A stretch of 64,000 nucleotides of DNA, from the NCBI RefSeq assembly GCF_006345805.1, contig NC_043002.1:107694001-107758000 (forward strand), read 5' to 3'. This DNA is from Octopus sinensis. Taxonomy: Eukaryota. Position numbers and translations under genes: made by a program. The notes under the pieces were generated by a model, which did not search any database, was not told the DNA's origin, and saw only the letters and a program-made list of their open reading frames with translations. Below, piece by piece: positions 1 to 64,000 of the stretch. Numbering within the stretch: the stretch's first letter is position 1; each line of letters opens with the position of its first letter.

Positions 1-71
1 ATATGGATTAACGAATATGTTTTACTAGTGTCTATGTGTGCGTGCGTGTGTGTGTGTGTGTGTGGTGTAAG

Positions 72-365
72 ATGTATGATGATCTTTTTTTTTTACATGT
101 TTCAGTCATGTGACTGCTACCATTCTGGAGCAACTCCTTGAAGAGTTTTAGTCGAAGAAATAGACCCTAGGACTTATTTCAGAAGACTACTTCAAGGAAA
201 TTGTGTGTGTGTGTGTGTTGTGTGTGTGTGTAAGATGTATAATGATCTTTTTTTTACATGTTTCAGTCATGTGACTGCTGCCATTCTGGAGCAACGTCTT
301 GAAGAGTTTTAGTCGAAGAAATAGACCCTAGGACTTATTTTAGAAGACTACTGCAAGGAAATTAA
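72..365 (-). repeat. Tandem duplication (~165-bp unit) of a diverged SINE B 3' tail fragment plus (GT)n
   Basis: atgtat(g/a)atgatc...gtttcagtcatgtgactgc...gaagactac..caaggaaatt occurs at ~72-200 and ~235-362 and resembles the reverse complement of the SINE B tail. Confidence 0.7.
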
Positions 366-557
366 ATGCCGAATTGATATGCATTGAGTTTCCTTTTTAT
401 AGCCCCAGCTCAGATACTTTTCGATCAGACCTCGTAATTAACGTAAATAGCTACACATTTAACAAGCATTATTTTTTTATTTCTCTCTCTAGTTTCAGCT
501 CAGAGCTGCGGTCATGCTGATGCACCGCCGTTTATGGCCATTTGTCTATATTCATTC

Positions 558-958
558 TTTTCTACTCTCGGCACAAGGCCCGAAATTTTAGGGGAGGGGG
601 TCAGTCGATTAGATCGACCCCAGTACAGTACGCAACTGGTACTTAATTTATCGACCCTGAAAGGATGAAAGGCAAAGAGTATCTCTACAGAATTTGAACG
701 CAAAACGTAAGGACAGAAAAAATACCTATTTCTTTATTACCCACAAGGGGCTAAACATAGAGGGGACAAACAAGGACAGACATAGGTATTAAGTCGATTA
801 CATCGACCCCAGTGCGTAACTGGTACTTAATTTATCGACCCTGAAAGGATGAAAGGCAAAGAGTATCTCTACGGAATTTGAACACAAAATGTATGGACAG
901 AAGAAATACCGCTAAGCATTTCGTCCGGTGTGCTAACGTTTCTGCCAGCTCGCTGCCT
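558..958 (-). mobile_element. tRNA-derived SINE family A, dimeric form
   Basis: Minus strand: A-box-like TGGCAGAAACGTT head, degenerate B-box, and two copies of the central domain (ctttgcctttcatcctttc.gggtcgataaattaagtaccag). Confidence 0.85.
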
Positions 959-1195
959 TAATTTGTCTATATGGATTAAAGATTCTAAGTTAGCTTTGTA
1001 ACCTGCGTAAATGCAATCTTTCTGCAAGGATTAGTGCTAATAAAAAAAGGAATTAGCGGTGATAATGATTGTAAAAAATTCCATCGATCAGCTTTCAATG
1101 TCAAGATGTTGGTAGCCATGGGTTATGGAATGAACTTAACAACAACACGACTAACAACAACGGACCCCAGCGTTCCAACTGACACCTCAAATAAT

Positions 1196-1780
1196 CCTTT
1201 CTACTATAGACACAAGGCCTGAAATTTTTGGGGGAGGGGATAGTCGATTACATCGACCCCAATGTTTTACTGGTACTTAATTTATCGCTCCCGAAAGGAT
1301 GAAAGGCAAAGTCGACCACGGTGGTGTTTGAACTCAGAACGTTGCGTCAGTGAAATACCTATTCCTTTGCTACACACAAAGGGCTAAACACAGAGAGGAC
1401 AAACAAGGACAGACAAACGGATTAAGTCGGTTATATCGACCCCAGTGCGTAACTGGTACTTAATTTATCGACCTCGAGAAGATGAAAGGCAAAGTCGACC
1501 GCGGCGGAATTTGAAACTCAGAACGAAACGGCAGACGAAATACCTATTTCTTTATTACCCACAAGGGGCTAAACATAGAGGGGACAAACAAAGACAGACA
1601 TAGGTATTAAGTCGATTACATCGACCCCAGTGCGTAACTGGTACTTAATTTATCGACCCCGAAAGGATGAAAGGCAAAGTCGACCACGGCGGAATTTGAA
1701 ACTCAGAACGAAACGGCAGACGAAATACCGCTAAGCATTTCGCCCTGCGTTCTAACGTTTCTGCCAGCTCACCGCCTTTC
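1196..1780 (-). mobile_element. SINE family A, trimeric form with 14-bp TSD
   Basis: Three central-domain units; ACACCTCAAATAAT at 1182-1195 and 1781-1794. Confidence 0.85.
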
Positions 1781-3405
1781 ACACCTCAAATAATGGCGGC
1801 ATTACAACAAAACAAAGAATATTTCATTCTAATTGTTAATTAATTTTTGTATATGCAAGTTGGCTTGACTCGAGATTGTCCACTCATTTCTTTTTTTTTT
1901 TTTTTTTCTTAACCTTTCTTATTTAAGGATAACTCAATAAAATGTGACAGTCTTTGGGTAGATATACTCTCACGAAGATGGTCTGACACCGAGTCATCCA
2001 CGAGATGAAGCTAAAACCTAACGTGGAAATATGCAAAAGATTTCAACATGTTCAACTTCCATTTCCAGCTATTTCAAGACCAACAGAAAACGTTTTGTAA
2101 GTTAGTAACCATTTTTGATATTTTATTTCTGGTTTTGGTTTCTTTTTAAGAATGATAAAGAATACAGATACACATGGTTATAAATATTACATATGCACAC
2201 GTCTATACGTTTCCACTTCATATTGAGGTCTGTTTATATAGCAAGATAGGCTATAAATATCCAGAGCGCTAAAAGAAACCTCTAAATATTCAGAAAATAT
2301 GTTCCTGTGAGATATGGAAAGTATTTTGGTATTTGACCAGTACAAAGGTTTGTGCTTAACGTTAAACCGTGAAAGAATGATGATTCACAAAATAACAAAG
2401 ACCGCCCTATCTCTCCACTTTTAATCAATAAAAGTATACATATATATGTATATATACATAAACATATATATATGTGTGTGTGTTTATATATATATACATA
2501 TTTATATACATGCGTATGTTTATATTACTGTATAAATAATATGTACATATAATATCTCGATGTGTGAGATGAGTTGCTGTTCACAAGGTTATCATTTTTC
2601 AAACGATTAACTTCAGCTAAAGAGGTGAAACATTTTTCAAATATTTCGATGTACATAGAACAGGAGGGAATTAGTCCGATCGGTAGAGCTTCCGACAAAA
2701 TGACTTGTGGTATTTAGTTACATCTCTTTACATTCTCAGTTCAAATTCTGCTGGGGGTCGACTGTACCTGGTATGATAAAATAAAATATGATTTAAATAC
2801 TTAAGGCGATATGATCTATTTTGCTCATTCCCAAAATTTGAGGTTCTATGTTTCAATCATTAACATTAGGCAAAGTCGGTAGGCAACAAAAAGGCTAAAT
2901 TGCGATGTTTAAGTATCCTTTATCTTCGGGGCTGAATTCCGAGAAAGTAGACTTCATATTTCATCCTTCCAGAGTTAATCAAATAAATACCATTTCAGTA
3001 CTATGGTCGACTGTTGCCCACCCTACAAGTTTTTGGCCTTTCACCTATGTTGATCAATTGCAATCCCCCCAAAAGTTCTTTCTACGCCGGGCGAAATGCT
3101 TAGCGGTATTTCGTCTGCCGCTACGTTCTGAGTTCAAATTCCGTCAAGGACGACTTCTCTGAATTCTCCGCAATGCCAATTGTGAAGCTCGCAGTCTTAT
3201 CATTAAAGGTGCGAAACTGTATATTAGCAATTGGTTGATAACTGATGAAGAATTACGGACCTCCTGTGTTTGTCTCCCGTCTGGTTTTACAGTCGGTATT
3301 CGTTATGTCGTTTGGTTATTTACCATATATTTTTTGTTCCTTTATTAATTAATGGAACGCAACTCATCGAATTTGTATTAACAAGTTTTTCTATATACCC
3401 GTGTG

Positions 3406-3439
<34 letters not shown>

Positions 3440-3534
3440 TGCTTTCCTTCTTTCCCCTTTTCTTTCTCTCACCCTCCCACTCCTATTCTAGCCTTTTCCC
3501 TTTTTCCCTTTATATATATATTTATACATATGCT

Positions 3535-3849
3535 GAGACCCCCTCCGGTCATGAATGACCATGGGATTGCACCTAGAGAGTTACCCTCCGAGGCACAAGT
3601 CCGGGCAAGGTTGTTTATGGAAGGCTAGCAGTCGCCCATGCATACCACGCCACTGATGTTATCCAAGGGAAAGGTAAAGGGGCCGATACAGCTTGGCACC
3701 TATGACGTCGCAACTCATTTCTACAGATAGAGCAACGTGAAATAAAGTGTCTTGCTCAAGAACACAACACGCAGCCCGGTCCGGGAATCGAACTCGCAAC
3801 CTCACAATCGTAAGCTCGACGCTCTGACCACTGAGCCATGCGCCTTCAC
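3535..3849 (-). mobile_element. tRNA-derived SINE family D (CORE-like body), full length
   Basis: Minus strand: A box TGGCTCAGTGG (3829-3839) and B box GAGTTCGATTCCC (3783-3795), then cttgagcaagacac; homologous to 6063-6285 and 27678-27930. Confidence 0.85.
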
Positions 3850-4412
3850 ACACATATATGTATGTATATATATATATGAGTGTGTGTGTGTATGTGTGTG
3901 TGTATGAGAGAGAGAGGGGGGCGATATTCACACGTTATGCTTCCATCTCCGGCCAAAATTCAAGGTTAGAGTGATGTCACTGATGGTCATCAGCGCAAAG
4001 ATAATGAATCTTCGGGGAATACTGGGCTTATCATCCCGTTTACAGTATTCCTGTAACATAAATATGCCGGGATTTTTTTTTTTTTTTTTTTGCTGATGCA
4101 CTAAAATATCAACGCGGCAGCGTCTCTGCAATGAGAATTGACATCAAATTGCATCTTGGAATTTTCTGCATTCAGTTAGGAAAAAAAAAGACAAAGAAAC
4201 GATTAAACTGATACCAAAACTTAGCATTCTGTCATTTTACCGACCCCATCCCCGCCCCAGGAGCCTTAGGTGCAAACTTGATCCTGGTACTGTTTGTACG
4301 ATATGGAATCTATGAAGTGACGTCACTCCACGGAGCATTTGATTCATCCTTCAACTGTTCCTCTTAATCCTTTAATCCGATCCATTTCACTATATCGTAT
4401 TATTGACATGAA

Positions 4413-4860
4413 GGTGGTGTACTGGCAGAATCGCTTGCACGCCGGATGAAATGCTTAGCGGTATTTCGTCTGCCGCTACGTTCTGAGTTCAAATTCTGCC
4501 GAGGTTGACTTTGCCTGTCATCCTTTCGGGGGTAAATATATTAAGTACCTATTTCTTTATTACCCACAAGGGGCTAAACGCAGAGGGGACAAACAAGGAC
4601 AGACATAGGTATTAAGTCGATTACATCGACCCCAGTGCGTAACTGGTACTTAATTTATCAACCCCGAAAGGATGAAAGGCAAAGTCGACCTCGGCGGAAT
4701 TTGAACTCACAACGTAACGCAGACGAAATACCGCTAAGCATTTCGCCCGGCGTGCTAACGTTTCTGCCAGCTCGCCGCCTTATATTAAGTACCAGTTGCG
4801 TACTGGGGTCGATTAGATTGACCCCCCCCCCAGTACGCAACAAAATCTAGGCCTTGTGTG
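4413..4860 (+). mobile_element. SINE A host copy interrupted by a nested antisense SINE A monomer
   Basis: Head at 4413-4549 resumes at 4781; 13-bp TSD TATATTAAGTACC at 4537-4549 and 4781-4793. Confidence 0.85.
4550..4780 (-). mobile_element. SINE A monomer (nested insertion)
   Basis: Complete head to the AAAGAAATAGG 3' end, bounded by the TSD. Confidence 0.9.
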
Positions 4861-4944
4861 TATGTGTGTGTGTGTGTGTGTGTGCGTGTATAATATATAT
4901 ATATGGTCCAAGCGTTACTCTCTATTCTCGTCTTCTTGGCCCTA

Positions 4945-5157
4945 AACTCTTTACTCTTTTATTTGTTTCAGTCATTTGACTGCGGCTATGCTGGACCACC
5001 GCCTTTAATCGAGCAACTCGACCCCGGGACTTATTCTTTTGTAAGCCCAGTACTTATTCTATCGGTCTCTTTTGCCGAACCGCTAAGTGACGGGGACATA
5101 AACACACCAGCATCGGTTGTCAAGCAAAGCTAGGGGACAAACACAGACACACAAAGA
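4945..5157 (-). mobile_element. SINE family B, 3' half
   Basis: actctttactctttt...gtttcagtcatttgactgcggc...gccgaaccgctaag, matching 12793-13205 in reverse. Confidence 0.85.
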
Positions 5158-5852
5158 CTATATTTTGCTCATCTGTTCATCCTTGTCCACCGCCCTGAAT
5201 CACACGCTGTGTCATTTTGTTTTGTTTTATTTGCTCTTGGCCCTGAATTCTCCGCAGTGCGGACCTCCCCCCCCCAAAAGAATCTAGGCCTTGTGCCTAT
5301 AGTAGAAAGGATTATTGACACAAAGAATGAGGTAATTGTGTCAAAGAATAAAACTAATTGAATTGTGCTAGTACATGACATAGAATTACCTTTTGAGCAA
5401 CTTCATAACTAGAGTTACAATTTTAAACGTCGGAGACGAACAGATTGCAAAGAGAGATAACTAAGGAATGTCACGAAACACGCCTAGCATATTTACCGTT
5501 CTTGACGTCTCATCCTTCTTGTGAAATAAATGTAGAATAAAAGACTTCGAAAATACATTCCTTCTTAGTTGACCGTCAATATCATGCAATTCCCACGAAT
5601 AAACAATCTTTCTTTATGTTCATAGGAAAGAAGTCACACATGATCAGACGGGATAATCTCACTGATCTCTGACTGAAGTTTCTGCCAAACATTCCGGTAT
5701 TGCTCAACACTGTCGTTTTTGTCAGCTGAAGAGTCGATTGCAACGATGTTGACGATGATGGCGTTCAAAAAAACACGCACGCACACACACAAGCAAATAT
5801 ATATATATATATACGTATATGTATACAAGGTTATATATGTATATATATATAT

Positions 5853-5885
<33 letters not shown>

Positions 5886-6025
5886 AACAGACAAAGAGAG
5901 AGAGAGGGAGTATGAAGAATATGTGCATTTAAGTGTACATAGAGAAAGAAAGAGATGGATTAGTATATACCTAAAGGCGTACATTTGTATACACACACAC
6001 CACACACACACACATACACACATAT

Positions 6026-6056
<31 letters not shown>

Positions 6057-6062
6057 TTTTTT

Positions 6063-6285
6063 AAGACCCCTTCGGTCATGAATGACCATGGGATTGCACC
6101 TAGAAAGTTACCCTCCTAGACACAAGTCTGGCAAGGTTGTTATGGAGACCAGCAGGTCGCCCATGCATACGGCCTCCCCTCTCCACGACACCAGTGTTAT
6201 CCAATGGAAAGACAAAGGTCGATACAGTGGCACCAGTGACGTCGCAACTCATTTCTACAGCTGAGTGAACTGGAGCAACGTGAAA
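6063..6285 (-). mobile_element. SINE family D, 5'-truncated
   Basis: Homologous to 3535-3740. Confidence 0.85.
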
Positions 6286-6296
6286 TATATATATAT

Positions 6297-7345
6297 ATTT
6301 TCGCAGGAGGAAGTTTTCTTCGAAGTATACGTCTCGCTTTTATCCTTCGAAACGTTTAGTAGATGAAACCTTAGCGACTGAAGAGGGGATTTTTCGTTGT
6401 GCTTATTGTCCTGTATCTCTTTTTTTGCTTGTCTTGTTCCTTGGTTTGTGTCTGTTTTTCGTCTCTCTATGTGTTCGACGTCTTTTTGGTGTCCTGTACA
6501 TAATATGCGTGTATATGTACATGTAGAGGTAGGTACGTACATATATGTTTATATTATCATATGTTCTATTTTATTAACATATTATACACTAAACGCACGC
6601 ACCCTATTAAGTAAGATTGTTCTGTTTATCAGTTAGCCTTGATATTAACTCTCACGCGACTCTGCACCCTTTCTTTCTCTCCATTCCCTTTTTCGTCTTT
6701 TTTCCCTCACTTAACTTGTCTCTTCCTCTCTCTCTCTCTCTCTCTCTCCCTCACCGTTCTTCATGGTCTCCTCGCACCATCCCCTTCTTCTCTCTCTTCC
6801 TCTTGCTCCCCTCCCCCATTCCGTCGTCCATCTGCGACGATACTTCCGTCGTAACTGCTATCCGTCTTTTCTTGCCCGCCTTCTAAGGCTACTGGTCGAC
6901 ATTCTTTCTCTCTCGTCGTCCACTATAATCCAGCGTTTGCAATACTTTTTTCGTCTGGCGTAAAAGCCCTTCTTATCTTGTTCTCCTTGTCCTGTCTCTC
7001 ACTGTTATATATTTATTTTTCCACTGTTTATATATATATTTTTTTACTGTTTTATGTTTGTACTGTCGTTACCGTCTTGCTTTTTTTACCCCTCTGCGAA
7101 AAGATCTCAGAATTTTAATTGATTTGCTTTTCGCAGGAGGAAGTTTTTCGAAGTATACGTCTCGCTTTTATCCTTCGAAACGTTTAGTAGATGAAACCTT
7201 AGCGACTGAAGAAGGGGATTTTTCGTTGTGCTTATTGTCCTGTATCTCTTTTTTTGCTTGTCTTGTTCCTTGGTTTGTGTCTATGTTTTTCGTCTCTCTA
7301 TGTGTTCGACGTCTTTTTGGTGTCCTGTACACATATATGCGTGTA
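6297..7345 (+). mobile_element. Two ~235-bp direct repeats (6297-6535, 7128-7345), pseudo-LTR-like, possibly Penelope-derived
   Basis: ttttcgcaggaggaag...gtatatgtacatg repeated ~830 bp apart; contains CGAAACGT and CTGAAGA motifs. Confidence 0.5.
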
Positions 7346-7409
7346 TATGTACATGCTCGGACAAATTATAGGCTCTTTATTTGATTTTTTTAATTAAAAA
7401 TAAAAAAAT

Positions 7410-7510
7410 ATTGCTTGACTTTATATATTATTAGATTCACTTCTTTAAAAAGTTTCTCAATGTCAGCTTCCGGTATTAACGTAAAAACAGCGATGTCTGT
7501 CCCTGTCTAA
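7410..7510 (-). pseudogene. Possible decayed DNA transposase C-terminal (hAT-like dimerisation) fragment
   Basis: Minus frame TGTDIAVFTLIPEADIEKLFKEVNLIIYKVKQ loosely resembles VLxLPxSNAxxERxFSxVNLIK. Confidence 0.25.
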
Positions 7511-8262
7511 TTTTTAATGTTTTCATTTCAAGTTTTAATTCGCTATTTGTAAACAACTACGATAAATTATTGAAAGAAATATTTACAAAAGTTCACAAAT
7601 TTAAATATTCGGTACAAAGTAGTTTTTAACGTGCTTTTATTTATACGACTTTTTCATTCCATGTCTATCTCATTCATTATTTGCAATGTTCTCTCTCTCT
7701 CTCTCCCCCCTCTCTCTCTCTCACACACACGCACACACATACACACCAGGTTTGATTTCTTTCTTACACAAATATCACGTTAAAATTTTGCAATTCAACA
7801 TGGGGCGTCCAAAAAAATATGGCTATTATTTTGCCTGACCTCACACATTTCGTTAATTTCCGTAAAAAAAATTTATTTATTTTATTTTTCACGCCGTGTT
7901 CAGATCTATGTATTTGTAGTCAGTCATACACGCACACGTGTGTTTTGTATGTACGTTTGTATACACTTATGTATGTGTGTGTGTGTGAGTGAGAGCGAAG
8001 GGTGTGTTGTCATGTATACGTACATACATAAATACATATGCATACATCTTTTTTGTATGTGTGTGTGTGAAAGAGAGAGAGAGAGTGATGTCTAAGTGGC
8101 TCTCTCTCTCTCACACACACACATACACACACACTGGCGCACACATACATTCAAGAAAGATATATGTCTATTTATTTATATATGTACGTATACATAACAA
8201 CACACCCATTCACTCACACATGTGTCTATTTCACCTGATTTTTGATACTGTATGTATATGTA

Positions 8263-8334
<72 letters not shown>

Positions 8335-8344
8335 ACTGAGTGAG

Positions 8345-9050
8345 TCTGTGTGCGGTGTTCCACAATCGTCAGAAAAAAGCGGTGAAATTTTCATTCTTGA
8401 TGCTCCTGATAACACAGGTAAAACGTTTGTAACATCATTGCTCCTCTCCAAGGTACGGCAACAAAAAAAGAATTTCATTTGTGGTAGCATCTTCTGACAT
8501 TCCTGCCCCCATCGTCCCAGGAGGACGAACAGCTCATTCTGCTATTAAATTACCTCTAAACTTGGTCACAAGTGACAGTTCAATTTGTAACATAAGCAAA
8601 GATTCAGGTTTGGCAGAAGTGTTGTGCCAATGCCACCTTGTTCATTTTGGATGAACGCACCATGTCACATAGAAGTGCAATGGAAGCTCTAGGTAAGACC
8701 TTACAGGATATCAGTGGCAATAATAAATCTATGGGAGGAGTTACATTAGTTTTATCAGAAGACTTGAGACAGACATTAATAGTCATTCTGAGACGAACAA
8801 GATCTGATAAAATAAAATCATGCATTAAGTCTTCACACCTCTGGAATAAAGTACAGAATTTCTCCTCCAATAATAACGTGCGACCTTCATTATATGGGGA
8901 CCAATGTGCAGAGCAGTTATCAACCTGGTTCCTTCAATTAGGAAATGATGATGTGATATTTGATGGAAATGGTGATATCTATTTGGCTCATATTGCTATC
9001 ATGGGGAATTCTCCAGCTGAATTCAAGACTGGTTTTCTCAAGAAATTCTT
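8345..9050 (+). pseudogene. Helitron PIF1-family helicase fragment (frameshifted)
   Basis: Motifs ILDAPDNTGKTF (Walker A), GGRTAHS, ILDE, MGGVTLVLSEDLRQTL and IKSSHLW across two frames. Confidence 0.9.
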
Positions 9051-9123
9051 CCAGTGCATTCTGTATGTTTATGGAACATCTTGCGCGCATGCACGCACAC
9101 ATACACACACACACAGACACACA

Positions 9124-9156
<33 letters not shown>

Positions 9157-9245
9157 ACACACAACTAACACACATATGCACATACACATACACACACATA
9201 CAGAAACACATACACAAACACTCACACACACACACACACACACCA

Positions 9246-9316
<71 letters not shown>

Positions 9317-10659
9317 GTTTGTTGAACCTGTTAGAAATAGCAGCGAAATTTTCAAATCATTTTCTATTGTTTAAAAAACAAGAATTCTCTGAGGTATAGC
9401 AAGACTAAAAGACAATTTGGCTGTTATTTCTAGCATATCGAACGACTAAATAAAGTGCATATGTACTTTGGAATATTTAATTGTGTATTTTTAATTATGT
9501 GCCTAGAGGTGTTTAAAATGTATTTTAAACTAATTTAATTGTCACAATCTGTTTTTCAATACAAATTGTATTTTGAAATGATTCGATTGTAATATAATAC
9601 CTTGGAATTTGGTTTTGTGCCAAAAACTTGAAAGCAATAAATTGCTTTGGAATTCAATGCAATGTAAAAGGAAAAACGCATTTTACACTTTTTAAAAAAA
9701 AAATGGATGCACCATATAACTGACAAATGTTCTTTTGTAAGAACTCAAGTCTCCCCATGTTTTGCATGGTGAACGATTGGCTCCATTTTGCTTATTTGCC
9801 ATCCATTTATAAAGACGAGTTCCTTGCTGATGTGTTAAAGATTTCGTTGATTCTTTCTCTTCATGAGAAAAAGCAACCTAAACAGAATAGCGTGCACCTT
9901 TGAAAAACCAAAAGGTGTAATTATTTTAAATAATTTTATAAAAAGTTTTAAACTAACTTACAGCAGGCTTTGTGCACCAATAAACAACATTACTTAAGGT
10001 TACAACATAATATTGAAGGAATCGAATATTTTGGCCATTTACTTCATTAAGATCACGAGATTGAAAACAAAAGGGACTTGAATATTTACCCGGCAATTGT
10101 TATACTTTCCGTGCTGTTGTCAATGCCTCTATCTTGACTAGAATCGATCTTTTGCGGTCTTTATTCAAACTACTTGTCGACTGACTATTGTTGAAAATAA
10201 TATAAAATTTATTGCGATTCATTCCTATTTATTAAGGTATTGTCAATGCTTAAGAATCAACTAAATTTATAGATTTTCATTACGGTGGATTTATTGTATG
10301 GCTTGGCTTTCTATAGATTGTGGCTCCTTATTTTATTATTTATTCGGAACAGTGCTTGTAATCAATTTGTTTCTTTTATCACAAGAAGTACCCATTGTTG
10401 GTGTGAAATCTTTCTTTGCTATATTTACTCGCCCGAACACGTTTGTTGTTAGTCACATGTAATCATCCTTGTTGCGAAATTGATCCGGTAATATCAATAT
10501 TACTGTACACAGACAGTGACTTACAACAATGGACGGCACAATGTGGCGTGGGTTTAGATCTTAATATTTGAATTTCAATCACGAAAGTTCTTTTTTTGGT
10601 ATAGTTTAACCAAGAAAAAGCTGTGACTGTGACATTCGTAGGTCCTTTAAGGCTGGTGA

Positions 10660-10910
10660 GAATGATGGATGTGTTTTTTAAACCATCTGTAGTCAATGTC
10701 TACAGGAAAAACTAGGGAGGGAATTCCATAGGGATGGTATTTTGAGGTGGAAGGATTTGTTTGTAAGACCTGTGTAGTGATGCACAATGTAAGCGATGAA
10801 AGAAGACGAGATGCGTGATAGGTTTGGCTGGACGTCGCTTGTTAGCTCTGACGAACAGAGACTGTAGCAGTAGTACTAGTAGTAAAGCGAGACAGCACAA
10901 GTGTAGCTTG
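10660..10910 (-). pseudogene. CR1/Jockey-group LINE ORF2 C-terminal fragment
   Basis: Minus frame SLYY*YYCYSLCSSEL...KSFHLKIPSLWNSLP. Confidence 0.55.
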
Positions 10911-10999
10911 GAGGCTAAAGTATGTTAAGGGGTGAGTTTTCGACACTCAGCTAAATGTATATATTTAACGTTAAATTCCTCATAATGGGGCTGGATTTA

Positions 11000-11498
11000 T
11001 GGCTTTGACATTTGTACTACCCCTTCCTCTATCCATAAATAGATAAAATTCTTGTTTGTTTCCATTGAACCAAATAAGGAACTCCTCCCTATTGATAAAT
11101 CTAAATAACAAAGTGAACTCAGTGATTAAATATCTGCCCATGGAGAAGGACCTTCTACTACCATGTTCTTAATGATGAAATTAACCTCTCTGTCTATATA
11201 TCTACCCTCTTTGTAAAATGTTGGCAAATGGAATATGTATAAAAATGTACATTGTCTATTTAATTAAAAAATTCTATATATGGCTGAAGATTGCTCTACA
11301 TTTTAAAGCTGATGTAATACTTGCATTGTTTAATAAAATGAAGTAGCACGAAACGATTGTACTACACTACCTTGGATATCCTTGTCGCCTATTTTGATTA
11401 TAATCACCCCATTTGATTTATATGGATAATACCAAAACCAAATTCTGGTGCCTTTAAATTAAGTACCATATTCATCTGAATCTAAATTTTGCTGAACT
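11000..11498 (+). mobile_element. Penelope-like terminal repeat fragment (family H) carrying a hammerhead motif
   Basis: Homologous to 18900-19145; its end aattctggtg...ttttgctgaac also occurs at 18193-18255 and, inverted, at 18559-18620; ends in (TA)n. Confidence 0.6.
11281..11364 (+). ncRNA. Type I hammerhead ribozyme motif with long stem II
   Basis: UGG-CUGAAGA-long stem II-GAA-ACGAUUGU-A-CUA. Confidence 0.7.
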
Positions 11499-11530
11499 TA
11501 TATATGTATGTATGCATGTATATATATATA

Positions 11531-11575
<45 letters not shown>

Positions 11576-11615
11576 GTATGTATGTATGTAGTATGTATGT
11601 ATGTATGTATGTATG

Positions 11616-11649
<34 letters not shown>

Positions 11650-11697
11650 TGTATGTATGTATGTATGTATGTATGTATGTGTGTGTGTCTGTGTGTA

Positions 11698-11955
11698 TTA
11701 GGCTGGTGCATAATTATTGCGGCTTTTTTTCAATAAATTTTATTCAACAAAAACAATAACAACATTAAGCAAAAATATATTTAAAGGATTATTCCGACTG
11801 TCTGCCAAGCAAATGGGAAACAGTAATTGAAGTAGATGGTGAATATGCTCCGGAATAATCATTTAAAGATGTTTTTGTTAAATGTTGTCACTGTTTCTGT
11901 TGAATAAAATTTAGTGAAGAAAAAAAATGCCGCAATAATTATGCACCAAACCTAA
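11698..11955 (+). mobile_element. Internally deleted mariner (MITE-like) with TA TSD
   Basis: TIRs ttagg(c/t)tggtgcataattattgcggc, TA on both sides; retains transposase C-terminus KWETVIEVDGEYAPE*. Confidence 0.9.
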
Positions 11956-11966
11956 TAAGTATGTAT

Positions 11967-11998
<32 letters not shown>

Positions 11999-12792
11999 AT
12001 ATTATATATATATATATAATATATATATATAGTGTAGCCAAAAGAACTGTCGGCCAAAAGACAGATTGCTGAAACCGAACCTTCGATGTTTACTTTTCGT
12101 GTGACACATACAGGTCAGATTGTATACACTTTTAGCACAAAGTTGTATTGAGAACTTTAACAGTTTCTGTGCCAAAATGCCAACAAGAACCATTCACGCA
12201 CACCCACACGCACACCCACACACGCATACACACGCCCGCGCGCACCTGCATTCATAGTTCCATCCGCGTAACTTGATAACTCACATCGTTTCGAATTAAA
12301 AGCCACGATTTTAGAAATGCCTGTCTAACAGGCTTCATGTTGATTTATTTCAGATCGACGCTTCTCTCTTCTACTTTACGTGGCAAATCTAATTAAGACT
12401 TCTAAGGTCAAACGGTGTCTGACGCGTTCACTTCCTTATATTCTTTGTGAAACTCCAGAAATAATACATCACTCACATTGGCAATAGATTACATCAGCGT
12501 GCGCATGCGTGCATGTGCGTGTGTGTGTGTGTGTGTGTAGCTATGCATTATGTATTTAAATGTATGATAGACTATAACTGGCACAGTTATGCAGCTGCGC
12601 AGTCAGTAACCGAGGTTTAATTCTCGTCAATAGGTCTATTGTTCTCGGGGCGACGGATGGCAGAATCGGTAGCGTGTGGAATAACAAGTTTTTTTTTGTT
12701 TTTTTTTGGGGGGGGGGATTTCTTTACTCCTCACTACGTCCTGAGATCGAATCCTGTTTGAGATGACTTTACTATTCCGTCTTCATAAGTAT

Positions 12793-13205
12793 AGGCGCAG
12801 GAGTGGCTGTGTGGTAAGTAGCTTGTTTACCAACCACATAGTTCCGGGTTCAGTCCCACTGCGTGGCACCTTGGGCAAGTGTCTTCTACTATAGCCTCGG
12901 GCCGACCAAAGCCTTGGATTTGGTAGACGGAAACTGAAAAGAAGCCCGTCGTATATATGTATATATATATATATATATATATGCATGTGTGTGTTTGTGT
13001 GTCTGTGTTTGTCCCCCTCCCTCGCATTTCTTGACAACCGATGCTGGTGTCTCCCCGTAACTTAGCGGTTCGGCAAAAGAGACCGATAGAATAAGTACTG
13101 GGCTTACAAAAGAATAAGTCCCTGGGTCGAGTTGCTCGATTAAAAGCGGTGCTCCAGCATGGCCGCAGTCAAATGACTGAAACAAGTAAAAGAGTAAAAG
13201 AGTAT
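12793..13205 (+). mobile_element. tRNA-derived SINE family B (CORE-like, internal TA/TG microsatellite), full length
   Basis: Head aggcgcaggagtggctgtgtggtaag...gggttcagtcccactgcgtggcaccttgggcaagtgtc; tail (AAAGAGT)n. Confidence 0.9.
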
Positions 13206-13486
13206 ATAGAATATGTACTAGAGTTCATGTAAGCGATTAGACCCAAGAAAATTCCTTTACTCCGTCGCAACTCGGGGGTCTTCCCGATTCCGTCTTCCCG
13301 ATTCCTCAGAAAGTTGAAACTTAACTAGCAATGGAGCAAGCATTAGTTTTCGAAAAAAATGGATATACTTGACTTCTTATTCTGTCTCATCTTGTTTGTA
13401 AATCCAAATGCATACATACACGCACACACTTACACACACTCAAATACACATATATTTATATTTATTTATATACACTTATATATTAC

Positions 13487-13542
<56 letters not shown>

Positions 13543-14098
13543 ATATATATAATATATATATATTATTATATATATATATATATATATATATATTTACATC
13601 TAATATAGATCAAATTTTTCGAAAAGAATCTTATCACTGGCCAGCATATTAAAAAATACCTTTAAAGGTTAAATTTATAAACAACTTATAAACAAGGGCA
13701 AAAGAAAAAAATCTAATGCCGAAAATAGACAAATCGTCAATAACCATATAATTTATCTCTATAAGCACGCGTCTCGAAGTAAGCCGGCAGAAATTTCTAA
13801 AAAATTCCGTTATTATCGTATTGGTCCCAATTTCAGAGTTAATTCATAAAAATTTTCTCCTCGTCAGCGATAAACACGGTAAGAAATAAATTAAATACTT
13901 ACTTATACCCACATGAGAAAAAGAGAGATGACTGTGCCGGATAAATGAGAGGGAAGTACTTAATCTATATTGTAGAGGCTATAATAGTTCTTTTATCTGA
14001 AATTGAAACCGAGTCGCTAGACAAACCTTCGGTTTCAGTTTCAATAAAGAAACACACATCACATACACTTACACACACGTGTGTGTTTATGTATGCAA

Positions 14099-14716
14099 AA
14101 TAAAGAAAACCCAAAACATTGTGTGGAAGTTAAATTTGTTTCCTCAGGTGACCATCACTCGGAGTTTGAAGGGCACGTAAAGTAATTATCTGACTTTCCG
14201 ATGTTTGCCATTAATGGACCTTTAGTCGCATGCAACCGAAAAAGTCGTTTTTTAACTTGGCTCCAAATAGTGGAGACAAGTCACGTGGTGAAACCTGCTG
14301 CTCAATGATTCGATGTAAAGAAAGTAAACTGGATGACATTAACTTTTGCTATCAAGCATGCCTATTCCTTATTATTTCTCTCTGTATTGTAGTCCCTAAC
14401 TGACATTATTTTTCAGTCGTAAATATTCCAAGAGAAACCCCTGTCTGATAGGGTTTCTCTTGATAGCAAAAGTTAATGTCATCCAGTTTACTATCTTTAC
14501 ATTGAATCATTGAGCAGCAGGTTTCACCACGTGACTTGTCTCCACTATTTGGAGCCAAGTTAACAAACGACTTTTTCGGTTGCATGCAACTAAAGTTCCA
14601 TTAATGGCAAACATCGGAAAGTCAGATAATTACTTTACGTGCCCTTCAAACTCCGAGTGATGGTCACCTGAGGAAACAAATCTAACTTCCACACAATGTT
14701 TTGGGTTTTCTTTATT
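14099..14716. repeat. Long near-perfect inverted repeat (~258-bp arms)
   Basis: 14099-14356 is the reverse complement of 14459-14716; about 6 mismatches counted by eye. Confidence 0.95.
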
Positions 14717-16067
14717 ATTCTGACAATAATTGGAAATTCCCTCCCATTTTCTATGAAGCGATACCGCAGACTGCTTCAGTATAATTTCACTGACAAAGAG
14801 TCAGTAACAGGTTGGAGTAGGGAGGATATCTACTGACTATGTTGCCCCTTGTTGGCTTCTAAATTAGAGTGGTTGTGTTCTTATTCTCTTGCTTTCTAAA
14901 TAAAACGGGATAGGAAGATGAAGTTTCCATGTCTCTAAGCCAAAAAGAGTAAGGATGTTAACTGTAACGCTCTTTGACGTTATTAGCAGTCATCCCCATT
15001 ACAGTTCTTCTGAACACCATTAAGTGCAATAAATATTACTCTATACACTACGGCTACGGTTAAATGGAATCCTCTCAATAGGCAAATGCAGCTAGGTTGC
15101 GCACATACATACATACATACATACATACATACATACATACATACATACATACATACATACATACATACATGTACATATATAAATACACACACATATATAG
15201 CTAGGTTGTACACAAAATAGACACATACGTGTGTGTGTGTGTGTTCTTGGAAGTGATAAGTTCGAAGGAATACGGCCAGGTCACTTAGAATAAAGAACTC
15301 GAAAAAAGAAGTCCATATGTCTATAAGTTTAATCCATCAAGTCCGGCAAAATATTTTTTCATAGATTCACAGTTATGAAGCAATAAAGCAAGCGTATAAC
15401 ACACACGTACACACGCACACACACACACACACACACACCGCACGCGCGCGCACAAACACACACACTGAACCGGAGTGTAATTGTAATTGTGCGTGTGTAT
15501 AATTGTATTCTCGTGCAAATTTCTATCTTCTGGGTGTGGAGCAATCTAGTGCACGGCTATAAATTCATTGAACGTAAGATAATTTTAAATTCTATCGCCA
15601 TATTGAAATGATGTTTCGACTGTTACATTCCAGTCTAGTGAAACCACTTTGCTAAGTAAACAAGGCCAACAAATAAAGACTATTTTATGGTGTTTTATCC
15701 CGCTTCGTTATCAGTAATTCAGCATCGACTTTATCTTTTACTGAGACTTCCAAACAACAACAACGACAACAACCAGACAACCTCACCATCATACCATCCA
15801 CACTTTACACAGTTCCAGCCCAGTTTTGATGGTGGTTTTAACTTTCAGACATTTTCAGAAATGTATTATTTCAGTTATGCAATAGTTTTCATTCCAACTG
15901 TATATTATTCTTAATGGGTTGTATAACCCTAGGTAAGCTTTGAATCCTGGAATGAAAGACATTCCAGCCGTGATCATTCAGTAATGCTTATACTTTTCTT
16001 TCTTGCCATGGTGTATCTAGAACTACATTCTTTAATGTGTTCTTTTATGTTTCTGTTTGAAATTTGC

Positions 16068-16598
16068 AGTGTGGTAAGTAGCTGGCTTACCAACCACATG
16101 GTTCCGGGTTCAGTCCGATTGAGTGGCACCTTGGACAAGTGTCTTCTACTATAGCCTCGGGCTGACCAAAACCTTGTGCGTGGATTTGGTAGACAGAAAA
16201 AGACCGTCGTATATATGTGTATATATATAATATATATATATATTATATATATATATATATATTATATATATATATAATATATATCTATTATATATAACAT
16301 ACATACATACATCATACATACATACCTAATACATACATACATACATACTACATACATACATATATATATGTATGTGTGTGTATGCTTGTGTGTCTGTGTT
16401 TGTCCCCCCAACATCGCTTGACAACCGATGGTGGTGTGTTTAAGTCCCCGTAACTTAACGGTTCGGCAAAAGAGACCGATAGAATAAGTACTAGGCTTAC
16501 AAAGAATAAGTCCTGGGCTCGATTTGCTCGACTAAAGGCGGTGCTCCAGCATGGCCGCAGTCAAAATGACTGAAACAAGTAAAAGAGTAAAAGAGTAA
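16068..16598 (+). mobile_element. SINE family B with expanded internal microsatellite
   Basis: Homologous to 12793-13205. Confidence 0.9.
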
Positions 16599-17029
16599 TG
16601 GTATAAAGAAGATACGGATTGTTACGTTTAGCAGAGCGATCGAATGCCTAAAGGCTTACTCATCGGCTCATATGGAAGACTGTTTTTGATATTGCTGTGT
16701 TTTTCCCTGTCCTGCTGGTATTTTAGCAAACATGTTCTCTGTTCTTTCTATTAACTACTCACCACCACCACCACCACAACCCCACACACACATACGCACA
16801 AACACATATATACGCACAAACACACATACATCAGAATTTGAGGGTCAATTGCTCACTCTTGAAGAAGACTCGTCCAGCTTTTATGAACATTATGTTAATC
16901 AGGAAGTACTATCGATATCAAATAGGTAGCTACCCTCACTTCAATCTTATTAAGAGAGTAATTATTGCAGTCACAAAATTAAGCTTTTTCTTTAATCTTC
17001 TTTTGAACGTCATTTTTCTGAATATAAAT

Positions 17030-17250
17030 ATAAATGTATTACTTTATTTTTTACGTAAGTACCAGTTGAACACGGGGATCCTTGTAATCGTCTTCACTAC
17101 TCCCGGGTAAGAATATAAAAAACTATAGCCCTCTGCTATATTAAACTAATGTGGCACAGTAGGTTCATCAAACCAGTATAATCTCAACCTCAAATCCACG
17201 GCCTCCATATCAGACAGCGGTTGGTGGAGAGAACATGCTGAGGCCGTCGT
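17030..17250. repeat. Unclassified ~215-bp direct repeat, copy 1 (copy 2 at 18637-18853)
   Basis: tattactttatttt..cgtaagtaccagttgaacacgggg...gagagaacatgct.aggcc in both. Confidence 0.85.
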
Positions 17251-18147
17251 CGCAGCGGACTGAACATGGGAAATTTAAATCCAAACCCAAATGGTTCACA
17301 TTAATGAGTTTTTCTTTCAAATTGACGATGATTTATCAATAATTTTAACAACAGGTTTCTAAAATTACTCCCCTGATCTTTCATTAATTTTGAATTAGTT
17401 ATAAACACTCAATGCTAGTGTTTCGTTGCTAACAATTTCATACAAGAAAACATTTTGTGGAGAACATCTCGCCATTCTTTTATAAAATTTTAACTTGAAG
17501 CCTTATGCTAATGATTGCTCACATTTCTAAAACGCTACTGTTTTCTTCCATTGGATCAAATATTCATGTTTTTTTAATGGCTGTTAATATTTCCTAGGGC
17601 TTCCAATGATTGAGTCAGTGGTGTTCGTTCTATAATGATTGGTACATCATGAATACAAGAAATGCCAAAACCAATAAGCAGCTTTTACCTCTAAAGAATT
17701 AACACCACAACAGCAGCAAGCTTTTCCCCACTTATTTCCCGGCATTCATTTCAACCATCTTCCATTCAGTGAAGCAAATTATTTTGGCCCTTTACTCGTC
17801 GTACATTTCACCAAGTTCTAAGCGACCTCGCTATTTTCTTATATTTCAATATTGAAATGCTTAATGTCTTTTATATCTCTAAAAGACACACCTACTTCCT
17901 TAAATAACAATTTTCATTTCGATGCACCGACGGTTGGCCTACATGCGTTTGTGATATTTTCAATGCTGACAAAAGACTGCGCTATTCAAGAAATTATGTC
18001 ACACAGTCAGTTCTTTTTTTTTATTTTAGATATTGCATCATGCATCCTTTATCTATTTCTCTCTCTATTCCAATCAAGTGGGATACTGTTTCAAATTTTG
18101 TGTGTGTTGCATATATTGTGTATATTGTGTATTTATAACCGATATAT

Positions 18148-18179
<32 letters not shown>

Positions 18180-18252
18180 GCTTCAGGGTATTGACAAAAT
18201 TCTGGTGCATCTGACTTAAGTACCATATTTATTTGAATCTACATTTTGCTGA

Positions 18253-18289
<37 letters not shown>

Positions 18290-19026
18290 AGTTTCAAGGT
18301 ATTGACCCTATCAGTCCATGTGTATCATAAGTTGAAGACGGGAAGGATGGCTTCCCTTTGCAAATACTGATAGGGCACAGAAAGTGTGTCTATAGCCAGC
18401 TGGAGGAGGTGTCCTCCTGGGGCTACAAACTACAGTAGCATCCACCCTTAGGGGTTAGCCATATTCAAATGGCAAATATACGTCACGATGTGTTGCTGCT
18501 ACTGTTTATAACTCGCTCTGAGATTTATCATTGTTATATATATATATATATATATAAGTTCAGCAAAATGTAGATTCAAATGAATATGGCACTTAAGTCA
18601 GATCCACCAGAATTTTGTACGGCATTATCCATATAATATTACTTTATTTTTCACGTAAGTACCAGTTGAACACGGGGCGGGGTCCTTGCAATCGGCTTAA
18701 CTATTCCGGGTAAGAATATAAAAAACTATAGCCCTCTGCCAAGCGATGTTAAACCAATGTGGCACAGTAGGTTCATCAAACCAGTATAATCTCAACCTCA
18801 AATCCGCGGCCTCCATATCAGACAGCGGTTGGTGGAGAGAACATGCTCAGGCCTCCTCACTAGCAGCTCCCAATAACTAAAAGAAAAATCTAGTCAGAAG
18901 ATAAATTCTAACACTATAATGTTCTTAACAATCAAATCAACCTCTCTATTTGTATATCTACCCTCTTTATAATGTTAGCAATTGACATAGAAATAAGTAT
19001 ATGTATTGATGGAAAACCTCTATGAA

Positions 19027-19110
19027 TGGCTGAAGATTGCTCAACATTTTAAAACTGATGTAGTACTTACAATGTTTAATAAAATGTTGTAGTATGAAAC
19101 GATCGTACCA
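19027..19110 (+). ncRNA. Type I hammerhead ribozyme motif with long stem II
   Basis: UGG-CUGAAGA (19030-36)-stem II including CAACAUUUUA/UAAAAUGUUG-GAA-ACGAUCGU (8-nt palindrome)-A-CCA. Confidence 0.75.
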
Positions 19111-19292
19111 AATTGCCGAAGATATTTATGTTGCTTACTTTGATTATATATATATATATATATTCGGTTAAGTAATTGAGATTCTAGTGAATTCTAAAGA
19201 ATTCACATGAATATGGTCCTTAAATAGGATGCACCGGATATCTATATGGTGTTAACCATACGACAAGTGGGGTGATTATAAATAGGAAAAAA

Positions 19293-19392
19293 NNNNNNNN
19301 NNNNNNNNNNNNNNNNNNNNNNNNNNNNNNNNNNNNNNNNNNNNNNNNNNNNNNNNNNNNNNNNNNNNNNNNNNNNNNNNNNNNNNNNNNNN
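19293..19392. other. Assembly gap (100 N)
   Basis: Run of N. Confidence 1.
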
Positions 19393-19432
<40 letters not shown>

Positions 19433-19664
19433 AATATATATATATAGTCCTTTTGCTGCGAATGGTTCAGACAGTTCAATGCTGACTCACACCTACTACT
19501 AACCGCCTCCTCACACTACACCCACCGCTATTCCTATTTTCCTTTCCTTTTCTTTTCTTAACTTTTTTCTTTCTTTCTTTCTTTTTTCTCTTTCTTCTCA
19601 AAACATTAGTCGAGTGTTTAGCACAGTTCTAGCTTTTCCCCTGCAGACTAAGGATTCCACAACT

Positions 19665-19667
19665 CTT

Positions 19668-19703
<36 letters not shown>

Positions 19704-19854
19704 TACTGCTACTGCTACTGCTGCTGCTGCTGCTCTGCTGCTGCAACAATAACAACATCAATCACTACTATCACTACCACTATTACTACTGGTACTACTA
19801 CTATTACTACTACTACTACTACTACACCCCACCACCACCACCACCACCACCACC

Positions 19855-19905
<51 letters not shown>

Positions 19906-19960
19906 GCTGCTACTACATCTACTGCTGCTGCTGCTGCTACTGCTGCTGCTGCTGCTGCTA
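19665..19960. repeat. Compound trinucleotide microsatellite (CTA/CTG/CAC)n
   Basis: Direct inspection. Confidence 0.95.
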
Positions 19961-20379
19961 CGTAAATTCCTTAGTTGCATGCTGGTTATTTTATCTCTGC
20001 TATTAGGAAAGTTTCTGTATTCCTTGCTGTTGTCTGTAGTCACTGCTCGGACGACCAGCTACAGCTAACCCTGCCCCCACCCACCACCACACCCGTAACC
20101 CTCCAACCCAACCCCCGAACCTCATCCCACTCTCGACTGTTGTTGTTGCTGCTATTAATGTTCTTACCGCTATACCACCTGTAATAATGATGACTTGCTC
20201 TCGTTACATCAATGATAAACATGATGATGATGATGGTGGTGGCTTTGGTGGTGGTGGTGGTAAGGATGATGAAGATGATGGTTATGATGATGATGATGAT
20301 CGTGATGATGGGGAGGAGGAGGGAAATGAGAAAATGTCTAATAATAGCTTCAGGCAGTAATAACAGCAGCAGCAGCAGT

Positions 20380-20592
20380 CCTTTCTATTATAGACACAAG
20401 GCCTGAAATTTGGGGGGAAGGAGCCAGACGATTAGATCGACCCCAGTACGCAACTGGTACTTAATTTATCGATCCCGAAAGGAAGAAATGCAAAGCCGAC
20501 CTCGGCGGAACATGTGCTAAAAACGTTATTACGGACGAAATGCCGCTAAGCATTTTGTCCGTTGAGTTAACGATCCTGCCAGCTCGCTGCCT
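20380..20592 (-). mobile_element. SINE family A (single-domain form with long tail)
   Basis: Family A head and domain in reverse. Confidence 0.8.
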
Positions 20593-20934
20593 TTCTATTA
20601 AATTTCTATCGTGTTCTTTCTATAGGCACAAGGCCTGAAACTATAGGCTGAGTTACAGAATAGAAGTCCTTTACTTCATGAAGAAGGAATAGAGCAGAAT
20701 TTTCCTTTCTTCCATTCCCTTTTATTCATTATAGGTACAAGGCCTGAAACATTAGGGGACGGGGTTCGTCGATTACATGGACTCCAGTGCTGAACTGGTA
20801 CTTATATGATGAAAGGAAAAGTCAACCCCGGTGGAACTGGAACTCAGATGTATAGCCAGGAAAATTACTGCTACGCATTTTGTTCGGCGCAGTAACCATT
20901 CTGCCAGTTCGCTGCTTTAATCATCCTTTCAACT

Positions 20935-21326
20935 AAGGCGGCGAGCTGGCAGAATGGTTAGCACGCCGGGCGAAATCCTTAGCGGTATTTTGCCCGTCGC
21001 TACGTTCTGAGTTCAAATTCCGCCGAGGTCGACTTTGCCTTTCATCCTTTCGGGTACGATAAATTAAGTACCAATTACGCACTGAGATCGATATAATCGA
21101 CTTAATCCGTTTGTCTGTCCTTGTTTGTCCCCTCTGTGTTTAGCCCCTTGCGGGTAGTAAAGAAATAGGTATTCCGTCTGTCTTTACGTTCTGAGTTCAA
21201 ATTCCGCCGAGGTCGACTTTGTACTTCATCCTTTCGGGATCGTTAAAGTACCAGTTGCGTACTGGGGTCGATCTAATTGATTGGTCCCCTCCTCCAAAAT
21301 TTCGGGCCTTCTGACTAGAATAGAAA
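20935..21326 (+). mobile_element. SINE family A, dimeric form
   Basis: aaggcggcgagctggcagaatggttagcacgcc...GAGTTCAAATTCC; second unit starts after aaagaaataggta. Confidence 0.9.
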
Positions 21327-21489
21327 AGTTATTTTATCTCTGCTATTAAGAAAGTTTCTGTATTCCTTGCTGTTGTCAGTAGTCACTGTTTGGACGACCA
21401 GCTACCGCTAACCCTGCTCCACTACCACTACCACCACCACCACCACCACCACCACACCCACAACCACCCAACACTCCCAAACCCACACC

Positions 21490-21977
21490 CCTTTCTAATA
21501 TAGGCACAAGGCCTGAAATTTGGAGGGAAGGAGCCAGACGATTAGATCGATCCCAGTACGCAACTGGTACTTAATTTATCGACCCCGAAAGGATGAAAGA
21601 CAAAGTCGACCTCGGCGGAATTTGAACCCATCCCGCTCAAAAGGTCCCTGAATAAGGATTGTTTAAGGATGTTGAACAAAACACCCATGTTTCCAGAGGT
21701 GAATTATTCAAACCCCAAAGAATCCCTCTCAACACATGGCTATGATGCTCCCCCACTACTTCTGCTCGTGATCAGAGACGCACATGTCATCAGCCACTAA
21801 GGGACATGCTCAACTGGTTAAGGTCAAACAAATGACAAGCAAATCTGTGGTATTGAGCAGAATATTTGCTGTAGCCCATCTTTTATACCAAGACGAAATA
21901 ATGTACATGATAACACTTCCAATCAGTTAAGATCAGAAGCCATGAGAGCCACTGCCTGGTACTGTATCAGGGCATTT
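21490..21977 (-). mobile_element. Chimera: 5' half of element E fused to the 3' part of SINE A
   Basis: Junction at ~21625 (gatgggtt|caaattccgccg on the minus strand). Confidence 0.75.
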
Positions 21978-22045
21978 GTTATTATTATTATTATTGTTGT
22001 TGTTGTTGTTGTTGTTGTTATCATTATATTGTTTTTGCAAAACTT

Positions 22046-22420
22046 CTAACGCTTGTCGGAGCCCTGGGAACAGTGAGTAAAGAGCTTGAGAAGTACATGG
22101 AACAAATCGGGGCTGTACCTTAGTTCACTGGTAGTGAACTAAGGTAACACCCCTTATTTTTCGAGCACCTTCCGGAGTATTCGAGCGATTCCAATCAGTG
22201 CTGTTTTCTGCAAGTGGTCCACACTTATTGCAGCCCCTTATTTGTTCCGTGTACTTCTCAAGATTTTTACTCACTGATCCCAGGGCTCCGACAATTATTG
22301 GTATTACTACTACTACCACCTTTTTCAGCGACCACAACTGCTTAACTTCCCAAGCTAACCTGTTATATCTTTCGACCTTTCTTTCTTCCTTATCGCATAC
22401 CTTGTTGTCAGCTGGGCATG
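22046..22420 (-). mobile_element. R4/Dong-like RLE LINE 3' end (family 1) with inverted rearrangement
   Basis: Minus frame ...KQLWSLKKVVVVVIPIIVGALGSVSKNLEKY; homologous to 60764-61258. Confidence 0.85.
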
Positions 22421-22443
22421 ATTATCATTATTATTATTATTAT

Positions 22444-22995
22444 TGAGTGAGCGAGCAGAGCATGCCATCAAAGTGACACTGGGGTAAAATATACGAAGCC
22501 CAGTATACCCATCATGACTACCTGTCTGATAAGGGTACACCGGCACATGCATCACAACCTATGTGCGCGACATGGTGATCTCATATCAAGATAAACAGCA
22601 CATGACCTTGCAGGTAGGGCCCAGTTAGAATTTTCTTCAGATCGAGTAACCCATCCGCTCAATAGTTCCTGAATAAGGGTTGTTAAGGATGTTGAACAAA
22701 ACACCCATGTTTCCAGAGGTGAATTATTCAAACCCCAAAGAATCCCTCTCAACACATGGCTATGAGCTCCCCCAACTACTTCTGCTCGTGATCAGAGATG
22801 GACACATCGTCAGCCACTGAGGGACATGCTCAACTGGTTAAGGTCAAACAACTGACAAGCAAATTGTGGTATGAGCAGAATATTTGCTGTAGCCCATCTT
22901 TTATACCAAGACAAAACAATGTACATGATAACACTTCCAATCAGTTAAGATCAGAAGCCATGAGAGCCACTGCCTGGTACTGCATCAGGGCATTT
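22444..22995 (-). mobile_element. Element E: ~555-bp non-coding element in (AAT)n, full length
   Basis: Ends AAATGCCCTGAT... and ...CACTCA shared with 45868-46426; flanked by ATT repeats. Confidence 0.85.
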
Positions 22996-23122
22996 ATTAT
23001 TATTATTATATTATCATTATTATTATTATTATTATTATTATGATTATTATTATTATTATTATTATATTATTATTATTATTACTATACTATTTTTATTATC
23101 ATCATCATCATTATTATTATTA

Positions 23123-23161
<39 letters not shown>

Positions 23162-23814
23162 TATTATTATTATTATTATTATTATGATTATTATTATTCT
23201 TATTCAGTATTATTTCAGTATATGTACAAGATTTGAAAGTTGTATGACTGTCGATTGCACAAATCCGAATGCTTGACTGATTTTTTATTTTATCGACCCT
23301 TGACGGATGATAAGTGAAGATGACCTTAACGTGATGTGAACTCAGAACGTACAAAAAAAAAAGCAAAAAAAAAAAAAAAAAAAAAATCCCCAGAAAGCCG
23401 AAAGAAATAACGCACGGCATTTTGTCCGACTCTAATTAATCTAAGTAGGAGTAGTCACGTTAGATGAAACACAGAATTATAAATACTTTGGAACCAATGA
23501 ACCCGGCTGAGCACAACACACAAATACGAATGAAACATAAATGCTAGCAACGAATATTACACACGTATCAAATTAGCGCATCAACAAGAGCCAAGGTATT
23601 AATAGACTCGCTGAGCCGGTAATAAGTTCTAATTAGTGTTATAATATTATCCACTGGATACTAACCTAACTAATATGATTAGACAGGTGAACACGAATGA
23701 TATTGAATGCGTTTAGAGCGCCACCTGAATCAGATAAAGATTGTATTCGCTACAAATACAAGGGGAGGGGGGTATGGGAGCCTTGAGTAATCTCTTCGTT
23801 TTTTTTTTAATGAT

Positions 23815-24210
23815 TTACTTGTTTTAGTCCTTAGACTGCGGCCATGCTGGGGCACCATATTGAAGAGTTTTTGATCGAATGAATCACCGCCTGTGCTGTC
23901 TCTTTAAAAGCTGGTACTTAATGCTGTCTTTTTTATCTCTTTTGCCAGACCTGAAGGTTATGGGGACGTAAACACACCAACACTGGTTGAGAAACGGGTG
24001 ATGGGGGACAAAGACAGACACAAAGACACACACACATATACGACGGGCTTCTTTCAGTTTCCGTCAAATTAATTCACTCAGAGGGCTTTGGTCGGCCTTA
24101 AATTATGGTAAAAAAACTCTTGCCCAAAGTGCCACGCAGTGGGACTGATCCTAGAACCATGTGTTCGGGAAGCAAACTTCTTAACCACACAGCCACGCCT
24201 GCGCCTATAT
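23815..24210 (-). mobile_element. SINE family B, diverged full-length copy
   Basis: Head cagccacgcctgcgcct at ~24190-24206 and tail gactgcggccatgctgg. Confidence 0.8.
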
Positions 24211-25184
24211 AAAAAAAACAATTGATATAGAATATTCTCGGAAGGACCACAAAATAAAAAGCAATGGAGAATAGCTACAATAAATAAACAAGCAAAATAC
24301 GATTGTTTTCTAACTTAACATATAAAGCGCGACAGCCCACGATCATAGCCGTCAGGCAGAGGTCGACAGGCCACGATCGTGGCCTAGGTAGATGCATTTA
24401 ATTTATGGGCATTTGCTGGGGTCTAATGTCACTCAAACTCTCTGATACTCTCCAGAATGCAAGAAGACTAATGGTTCAGCTAATGACTTTTCAGATTATG
24501 TAAAACTTGCCACCATTATATACTAAGAAGATATTTTAACTATTTTGTATGTGTGCATGGTAGTCTCATTTTTATAAAACGGCGGTCGAGCACGGGTCAG
24601 TCGGTTCTAAGAAGCGGGCGAAAGCTTCCACGAAAGGTGCCGGATCCGTCCTTGTTGTAGCGAGCAAGTGGCAGCAAGAAAAGTCCTTGCATGCTCAACG
24701 CTTGGTAAAAACAGAACGAAGTTGAAACAACTTATTTAAAATATCGCAACGGTAGCTGAGAAGCGCAGAACTCAAAACTGGGGCTGAAGGATTCTTGAAT
24801 GCGGCACAAAGGCATATCTTAACCGCCCCAGGAACCACCAAAAGTATGTAACGAATCTGATACCTTAATTAATTGCCGAAGCTGTGTGGAGGTTAGGGGC
24901 GGACATTTAACCGTATTTTTCTCAAGCTTCTTAGTTTCTTTATCTTGGTAAGGAAAGATTTATGGCATACATCACAGGGCTGGTACTTCGATGTGATAGC
25001 AACAGAAAAAGAATTTGTATAAACACAAACGAGAAAGAACCCCAGAGAATGACGAAACGACCTTAATTACTCTGAGATATGACAATAAACAGAGATAGGG
25101 AGAGCAAGGCTAATTGACTTGATTGTGTTGTGAAGAAGTAGCGGGAGAGTAAGTAACTCGTAATCGAAATAACAGTTTCAAGAA

Positions 25185-25398
25185 GCGGTAAAGAAACGGA
25201 GAAAAATCTCCAAATATAAAGATTTGGAAATAGAAATAACCTGCAGATGGCGCTGGGTGGTGGGGCTTACTGAAGATAGAAACCATCCCTAAAATAACAG
25301 GTGCCTTGGGAATGATTAAAAAACATGAATAACACATCCACCCCGCCCACAACCAGACTTACAAATATGCAGAAAATAACACCACACACGCGCACACA

Positions 25399-25429
<31 letters not shown>

Positions 25430-25560
25430 GCAACACACATACACGCACATTAGGCAGATTACTGTCAACAGAAACAACCAAGCTAAACCAAAACACTGCA
25501 TGTACCCAAGGCACACGGGGTGCCCTCAGTCGGGTAGTAGAAGCACCCAATAAAAATAAG
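25185..25560 (+). mobile_element. R4/Dong-like RLE LINE 3' end (third, decayed family)
   Basis: KETEK-ISKYKDLEIEI ... IETIP-ITGALGMIKK, followed by (AAC)n. Confidence 0.7.
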
Positions 25561-25813
25561 ACAACTTATAACAACAACAACAACAACAACAACGTTAATG
25601 ATAATAATAATGAAGTTGATGATGATGGTAATGATGGGGATGAGGATGGTGATGAGGATGGTGATGATGATGATGATGATGATGATGACGATTGCTTAGG
25701 CTGCTGTACATCGTAGACACGCCTGTCTAATAAAACACGTTCGGTTTAATGTTTGATATTTTTAGAAAGACATGTCTCCAAAATACACGCCAGACTGTAT
25801 TAGGGGGGGGGGG

Positions 25814-25814
<1 letters not shown>

Positions 25815-25856
<42 letters not shown>

Positions 25857-25893
25857 CAGCAGCAGTAGTAGCAGCAGCAGTAGCAGCAGCAGC

Positions 25894-25928
<35 letters not shown>

Positions 25929-26510
25929 AAGAAGAAGAAGAAGATGATGATGATGATGATGATGATGATGAAGAGGGAGAAGAAGAAGAAGAAGAAGAAA
26001 GAAGAAAGAAGAAGAAGAAGAAGAGAAGAAGAGAAGAAGAGCAAGAAGAAGAGAATAAGAAGAAGAAGAAGAGAAGAGAAGAAGAAGAAAGAAGAAGAAG
26101 AAGAAGAAAGAAGAATAAGAAGAAGAAGAAGACGAAGAAGAAAGAATTAAGAAGAAAGAAGACAAGACGAAGAAGAAAGAAGAAGAAGAAGAAGAAGAAG
26201 AAGATAGAAGAAGAAGAAGAATGAAAAAGACGAAGAAGAAGAAAGAAGAAGAAGAAGAGAAGAAAGAAGAGAGAAGAATAAGAAGATAAGAAGAAGAGAA
26301 ACATAAGATTTCGTATAATGGCATAATAATAATAATAATTCAACTAATAGAAAAGAAGAAGAAGAAGAGAAGAAGAAGAAGAAGAAGAAGAAGACGAAGA
26401 AGCAGAAGAGAAGAGAAGAAGAAGAAGACGAGAAGAAGGAAGAAGAAGAAGAAGAAGAAGAAGAGAAGAAGAAGAGAAGAAGAAGAAGAAGAAGAAGAAG
26501 AAGAAGAAGA
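25815..26510. repeat. Large compound microsatellite (TAG/CAG/GAT/GAA)n
   Basis: Direct inspection; explains ORFs 25727-26535. Confidence 0.95.
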
Positions 26511-27109
26511 CATGTATAGTTTGCCAACTAGGCAACGGAGATTATTTTTAGCGCAATAAGGAATGGAGCACGATGGGTGTGTGTGTGGGTGTGGGGGGTT
26601 ATGAATGTGGGTGAGACTATAACAGTAAACCGTGGTGGTTTCGTGGGTGGGGCGCAATTTTTTTTCTTCTTGTAATGGGTGGAGTGTGGTACGCGCTGAG
26701 TGAATAGCTCTGGTGGCAGAATGGAGTGTAGGCTGAGGCTGGAATATTTGGTGGTGGAGGGCGTAATTGGAGTGGACTGTGTGGGGGGGGGGGGTGGGGG
26801 TGCACAGAAGTGGAGTAAGGACTGGAGAGGACGTCTTGTGGTGGTTGAGAGCAGCAGTGAGTGTAGCTGCTGTTGGAGTGGAGTATCTACTGGAGTTGAG
26901 CAATTACTGGAGGGAAGAGCTTGTGATGCTTGAGTGAGAGTGGAATCATCACAAGCATGTTGTTGTTGTTGTTGCTGTTGTTGTTCAAACGCAGATCAAC
27001 GCTAAACTAGTGAAGCTACCCATCAAGGTCTTTCCAGCCGTGACTCTCACCTCGTTTTGTATCACGGACTACGTTGGCCAGGATTTCGGTTGAGACGTGA
27101 TTTAGACAT

Positions 27110-27327
27110 GCTCTTTTCACTTTTACCTGTTTCAGTCATTTGACTGCGGCCATGCTGGAGCACCGCCTTTAGTCGAGCAAATCGACCCCAGGACTTATTC
27201 TTTGTAAGCCTAGTACTTATTCTATCGGTCACTTTTTGCCGAACCGCTAAGTTACGGGGACGTAAATACACCAGCATCGGTTGTCGAGCGATGGTGGAGG
27301 GGGACAAACACAGACACACAAACATAT

Positions 27328-27420
<93 letters not shown>

Positions 27421-27939
27421 GTTTTTCTTGGAGGGCTGGCCGTGATCTAGTAATCTCAAGATTAATCAGCCGAAATTACTACGATGATCCGGTTCTTGAC
27501 TGAAGACTGAGGGGTTCGAATGTCCTGTCCATGTTTATTGTATCGTCTTCTAAGAGTTATACGTTCTTGTCCATGTTGTATTTTTCTACATACCTTAATA
27601 TATATATATATATATATATGTACATATATATATACATATATATATATATACATACATATATATATATGTATAAAGGTAAAGACCCCCTTCGGTCATGAAT
27701 GACCATGGGATTGCACCTAGAAAGTTACCCTCTTAGACACAAGTCCGGGCAAGGTTGTTTATGGAAGGCCAGCAGTCGCCCATGCATACCAGCCTCCCCT
27801 CTCCACGCCACCAGTGTTATCCAAGGGAAAGACAAAGGTCGATACAGCTTGCACCTGTGACGTCGCAACACATTTCTACAGCTGAGTGAACTGGAGCAAC
27901 GTGAAATAAAGTGCCTTGCTCGAGAACACAATATATATA

Positions 27940-27970
<31 letters not shown>

Positions 27971-28133
27971 CATATATACGACGGGTTTCTTTCAGTTTCG
28001 TCTACCAAATCCACTCACAAGGCTTTGGTCGGCCTGAGGCTACAGTAGAAGACATTTGCCAAGGTACCACGCAGTGGGACTGAACCCGGAACCATGTAGT
28101 TGGTAAGCTAGCTACTTACCACACAGCCACTCC

Positions 28134-28135
<2 letters not shown>
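27110..28135 (-). mobile_element. SINE B split by two nested insertions in its internal microsatellite
   Basis: 3' half at 27110-27330 and 5' half at 27975-28135, with family F (27420-27600) and SINE D (27678-27930) between. Confidence 0.8.
27420..27600 (+). mobile_element. Unclassified TA-embedded repeat family F (also 47280-47420 minus, 57655-57960 minus), possibly Penelope-like
   Basis: Shared aagattaatcagcc...gatgatccggttcttgactgaaga...cgaatgtcc.gtcc.tg. Confidence 0.6.
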
Positions 28136-28204
<69 letters not shown>

Positions 28205-29004
28205 GTGCCTGTCTGCTTGTCGTTTTATCTATCTACCTATCTATTCAAATATGTACCCGTAATATATAAAAGCGAGACGGTCGCGGATGGATTGATTTTC
28301 ATCATAGATATTGATCAGGGCTTAACCTGGGGTTAAGCCAGCGAATGCCATAAAGAGGGGTTTCTTGGTTTAAAACAAAACCCGTAAAACGTGGGGCGTA
28401 GGGCGAGGAAGAAGAAGACAAAAGAAGAAGAAGAAGAAGAAGAAGAAGAAGAAGAAGAAGAAGAAGAAGAAGAAGAAGAAGAAGAAGAAGAGGTTACTGT
28501 TAGAATTATTGTCATCGTCATTATCAACATCTTCGCCATTATAATCATCATCGTCGTCATCATCATCATCATCATCATCATCGTCATCGTCATCATAGCC
28601 AACATATCAATGCCTCGCTCAACCGCATCATGTCTACCCCTCTCGTTTTCGCTCAATAACATCATGTCTACCCCTCTCTCCACCTTCACTCATCTCTTTC
28701 ATTCCCACCCCTACTGTCAACCTCCACCCACTCATCCCCCCTACCCCAAACTCATTCAATTGCCACCTCACCATTCAACTCCCATTCTTCGTCTCCCTCA
28801 ACTATTTCTGTCTACCCGAATCTCTGAATTCCCTTAGAAATGGCATCTCGTCCAATGCTATCAATATCTGTATGAAGCGTGGAATAAAAGGGACAAACTT
28901 GAGGAAACGGCAGACTCCTATGTTTGAAATAATATCAAAGAATGGTGAAACTGAAGTGCTGGCAATGTCTTTGATTTCAGGAGACGCTATGTACCAACAG
29001 TCTC

Positions 29005-29495
29005 CTACCTACCTACCTGTCAACCTACGTACCAAACATTCTCTACACCGTATACTTTACTACCTACCTACCGACCTACCGACCTACCGACCGACCGACC
29101 GACCCTACCTACCTACTACCTACCTACCTACCTACCTACCTACCTACCTACCTTCCTACCTACCTACCTACTTACCTTCCTACCTACCTACCGACCTACC
29201 GACCTACCTACCTACCTACCTACCTACCTACATACATACCTACCTACCTACCTACCTACCACCTACTACCAACCTACCTAACCTACCTACCTACCTACCT
29301 ACCTACCTACCTACCTACCTACCTTCCTACCTACCTACCTAATTACCTTCCTACCTACCTACCGACCTACCGACCTACCTACCTACCTACCTACCTACCT
29401 ACATACATACCTACCTACCTACCTACCTACCAACCTACCAACCTACCTACCTACCTACCTACCTACCTACCTACTTACCTACCTACCTACCTATC
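29005..29495. repeat. (TACC)n/(CCTA)n microsatellite
   Basis: Direct inspection; explains ORF 28872-29342. Confidence 0.95.
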
Positions 29496-29718
29496 TATTT
29501 CTTTACTACCCACAAGGGGCTAAACACAGAAGGGACAAACAAGGACAGACAAACGGATTAAGTCGATTATATCGACCCCAGTACTTATTTAATCGACCCC
29601 GAAAGGATGAAAGGCAAAGTCGACCTTGGCGGAATTTGAACTCAGAACGTAGCGGCAGACGAAATACCGCTAAGCATTTCGCCCGGCGTGCTTACGATTC
29701 TGTCGGCTCGCCGCCTTA
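29495..29718 (-). mobile_element. SINE A monomer embedded in a (GGTA)n tract
   Basis: Complete monomer with TACC repeats on both sides. Confidence 0.9.
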
Positions 29719-29844
29719 TACCTACCTACCTACCCATCCACCTACATGCCTACATACGTACATACATATATATATTTACATATATACATACGTACATACA
29801 TTCATATATATATACACACATACATGCGCAAATACATAAGGATA

Positions 29845-30170
29845 TAGGCGTGGCTGTGTGGCAAATAGCTTGCTTCCCAACCACATGGTTCTGGGTGCCT
29901 CGCGCCGATCAAAGCGTTGTGAGTGGATTAGGTAAAAGGAAACTGAAAGAAGCCCGTCATGGATATAAATATGGATGTATTTGTGTGTCTGTGTTTGTCT
30001 ATCTACCATTGCTTGACAATCGATGTTGGTGTGTTTATGTCTCCGTAACTTAGCGGTTCGGCAAAAGAGAGCCGATAGAATAAATACCAAAGGCTTAGAA
30101 AGTCCTGGGGTCGATTTGTTCGACTAAAGGCGGTGCTCCAGCGTGGCCGCAGTCAACTACCTGAAAGAAA
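29845..30170 (+). mobile_element. SINE family B (internally deleted)
   Basis: aggcgtggctgtgtggc...ggcggtgctccagcgtggccgcagtc. Confidence 0.85.
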
Positions 30171-30399
30171 TAAAACAATAAAAGAATATAGATTAATAGG
30201 CACTATATACATTCAAATACAAACGTGCATATGGTTGTGTATATACACCTACATATATACACTCGTATTTTCTACAAACATGCATACATATAGGATGTAT
30301 GCATACATATATACGCGCATTCATATATACGTGTATAAATACATGCATACATACGTACAGCCTTCTGAGCTACACACAGTTTTGTCCCATTTTACAGAT

Positions 30400-30600
30400 T
30401 CTGAACTTTCTAAGTATTTTCCACATTATAATGATTTCCTTATCACCGTCTTTTAATTTCCAGATGTGACTTAATAAGCTTTTGGTGGACTGGTTATGGA
30501 TATGTCTGACTATTAAAATGTGATTGTTATAACATTGTTTGAATGTTCCTTCTGTCATGCCTATACGTGGCCTGGTCAATAAGTATAGATTAAAGATGCT
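30400..30600 (-). pseudogene. Penelope-like GIY-YIG endonuclease fragment
   Basis: RIGMTEGTFKQCYNNH...STKSLLSHIWKLKD...MWKILRK. Confidence 0.75.
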
Positions 30601-30624
30601 GGGCACAAATTGACCTTGAATTCT

Positions 30625-31437
30625 TCTGTGCATGCGCACTAAATTTTAACGTTCTAGCTCACTTCCGCTGTTTATAGCAGTGCTTGGAAGGAAGCGTGTG
30701 ATCGTCGCATTGACCGTTACAGAGAAAGTTGTCATGGCGATACCTGTTCAGAGGCCTACGCAAATTGCAGAAAGTGTATGTAGAGGAGTGTATGAGACGT
30801 ACACAAGTATATGAGTGGTTCAGACATTTCCAAGATGGCCGAAAAAATGTTGATATTGACGATGTTCTGGGAAACTCACAAGCAGCAGGACTGAGAAAGA
30901 CATCGCAGATGTGCGTGCAGCTGTGAGGGGAAATCGTCGAATCACCATCCGTGAGTTATCAGAGGAGGTGCAGATGAGTTACGTTTCGGTTCAGTCCATT
31001 ATCTCTGACGATTTGGTTATGAGATGTGTGTCTACCAAGTTTGTGCCAAAACTGCTTTTAGTTGAACCCCCCCCCCCCACCTAAAAAAAAACAAAAAAAA
31101 AAACACTCGGGTTTCAGTGGCACAATATCTCTTTGATTGGGTCGAAAATGACGAAAACCTTTTGAAAACTTTGCATAAGCCTCTGAGCCAAGCCTTTAGC
31201 AAAATTTGATGCAGATTCTCTGCTCAGCTGTCTCTGTCATGTGCTATGCGACGATCACATGCTACACACCTTCCTTCCAAGCACTGTTGTAAACAGTGGA
31301 AGTGAGCTAGGACGTTAACACTTAGTGTGCATGCAAAGCAGAGGTCAAGATCAATCTCTTCCAGGCGACTTCACACTGCATGCTTTAGCTTCGTTACTAT
31401 AGCAACAGTCCGGATACTTATTGATCAGACCACGTAT
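30625..31437 (+). mobile_element. Mariner-derived fold-back element with N-terminal transposase relic
   Basis: QVYEWFRHFQDGRKNV, NRRITIRELSEEV, KFVPKLL; the right arm (31165-31437) is an inverted copy of the element's 5' end, terminating tccggatacttattgatcagaccacg|TA. Confidence 0.85.
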
Positions 31438-31953
31438 AGCATTTTGTTAAGTGCTGCAGGTAAGTCCAGTGGCGAATAACTTCAGCTTTGTATAATACTG
31501 TTTCTGCATTGCAGGACATGGTTGGTGGTTGAGCATCTGCTGTATACATGTCTGTTTTTTTTTTATATTGATGGCCATATCTCTATGTATATGCCACGAC
31601 GTCTATTGATGTGCAGTGTTTTTGTCGACTAAGGTGTATAAGCTTATAAAGTCACATAAATGTTTTGTCGTATATGCCAATGCTAGCGTAAAAGGCGCCT
31701 TCTGGATCGGACCTTTAAATTTGAATTGAGATTTTATTGAGTGTAGGGTCTGTGTTTTATGAACAACAAAACTTCGCCTTGTAAAACCTTAAGTCTGTCG
31801 ATGAAGAATTAAAAGTATTTTTCTTATGTACGTATTTATGTATGTATGCATGTATGTATTAACGTACATATGTGCACACACACACATACATGTGTGTATG
31901 TGGGTAAGTATGAATGCATACATATATTTGTGTGTGTGTATGTATATATGTTA

Positions 31954-32030
<77 letters not shown>

Positions 32031-32401
32031 CTCTCTCTCTATATATATATATATGCGTGTGTGTGTCTGTGTGTGTGAGTGTTTGTATGCATGTATGTAT
32101 GTATGTATGTATACACACACATATATAGATTTATATATACATATTTTAAATATATATTTTTAAAGCCAAAACAATGGTAGTTATAAGAAATTAATAATCC
32201 AGGTTGGTGTTTATTACCCTTTCCTGGTATGTCAATATTTCGGGGTTAACATCCCTTCTTCAGGAAAATTTCGGAGAAAATGGTTTGAAAGCAGATGTCT
32301 GGACTATTTTGGCTTTAAAAACAATTTTATATATCAGACAATGCTCCGTGAAAAATGTTACTACTCTAATGTGTGGGTGTGTATGAGAGAGAGAGAGAGT
32401 A

Positions 32402-32438
<37 letters not shown>

Positions 32439-32441
32439 TAG

Positions 32442-32476
<35 letters not shown>

Positions 32477-32519
32477 TAGAGAGTGTGTGTGTGTGATGTG
32501 CACCTACTCTCAACGATTG

Positions 32520-32660
32520 AAAAGTTACATCGGACAATGTAATCCCGGATATACAAAAGGAAGATGGGTTGGTCATGGCTAGAACGCCCAGAACATAGTT
32601 ATACTTCCATTAACAATGTTGGTCTGAGTGGAATTAAAGTTAAGAAAGAAATAGGAAACC
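32520..32660 (+). pseudogene. Possible RTE-like LINE ORF C-terminal relic
   Basis: Frameshifted RWVGH-AR...GIKVKKEIGNP, resembling RWxGHVAR...KRxxGRP. Confidence 0.3.
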
Positions 32661-33369
32661 CAATATATCTACCCCAGACAAACTCTCTGACCTCTACATA
32701 CACACACCACACACGCACACACTCACGCGCACACACTCACGCACACACACTCACACTCATACATAGGCACACATACACACACACATGCATGCTCACACAT
32801 ACATACACACACGTACACACACACTCTCTCTCTCTCCTTTACAAAAGTAAGAAAAGAGAAACGAGGGCAAGCACAACAGCATCATCATCATCATCAGCAG
32901 CAGCAGCAGCAGCAACAACAGGAAAAGTACAAGAAAAAAAAAAGCACCAGCGAGAACAGTATTAACAACAACAAGAATGAGAATAACCTTAAAAATGGAA
33001 TACATAATGAAAAGTGCCACATGTGAAATGGGAACTAAACAACATGAGAAAGATAAAGAGAAAGAAAGAAAGAACGAAGGAGAGAAAAGAAGAAAAGGAA
33101 AAATAGAGAAGGAAAGGGGGAAGGGAGGGAGGGAGGAGCAATCGAAGAAGAAATTGAAGAAAGAGAAAGAAACCATACGGCTGAGGTGTGAAATAAATGT
33201 TGGTTGAGTCAGAGAGAGGTATTTGATGTTGGAATTACACCTGAAACAGGTGGTAGCCACGTTTTTCTTTATACCCCCACCCCACCCCACCCCACTCCTA
33301 TCCATCTCCGAAATCCCGAATAGATTAAACGATTCTGATTGGCCAATTACTTTGGATGCACATTTTATG

Positions 33370-33414
<45 letters not shown>

Positions 33415-33527
33415 AAATGACCATGGATAAAGCGGGGGTGGCCATATCGGGAGAAACAGCGCTTTTGTTGCGGCTGTTGTTGTTTTTTTTATGATGATGA
33501 TGATGATGATGATGATGATGGTGATGG

Positions 33528-33559
<32 letters not shown>

Positions 33560-34144
33560 GTGTTGATGATGATGGTAGTGGTGATGATGATGATTGTGGT
33601 GGTGGTGGTGGTAGTGGTGGTGATGATGATGATGATAATGATGTTGATGGTGGCTGTGGCAATGTTCTGAGTTCAAATTCCACCGAGTTGACTATTGCCT
33701 TCCATCTTTTCAGGGTCGATAAAATGCAATACCAGTCATGTTTTGGGGGAAGCGGCTCAGGAATATCCCCGTCAAAATTTCTGGTCTTCTACTTAAATCA
33801 GAGAACAATTATTATTCACGTGTTGTTGTTGTTGCTGTTGTTGTTTTTTGAGTGATGGCCAGGCAGAATCAGCTGACCTTCGGCCAAAAAATGCTTTGCG
33901 ATATTTGTTCTGGTTCTTTAGGCTCTGAGTGCAAATCGTGCCGAGGCCAACTTTACTTCTCATCCTTTCAAAATCGATAAAATAAAGTACCAGCGAAGTA
34001 CGTCAATGGATTTACTCATCTACTCTTACCACACCCACCCCCCCACCCCACCCCACACCCCACCCCACCCCACCCCCACCCCACCCCACCCCCCCCCCAC
34101 CCCACCCCACCCCCACCCTTTTCTGATATGAAGTATCATTCGAT

Positions 34145-34524
34145 GGAGGCGCAATGGCCCAGTGGTTAGGGCAGCGGACTCGCGGTCATAGGATCGCGGT
34201 TTCGATTCCCAGACCGGGCGTTGTGAGTGTTTATTGAGCGAAAACACCTAAAGCTCCACGAGGCTCCGGCAGGGGATGGTGGTGATCCCTGCTGTACTAT
34301 TTCACCACAACTTTCTCTCACTCTTACTTCCTGTTTCTGTTGTACCTGTATTTCAAAGGCCGGCCTTGTCACTCTCTGTGTCACGCTGAATATCCCCGAG
34401 AACTACGTTAAGGGTACACGTGTCTGTGGAGTGCTAAGCCACTTACACGTTAATTTCACGAGCAGGCTGTTCCGTTGATTCGGATCAACCGGAACCCTCG
34501 TCGTCGTAACCGACGGAGTGCTTC
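34145..34524 (+). mobile_element. tRNA-derived SINE family C, tail type 1
   Basis: A box TGGCCCAGTGG, B box GGTTTCGATTCCC; near-identical to 44696-45080. Confidence 0.9.
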
Positions 34525-34624
34525 AAGAATCATTCGATTAAATGACCTAACACTCCTGTTTAACCCATGAAGGTTAATCCATATTACTCCGCAAGGTTTC
34601 CCGGTTTCCATGTCTTATATAGTC

Positions 34625-35001
34625 CTTTCTGGATCGGATGCTTGTCTGTTGTAAGGTTACTCTTTTTTATCAGCTGAGTGGACAGGAGCTACGTAAAAAT
34701 GAAGTGTTTTGCTCAAGAACACAATGCACTGCCCAATCTAGGAATCGAAACCGCTATCTTACGATCATGAATCTAACACCCTAGCCAGTAAGCCATGCGC
34801 CTCCATTTTAGCCCTTCTGGATCGGATGCTAGTCTGTTGTAAGGTTACTCTTTTTTATCAGCTGAGTGGACAGGAGCAACGTAAAAATGAAGTGTTTTGC
34901 TCAAGAACACAATGCACTGCCCAATCTAGGAATCGAAACCGCTATCTTACGATCATGAATCTAACACCCTAGCCAGTAAGCCATATCGCCTCCATTTTAG
35001 C
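34625..35001 (-). repeat. Tandem duplication (~189-bp unit) containing a SINE D-like head
   Basis: ttctggatcggatgct...cctccattttagccc twice, near-identical. Confidence 0.9.
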
Positions 35002-36599
35002 CCGAGAGGTCGATATTAACTTTCATCTTTGATGCACTCATTAAAATAATTAACAACCATGAAGATATTCCCATTATATTTCAGTTCCATACTCGACTTA
35101 ATGTCAGTTCTTTCTTGGAATATTCCAGTAGAACATCAGTTCTTCTACCAGATGATGTCCAAAACAGGTCTTCGATCAACCCTTCGCCATTTCTGAGGAA
35201 TGAAGCCTATTCATGGACTCGCAAAATCCTCCTAAAAGTACAACGTTACCGATTCCAAAAGAGAAACCAACCCCAGTACTTGACTGTAGTTTTAGGTGCT
35301 GACGCGGGGACGAAAAAATGCTAAGTTGATCTCCGTTGTATTTGAACACGCGATGCACGCGACCAGAATATATAGCTATAGTGAATCTTTACTACTTTAT
35401 TTGTTTGCTGCCTGATCAATCATGCATCGAATTCCAATATAATCGATTATTTTTTCTCCACCCACGGGAAGTTATGGACTTTTGCCTTTGTTAGAAATCA
35501 TATGATTGCTGGTTGATCTTTTTGCTTTTGGATCGAGCTTCTGTCTTAAAGATCCTAGTAAAAATGTTTTGCAAATAAATACTATTTATTAGCGACAAAA
35601 GCAGTATTAATACTAAAGCAGGTAATATTTATCTCCACTTAAAATTTATGTTGTGTTAGAACACAAAATACTGCGACAGTTAGCCTGAGAGAACCTCTCA
35701 TATGGGCTTTTGGTGCATATAAACACTCTTGCTTATATCGCTGGTGGGTGACAAATCACCGCCATTATCGCTGCCGAGATTACCAGTTCACGTGATTTCG
35801 GCCTTTCCTGGTCTTGTCAATCGTAGACGCCCAACTGCTGGGCATAGCAGCGATGACTCGGCCAGGGATCTACGCAATCCAAGTTTGCCCATCTGCTATT
35901 GGGTCTTTTCAAGACTCATAGAAGTGGTATAAATAAGAGTACATAATTCAAGCTAAACTTTATCTTAAGACTGTATGCTACGATGTGAGAGAGATACAGC
36001 CGCTATTTCTAGCATACAGAAATTCCCTCATTGGGAGAATATCGTCACCATTTCCATCAATGTCCGGCATGTATTTTGCACTGAGGGTGATACGACAGAA
36101 ATTTGGTTATTATTTCTAGCAAGTCGAGTAACGATATAAGGACTGCCTTCTCAGCTGTTCCTAGTTTTGTAACTATAATTGTCATTATGACAGAATCGGT
36201 AGAGCATCGGAAAGTATGCTTTGTGGTATTCGTTCTGTCTCTTTACTTTCTGAGTTCAAATCCCGTCAAGGCAAACCTTTCTTTTTAATCCAAAATAAAA
36301 TACCAGTCACATACGCGGCTCGATGTAATGAACTAATCCCTCCTCTCAAAATTGCCGGCCTTGTGCCAAGAATTGGAACGACTATTATCGTTCCTCTAAA
36401 ACTAAAACTCCGTTCTCATTCACATCTAGCTTCCACTAACTAAACGCCACCATTTTACTCTCCCTCCTTCACTCCTCCACTTCGCTTCGGGTGAATGTAG
36501 CAAGGATGGCACGTATGAATGACGAAGCCACCTTGACTATGATTCTATGAACCGTAAAAATTAATACAGAGAGTTGCTTATTTGCAAAAAAAAAAGAAA

Positions 36600-36933
36600 T
36601 ATAACATGTGACTTCATTGACCGAGGTTACCGTGGTCTTTTCCGTAGGCTTTTCTTTCCACGGGTAAACCTCACCTGTCCTCCCCTTTACACTTCATATT
36701 GACATTTCTGTGATAACGATCCCTATTGATCAATTTTTTTCCTTCCCCTTTTTCTTCCTCTCCCTCCCCCACTTTTTAAAAAATTTTATTCCCCCCTTTT
36801 TTTGTCCTCTTTCTTTCCCTTTACGATCCCTTTTGATCGAAAACCAAACCCCCTTTTTTTACCCACAAAAGAAAAGCTCTACCTTGTAATTTGTCCTGTC
36901 TGTGTGCAGCCCTGTGTGGCTAATAAAGAAACA

Positions 36934-36995
<62 letters not shown>

Positions 36996-37076
36996 CTGTC
37001 TATCTATCTATCTATCTATCTACTATCTATCTATCTATCTATCTCGATCTATCTACCTCACCTATCTATCTATCTC

Positions 37077-37132
<56 letters not shown>

Positions 37133-37133
37133 A

Positions 37134-37183
<50 letters not shown>

Positions 37184-37187
37184 CTCC
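36600..37187 (+). mobile_element. Probable LINE 3' UTR ending in AATAAA and a (TATC)n tract
   Basis: Pyrimidine-rich UTR, ccctgtgtggctAATAAAgaaac, then (ATCT)n at 36933-37187. Confidence 0.35.
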
Positions 37188-37400
37188 ATCTCTAATACCA
37201 CGACTGCCGCTACAGCGTTCTTTCAAACCTTTCTACAAATCTTTCGTCTTCATTCATTTGTTTATCCATTCACATTAGTCTCTCTCCTATTTTTAGACCA
37301 CATCCTTATCTCTCAGCCTCGTCCCTTCCTCCCCACCTCCCTCCGGTTCACACCTTTCTATCTCCCAAAGCAGGCGTAATACTGCATTCCATATATACAT

Positions 37401-37455
<55 letters not shown>

Positions 37456-37486
37456 ATATATAATATATATATCTATATATATATCT

Positions 37487-37570
<84 letters not shown>

Positions 37571-37741
37571 GTATATGTATATATATATCTATAGATAATG
37601 TATGTGTGTATATACATATGTATATATATATATATATATATGTATGTTTATGTGTATATATTTATGTATAGATATATGTGTGTGTGTATATACATATGTA
37701 TATATATATATATATATAATATATATATATGTATGTATGTA

Positions 37742-37960
37742 TATACTAACAGAGATACCCGCGTTGCCCGTTACATTCAATTGACGAATTAGACTTTTCT
37801 GTTATATATTCTGTAATGAACTGGAATATCTATGTTTCGAATTTCATCAAATTACAGATGAGGGTTATTTCCCTCTTTACACACCCTAAAAAAACTGTAA
37901 TCGTGCCACACGTATCCCATACTACTGATTTTTATGCGCATATTCCAAAATTCTAGTGTT
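37742..37960 (-). mobile_element. Non-autonomous Helitron-like 3' end
   Basis: Minus strand gggcaacgcgggtatctctgTTAGt, resembling the gcaacgccggg...gCTAGt end at 49561-49588. Confidence 0.55.
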
Positions 37961-38330
37961 ATTGAACCTGTTAAAAAGATTTTACTCCTAAAAAAAAATG
38001 AAGGTCATGGAGTTCTAAAATGTGAGAGTTAAGGCCCCTGTTGGGGGTGGGCATCTTAATGTCAACCAGAGAAGTTGAATTATTGAAAATCTTTTTAACT
38101 TGGGTCTTATATCTATTGTTTGAATTTCTTTCAAATAGGAAATATATGTTCACTGGGTTTGTAAAAGAGAGCAAAGCTACAGGAAACCAAAATACGAATG
38201 ATCACAATAAGCAGTCAGTTACCCTACCCTATTCGTTACTTGAATTACCAGTTCAAGAACTATGTTATATATATATATGTGTGTGTATACATATATGTAT
38301 ATATATATATATTTGTATACACACACAACG

Positions 38331-38394
<64 letters not shown>

Positions 38395-38564
38395 ACACAC
38401 ACACACAAAGATAAATTGATAGATACAACTGAGTGGGCAAAAAAAATATGAGACACTTCGTAGTGCTTTTTTATATTTTGATAAGCTTGGTACTTATTCT
38501 ATCAATTTCTTCTTGTGAAGCAGTGATGAGGGAGAAAAACAAAGACACACACATAGACTTACTC

Positions 38565-38785
38565 TTTTACTCTTTTACTTGTTTCAGTCATTTGACTGTG
38601 GCCATGCTGGAGCACCGCCTTTAGTCGAGCAAATTGACAGCAGGACTTATTTTTTATAAGCCTAGTACTTACTCTATCGGTCTCTTTTGCCGAACCGCTA
38701 AGTTACGGGGCCGTAACACACCAGCATCGGTTGACAAACGATGTTGGGAGGACAAACACAGACACACAAACATATATACACACAT

Positions 38786-38827
<42 letters not shown>

Positions 38828-39000
38828 GACGGGCTTCTTTTAGTTTCCGTCTACCAAATCCACTCTCAAGGCTTTGGTCGGCCCGAGGCTATAGTAGAAG
38901 ACACTTGCCCAAGGTGCCACGCAGTGGGACTGAAACCGAAACCATGTGGTTAGTAAGCAAGCTACTTACCACACAGCCACTCCTACACCTACAGCCACTC
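38565..39000 (-). mobile_element. SINE family B, full length (diverged partial 5' copy follows at 39040-39195)
   Basis: Family B head, body and tail in reverse. Confidence 0.9.
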
Positions 39001-39989
39001 CTACTTGCATATATTCATACATATACATACAATTGATTTCTTTCAATTTCTGTCTACAAAATCCACTGATCAGGCTTTGGTTGGTCTCAGGCTATAGCAG
39101 AAGACACATGCCAAGTTACCACACAGTGGGACTGAACTGAGGACCATGTGCTTTCGAACCAAGTTTGTTACCACACAGCTACACCTGCACCTATGTATAT
39201 ATATGTGTGTGTGTGTGGGGGGGTCGGTGTGTGTGTGTATGGGTGTGTGTGTATGGGTGTGTATATGTATGTATATATATATATGTATATATATGTGTAC
39301 ATATTACATGTACATCTATATATACATCTAGACATACATGTTTACATATACATGTATATCTATAGAAATACATCCATACATATACATGTATACATATACA
39401 GCTATACATATACATGTATACATATACATGTATATATATACAGATATATATATTATATACATGTATATATATATATAATATATATAATATTTATATATAA
39501 TATATATAATATATATCATATAATTAAGGCTAAAGAGGGTTATTCTAAAGCCAATACACTGATTTATACACTTATAATCCGCTTGCTACAGGAGAATTGA
39601 AACTGAAAACGGGCAATTAACATTTAGAAAATTTAAATTTCGTTATCTCTATATTGAATCAATTTCGGAATTAATCTTATAAAAGATATATTCTTTCTTC
39701 AGTAGAGCTTTCGATGGGATATAAATAAAATACTCACGTATGATCATGGAAAAAGCACAAGCTAAAAACATAACTACACTTGAGTACATCACTTATATCT
39801 AAAAATAAAAATTCTTTGGTCAGCCTCAGAAACAACGTCTTGACCTTTCGCCGCTACAAATTGTAATGGTTACCGGTCCTCCCGTAGCAAGCAGCTACAT
39901 ATACATACATCCATATACATAAAATAGAGATATGCTTTTGTTTCACTTTTAACACGTAATACTGAAATAGTGGAGAAGATGTGATATTG

Positions 39990-40153
39990 CTATGGGCTCG
40001 CCCTAGGCAAGAAGTTAAACATTTTTTGCCCATGACACTACGTGGACCCTAAGTAAGGCATATGTAAATTTTGAATGAAATTGGTTGTGTAGTTCTCAAG
40101 TTTTAGGGATTCAGACAGACACACATTCTCAGTTTTATATATATATATATAGA
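39990..40153 (-). mobile_element. Non-autonomous Helitron-like (DINE/Lep1-type) 5' end
   Basis: Minus strand aTCtatatatatatataaaactgagaatgtgtgtctgtctg...acaaccaatttcattcaaaattt. Confidence 0.6.
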
Positions 40154-40687
40154 TATGTATGTATGTATATGTGTGTGTGTGTGTGTATACATAAATTTGT
40201 AGTATAAGATATGGATTCAGAGAATCTTGTGGCTATCACAGAAAGCACCTCTAACGGACTGGGCTATCAGGTCACGAAATAATCCACTACAGAGAAGTGT
40301 GATACAGAGTGTCCATGCCAGCAGATCCGATCAATGAAATTACTCCATTAGGAATATATAAACCATAAAATGTCAGGAGGTATGATAGATGAAGATATAT
40401 ATATATATTTAACCACTTTGAAGTCCTTGGGATTACAGCTGTTTTGCAGCTCTCTTCATGTACTAATAATTTCAGTGAAAAATAAAATCATATCTATATA
40501 TTTGCATTATGATATACATTATACAATACAATTGTATACACACCAACAATTCAACTCTGTATTATATAATGCATAAATTATTACTGCGTGAAGAAGGCTT
40601 CAAAACGGTTGTAATCCTATGGTTGTGAAGTGAATAATAAATATATTCATCTCTCATATCTCCTGGCATTTTATGATTTATACATAG

Positions 40688-40980
40688 ACCACTTTCATGC
40701 ACCCTCGCTCAAAACATTGGCACTTGTTAGACTATATAATTACTCGGAGAAAAGATAAGAACGATGTCTTGAATCCAAAAGCCATGAGAGGTTTAGACTA
40801 CTCTACCGAGCATCACATGACCAAAGGTCACTTTTTCCTTCAGGAAGCGAAGCACGAAGACAAAAAGCCAACCAAAACAATAAGCTAAAAATCATGAAAC
40901 TCATAGACTCCAGAGTTATACAGGAATTGCAGATAAAGCTTTAATAGAGCAGAACCAGTCCAACCGTGACAATCTCAAAT
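40688..40980 (+). pseudogene. RTE-clade LINE AP-endonuclease fragment
   Basis: TTFMHPRSKHWHLLDYIITRRKDKNDV...AMRGLDYSTEH. Confidence 0.85.
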
Positions 40981-41509
40981 TTTTGAAGACACGGAGTGCA
41001 CCCAGGTACACATTAATCCGCTGTATCTCACCAAGCTAAGACGGTGAGAGGTATGCTTTGATGGAGACTTAGCTGATATATCTAACAGTTCAAGCAAATA
41101 TATATATAGGCCTTCCCATTCGTTTGGTTGTTGTTGCTGTGATTAAGCAGATCTATTGATCAAAAGGCGTTCCGGTCATGACCACTTCATTTTAGAGCTA
41201 TGTGGGACTACATTGTACACTGTGTCTTTTTCTTTTTTCTTAGTGAAGACAATAGGCATGATTTGATGGAGATTTCGCTGTTATTTCTAGCAGGGGTTCT
41301 CTCCTTGTCTTACATAGTTTTCAATTGTTTTCATTGTTGTTGTTTGTTGTCTAACTTTAACCCTAACGCTAACCCTAACCCTAACCGAAACCCTGATCCT
41401 TAGAAACCTTTATAACTGCATAACCAGGTTTTCCCTTCATGGATAATTTTTGACCGTATTCTTCTTTATTGATGTAATATCCCAGACGATATCTTGAAAA
41501 TTGGAAAAG

Positions 41510-42438
41510 GCGCAGGCAAAGCTGTGTAGTAAGAAGTTTGTTTCCCAGCCACAAGGTTCTGTGTTCGGTTCCAGTGCGGGCACCATGAGCTAATGTCTTC
41601 TATTATGGCCTGGAGCCGACCAATGCTTAGCGACTGGATTTAAAAGGCAGAAACGTTAGCACGCCGGGCGAAATGCGTAGCCGTATTTCGTTTGTCGTTA
41701 CGTTCCGAGTTCAAATTCTGCCGAGGTCGACTTTGCCTTTCATCCTTTCGGAGTCGATAAATTAAGTACCAGTTACGCACTGGGATCGATATAATCGACT
41801 TAATCCGTTTGTCTGTCCTTGTTTGTCCCCTCTATGTTTAGCCCCTTGTGGGTAATAAAGAAATAAGAAACTGATAGAAGCTTGTCGTATACATATATCC
41901 ATGTGTGTGTGTGTGTGTGTGGTGTGCGTGTGTGTGTGTGTGTCTCTCTCTCTCTCTTTGTGTTAGTGTTTGTTCCCTCCACCTCCGTTTGACAACCGTT
42001 GTTGGTCTCTTCACGTCCTCGTAACTTAGTGACTCGGCAAAATAGACGGTTAAAATAAATTCACCACCAGAGTCGATTCGTTCGGCAAAACATTCATGAA
42101 GGCGATGCTCCAGCATGACCGCGACCTAGTGACTGAAACATGGCCTAGTGGTTAGAGCAGAGGACTCGCGGTCGAGAGATCGCGTGTTCGAATCTCAAAC
42201 TGGGCGTTGTGTGTGTTTATGAGCGAAACACCTAAGCTCCACGCGGCTCCGGCAGAAGGTAATGGCGAACTTCTGCTGACTCTTTCGCCACAACTTTCCC
42301 TCACTCTTTCCTCCTACATCTTGCAGCTCACCTGTGATGGACAGGCGTCCCGTCCAGGTGGGGAACCTATACGCCGAGGAAACCGGGTAACCGGCCCTTA
42401 TGAGCCAGGCGTGGCTCGAGAAGGAACAAGCAACAACA
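41510..42438 (+). mobile_element. Nested SINE cluster: B interrupted by an A monomer (41646-41865), followed by C with tail type 2 (42140-42438)
   Basis: Family-diagnostic segments appear in the order B5'-A-B3'-C. Confidence 0.8.
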
Positions 42439-43141
42439 AATATATATATACATATCATATCCCGTGATCTGTGAATGATGCGTGAGTAAATAAATGAACG
42501 AACGAACAAGTTAGATATGCCCTCGGCACATGTTTTATATTGAAGGTGGAATGGAAGCGATAAATTTTAGCTAATGAGTTCTTTAATTGGAGAACTCCAA
42601 CAGTGTTTAAGAAATCCTCCCCCCACACCAAAAAAAAAAACAGCCACAAGAAGAAAAATTCCAAATAAAAACTGCGATAAATGATTGATTTATGTTTTTT
42701 GCGGAATAAAACGTGACTTTTTCTTTCAGAGATGTGGAAATACCATTAAACAAATTGCGATGCTATTGTGTACAATTAGCCGTGTACTGGTAGTTAATCT
42801 CCTTAATTTCCATTCCGTGCTGTTGTGTGGTGTTTCTAGTAGGGAGTGGGGGCTATGTGCATTGAAAGGTTGAGGAGGGGTTGGTTAAATTAACATTTTT
42901 ATTAAAATGAAGGTGGTTTCATATTCTTTCATTTTACCCAACAAGATGGCGAAGAAAATTATATTGATGTAAATTCCATTTCACCTTCACTAATATTTGA
43001 AGGGAGGATTTGAGGACTCGGAGTCTGTTAGTCTGAGAACTATCGCTGTGATGTATATTGGATCGTTCTTGGACGGTTTGTGTAGCAGATCGGATATTTT
43101 TCTGGAGGAAAATGGTGCATAGCCCTCGCTGTACCCATCTC

Positions 43142-43902
43142 TACTTGGGAGAAAAAAAATAATAAAACGATAAAAAGCCTCGTTGTGAGTGGTTCCTTAG
43201 AACCCCTCTCACACTGTAGCTAATTCACTGAGGAAAGCAAGTGTTTTATTTATTGACAGTGAAAAAAAGGTGGCTTTGACGAAATTTGAACTCACAATTT
43301 AGAGATCCAGAAGAAATATCGAGAGACCATTTCTGTTCAACGTTCTAACAACTCTGTCAGTTCAATTTTTGAGCCGTTAATTAAGGTTTATTAAAGGTTT
43401 ATTAATCAAGTATTTGTTTAATTCCACGTGGTTACTTCACTGGGTACTAAAGCTGGGAGAGAGAGAGAAATTTTTGAACTACAAAAATATTGACTGTTTT
43501 GAAAACGATTTTTTTTTCCCACATACTTGGGAGAAAAAAAATAATAAAACGATAAAAAGCCTCGTTGTGAGTGGTTCCTTAGAACCCCTCTCACACTGTA
43601 GCTAATTCACTGAGGAAAGCAAGTGTTTTATTTATTGACAGTGAAAAAAAGGTGGCTTTGACGAAATTTGAACTCACAATTTAGAGATCCAGAAGAAATA
43701 TCGAGAGACCATTTCTGTTCAACGTTCTAACAACTCTGTCAGTTCAATTTTTGAGCCGTTAATTAAGGTTTATTAAAGGTTTATTAATCAAGTATTTGTT
43801 TAATTCCACGTGGTTACTTCACTGGGTACTAAAGCTGGGAGAGAGAGAGAAATTTTTGAACTACAAAAATATTGACTGTTTTGAAAACGATTTTTTTTTC
43901 CC
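43142..43902. repeat. Near-identical tandem duplication, 382-bp period
   Basis: tacttgggagaaaaaaaa...gaaaacgatttttttttccc begins at 43142 and 43524. Confidence 0.95.
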
Positions 43903-43919
43903 GCATTTCCTATCTGTAT

Positions 43920-44320
43920 CATTTACTCTTTTTTTACTCTTTTACTTGTTTCAGTCATTTGACTGCGGCCATGCTGGAGCACCGCCTTTAGTCGAGCAAA
44001 TCGACCCCAGGACTTATTCTTTGTAAGCCCAGTACTTATTCTATCGGTCTCTTTTGCCGAACCGCTAAGTGACGGGTACGTAAACACACCAGCATCGGTT
44101 ATCAAGCAATGCTAGGGGGACAAACACAGACACACAAACATATACACACACTTATATATATATACATATATACGACAGGCTTCTTTCAGTTTCCGTCTAC
44201 CAAATCCACTCACAAGGCATTGGTCAGCCCGGGGCTATAGCACAAGACACTTGCCCAAGATGCCACGCAGTGGGACTGAACCCGGAACCAAGCTACTTAC
44301 CACACAGCCACTCCTGCGCC
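43920..44320 (-). mobile_element. SINE family B, full length
   Basis: Close match to 12793-13205 in reverse. Confidence 0.9.
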
Positions 44321-44695
44321 ATTTATTGATATTTTATTGATATTTTATACACATTCACATTTGATATATTAGTTTTAAAAAAACTCAAATGTTTATTATT
44401 GAAATTGAATAGAAAAGGATAAATATGCTTTTTTTTAGCGATCACCATTTGGGACTTTTTGAAAAAATTATCGTAATTTCCAAAATAATTCACATATGAA
44501 GACAATCTAAATACTATATATTATTTTAAGACACCTGGCAAAGCCAAAATATGTGAATAAAAAATTTTGGCAGTTAATGGGTTAATTAATTATAAGTTAT
44601 CAGTTTGACACCTCCTCCTACTTCCACCACCTCACACAAGTAAAATTAACATCTTCCGAAATTGATTCTTTTCAAATGTTAACATTATGTGTGGT

Positions 44696-45090
44696 AGAGG
44701 CGCAATGGCCCAGCGGTTAGGGCAGCGGACTCGCGGTCATAGGATCGCGGTTTCGATTCCCAGACCGGGCGTTGTGAGTGTTTATTGAGCGAAAACACCT
44801 AAAAAACCTCCACGAGGCTCCGGCAGGGGATGGTGGTGATCCCTGCTGTACTCTTTCACCACAACTTTCTCTCACTCTTACTTCCTGTTTCTGTTGTACC
44901 TTGTATTTCAAAGGGCCGGCCTTGTCACTCTCTGTGTCACGCTGAATATCCCCGAGAACTACGTTAAGGGTGCACGTGTCTGTGGAGTGCTCAGCCACTT
45001 ACACGTTAATTTCACGAGCAGACTGTTCCGTTGATTCGGATCAACCGGAACCCTCATCGTCGTAACCGACGGAGTGCTTCCTCCTCCTCC
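44696..45090 (+). mobile_element. SINE family C, tail type 1, with TSD
   Basis: TAACATTATGTGTGRT at 44680-44695 and 45091-45106; short (CTC)n tail. Confidence 0.9.
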
Positions 45091-45110
45091 TAACATTATG
45101 TGTGATAGAG

Positions 45111-45156
<46 letters not shown>

Positions 45157-45189
45157 TCATGTGAGTAGGTGCGTGTGTGTTTTGGAGGC

Positions 45190-45580
45190 ACAGGTGTGGT
45201 CGTGTGGCTACGAAGCTCGCTTCCGAAGCATCTAGCCGCAGGTTCAGCCCTACCGCGCAGCACTTTGGGAAAATGTCTCCGTGCCGACCAAAAACTTGAG
45301 TGGATTTAATAGACGGAAACTGGAAGAAGCCCATCGTATATATGTGCGTGCGTGTGCGCGCGGTTATGTGTATATATGCGCACGCATGTGTGTGTCTTGT
45401 CACCCCATCACTGCTTGTCAACCGGGGTTAGTGTGTTCACGTTCCTGTAACTTAGTGGATCAACAAAACAGGCGATAGACTAAATACCAACTACAATAAT
45501 AAGTACTTGTGTTGATTCATATTACCAAAAGTTCTTTAAGGCTGTGCCCCAGCATGGGCGTAGTCTAATTAAAACGTAAA
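45190..45580 (+). mobile_element. SINE family B, diverged
   Basis: Recognisable head, ggaaactg.aagaagccc.tcgtat body and tail. Confidence 0.7.
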
Positions 45581-45750
45581 GATGTATTTCAAATATTTAT
45601 ATCGTCACAGTATTTTCTGTAACTTTATTACGGTTTATCAGGCCCAGCAGGGAGTGTCTATATTTGGAACGCCACACGAAATACCTTTCGATGTACATTA
45701 TTTACATTATTTACATTGGATGGATATGTGTCCTCATCTTGTTTGTTGTT

Positions 45751-45796
45751 ACCACAACGTTTCGGCTGGTTTACTCCACAGCCTTCATCAGGTGTC
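45751..45796 (-). ncRNA. Minimal type I hammerhead ribozyme motif (Penelope type)
   Basis: GACAC-CUGAUGA-A-GGCUG[10 nt]CAGCC-GAA-ACGU-U-GUGGU. Confidence 0.75.
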
Positions 45797-45867
45797 CTGA
45801 TAAAATTTTGAACCCAGCCATGGGTTCTCATTCCTAAGGTATTTTTTGTTGATGTTATTGTTATTAT

Positions 45868-46422
45868 TGAGTGAAACAGCAATGCATGCCATCAAAGTGA
45901 CACTGGAGTAAAATATACGAAGCCCACTATACCCGTCACGACTACCTGTCTGATAAGGGTACACCAGGCACATGCAGCACAACTATATGTGCACGAGATG
46001 GTGATCTCATATCAAGATAAACAGCACATGACCTTGCAGGTGGGGCCCAGTTAGAAATTTCTTCTGGCCGAGTAGCCAATCCTGCTCAAAAGGTGCCTGA
46101 ATTAGGATTGTTTAAGCGTGTTGAGTGAACCATCCATGTTTCCAAAGGTGAATTATTCAAACCCCAAAGAATCCCTCTCAACACATGGCTACGATGCTCC
46201 CCAACTACTTCTGCTCGTGATCAGAGATGCACATATCGTCAGTCACTAAGGGACATGCTCAACTGGTTAAGGTCAAACAACTGACAAGCAAATCTGTGGT
46301 ATTGAGCAGAATATTTTCTGTAGCGCATCTTTTATACCAAGACAAAACAATGTACATGATAACACTTCCAATCAGTTAAGATCAGAAGCCATGAGAGCCA
46401 CTGCCTGGTACAGCATCAGGGC

Positions 46423-46426
<4 letters not shown>
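45868..46426 (-). mobile_element. Element E, full length
   Basis: Same ends as 22444-22995; flanked by (ATT)n. Confidence 0.85.
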
Positions 46427-46470
<44 letters not shown>

Positions 46471-46490
46471 CATCGTCATCATCATCATCA

Positions 46491-46575
<85 letters not shown>

Positions 46576-46912
46576 CTATTTATTTATTTATATATTTATT
46601 TAAGACACTGGTGGAGTGGTTGCGGTGGAGATGGCATTGGTGGTGTTGGTGACGGTGGTGTTGGTGGTGTTGGTGGCAGTGTTGTTGTTGTTCTTGGTGG
46701 TGATACTATTGGTGGCGTTGGTGTTGGTGGCGGTGGTGTTGGTGGCGGTAGCAGTAAACGGTATATTGATATTCTATTTATTATTCAAGAAATGTGAAGA
46801 GGAATCCCTTTAAATATGTCGGGAAGCTACATTCCTATTCTCTGCAGTCTCCAGGGACGTTGTTACGTTTCTGCGAATTTGATCTTTAATTCCACATCAT
46901 TATAATTCTTCA

Positions 46913-46953
<41 letters not shown>

Positions 46954-47039
46954 CGCCATATATCCAGACTCTCTCACACATCTGCATACTTTCAGGGGTG
47001 TTTTCGTAATCTATCAAATTCTCTTTCTGTGAGTATATG

Positions 47040-47079
<40 letters not shown>

Positions 47080-47182
47080 CATATATATACATATATATAT
47101 GCATATACATATATATATATCATACATATATATATATACATATACATATATATTATACATATATATATTATATATATATATG

Positions 47183-47232
<50 letters not shown>

Positions 47233-47448
47233 ATAATAAATATTAGGGAATGAATCCAAAATTATATTATATATATATATTAAGGTATGTAGAAAAATAC
47301 AACATGGACAAGAACGTATAACTCTTAGAAGACGATACAATAAACACGGACAGGACATTCGAAACCCTCAGTCTTCAGTCAAGAACCGGATCATCGTAGT
47401 AATTAAGGCTGATTAATCTTATATATATGTATGTATATATATATATAC

Positions 47449-47690
47449 AGGGTGCGTAAGATATTTGAGGACAGATTCATGTATATAAAAAAAAACAGAT
47501 ATATAATAACAGATAACTTTATCAAAAAATGCTATGAGGATAAAAAGAAACCTTCTTTTCTATAATGCTATTCAATGAAGCCACCTTCAGCTCCAACAAT
47601 CGCTTCTATATGACATCTAAATCATCTACATGCTCGAATTAAGTAGTCCTGGTTCATTTTGGACATTACTCTGACTATGGCAGCTTTCAA
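47449..47690 (-). mobile_element. Tc1/mariner-superfamily 3' end with TIR
   Basis: Minus frame SLKAAIVRVMSKMNQDYLIRACR*FRCHIEAIVGAEGGFIE*; terminus TA|cagggtgcg. Confidence 0.75.
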
Positions 47691-47809
47691 AGAACTTCTA
47701 CTGGACTTTCTACACTTCAGCTTATGGATTACACTGGACTCCCCTGTTGATGAAAAATCACTCCAATACACCTTGACGTCTGAAGCTTTTGAACTTTTCA
47801 TCCCCTTGT

Positions 47810-47945
47810 TTCTTTCTGTGTTCCTGTCTGTGGAAGAGCGTAGGCTTCAAACGTTAAAGACTTTTTCACTTCCCGAGTCTTAAAACTAATACATCTGTTT
47901 GTTGTCTATACCACCTGTCTTCGTCTTTTATTTTTTGTGAATTCT
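47810..47945 (+). mobile_element. Penelope-like terminal repeat family G (also 48040-48180 minus, 52400-52590 plus, 63275-63420 minus)
   Basis: Shared ctgt.gaagagcgtaggct..aaacgt...atactaatac...ccacctg.cttcgtctttt. Confidence 0.6.
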
Positions 47946-47948
47946 CCC

Positions 47949-47999
<51 letters not shown>

Positions 48000-48207
48000 G
48001 TAGTCAAATCAAATAAACGAACAATGAAATTAACAATAACAAACAACAGCAAGAAAACGCATATTAGTTCGATGCTCAGTAAAGAGAGAGAGAGTTTTTG
48101 ATGTTTCGAGCCTAGCTCTTCGTCGCAAAGGAGAAAGGGAAAACCAACAGCATGTTTGTAGTAACATAGTATACATACAAATACAAAGAGAGGGGGAGAG
48201 AGAGATT

Positions 48208-48239
<32 letters not shown>

Positions 48240-48269
48240 CAGACATACATACATACATACATACATACA

Positions 48270-48315
<46 letters not shown>

Positions 48316-48322
48316 TATATAC

Positions 48323-48534
48323 TTTATTTAAAGCAGCAAAAATTCAACAAAACCTGTTACTCTGAGTTTCCCGTTGCCGTTCATCGGACAGTTTTTGCTA
48401 GACAGTTTTTCTAGACAGTTTTTGCTAGACAGTTTTTGCTAGACAGTTTTTCATCGGACAAAAACTGTCCGATGAACGGCAACGGGAAACTCAGAGTAAC
48501 AAGTTTTGTTGAATTTTCTGGTGCTTTAAATAAA
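48323..48534. mobile_element. Palindromic Penelope-like element with a hammerhead motif on each arm and internal 13-14-bp tandem repeats
   Basis: Arms 48323-48396 and 48460-48534; spacer of (gacagtttttgcta)-like units. Confidence 0.8.
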
Positions 48535-48605
48535 GCATATTACTCTACCACTGCATTTGAGTACTCTTTTTTCCACCTTGTTTCACATTTTGTGTTTACT
48601 CCGGT

Positions 48606-48651
<46 letters not shown>

Positions 48652-49214
48652 TATATATGTTTATATATATATATATATATATGTATGTATACATACAAAT
48701 GCATGCACCTAAGCGAAGATATATAAGTACACGGTCACTTACATAAACAAAGCATAGTACATGCAAAACCGTATGTACATATACATAAATACAAGCGTAC
48801 ACTTGCAGACTCGTACAGACGTCCTCACGGCCATACCTGTATAATGAAGTCCATAACCATACACACAACGCAACGCACATACGCATGCATGGCAATTTAT
48901 CTCCAACCTGATAAGAAAACTCCTGTGGATGACGGCTAATATTTCAGGAGTTTATTTTCGGCTGAAGCTTCACTTTTGCTGTTTGCTTTGATCAGTGTGG
49001 CTCCGTTCCAGGGAGGTGTTTCTTGCCGTATTTCCACGCAATATTACACTTATACTATCTTAGAGTTTTGTTTACCATGTGTGTGTCTATACACACACAC
49101 ACACGCACAAACATATACCTGTAACATATACAAATGTATGATATGTGGATATGTGTTATAATATATATATATATATAATATATATATATATATTATATAT
49201 ATATATATATATAA

Positions 49215-49588
49215 TATATAAACGGCAGTTTGTCTGTGCGTTTTCTGTGTGTCTGTTTTCTCGTACCCTCACTCTGACCACGGCTTTCAACCGATTCTGA
49301 TGAAACTTGACACTCACATAGCCCAATGTCATAATTCAAAACTATAACGCGTGAAAATTTTGGAAAGTTCCCCCCTTCTGAAAAAAATCGATAAATTCGA
49401 CATGGGGTCGAGAATCAGAAACACAAACCGCAAACTGTCTAGGGGACGCAACTCCATCTTTTTTAACTAAAAAAAAAATTTAACATAATTTTTTTTCCAT
49501 TTTTTTGCTATTTTTTGGCTATGACTCTCTAAAATGCTTTATAGTTATTTCCCTTACAAACCTGAGCAACGCCGGGGATACTGCTAGT
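49215..49588 (+). mobile_element. Non-autonomous Helitron-like element, near complete
   Basis: tatataaacggcagtttgtctgtg...tcaaccgattctgatgaaactt...gcaacgccggggatactgCTAGt. Confidence 0.7.
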
Positions 49589-49674
49589 ATATATATATAT
49601 ATATATTATATATGTGTGTGTGTGTGTGTGTGTGTTGTGTTATATATATATATATGTGGTGTGTTGTGGGTGTG

Positions 49675-49708
<34 letters not shown>

Positions 49709-49795
49709 CTTTTACTCTTTTATGCTAGAGAACCGCCTTTAGTCAAGCAAATCGACCCTAGGACTTACACTCACCACCAGCTACTCCTGCGCCTA

Positions 49796-49831
<36 letters not shown>

Positions 49832-49835
<4 letters not shown>

Positions 49836-50075
49836 GCGATGGGTAAATTGTCACCATTTTTTTAGTTTTTATTTCGTACATGCGCATTGTTTGATTTTGA
49901 TTTTGTCGGCTACGCAGTATTGTAGGGTCAGTTAGGCACCGTCTGTGAGAAAAATAGCACCATGACGCAATTTACTTTATCAGAAATTTGGAAAAGACAT
50001 GCTGTAATGCTTGGTATTCGCGCAAAAAGCTCCAATACGAACATTTCAGAGTGTTTGGGTGTCAGTCTGAGGACA
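49832..50075 (+). mobile_element. Tc1/mariner-superfamily 5' end with transposase N-terminus
   Basis: TA|gggtgcgatggg terminus; ATG at 49962 gives MTQFTLSEIWKRHAVMLGIRAKSSNTNISECLGVSLRT (HTH-like). Confidence 0.7.
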
Positions 50076-50400
50076 TGTAATGCGAGTGATAATAATCAAA
50101 CGTCCAGTCAACATCAGGGTGTTTGGGGTGGTTACTAGTTATGAATCTTGCCTTGGTTAGGAGTTTCTAAAGAGAAACAATAACGCCTATTAGACATGTT
50201 ATTCTAAAAATCTTCAAAATTAGCGTGTGGGTGTTTTTTTTATATATGAAATGCTATAAAATAGCTATATTTTATTGTATGTTCAAATACATACTAACAT
50301 TCCAAGTGTAGTGCAATTCACCTGTTCCAGTATCCCACTGTTAAGTAAGAGAGGAGTAATGTACAGGTTTACTATATAGTCTGATTATTAACTGCCCCCA

Positions 50401-50435
<35 letters not shown>

Positions 50436-50799
50436 ATTTCAGAGATATAACATTTTGTGTGCTGCTTAGACCTCAGTAACAAATGTTAAAAATACTATGA
50501 TATCCTCTCACTCAGAACCAGTAGAGTAGTGAGGAGTAAATGAATGAAAATGGGAAGGCTACATTTAGAATATTTCAGTCGTTGTGAAAACTACTTCCGT
50601 CGTTGTGCAAAGCGGTAACGGGGAACTCCATATAATAATAACTATTTTATGAAGGAATGTGTGTGTGATATACAAAAACAAGAAGGAATAATTACAGTAC
50701 AATGCGACACGTATTTCGTAAGTAAGGTATCTGTGGATTACATGTACCTTACTTCATAATAAAATCTAAAACACGAGTCATACAGAATCTTCAAAAGTA

Positions 50800-51003
50800 G
50801 CGTGTGGTTGGATCCATTGTTCGAGTCGAAATCGGGTGATTTCTACAGATGAGGTATTGAAAAGCTTGTCAAACGTTGGGAAGAAGTTGTAAACAACAAG
50901 GGTGAATACATTATTGATTAATTTAGTTGTTATTTTTTTTATTAGACCTTTTAAGACATATAAATTTTTATAAAAACGGCGGGAACTTTGTTGCCAAACT
51001 AAT
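50800..51003 (+). mobile_element. Mariner 3' end with TIR
   Basis: WLDPLFESKSGDFYR*GIEKLVKRWEEVVNNKGEYIID*; TIR cggcgggaactttgttgccaaactaa|TA. Confidence 0.85.
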
Positions 51004-51276
51004 ATAAACATAATCGACTAAAACGCTTCCTAAGAGCAATGTATATTTAGAATAAAATGCAGAAAAACAAATTTCATACATTTTCTATTCTTGTTATTTA
51101 TATTAAAATATATATATTTGATGCATACTATAAACGATATATGTATGCTATTACTATAATTTGTGTTGTATAGCGCTTGTCATCTTGTTCAAATCATTTT
51201 AATTATTGTAATGAATGGGACGAAGTGAATTCTATGATAATGATAATAAATGATAATAATAATAATAATAATAATA

Positions 51277-51462
51277 ATGGTATTTTTATATAAGCTTAAA
51301 GCTTATGGCGATCACCGTACAATAGTCTAATAAAAGGGCATATAAGCCCTTGACAGAAAAAAGAAGGCTTTTCTCTTTACGCAAGGGAGTCGACTATGAG
51401 ATATTTTTCTTAATCATTGCACGGTGATCGCCATTAGCTTTAAGCTTATATAAAAATACCAT
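51277..51462. mobile_element. MITE, 186 bp, ~47-bp TIRs, TA flanks
   Basis: atggtatttttatataagcttaaagct.atggcgatcaccgt.caat and its reverse complement. Confidence 0.85.
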
Positions 51463-51619
51463 TATTACTATTTACAGGATTGCGAATGACGGCGCCGTAA
51501 TAAAAAAAAACCCATCCGCACCGAATGGTTTTTTTATTATATATACATACATATTTTATTATATATATATATACATATAAATATACATATACATATATAT
51601 ATACATTAAATATATATAA

Positions 51620-51652
<33 letters not shown>

Positions 51653-52067
51653 TAATTGTATGTATGTATGTATGTATGTATGTATGTATGTATGTGTATG
51701 TATGTATGTATGTATGTATATATATATACTCACTGTTGTGTCTGGAAAGAGTCACACTCACCGGCAAAATTTCCACTTGTTTTTTTAGTTTTCAAAAATT
51801 TTCGTTGTGTCTTGCAACCTTTTCAATAGTTTGAGTTTGAGTGTTGGGTCCTTTGGGTACTTGGATAACATGCGGATGTCAAGTTGACCCAGGTTACCTC
51901 CATGTTGGTCCTTGGCATGTTGGTAGAGTATGGAGGACTTTTTTTTTTTTTTTGTCGTCATATTTCACGGTTGGCAGTCAAGGTTGCCGAGAATGCGAAT
52001 AGAAATTTAAGCGTTAAGAAATGGAGCAGATAAGACCCAGGCTACTTATACTTCATAGCAAGCGGAA

Positions 52068-52310
52068 CCTCAGAAGTGTTAAGTATCCAAGCAAGGTGTA
52101 CACTGTAGGCTACTCTTCGAGCCCAGGGTATCTTGATTAAATAACATTTGCATTACCGTAAGGAGGTACACGTCAACACATAGAATCGCATCGCCCGTGA
52201 CTTAACATGTACCTCCTAACGACACTGTAAACTTCATTTAATCAAGATACGCTTGGCCCGAAGAGTAGCCTGCTTTACAAACCTCGCTTGAATATTTACC
52301 ACTTCTGAGG
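52068..52310. repeat. Diverged inverted repeat (103-bp arms, 37-bp spacer), probably an old MITE
   Basis: cctcagaagtg...aggaggtaca versus tgtacctcct...cacttctgagg, roughly 80% by eye. Confidence 0.8.
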
Positions 52311-52445
52311 TAACCCGAATGTTATCTACTACATTCCATAACTTTTGTATGTATGTATATATATATATCGCCATGTTGAATCGCTAGCTTCTGCACGCAT
52401 TTTTTTCTCTCCGGTTTTCTCTCTCTCGTGTTTCTTTTCTGTGTA

Positions 52446-52483
52446 TCTTTCTGTTGAAGAGCGTAGGCTCGAAACGTAAGAGA
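52446..52483 (+). ncRNA. Hammerhead-like motif with variant core CUGUUGA
   Basis: UCUUU-CUGUUGA-A-GAGC[GUAG]GCUC-GAA-ACGU-A-AGAGA. Confidence 0.55.
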
Positions 52484-53499
52484 CTTGTTTTATTTATATT
52501 CCTGAGCGCCATACTAATACAATTGTTTGTTTGTACTCCACCTGCCTTCGTCTTTTGTTTATTTTTTTCGTAAAGCTTCCCGTTATATATATCCATACAC
52601 CCGCACATACATAAAGACATGCTCATATGTATGGATGAATGGATGAATGAATGCGTGTGTGCCTGCATGGATATGTATCAAGGACTACGATTGCAAACAT
52701 ATTGTGGTTACTTTAGCTATCAACACATGTAAACACAAACCATGCAGAAAACAAAACGAAAAGCTCATTCACAAAATCTCTCCCACACCGCAAAAAAACA
52801 CCACCACAACTATTATTGTTGGCAATATTTGGTGAAAGATTGCCAGCAGCTCTTCAGACAAAGGAATATTTAATAGACATGCAAACTATTACAAAAAAGG
52901 AAAAAGCACTAGAGAATAGTGGATTTACAATAACAATTAAATTCACGCCGAAAACTTAACCTCAAATAATCCTCAGTTAGCGAAACAAAAGTCGTATAAA
53001 CCGTACTTGTAACATAATCTGGTTAAACGCTCCATAGAATTTCAATGAGGAATTCAATATTGTTAAGAATGTCCTAAACTTTATTTAGAATAAGTACTCC
53101 ACAGGACATATATATTCCAAACAGTTTAACAGAAAAAACCTAAAGGTAAGTTACAGTTGCATGACAATTTCAAAGAAAGTCGTCGGGGGGTTAATATTGG
53201 CTATTATCATGTCTTTGGGGCCGATAAAATAAATAAATTGGGTTGATGTAATTGACTGCCACATTCTCAAAACTGCTGGATTTGAGCCAAAATTAGAAAG
53301 AATTATTATTATTGTTATTTTTCTTAATCTGCGCGTCTGATGCAATCACTTACCGGGTCACGTCCCGCGCCTTGTGGCAAGTGAAAGTTAAGAAATGTTT
53401 AGATATAACCGAAAGTTGGGGCAGGGAAAGTGGGACGGGCAGTACAGAAATACGTTTATATAATACAACACAACATAAACGTTTGAATTGATAGGGATT

Positions 53500-53900
53500 G
53501 CTAAGGATGTATACGGTACTTCGATTTCTTTGAATTTCTTTGAGACATGGTTCTCCTGGGATGTTATCTAGCTGTTTCTGACATCTCTTTTTCATGATGC
53601 AGAAGACACCTACAATAATGGCAGTTTTTTGCTTTAAGATGCCACATCTTTTGTATTTCGATTGCAGGTCCTTATATTTACTAAGTTTGCTAAATTCCTT
53701 ATCAAATATGATCTTATCAGCGGGGAAACTTATATCTATCAGTTTACAAGTATTTTCTTCATTGTATTTAATAATCATGTCTGGTTGATTAGCCTGGATC
53801 GTTTCAGTCAGTGTTAAGTGGAAAATCCCGCGAGATAGTGACATTTCTACCTGCAACCATTGGATCAGGATGATGTTCATACAAGTTTGCAGGAATGTTG
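53500..53900 (-). mobile_element. R4/Dong-like RLE LINE 3' region (family 2)
   Basis: TIQANQPDMII...CKLIDISFPAD...KEFSKLSKYKDL; PD-(D/E)xK-type RLE motifs; homologous to 62508-62729. Confidence 0.85.
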
Positions 53901-53956
53901 ATTTGATAATGCTTACATATTTTCTAATATAAACACTGTCCTACCCTACCGTGGCG

Positions 53957-54004
<48 letters not shown>

Positions 54005-54005
<1 letters not shown>

Positions 54006-54290
54006 GAGTGAGAGAGCAGTTCATGCCATCAAAGTGACACTGGGGTAAAATATACGAAGCCCAATATACCCATCATGACTACCCGTCTGATAAGGGTACA
54101 CCAGGCACATGCATCACAACCATATGTGCGCGACATGGTGATCTCATATCAAGATAAACAGCACATGATCTTGCAGGTGGGGCCCAGTTAGAATTTTCTT
54201 CAGGTTGAGTAACCCATCCCGCTCAAAAGGTCCCTGAATAAGGGTTGTTTAAGGAAGCACATGACCTTGCAGGTGGGGCCAGCACATGAC

Positions 54291-54291
<1 letters not shown>
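54005..54291 (-). mobile_element. Element E, 5'-truncated, with duplicated sequence at the junction
   Basis: Intact CACTCA end; truncation followed by a repeat of agcacatgaccttgcaggtggggcc. Confidence 0.85.
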
Positions 54292-54326
<35 letters not shown>

Positions 54327-54639
54327 TATCATCGTCATCATCATCATCATCATCCTTTACCACTGCTACCTGCAGCCTACAGTACTGTGTTATCCGTTCT
54401 TTTCAGCTATCTAATACTTTCCTGATTATTCTGTCCGTGACAAGGAGGCAATCCTTTTGTAACAATTCTACTTGGCTCTTTATTCCAATTTACTTTATAT
54501 TCCCTTTGATGCCTTTTGATTCTGTTCCCAAGAATCCAACAATAATTGGCTCGATCTTCACCTTCTTTATTTTCCATTGCCAGCCTATTTCGTACTTAAG
54601 ACAGTTGTATCTGTCTATCTCTGCGCCTTCCTTCTTGAC

Positions 54640-54682
<43 letters not shown>

Positions 54683-54706
54683 GTTGTTGGTTGTTGTTGT
54701 TGTTAT

Positions 54707-55206
54707 TGAGTGAGAGAGCAGTTCATGCCATCAAAGTGACACTGGGGTAAAATATACGAAGCCCAGTATACCCATCATGACTACCCGTCTGATAAAGGTA
54801 CCCCAGGCACATGCATCACAACCATATGTGCACGACATGGTGATCTCATATCAAGATAAATAGCACGTGACCTTGCAGGTGGGGCCCAGTTAGAAATTTC
54901 TTTTGGTCGAGTAGCCCATCCTGCTCAAAAGGTCCCTGAATAAGGATTGTTTAAGCATGTTGAACGAAACACCCATGTTTCCAGCGGTGAATTATCAAAA
55001 TCCCGAAGAATCCCTCTCAACACATGGCTATGATGCTCCCCCACTACTTCTGCTCGTGATCAGATATGCACATATCGTCAGCCACTAAGGGACATGGTCA
55101 ACTGGTTAAGGTCAAACAACTGACAAGCAAATCTGTGGTATTGAGCAGGATATTTGCTGTAGCCCATTTTTTATACCAAGACAAAACAATGTACATGATA
55201 ACACTT
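54707..55206 (-). mobile_element. Element E, lacking ~55 nt of its 5' end
   Basis: Intact CACTCA end; stops at gataacactt. Confidence 0.85.
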
Positions 55207-55238
55207 ATTGTTGTTGTTGTTGGTGTTGTGTTGTTCTT

Positions 55239-55269
<31 letters not shown>

Positions 55270-55334
55270 TTATTATTATTATTATATATACTATTATATT
55301 ATTATTATTATATATTATTATTTATTATTATTAT

Positions 55335-55500
55335 TGTCTTTGCACAGCTTCTAACGCCGGAGATGTACTACGATGCCAGCTGTTAACTGCCAGTTAACTA
55401 AAGTAACACCCCTTATTTTTCGAGCACCAACCGGAGTATTCGAGCGGTTCCCAGCAGTGCTGTTTTCTTCAGGTGCTCCACCCTTATTGCAGCCCCTATT
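55335..55500 (-). mobile_element. RLE LINE family 1, extreme 3' end
   Basis: Reverse complement of 61095-61258. Confidence 0.85.
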
Positions 55501-55760
55501 TCGAGCACTTTCAAATGCTATGCGCGGAGTTTTGTTCCATACTGAGGGAGAATTGAGAGCTTGGTTGGATCCATTGTTCGAGTCGAAATCGGGTGATTTC
55601 TACATATGAGGTATTGAAAAGCTTGTTAAACTTTGGAAAGAAGTTGTAAACAACAAGGGTGAATACGTTATGAATTAATTAGTCGTTATTTTTTTTATTA
55701 AACCATTTAAGTCATATAAATTTTTATAAAAACGGCGGGAACTTTGTTGCCAAACTAATA
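55501..55760 (+). mobile_element. Mariner 3' end with TIR (same family and flank as 50800-51085)
   Basis: RALSNAMRGVLFHTEGELRAWLDPLFESKSGDFY...VVNNKGEY. Confidence 0.85.
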
Positions 55761-56063
55761 TAAACATAATTGACTAAAACGCTTCCTAAGAGCAATGTAT
55801 ATTTAGAATAAAATGCAGAAAAACAAATTTCATACATTTTCATAATTTAATTACCATCAGTAGCTGGTTCGTTTGGAATGAACATAATTAATTCTATAAT
55901 TACATTATCGAGACACATAATTAATGAAAATTAACTTATATTAAACTAATTTAATCTAATACTCATCGTAAATCATCAGAGAATAGTCCCAGCTATGCTA
56001 AGCCATAAAGCGCTGCTGGTTTAAGTGTCATACATATACATATACACACACACATGCGTACAT

Positions 56064-56140
56064 ATCTAATATAATAAATGCGAAAACTAATCTCTGTGTG
56101 TCAGTGTGTCACACTTTGACCCCTTCTCTCACTATTCAGT
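56064..56140 (+). mobile_element. Non-autonomous Helitron-like 5' end fragment
   Basis: aTCtaatataataaatgcgaaa, similar to Lep1-type 5' termini. Confidence 0.5.
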
Positions 56141-56222
56141 GACACTTCTACTACTGTTGATGATGTTTTATTAATAGTAGTAGTGTTGATGGTGGCAGTG
56201 GGAGTAATAATAAGAGAGAGAG

Positions 56223-56259
<37 letters not shown>

Positions 56260-57326
56260 GTGTGTGTGGATATGTGAGAGAAAGAGGGACAGAACACTAA
56301 ATTAATTTTTTTAGTACCACCACATCTGCCATACACACACCATTCAGATTTCTGACACCACCACCATCAATATCTTTGACTTCGCTGCCTTCCCATCCAC
56401 CACCATCACCACTGTTTTTCACATCACTTGCTCTTACTTCATCCATCACCTCCTCGGCTACCACTACCATCACCACTGCCGCCTTCACCTCTATCAAAAC
56501 TGCAGCCCACACTATTACTATCGCTCCCATTACCATCACAATATGGCTGAAAGGTGAGTGTTTGGCGGATGTGGTGGCGATGGTGGTGGTACTGTTGTTT
56601 ATCATGAAACTTTGCAATAAGTCAACAAATTATATCATTGTTTTGATGAAAATTGTTCATTGCTTGAAAAATATTGTTCAACCTGCTGGGTTCGGTTACA
56701 CTGCATTGATAAAGGGCAAATACCCTGAAACATGTCTGCAGATGCCTGACCAGCAAGGGGAAGCGGCTGACCTCCCCTGTTCGAAGGTTATAGTGGACAC
56801 AGGTTCATGTGTCATATAGGTAGCTAGAGGCGATGGCCTCTTGGAGCTAATCAACGGCAGCTTTCATACTATATTCATGGACTGCCATATTAGCTTGGCG
56901 ATAATTATTAATATCCAGTACCGCTGCCGCAGTCTCCTATAGAGAGACTTACAAATAATAATATCTATATAGGTGTGTGTGTGTGTGTTGTGTGGTGTGT
57001 GTATGTGTGTTGTGTGTGTGTGTGTGGAAAAAAGTCAACGACCTCGAACCCACAAGAGTAAACAAGAGAGACGGAGACAGGCAGAAACAAGGAAAATGCC
57101 TCTTGTGTTTGAATACTATGCAAATATTCTTTTCAAAGACTTTTCATTTAATTTTTCCAAAATTTAATTCTTTTCCATACTTACAGTTGAAAAAGTCTTA
57201 ATGACCGAAACCGGTAATGAAATATTTTTTATAAAATTATTTTAGCATTTTCTACCTTGACTTTTTCCATATATACATCAACTCTCGTGGTTTTTTCAAC
57301 CTTCTACATACATATACATACATACA

Positions 57327-57418
<92 letters not shown>

Positions 57419-57607
57419 CATACATATATATATATATTATATATATATACATGTAAATGAATACCTACATACACACATACATACATATAACACACTATGT
57501 ATAAAGTATGTTTCATATCATGTTAACTTCATTCCAAAGATGGAGACTTGTATCCTTGTTGGGGACCGGCTCCCTCCTCAGTGGAAGTGTAATAATTAAT
57601 ATATTAT

Positions 57608-57652
<45 letters not shown>

Positions 57653-58501
57653 TATGTAAAAAATAAAAAAACGGGACAAGAACGCAATTTAGAAGACGAT
57701 ACAAAAAACACGGACGGGACATTCGAAGCCTTCAATCTTCAGTCAAGAACCGGATCATCCTCGCAATTTCGGCTGATTAATCTTGAGATCGCTCCGATCC
57801 GGCCAGCCCCAAGGAAAAAACTAAGCTACGAGCAATAGATTTCTTGGAAAAAGGATCGAATGTATACGAAACAGGAACAGAAAAACGGACGATGCCACAC
57901 GAATATAAATACAAAAAACAATAATAGTAATAACAGGACAAAAACACCGGGTGTCTTACGACTATAGACAGTACAACTTAGTTTAGCTGGCGTATTTGGA
58001 AAAAAATGCCTTTTTCGGCAGACGAAGAAAACGATGTTCTCATGGCGGTGGTCGGAAGCCGAAAGGCTGGTTGACCAGCGGTCATGTGAGAGGAGAAGAG
58101 AGAGAGAAAAAGGGGGCAAAGGAATCAAAGAGAGAGAGAAAAATAGGGACAAAGGCACCAAAGAGGGGCGAAGTGAGAGAAAGAAGGAATTAAAGAGGGG
58201 AGAAGAAAGAGAGCGTGCCAAGGATTGGCTTGGCGACAGAATCAGTGAGGTGCAAAGTGAGAAAGACAGAGAAATGTGGGAGAGTGAGGGAAGATGAGGC
58301 CAAAGAATCAGAGGCAAGAAAAGAGAAAAGGAGGAGGAGAAGAGAGAGAGAGAAAGAGACAGATCAAAGTGGGGTGCAAAGTGTGAAAGGCAGAGAAATG
58401 TAGGTGGGGGGGGGAGATACAGTGTTATAGAGTCCTACCAAATTTAAAGAAATATGTACTTACATATCAGACCAAAAGGGTACGGGCGTTGCTATTATAT
58501 A

Positions 58502-58546
<45 letters not shown>

Positions 58547-58640
58547 ATATATATATATATAGTAGGGAATATAATTCCAAACTTAAAGGGAAAAATTCAG
58601 TTTAGCAATTCTAAATCAAATTTCACAATATATAATATAT

Positions 58641-58872
58641 GAGAAATAAACTCTATTAAGTAATTCAATAGTGAAAGACATTATCTATATCACATAGAAA
58701 AAATTTAAATATACTATTATAAATATTATTTTAAAAATCACTAAATTAAGTAAACATGTTTACTTAATTTAGTGATTTTTTGAATAATATTTATAATAGT
58801 ATATTAACATATTTTCTATGTGATATAGATAATGTCTTTCACTATTGAATTACTTAATAGAGTTTATTTCTC
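58641..58872. repeat. Spacerless palindrome, 116-bp arms
   Basis: Centre gtaaaCATGtttac (58750-58763); about 5 mismatches. Confidence 0.95.
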
Positions 58873-58894
58873 TTAATTATATACATACATATAT

Positions 58895-59178
58895 CACCGT
58901 GATCACCGTGACCAACCAGGCTATCAGACGTTGCTACACATCGCTGATTACAATGCGCTTCGCATTGTTTTAGCTTTCAATTGATGCCACCCCGCTGGCT
59001 AAGCGAGCAGGTCAACAGAAGAAAGATAGCGAGAAAGTTGTGGCGAAAGAGTACAGCAGGGATCGCCCCCTCCCCCTGCCGGAGCCTCGTGGAGCTTTAG
59101 GTGTCTCGCTCAATAAACACTCACTTCGGTCTGGGAAATGAAACCGCGATCCTACAACCACTGGGCCATTGCGCCTCC
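58895..59178 (-). mobile_element. SINE family C head with tail type 3
   Basis: ggaggcgcaatggcccagtgg...gctccacgaggctccggcagggg, then a different 3' segment ending ggtcacggtgatcacggtgat. Confidence 0.8.
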
Positions 59179-59202
59179 ACGCATACATACATACTACATA
59201 CA

Positions 59203-59287
<85 letters not shown>

Positions 59288-60057
59288 AATTAAGGACTGA
59301 ACACGAAAAGTGGACAGTCAACATGCTAGATATAGACGTCAAATCGCCATTCACCACAAAAGATTATGTTCTCAGATCAAACTCAGATATATATATATAT
59401 ATATATGGGGTCCAAACGTTTTAATGCCTTCTATTGCGTTTTTGTTCCATTTATATATATATATTTATTTATTTATATATTTATATATATATATACATAT
59501 ACACACGCACGCTCGCTCACAGAAATCGTGAAAGACGTTACACCATCGTATGAAAGCTACCTCGCTCACATTTGCTCGGCTACTTACTATGTGACGGCGA
59601 CGTATAAAGTGCGTGTTTCATATCATGTTTGTATTATTCTTACTACCATCCGTGCCAGTAATTATGAAGCTACTGTGTACTTTGTTGAGCTGCGAACGAA
59701 CTGCGAAAGCGAAGATAAATAAATCCTTCACGTAGCAGGGCGACTTGATATCTATTTCTCAGGTGATATGATGATGTACTTACAATAACTTGCCGTGTTC
59801 TTCAACGAAATAAAAGGGTACCTGCCGAGAACTTGACGTCACGAACTGAGAATTGGTCAAATTCTAGGATTTCTTTTGGGGATGACTATTCATAGGAGTG
59901 GAAGGTGTCTTTGAATTCCTTAACGCTGTGAAACTAGAAAACGCTCCCTTTACACAAAATGCCTAAATCTGCTTTGGACGACTATTTGGGTGAGTCGTTG
60001 TAGTAAAAAAATATGCAAGGGAAGGATTCGCGTCAAATTAGGTTCATTGAGCAACAC

Positions 60058-60179
60058 AGCTGCTGCTGCTGCTACTGCTGCTACTACTACTACTACTACT
60101 ACTACTACTGCTGCTGCTGCTACTGCTACTGCTGCTGCTGCCCCTCCACCTCCTACTGCTGCTGCTGCTGCTGCTGCTT

Positions 60180-60216
<37 letters not shown>

Positions 60217-60346
60217 AGCTGCTGCTGCTGCTACTGCTGTTGCTCCCCTCCTCCTCTTACTGCCGCTGCTGCTGCTACTACTACTGCTACTGCTGCTGCC
60301 CCTCCTCCTACTGCTGCTGCTACTACTACTACTACTACTACTACTG

Positions 60347-60383
<37 letters not shown>

Positions 60384-60385
60384 AG

Positions 60386-60417
<32 letters not shown>

Positions 60418-60445
60418 GCTGCTGCCACTGCTGCTACTACTACTG

Positions 60446-60499
<54 letters not shown>

Positions 60500-60500
60500 T
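60058..60500. repeat. Compound (CTA/CTG)n microsatellite
   Basis: Direct inspection. Confidence 0.95.
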
Positions 60501-60763
60501 TACTATTGCGTATCCAGCTTATTCACGGCAGTCATTGAATCATCAGAAGAAATGAATGAACGGCGCCTCAAGGAATTGTGTTTATTCCATAACATCATTC
60601 AGTGTAGAAGACCAAACCGAAAGCCCCAGAAGCATTGTGCTGCAGCGGGGCCACGTCTAAACTTATAAGGTTATAAATCGGATAGGAAACGTTAGTTGAC
60701 CAGTAGCACAATAGTAATAATACTAATACTAATACTAATACTACTACCACTAATAATAATAAT

Positions 60764-61258
60764 GATTGGTACGGCCACAAACCCGAAGGCATCATCGAAA
60801 ATGATAATGCAAAGATCCTGTGAGATTTTACGATCCAGTGCGACCATGAGACAGAGAATAAGAAGTCGGGCATAATCTTAATTGAGAAAGAAAACAAACT
60901 ATGCTGGATCATAGACATAGCATGCCCGGCTGACAACAAGGTATGCGATAAGGAAGAAAGGAAAGTCGATAGATATGACAGGTTAGCTTGGGAAGTTAAG
61001 CAGTTGTGGTCGAGGAAAAAGGTGGTAGTAGTACCAATAATTGTCGGAGCCCTGGGATCAGTGAGTGAAAGTCTTGAGAAGTACGTGGAATAAATAAGGG
61101 GCTGCAATAAGGGTGGAGCACTTGAAGAAAACAGCACTGCTTGGAACCGCTCGAGTATTCCGGAAGGTGCTCGAAAAATAAGAGGTGTTACCTTAGTTCA
61201 CTGGTAGTGAACAGCTGACATCGTAGTACATCTACAGCGTTAGAAGCTGTGCAAAGGC
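60764..61258 (+). mobile_element. R4/Dong-like RLE LINE, 5'-truncated, in (AAT)n (family 1)
   Basis: WYGHKPEGIIENDNAKIL*DFTIQCD...IIDIACPADNKVCDKEERKVDRYDRLAWEVKQLW...VPIIVGALG. Confidence 0.9.
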
Positions 61259-61301
<43 letters not shown>

Positions 61302-61360
61302 TAAGAAGAAGAAGAAGAAGAAGAAGAAGAATGAAGACGACGACGATGATGATGATGATA

Positions 61361-61392
<32 letters not shown>

Positions 61393-61453
61393 GATGATAA
61401 TAATTTTAATAATAATAACAACAACAACAATAATAATTATAATAGTAATATTA

Positions 61454-61548
<95 letters not shown>

Positions 61549-61927
61549 TAATAACCGACTTGGCCGTCCACCAGATGTGGTTCTCACCTGTCCTACTCTT
61601 CTCTCAACTATTTCTTCTGTTTTTTTTTGTGTTTTTTTTTGGTTATTTTGCTTGTGTATATCTTTGTTTTATTTACGCACCTTCTCATTTAATATAGATA
61701 CATAAATATTATCTTATCTTATCTTCAGACGTCTAACACTTGAAAGGGGGAAACTGAAAACTGCTTTGCATGGTTGACTGTTTTGAAAGGAAGATCCATA
61801 GGTACCCATGTCTAGTAATATAGCTTCACCATTAGTTCCGACTGGGCTGGAGGTATTATCTTAACGCTCACACACGTTTTGACACAGAGAAACACCCTCC
61901 ACACACACGCACACACACACACACACA

Positions 61928-62156
61928 CTTTTACTCTTCTACTTGTTTCAGACATTTCACTGCGGTCATGCTGGAGTACTGCCTTTTAGTCGAACAAATC
62001 GACGCCAGGACTTATTTTTTTGTAAGCTTTGTACTTATTCTATCGTTCTCTTTTGCTGAACCGCTAAGTTACGGGGACGCCAACACAACAAAATCGGTTG
62101 TCAAGCAATGGTGGGACACACACAGACATACAGACACACATACGCGCACACACACA

Positions 62157-62187
<31 letters not shown>

Positions 62188-62365
62188 AACCCACGCACAC
62201 ACATACACACACACAACCGGCTTCTTTCAGTTTCCGTCTATCAAATCCACTCACAAGGCTTTGGTCGGCCCGAGGTTACAGCAGAATACACTTGACCAAG
62301 GTGCAACGCAGTGAGACTGAACCCGGAACCATATGGTTGGGAAGCAAGCTTCTTGCCACACAGAA
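61928..62365 (-). mobile_element. SINE family B
   Basis: Family B in reverse with an internal (CA)n. Confidence 0.85.
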
Positions 62366-62462
62366 ACTCCTGGGCCTACACATACACACACAGCGGTTCT
62401 GTAGTCAAAAATATAAACTTCTGCACGTGATAGTCAACTATACAACTTTCTAAACATAATAA

Positions 62463-62506
<44 letters not shown>

Positions 62507-62888
62507 GTTTGACAAGCTCAGAAAATATAAAGACCTACTCATTGAAATTGAGAAAATGTGGCATCTCAAGGCGGTTACAATACCAGTGATCGTAGGAGCA
62601 CTAGGAATGATCAAGAAGGGAACCGAAAATTATATGAGAATGATCCCTGGCTTACCATCCCTGCAAGAAGTGCAAAAGATTGTCTTAACTGGTACATCAC
62701 ACGTATTGAGAAGAGCATTGTCGATGTGAGAACTGTTGCTGCTCATGTATTTTAATTTAACTTTAAAAAAAAAAAAAAATGAACGAACTACTGAGTTTGG
62801 TTTAATGGCCTACCAATGTATACTATGAGTTTCTTTGCCCTAGGAGTCGGGAAGACACTCGGCAAGAAATGGAAGCAAATTTGAAAGA
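62507..62888 (+). mobile_element. R4/Dong-like RLE LINE 3' end in (AAT)n (family 2)
   Basis: FDKLRKYKDLLIEIEKMWHLKAVTIPVIVGALGMIKKG...LQEVQKIVLTGTSHVLRRALSM*. Confidence 0.9.
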
Positions 62889-62901
62889 AGAAGAAAAAAA
62901 A

Positions 62902-62949
<48 letters not shown>

Positions 62950-63365
62950 CGATGATGATAATAATAATAATGATATAAATATGTATGCATGCATGGAATG
63001 TATGTAGATTCGTATTCGTGTATGTCACAAGTATATATGTGTATATGTATGTAAGTATGACAGTATGTGGGTGCATATTTGTATGTTTCTATGTATATTA
63101 TATGTGTATGTATATATTTATTCATGTATGTATATGTGTCTGTTTATAGGTGTATATGCATGTACATATGTCTCTATGTATCTTTGTATACATGTATCAA
63201 TGTATGTACACATGTATATCAATAAATATATGTGTATAGATGTACGTATGTATGAAAATATGTTTGTAGCTATGTCTGCAAGCTTGTATATATACAAAAG
63301 ACGAAGACAGGTGGTGTACAAAACAAACAGATGTATTAGTATAACGCTCAGGAATAGAAAAAAGT

Positions 63366-63401
63366 CTTTTACGTTTCGAGCCTACGCTCTTCTACAGAAA
63401 G
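63366..63401 (-). ncRNA. Hammerhead-like motif with variant core CUGUAGA
   Basis: CUUU-CUGUAGA-A-GAGC[GUAG]GCUC-GAA-ACGU-A-AAAG. Confidence 0.55.
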
Positions 63402-63503
63402 GGACACAGAAAAAAAAAACAAGGAAAGAAACAAGGATAGAAAAAAAAGGAGAGAGAAAAAAACAAGGAGAGAAAAAGTAGAGAAAAAAGGAGAGAAAAA
63501 ATA

Positions 63504-63648
<145 letters not shown>

Positions 63649-63659
63649 TGTATATATGG

Positions 63660-64000
63660 TTAATGGAGCCACCTCTATGAACACACAAATAGTGAGCGGT
63701 GTTCCACAGGGCACTATCTTGGGGGCCACTGTTTTTTATAGTGGCCCTCTCAGATATGCCCTCAAATGCCCTATAGCCAGTCTGGCTAGCTATGCAGACG
63801 ATATGAAAATACAGAACTCCAGCGATGTTGCACACCTGCAGCAGGAGTTAGACTCAATCTACAGATGGGCTGAGGATAATAATATGCAGTTTAATGCTGA
63901 AAAATTCCAGGCCCTACGCTACCAGCATCCAAAACTGAATATTAAACTTACAGGATACACCGGTCCACAGGGAATTTCAATCCCAGAGCCTAAGTCTGTG
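63660..64000 (+). pseudogene. CR1-group LINE reverse transcriptase fragment (5'-truncated, runs off the window)
   Basis: SGVPQGTILG-PLFF...SYADDMK...LQQELDSIYRWAEDNNMQFNAEK. Confidence 0.9.

What the first reader, a model, noticed from the sequence alone, without database searches (positions are those of the whole stretch)
22444..22995. Element E: non-coding, (AAT)n-targeting retro-element with a fixed 5' end and no tRNA head
Seen: five copies (21625, 22444, 45868, 54005, 54707). Three share the 5' end AAATGCCCTGAT and four share the 3' end CACTC-AATAAT. Two are 5'-truncated, one with junction duplication. All lie in (AAT)n-type tracts in the same orientation as RLE LINE ends, and four directly neighbour one. 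I found no ORF, no A/B box and no 3' tail shared with the LINEs. Established: Dong/R4-clade RLE elements target (TAA)n. Inference: E is a SINE-like parasite of a site-specific RLE LINE whose defined 5' end comes from an internal promoter or RNA self-processing. Local hairpins are present, e.g. CTTCTGATC/GATTGGAAG.
Basis: partly seen in the sequence, partly recalled or inferred. Interest (0 to 1): 0.75.

Follow-up and report, generated by a model that had tools for sequence, protein, structure and literature searches.

The report
Non-coding retroelement in octopus (AAT)n repeats
Element E is a real, roughly 560-base non-coding "hitch-hiker" retrotransposon of an octopus genome that lands in AAT repeats beside LINE elements carrying their own DNA-cutting enzyme; it is an ordinary kind of genomic parasite, and no self-cleaving RNA or internal promoter was found in it.

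Summary
The window is Octopus DNA and holds five minus-strand copies of one 559-nt family. A sixth, full-length copy lies in an O. bimaculoides intron (L001).

- **Ends:** Four of six copies start within 2 nt of the same base (AAATGCCC). Five end in CACTC followed by (AAT)n.
- **Damaged copies:** Two are 5'-truncated, one with template-jump duplications. One is fused at a GGGTT microhomology to a tRNA-SINE.
- **What E lacks:** No ORF, no LINE protein remnant, no TIR or Helitron ends, no tRNA/5S/7SL/snRNA head, and A/B boxes only at chance level. No Rfam ribozyme and no HDV-like fold were found.
- **Neighbouring LINEs:** They belong to a family whose full-length relatives are about 1100 aa. These have a central RT, a weak zinc-finger match and a C-terminal PD…D domain, with no AP endonuclease. 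Their closest solved relatives are R2 proteins, and they carry (AAT)n tails, so they are Dong-like.
- **Relation to E:** E shares only the (AAT)n tail with them.
- **RNA structure:** The consensus sense RNA, mainly nt 217-559, folds far better than shuffles (z about -5). The antisense strand does not, and the decayed copies fold less well.

Best reading: E is a non-autonomous retroelement copied by target-primed reverse transcription and mobilised in trans by an (AAT)n-specific LINE. This is a new member of a known kind. Nothing tested supports a promoter or ribozyme origin for the 5' end.

The parts
22444..22995 (-). E copy c1, full length (552 nt; consensus 1-559 with several 1-nt deletions)
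   Evidence: 96.6% identical to the consensus
22996..23198 (-). impure (AAT)n tract directly upstream of the c1 5' end
22421..22443 (-). short (AAT)5 GATAATC tail of c1, running into the 5'-truncated LINE-A copy
22031..22420 (-). 5'-truncated LINE-A copy (C-terminal PD…D domain plus 3' UTR, with an internal inverted duplication). Its (AAC)n(AAT)n tail, 21978-22030, leads into c4
21625..21977 (-). E copy c4: consensus 1-353, canonical 5' end, 3'-truncated
21490..21624 (-). 3' part of a tRNA-derived SINE (from about its B box) fused to c4 at a GGGTT/GAGTT microhomology, same orientation, followed by (GGT)n
45868..46426 (-). E copy c2, full length, solitary. 150 nt of (AAT)n/(GAT)n lie upstream (46427-46575); the AATAATAAC tail downstream is short
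54707..55206 (-). E copy c3, 5'-truncated at consensus position 60, between (AAT/AAG/AAC)n and (AAC)n(AAT)n
54005..54291 (-). E copy c5: consensus 309-559 (54255-54005), preceded by a 25-nt repeat of E 380-404 (54280-54256) and an 11-nt repeat of E 394-404 (54291-54281). It is joined to the (GAT)n tail of LINE-B
55335..55520 (-). LINE-A 3' end (…GTGCAAAGAC) with an (AAT)n tail, upstream of c3
54390..54638 (-). LINE-B 3' fragment (same C-terminal domain family) with a (GAT)n tail, between c3 and c5
   Evidence: read directly and translated by eye
53310..53958 (-). LINE-C 5'-truncated fragment (degenerate PD…D domain ORF, 53350-53880), directly downstream of the c5 (AAT)15 tail
60763..61300 (+). 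LINE-A copy on the other strand, with AAT at its 5' junction and an (AAT)14 tail on that strand. It shows the orientation rule

Best explanation
E is a roughly 560-nt non-coding, non-autonomous non-LTR retrotransposon of Octopus. It resembles a SINE in lifestyle but has no recognisable RNA polymerase III head.

**Proposed mechanism**
- Its RNA ends in ...CACUC(AAU)n.
- An (AAT)n-specific, restriction-like-endonuclease LINE of the Dong/R4 kind nicks the (TTA)n strand of an AAT microsatellite. Such LINE copies fill the same tracts.
- The (AAU)n tail anneals to the nick, and the LINE reverse transcriptase copies E in trans by target-primed reverse transcription.
- Premature stops and template jumps give the 5'-truncated and chimeric copies.
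- Every insertion brings a new (AAT)n tail, so E and LINE copies pile up head-to-tail in the same tracts.
- The compact predicted structure of the 3' 340 nt of the sense RNA is the likely handle for the enzyme.

**The constant 5' junction**
It most likely arises in one of two ways. Either E has a fixed transcript start, or it is co-transcribed with upstream (AAT)n and the cDNA end anneals to the target tract.

**Shown versus inferred**
- Shown: the anatomy of the copies, the absence of coding capacity, the tails and orientation, the LINE architecture, and the excess predicted folding.
- Inferred: trans-mobilisation by this particular LINE group, the role of the 3' domain, and the way the 5' end is set.
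For: **Copies and ends**
- Six copies share one unit. Four have 5' ends within 2 nt of each other, next to unrelated upstream sequence. Five have the same 3' end plus (AAT)n.
- Two 5' truncations have intact 3' ends; one carries duplicated template-jump segments. One copy is an E/tRNA-SINE chimera at a 4-5 nt microhomology.
- The consensus has no ORF, and E shows no similarity to 163 LINE-family and other proteins apart from three octopus gene models that swallowed E.
- There are no inverted repeats at the ends.

**Position and orientation**
- AAT-type tracts cover under 2% of the window, yet every copy abuts one, and always with AAT on the sense strand. All three LINE-A copies follow the same rule.

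**The LINE family**
- Full-length relatives of the LINE-A C-terminal domain are about 1100 aa. They have RVT_1 at about 450-720, weak zf-RVT matches at about 900-950 and the domain at the extreme C-terminus, with no AP endonuclease.
- The best solved relatives are R2 proteins.
- LINE-A relatives in another species also end in (AAT)n.
- Dong-R4 is reported as the LINE group with the most recent insertions in O. vulgaris (PMC13282606). A full-length Dong is reported in the O. bimaculoides repeat library (PMC9115989).

**RNA folding**
- Consensus RNA: MFE -197.9 kcal/mol, z = -4.5 to -4.8.
- Positions 217-559 alone: z = -5.1. Antisense strand: z = -0.3.
- Decayed copies: z = -0.5 to -2.5. This matches simulated random mutation of the consensus.
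Against: - E shares no sequence with the 3' UTRs of the three LINE families in the window, only the microsatellite tail. The partner is therefore not identified.
- Only six copies from about 150 kb were available, so there is no genome-wide 5'-end histogram and no empty sites.
- The structure rests on thermodynamics alone. Only 1 of 128 predicted pairs shows a compensatory change.
- Petrosino et al. (PMC9115989) found no evidence of recent Dong activity in O. bimaculoides.
- I-clade and some RTE-type LINEs also carry TAA-like tails (PMC3747384).
- The L001 copy has only about 10 nt of AAT upstream, so a long pre-existing tract is not required.
Confidence: 0.7

Rival explanations
1. E is an internally deleted derivative of an (AAT)n-specific LINE family that is not present in this window. 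It would keep only that LINE's 5' UTR and 3' UTR, like the SIDEs of R2.
For: - Relatives of LINE-A in another species exist as copies with the RT deleted (L002: the N-terminal ORFs are followed directly by the C-terminal domain). Internal deletion is therefore common in this group.
- O. vulgaris has at least 5 recently active Dong-R4 families (PMC13282606), so unseen parents are plausible.
- A fixed 5' end plus a structured 3' domain fits a 5' UTR joined to a 3' UTR.
Against: - E has no coding remnant and no similarity to LINE-A, LINE-B or LINE-C, or to the LINE copies in L002-L004.
- No full-length octopus Dong could be fetched for comparison.
Confidence: 0.2
2. One reading: the fixed 5' end is produced by a self-cleaving ribozyme or by an internal (RNA polymerase III) promoter within the first 100 nt or so of E.
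For: - Four of six copies begin within 2 nt of one another.
- The first 104 nt can fold into one long hairpin domain, with z = -1.8.
- R2 elements and their SIDEs use a 5' HDV-like ribozyme (established knowledge).
Against: - Three permissive Rfam scans of four full 5' ends found no ribozyme, tRNA, 5S, 7SL or snRNA match.
- ARAGORN found nothing.
- A/B-box matches are at or below chance, and none lies near the 5' end.
- A strict HDV-like descriptor gave 0 solutions. A relaxed one gave fewer than shuffles, and none was shared between copies.
- The CUGAUGC at nt 8-14 lacks the invariant A of the hammerhead core and is CUGAUAC in c4.
Confidence: 0.15
3. E is mobilised by a LINE of another clade that also carries a TAA-type tail (I-like, RTE or CR1-like). 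Its position next to RLE LINE fragments only reflects a shared liking for AAT tracts.
For: - The I element ends in TAA repeats (PMC3747384).
- RTE and CR1 are abundant and active in octopus (PMC13282606, PMC9115989).
- E shares no 3' sequence with LINE-A.
Against: - AAT lies on both flanks of most copies, with a strict orientation rule. That pattern is typical of site-specific RLE elements.
- The only AAT-tailed LINEs seen in 150 kb are of the RLE type.
Confidence: 0.1
4. E is simply the 3' UTR or 3' end of a longer coding LINE, or it is a DNA transposon or Helitron.
For: Its 3' end with a microsatellite tail looks like a LINE end.
Against: - Four copies stop at the same 5' base against four unrelated flanks: an AAT tract, a LINE-A tail, and unique intron DNA.
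- There are no TIRs.
- The ends are AAATGCC...CACTCA, not TC...CTRR.
- The 5' truncations and template-jump junctions are hallmarks of retrotransposition.
Confidence: 0.03

Closest known systems
SIDEs (short internally deleted elements) of R2 in Drosophila
   Same: Both are short, non-coding, non-autonomous elements. Both depend on a site-specific restriction-like-endonuclease LINE, insert at the LINE's own target in the LINE's orientation, and have a defined 5' end and a structured 3' region.
   Different: SIDEs demonstrably keep the parent's 5' HDV-like ribozyme and its 3' UTR. E shows no ribozyme and no sequence shared with the LINEs at hand. Its target is a dispersed microsatellite rather than rDNA.
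Classical LINE-partnered SINEs, for example the tRNA-derived octopus SINEs that are also present in this window
   Same: Both are short and non-coding, are copied by target-primed reverse transcription, are often 5'-truncated, have a microsatellite-type tail, and occur in many copies.
   Different: E has no tRNA, 5S, 7SL or snRNA head and no A/B boxes. It has no LINE-derived 3' tail sequence beyond the (AAT)n repeat itself.
Dong (Bombyx mori) and other R4-clade LINEs that insert in (TAA)n
   Same: The target and tail are (TAA)n/(AAT)n, with strand-specific orientation and stacking of copies within one tract. The window's LINE-A family has the matching architecture: RT, zinc finger, C-terminal PD…D domain, and no AP endonuclease.
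   Different: E encodes nothing, so it could only be a passenger of such elements and not a member of the clade.

Membership tests
SINE in the strict sense | 5' head derived from tRNA, 7SL, 5S or snRNA, with an internal RNA polymerase III promoter (A and B boxes) | tested here: not met
   ARAGORN found 0 genes. Rfam permissive scans gave no such match. Box matches are at or below chance and none lies near the 5' end.
SINE in the strict sense | 3' end sequence shared with the partner LINE | tested here: not met
   Only the (AAT)n tail is shared with LINE-A, LINE-B and LINE-C. Other octopus LINE families could not be examined.
SINE in the strict sense | Short, non-coding, dispersed, with retroposition hallmarks (intact 3' end, 5' truncation) | tested here: met
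   A 559-nt consensus without an ORF. Six copies at four loci. Two 5' truncations with template-jump junctions.
R2-type SIDE (internally deleted LINE) | 5' and 3' ends identical to those of a full-length parent LINE | tested here: inconclusive
   No match to the LINE fragments available. No full-length octopus Dong was obtainable with these tools.
R2-type SIDE (internally deleted LINE) | HDV-like self-cleaving ribozyme at the 5' end | tested here: not met
   No Rfam match. The home-made descriptor gave 0 strict solutions, and relaxed solutions no more often than in shuffles. A new ribozyme class cannot be excluded.
Dong/R4-clade RLE LINE (the neighbouring LINE-A, not E) | Single ORF with a central RT, no N-terminal AP endonuclease, and a C-terminal zinc finger plus PD-(D/E)XK nuclease | tested here: inconclusive
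   **Met:** full-length relatives have RVT_1 in the centre and no Exo_endo_phos domain, and R2 proteins are the best PDB hits. The R/KPD…IDIA motif is visible.

**Not settled:** the zf-RVT matches are below Pfam's cut-off, and the nuclease fold is not confirmed. The AlphaFold model has pLDDT 46, and the domain has no PDB sequence match. No clade phylogeny was done.
Dong/R4-clade RLE LINE (the neighbouring LINE-A, not E) | Insertion into (TAA)n with a (TAA)n-type 3' tail | tested here: met
   All three window copies and the L003 copy end in (AAT)n; the remaining relatives in L002 and L004 keep only 2-3 AAT units. Two of the three window copies have AAT at the 5' junction.
Helitron or TIR DNA transposon | TC…CTRR ends with a 3' hairpin, or terminal inverted repeats with a TSD | tested here: not met
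   The ends are AAATGCC…CACTCA. No inverted repeats were found in c1 plus flanks.

The most novel reading that the evidence does not exclude
E carries an RNA device of a kind not yet in Rfam. This could be a new self-cleaving motif or a promoter-independent 5'-end-defining structure in its first 100 nt or so. It could also be a specific 340-nt 3' recognition domain that lets a headless RNA capture a Dong-type reverse transcriptase with which it shares no sequence.
Probability: 0.1. Interest if true: 0.7.

Novelty: new member of a known kind. Interest (0 to 1): 0.3.

Why it matters
Octopus genomes are about two-thirds repeats, and hundreds of "unclassified SINE" families are reported (PMC13282606). 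E is a clear, dissectable example of one: a headless passenger that appears to ride a microsatellite-specific LINE.

- It helps explain how AAT tracts in octopus grow into nested arrays of retroelements.
- It contaminates gene models. Three octopus protein models (at least two of them from O. bimaculoides) contain E-derived peptides.
- It offers a small RNA substrate for testing what a Dong-type enzyme recognises, which has practical interest given current work on R2-like enzymes for DNA insertion.

It does not change any general concept of retrotransposition.

Tried and rejected
**Searches that led nowhere**
- A protein search with the degenerate LINE-C ORF found nothing.
- Pfam on the same ORF found nothing.
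- A search with concatenated six-frame E peptides returned only three octopus gene models, not raw copies. Only one of the three had DNA on record.
- LINE-A hits came only from ENA contigs of another species, about 76% identical at the DNA level. These carry no E.
- The single metagenome scan used a 16-mer that was too short, and it returned only chance hits.
- Longer patterns found nothing in the prokaryotic genome or viral collections.
- Looking up a window ORF to name the source assembly failed.

**Tests that were inconclusive**
- The structure prediction of the LINE C-terminal domain was too poor to search with (pLDDT 46).
- A sequence search of that domain against the PDB gave only chance SH3-like hits.
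- Covariation on six near-identical copies has no power.

**Resemblances considered and rejected**
- A hammerhead at the 5' end: CUGAUGC lacks the invariant A, and it varies in c4.
- U1-like or 5S-like similarity in nt 15-65: noted by eye, with no Rfam support at E <= 10.
- The (TAA)n at 28134-28169 as the tail of a tRNA-SINE: the SINE is on the other strand, so the tract lies at its 5' side.

Full report
**1. What is there**

The window is cephalopod DNA. Peptides translated from the element match only Octopus proteins. One of these, a PP2A B55 subunit model, led to an 86-kb stretch of O. bimaculoides chromosome CM046622.1 (L001).

BLAST of 22444-22995 against the window gives five copies, all on the minus strand:
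- c1, 22995->22444: full length.
- c2, 46426->45868: full length.
- c3, 55206->54707: starts at position 60.
- c4, 21977->21625: positions 1-353.
- c5, 54255->54005: positions 309-559.

A majority consensus is 559 nt. The window's five copies are 90-98% identical to each other and 94-97% identical to the consensus. L001 holds a sixth, full-length copy that is 90% identical to the consensus (70544-71102). A profile search found no further or older copies in the window, L001 or 60 kb of another species.

**2. Ends and junctions**

c1, c2 and c4 begin AAATGCCCTGAT immediately after ...AATAAT or ...AATAAC. The L001 copy begins ATGCCCTGAT after unique intron sequence that ends in only AAATAATAAT. 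So four of six copies start within 2 nt of one another, next to four unrelated upstream contexts.

c1, c2, c3, c5 and the L001 copy end ...CTCACTC followed by AAT repeats. The repeat number varies from 2-3 units to 15.

c3 is a plain 5' truncation. c5 is joined to a (GAT)n tract through two extra pieces of E: an 11-nt copy of E 394-404, then a 25-nt copy of E 380-404, and then E 309-559. This is the signature of a reverse transcriptase that jumps templates at the end of synthesis.

c4 stops at E 353 and continues into the abundant tRNA-derived octopus SINE. The join is across a shared GGGTT/GAGTT, runs from about the SINE's B box to its 3' end, and is in the same orientation. The rest of E is not found downstream. 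c4 is therefore either a template-switch chimera or the product of a later microhomology-mediated deletion.

**3. What it is not**

- **Not coding.** The consensus has stops in all six frames, and no stop-free stretch reaches 60 codons. tblastn of 163 proteins, including full-length LINE relatives, gives only chance matches. The exceptions are three octopus gene models that contain E.
- **Not a DNA transposon.** There are no terminal inverted repeats, and the ends are not Helitron ends.
- **No recognisable head.** ARAGORN finds no tRNA in the window. Rfam at gathering thresholds finds nothing in 64 kb. Permissive Rfam scans of c1/c4, c2 and the L001 copy find no tRNA, 5S, 7SL, snRNA or ribozyme family. 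The only hits are noise from the AAT/AAC repeats and matches with E above 2.
- **No A/B boxes.** Matches occur at or below the rate in shuffles, and none lies near the 5' end.
- **No HDV-like fold.** A strict descriptor placed around the 5' end gives no solution in any of the four full 5' ends. A relaxed one gives fewer solutions than shuffled sequence, and none is shared between copies.

**4. The neighbours**

On the minus strand the arrangement in the first cluster is: (AAT)n, c1, (AAT)5, 5'-truncated LINE-A, (AAC)n(AAT)n, c4.

In the second cluster it is: LINE-A 3' end, (AAT/AAG/AAC)n, c3, (AAC)n(AAT)n, LINE-B 3' fragment, (GAT)n, c5, (AAT)15, 5'-truncated LINE-C. A third LINE-A copy lies on the plus strand at 60763-61300, with its (AAT)14 tail on that strand.

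The three LINE fragments encode the same kind of C-terminal domain: ...KILWDF.IQCDH....R/KPDIV...IIDIA.P.D...EK..(K/R)Y..L..E....W.....V.PIIVGALG...LQKTALLGTARILRKVL.

An exhaustive search with an intact relative of this domain (P0004) finds 8370 proteins. In the long hits (about 1050-1300 aa) the domain sits at the extreme C-terminus. Six of the long hits were scanned against Pfam:
- RVT_1 lies at about residues 450-720 (639-890 in the 1304-aa protein).
- Five of the six have a weak zf-RVT match at about 870-960, below Pfam's cut-off.
- None has an AP-endonuclease domain.

By sequence, the closest solved structures are R2 retrotransposon proteins (E = 1e-29).

This is the architecture of restriction-like-endonuclease LINEs. 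Together with the (AAT)n tail it fits the Dong/R4 group. That tail is also seen on a related copy in another species (L003); the other related copies keep only 2-3 AAT units before different sequence. The literature reports Dong-R4 as abundant and recently active in O. vulgaris (PMC13282606) and present with a complete ORF in the O. bimaculoides repeat library (PMC9115989).

I could not confirm the nuclease fold itself. The AlphaFold model was poor (pLDDT 46), so I did not run a fold search on it.

**5. Relation of E to these LINEs**

E shares only the (AAT)n tail and its orientation with them. There is no sequence similarity to the 3' UTR of LINE-A (about 80 nt) or to LINE-B or LINE-C.

Both 3' ends are predicted to form two hairpins, followed by about 10 unpaired nt and then the repeat. 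That resemblance is generic and proves nothing.

AAT-type tracts make up under 2% of the window. Even so, every E copy touches one on its 3' side, and the full-length copies touch one on both sides. This pattern, with the strict orientation rule, is what a strand-specific microsatellite-targeting enzyme would produce. The L001 copy shows that about 10 nt of AAT upstream is enough.

**6. RNA structure**

| Sequence | MFE (kcal/mol) | z against dinucleotide shuffles |
|---|---|---|
| Consensus sense RNA | -197.9 | -4.5 to -4.8 |
| Positions 217-559 | -134.9 | -5.1 |
| Positions 1-216 | -60.2 | -1.0 |
| Antisense strand | -142.2 | -0.3 |
| Individual copies | -165 to -179 | -0.5 to -2.5 |

The energies of the individual copies match those obtained by randomly mutating the consensus at 3.5-10%.

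A structure that is strongest in the reconstructed master and decays in dead copies is what one expects of a functional RNA template. It also rests on 20 G-U pairs out of 122, so it is much weaker on the opposite strand.

Six near-identical copies give no covariation power; only 1 compensatory pair was seen among 128. The structure therefore remains a prediction.

**7. Mechanism and the 5' end**

The best-supported account is trans-mobilisation by an (AAT)n-specific RLE LINE through target-primed reverse transcription. The (AAU)n tail would pair with the nicked (TTA)n strand, and the structured 3' domain would be the probable binding site for the enzyme.

The fixed 5' junction does not require a promoter or a ribozyme. 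R1 and R2 are co-transcribed with their rDNA target, and their 5' junctions are thought to form by pairing with that target. By analogy, an E transcript that starts in upstream (AAT)n would yield a cDNA whose end can pair with the target tract, recreating the same junction each time. The 2-nt variation in L001 and the AAC in c4 fit this loosely.

A defined transcription start remains equally possible. The ribozyme idea has no support from the tests available.

**8. Comparison and verdict**

E works like a SINE, or like an R2 SIDE, but it fails the defining tests for both as far as they could be run here. It has no polymerase III head, no LINE-derived 3' sequence and no 5' ribozyme, and no parent LINE was found.

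It is best filed as a new family of headless, non-autonomous non-LTR retrotransposon with an (AAT)n tail. This is a known kind of element. It is probably already present, unnamed, among the hundreds of "unclassified SINE" families in octopus repeat libraries.

Interest is modest.

Noticed in passing
window 21490-21977 (-): E copy c4 is fused after E position 353 to the 3' two-thirds of the abundant tRNA-derived octopus SINE, at a 4-5 nt microhomology (GGGTT/GAGTT). The rest of E is absent downstream. This could be a template-switch chimera between two passenger RNAs, or a later deletion.
   Followed up: partly
window 22053-22115 versus 22231-22294: The LINE-A copy next to c1 carries an inverted duplication of about 64 nt of its own coding region. 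It is inserted into its 3' UTR between the conserved hairpin and the AGCGTTAGAAG end, and looks like a snap-back or template-switch product.
   Followed up: no
L002 6440-8150 (-) and 9280-10560 (+): Relatives of LINE-A in another species (ENA contig ctg3118_88x_l, about 77% identical in DNA) occur as two inverted copies. In each, the N-terminal ORFs are followed directly by an intact 152-aa C-terminal domain ORF with its own ATG, and the reverse transcriptase is missing. The 90% protein cluster has 12 members. This may be an amplified RT-less derivative.
   Followed up: partly
window 61180-61258 (+) versus L002 10455-10560 and L003 10360-10460: The LINE-A 3' UTR has two hairpins that are kept between species. 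The first changes from GUUCACU...AGUGAAC to GUUUACU...AGUAAAC, a compensatory C-G to U-A change. This suggests a conserved recognition structure.
   Followed up: partly
window 54390-54638 (-): LINE-B encodes the same C-terminal domain family as LINE-A but ends in (GAT)n/(ATG)n rather than (AAT)n. It may be a sister lineage with a different microsatellite tail or target.
   Followed up: no
L001 70968-71160 (+); proteins P0001, P0002, P0003: Three Octopus protein models contain E-derived peptides. In the PP2A B55 model, P0003 reads the sense strand of E's last 130 nt or so and translates the (AAT)n tail as poly-Asn, just upstream of a genuine exon. P0001 and P0002 read E antisense. These are annotation artefacts or exonisation.
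   Followed up: partly
window 62456-62505 and 62903-62969 (+): Further AAT tracts on the plus strand. The first is followed by another 5'-truncated LINE fragment (...FDKLRKYKDLLIEIEK...). The second follows what looks like that fragment's 3' end. A different, unidentified element ends ...CAACTTTCTAAAC just upstream of the first tract. More AAT-tailed families than E and LINE-A are present.
   Followed up: no
window 28973-29450 and 25760-26520: Long arrays with an 8-nt period, and purine-rich or low-complexity arrays, produce spurious long ORFs. They are unrelated to E.
   Followed up: no
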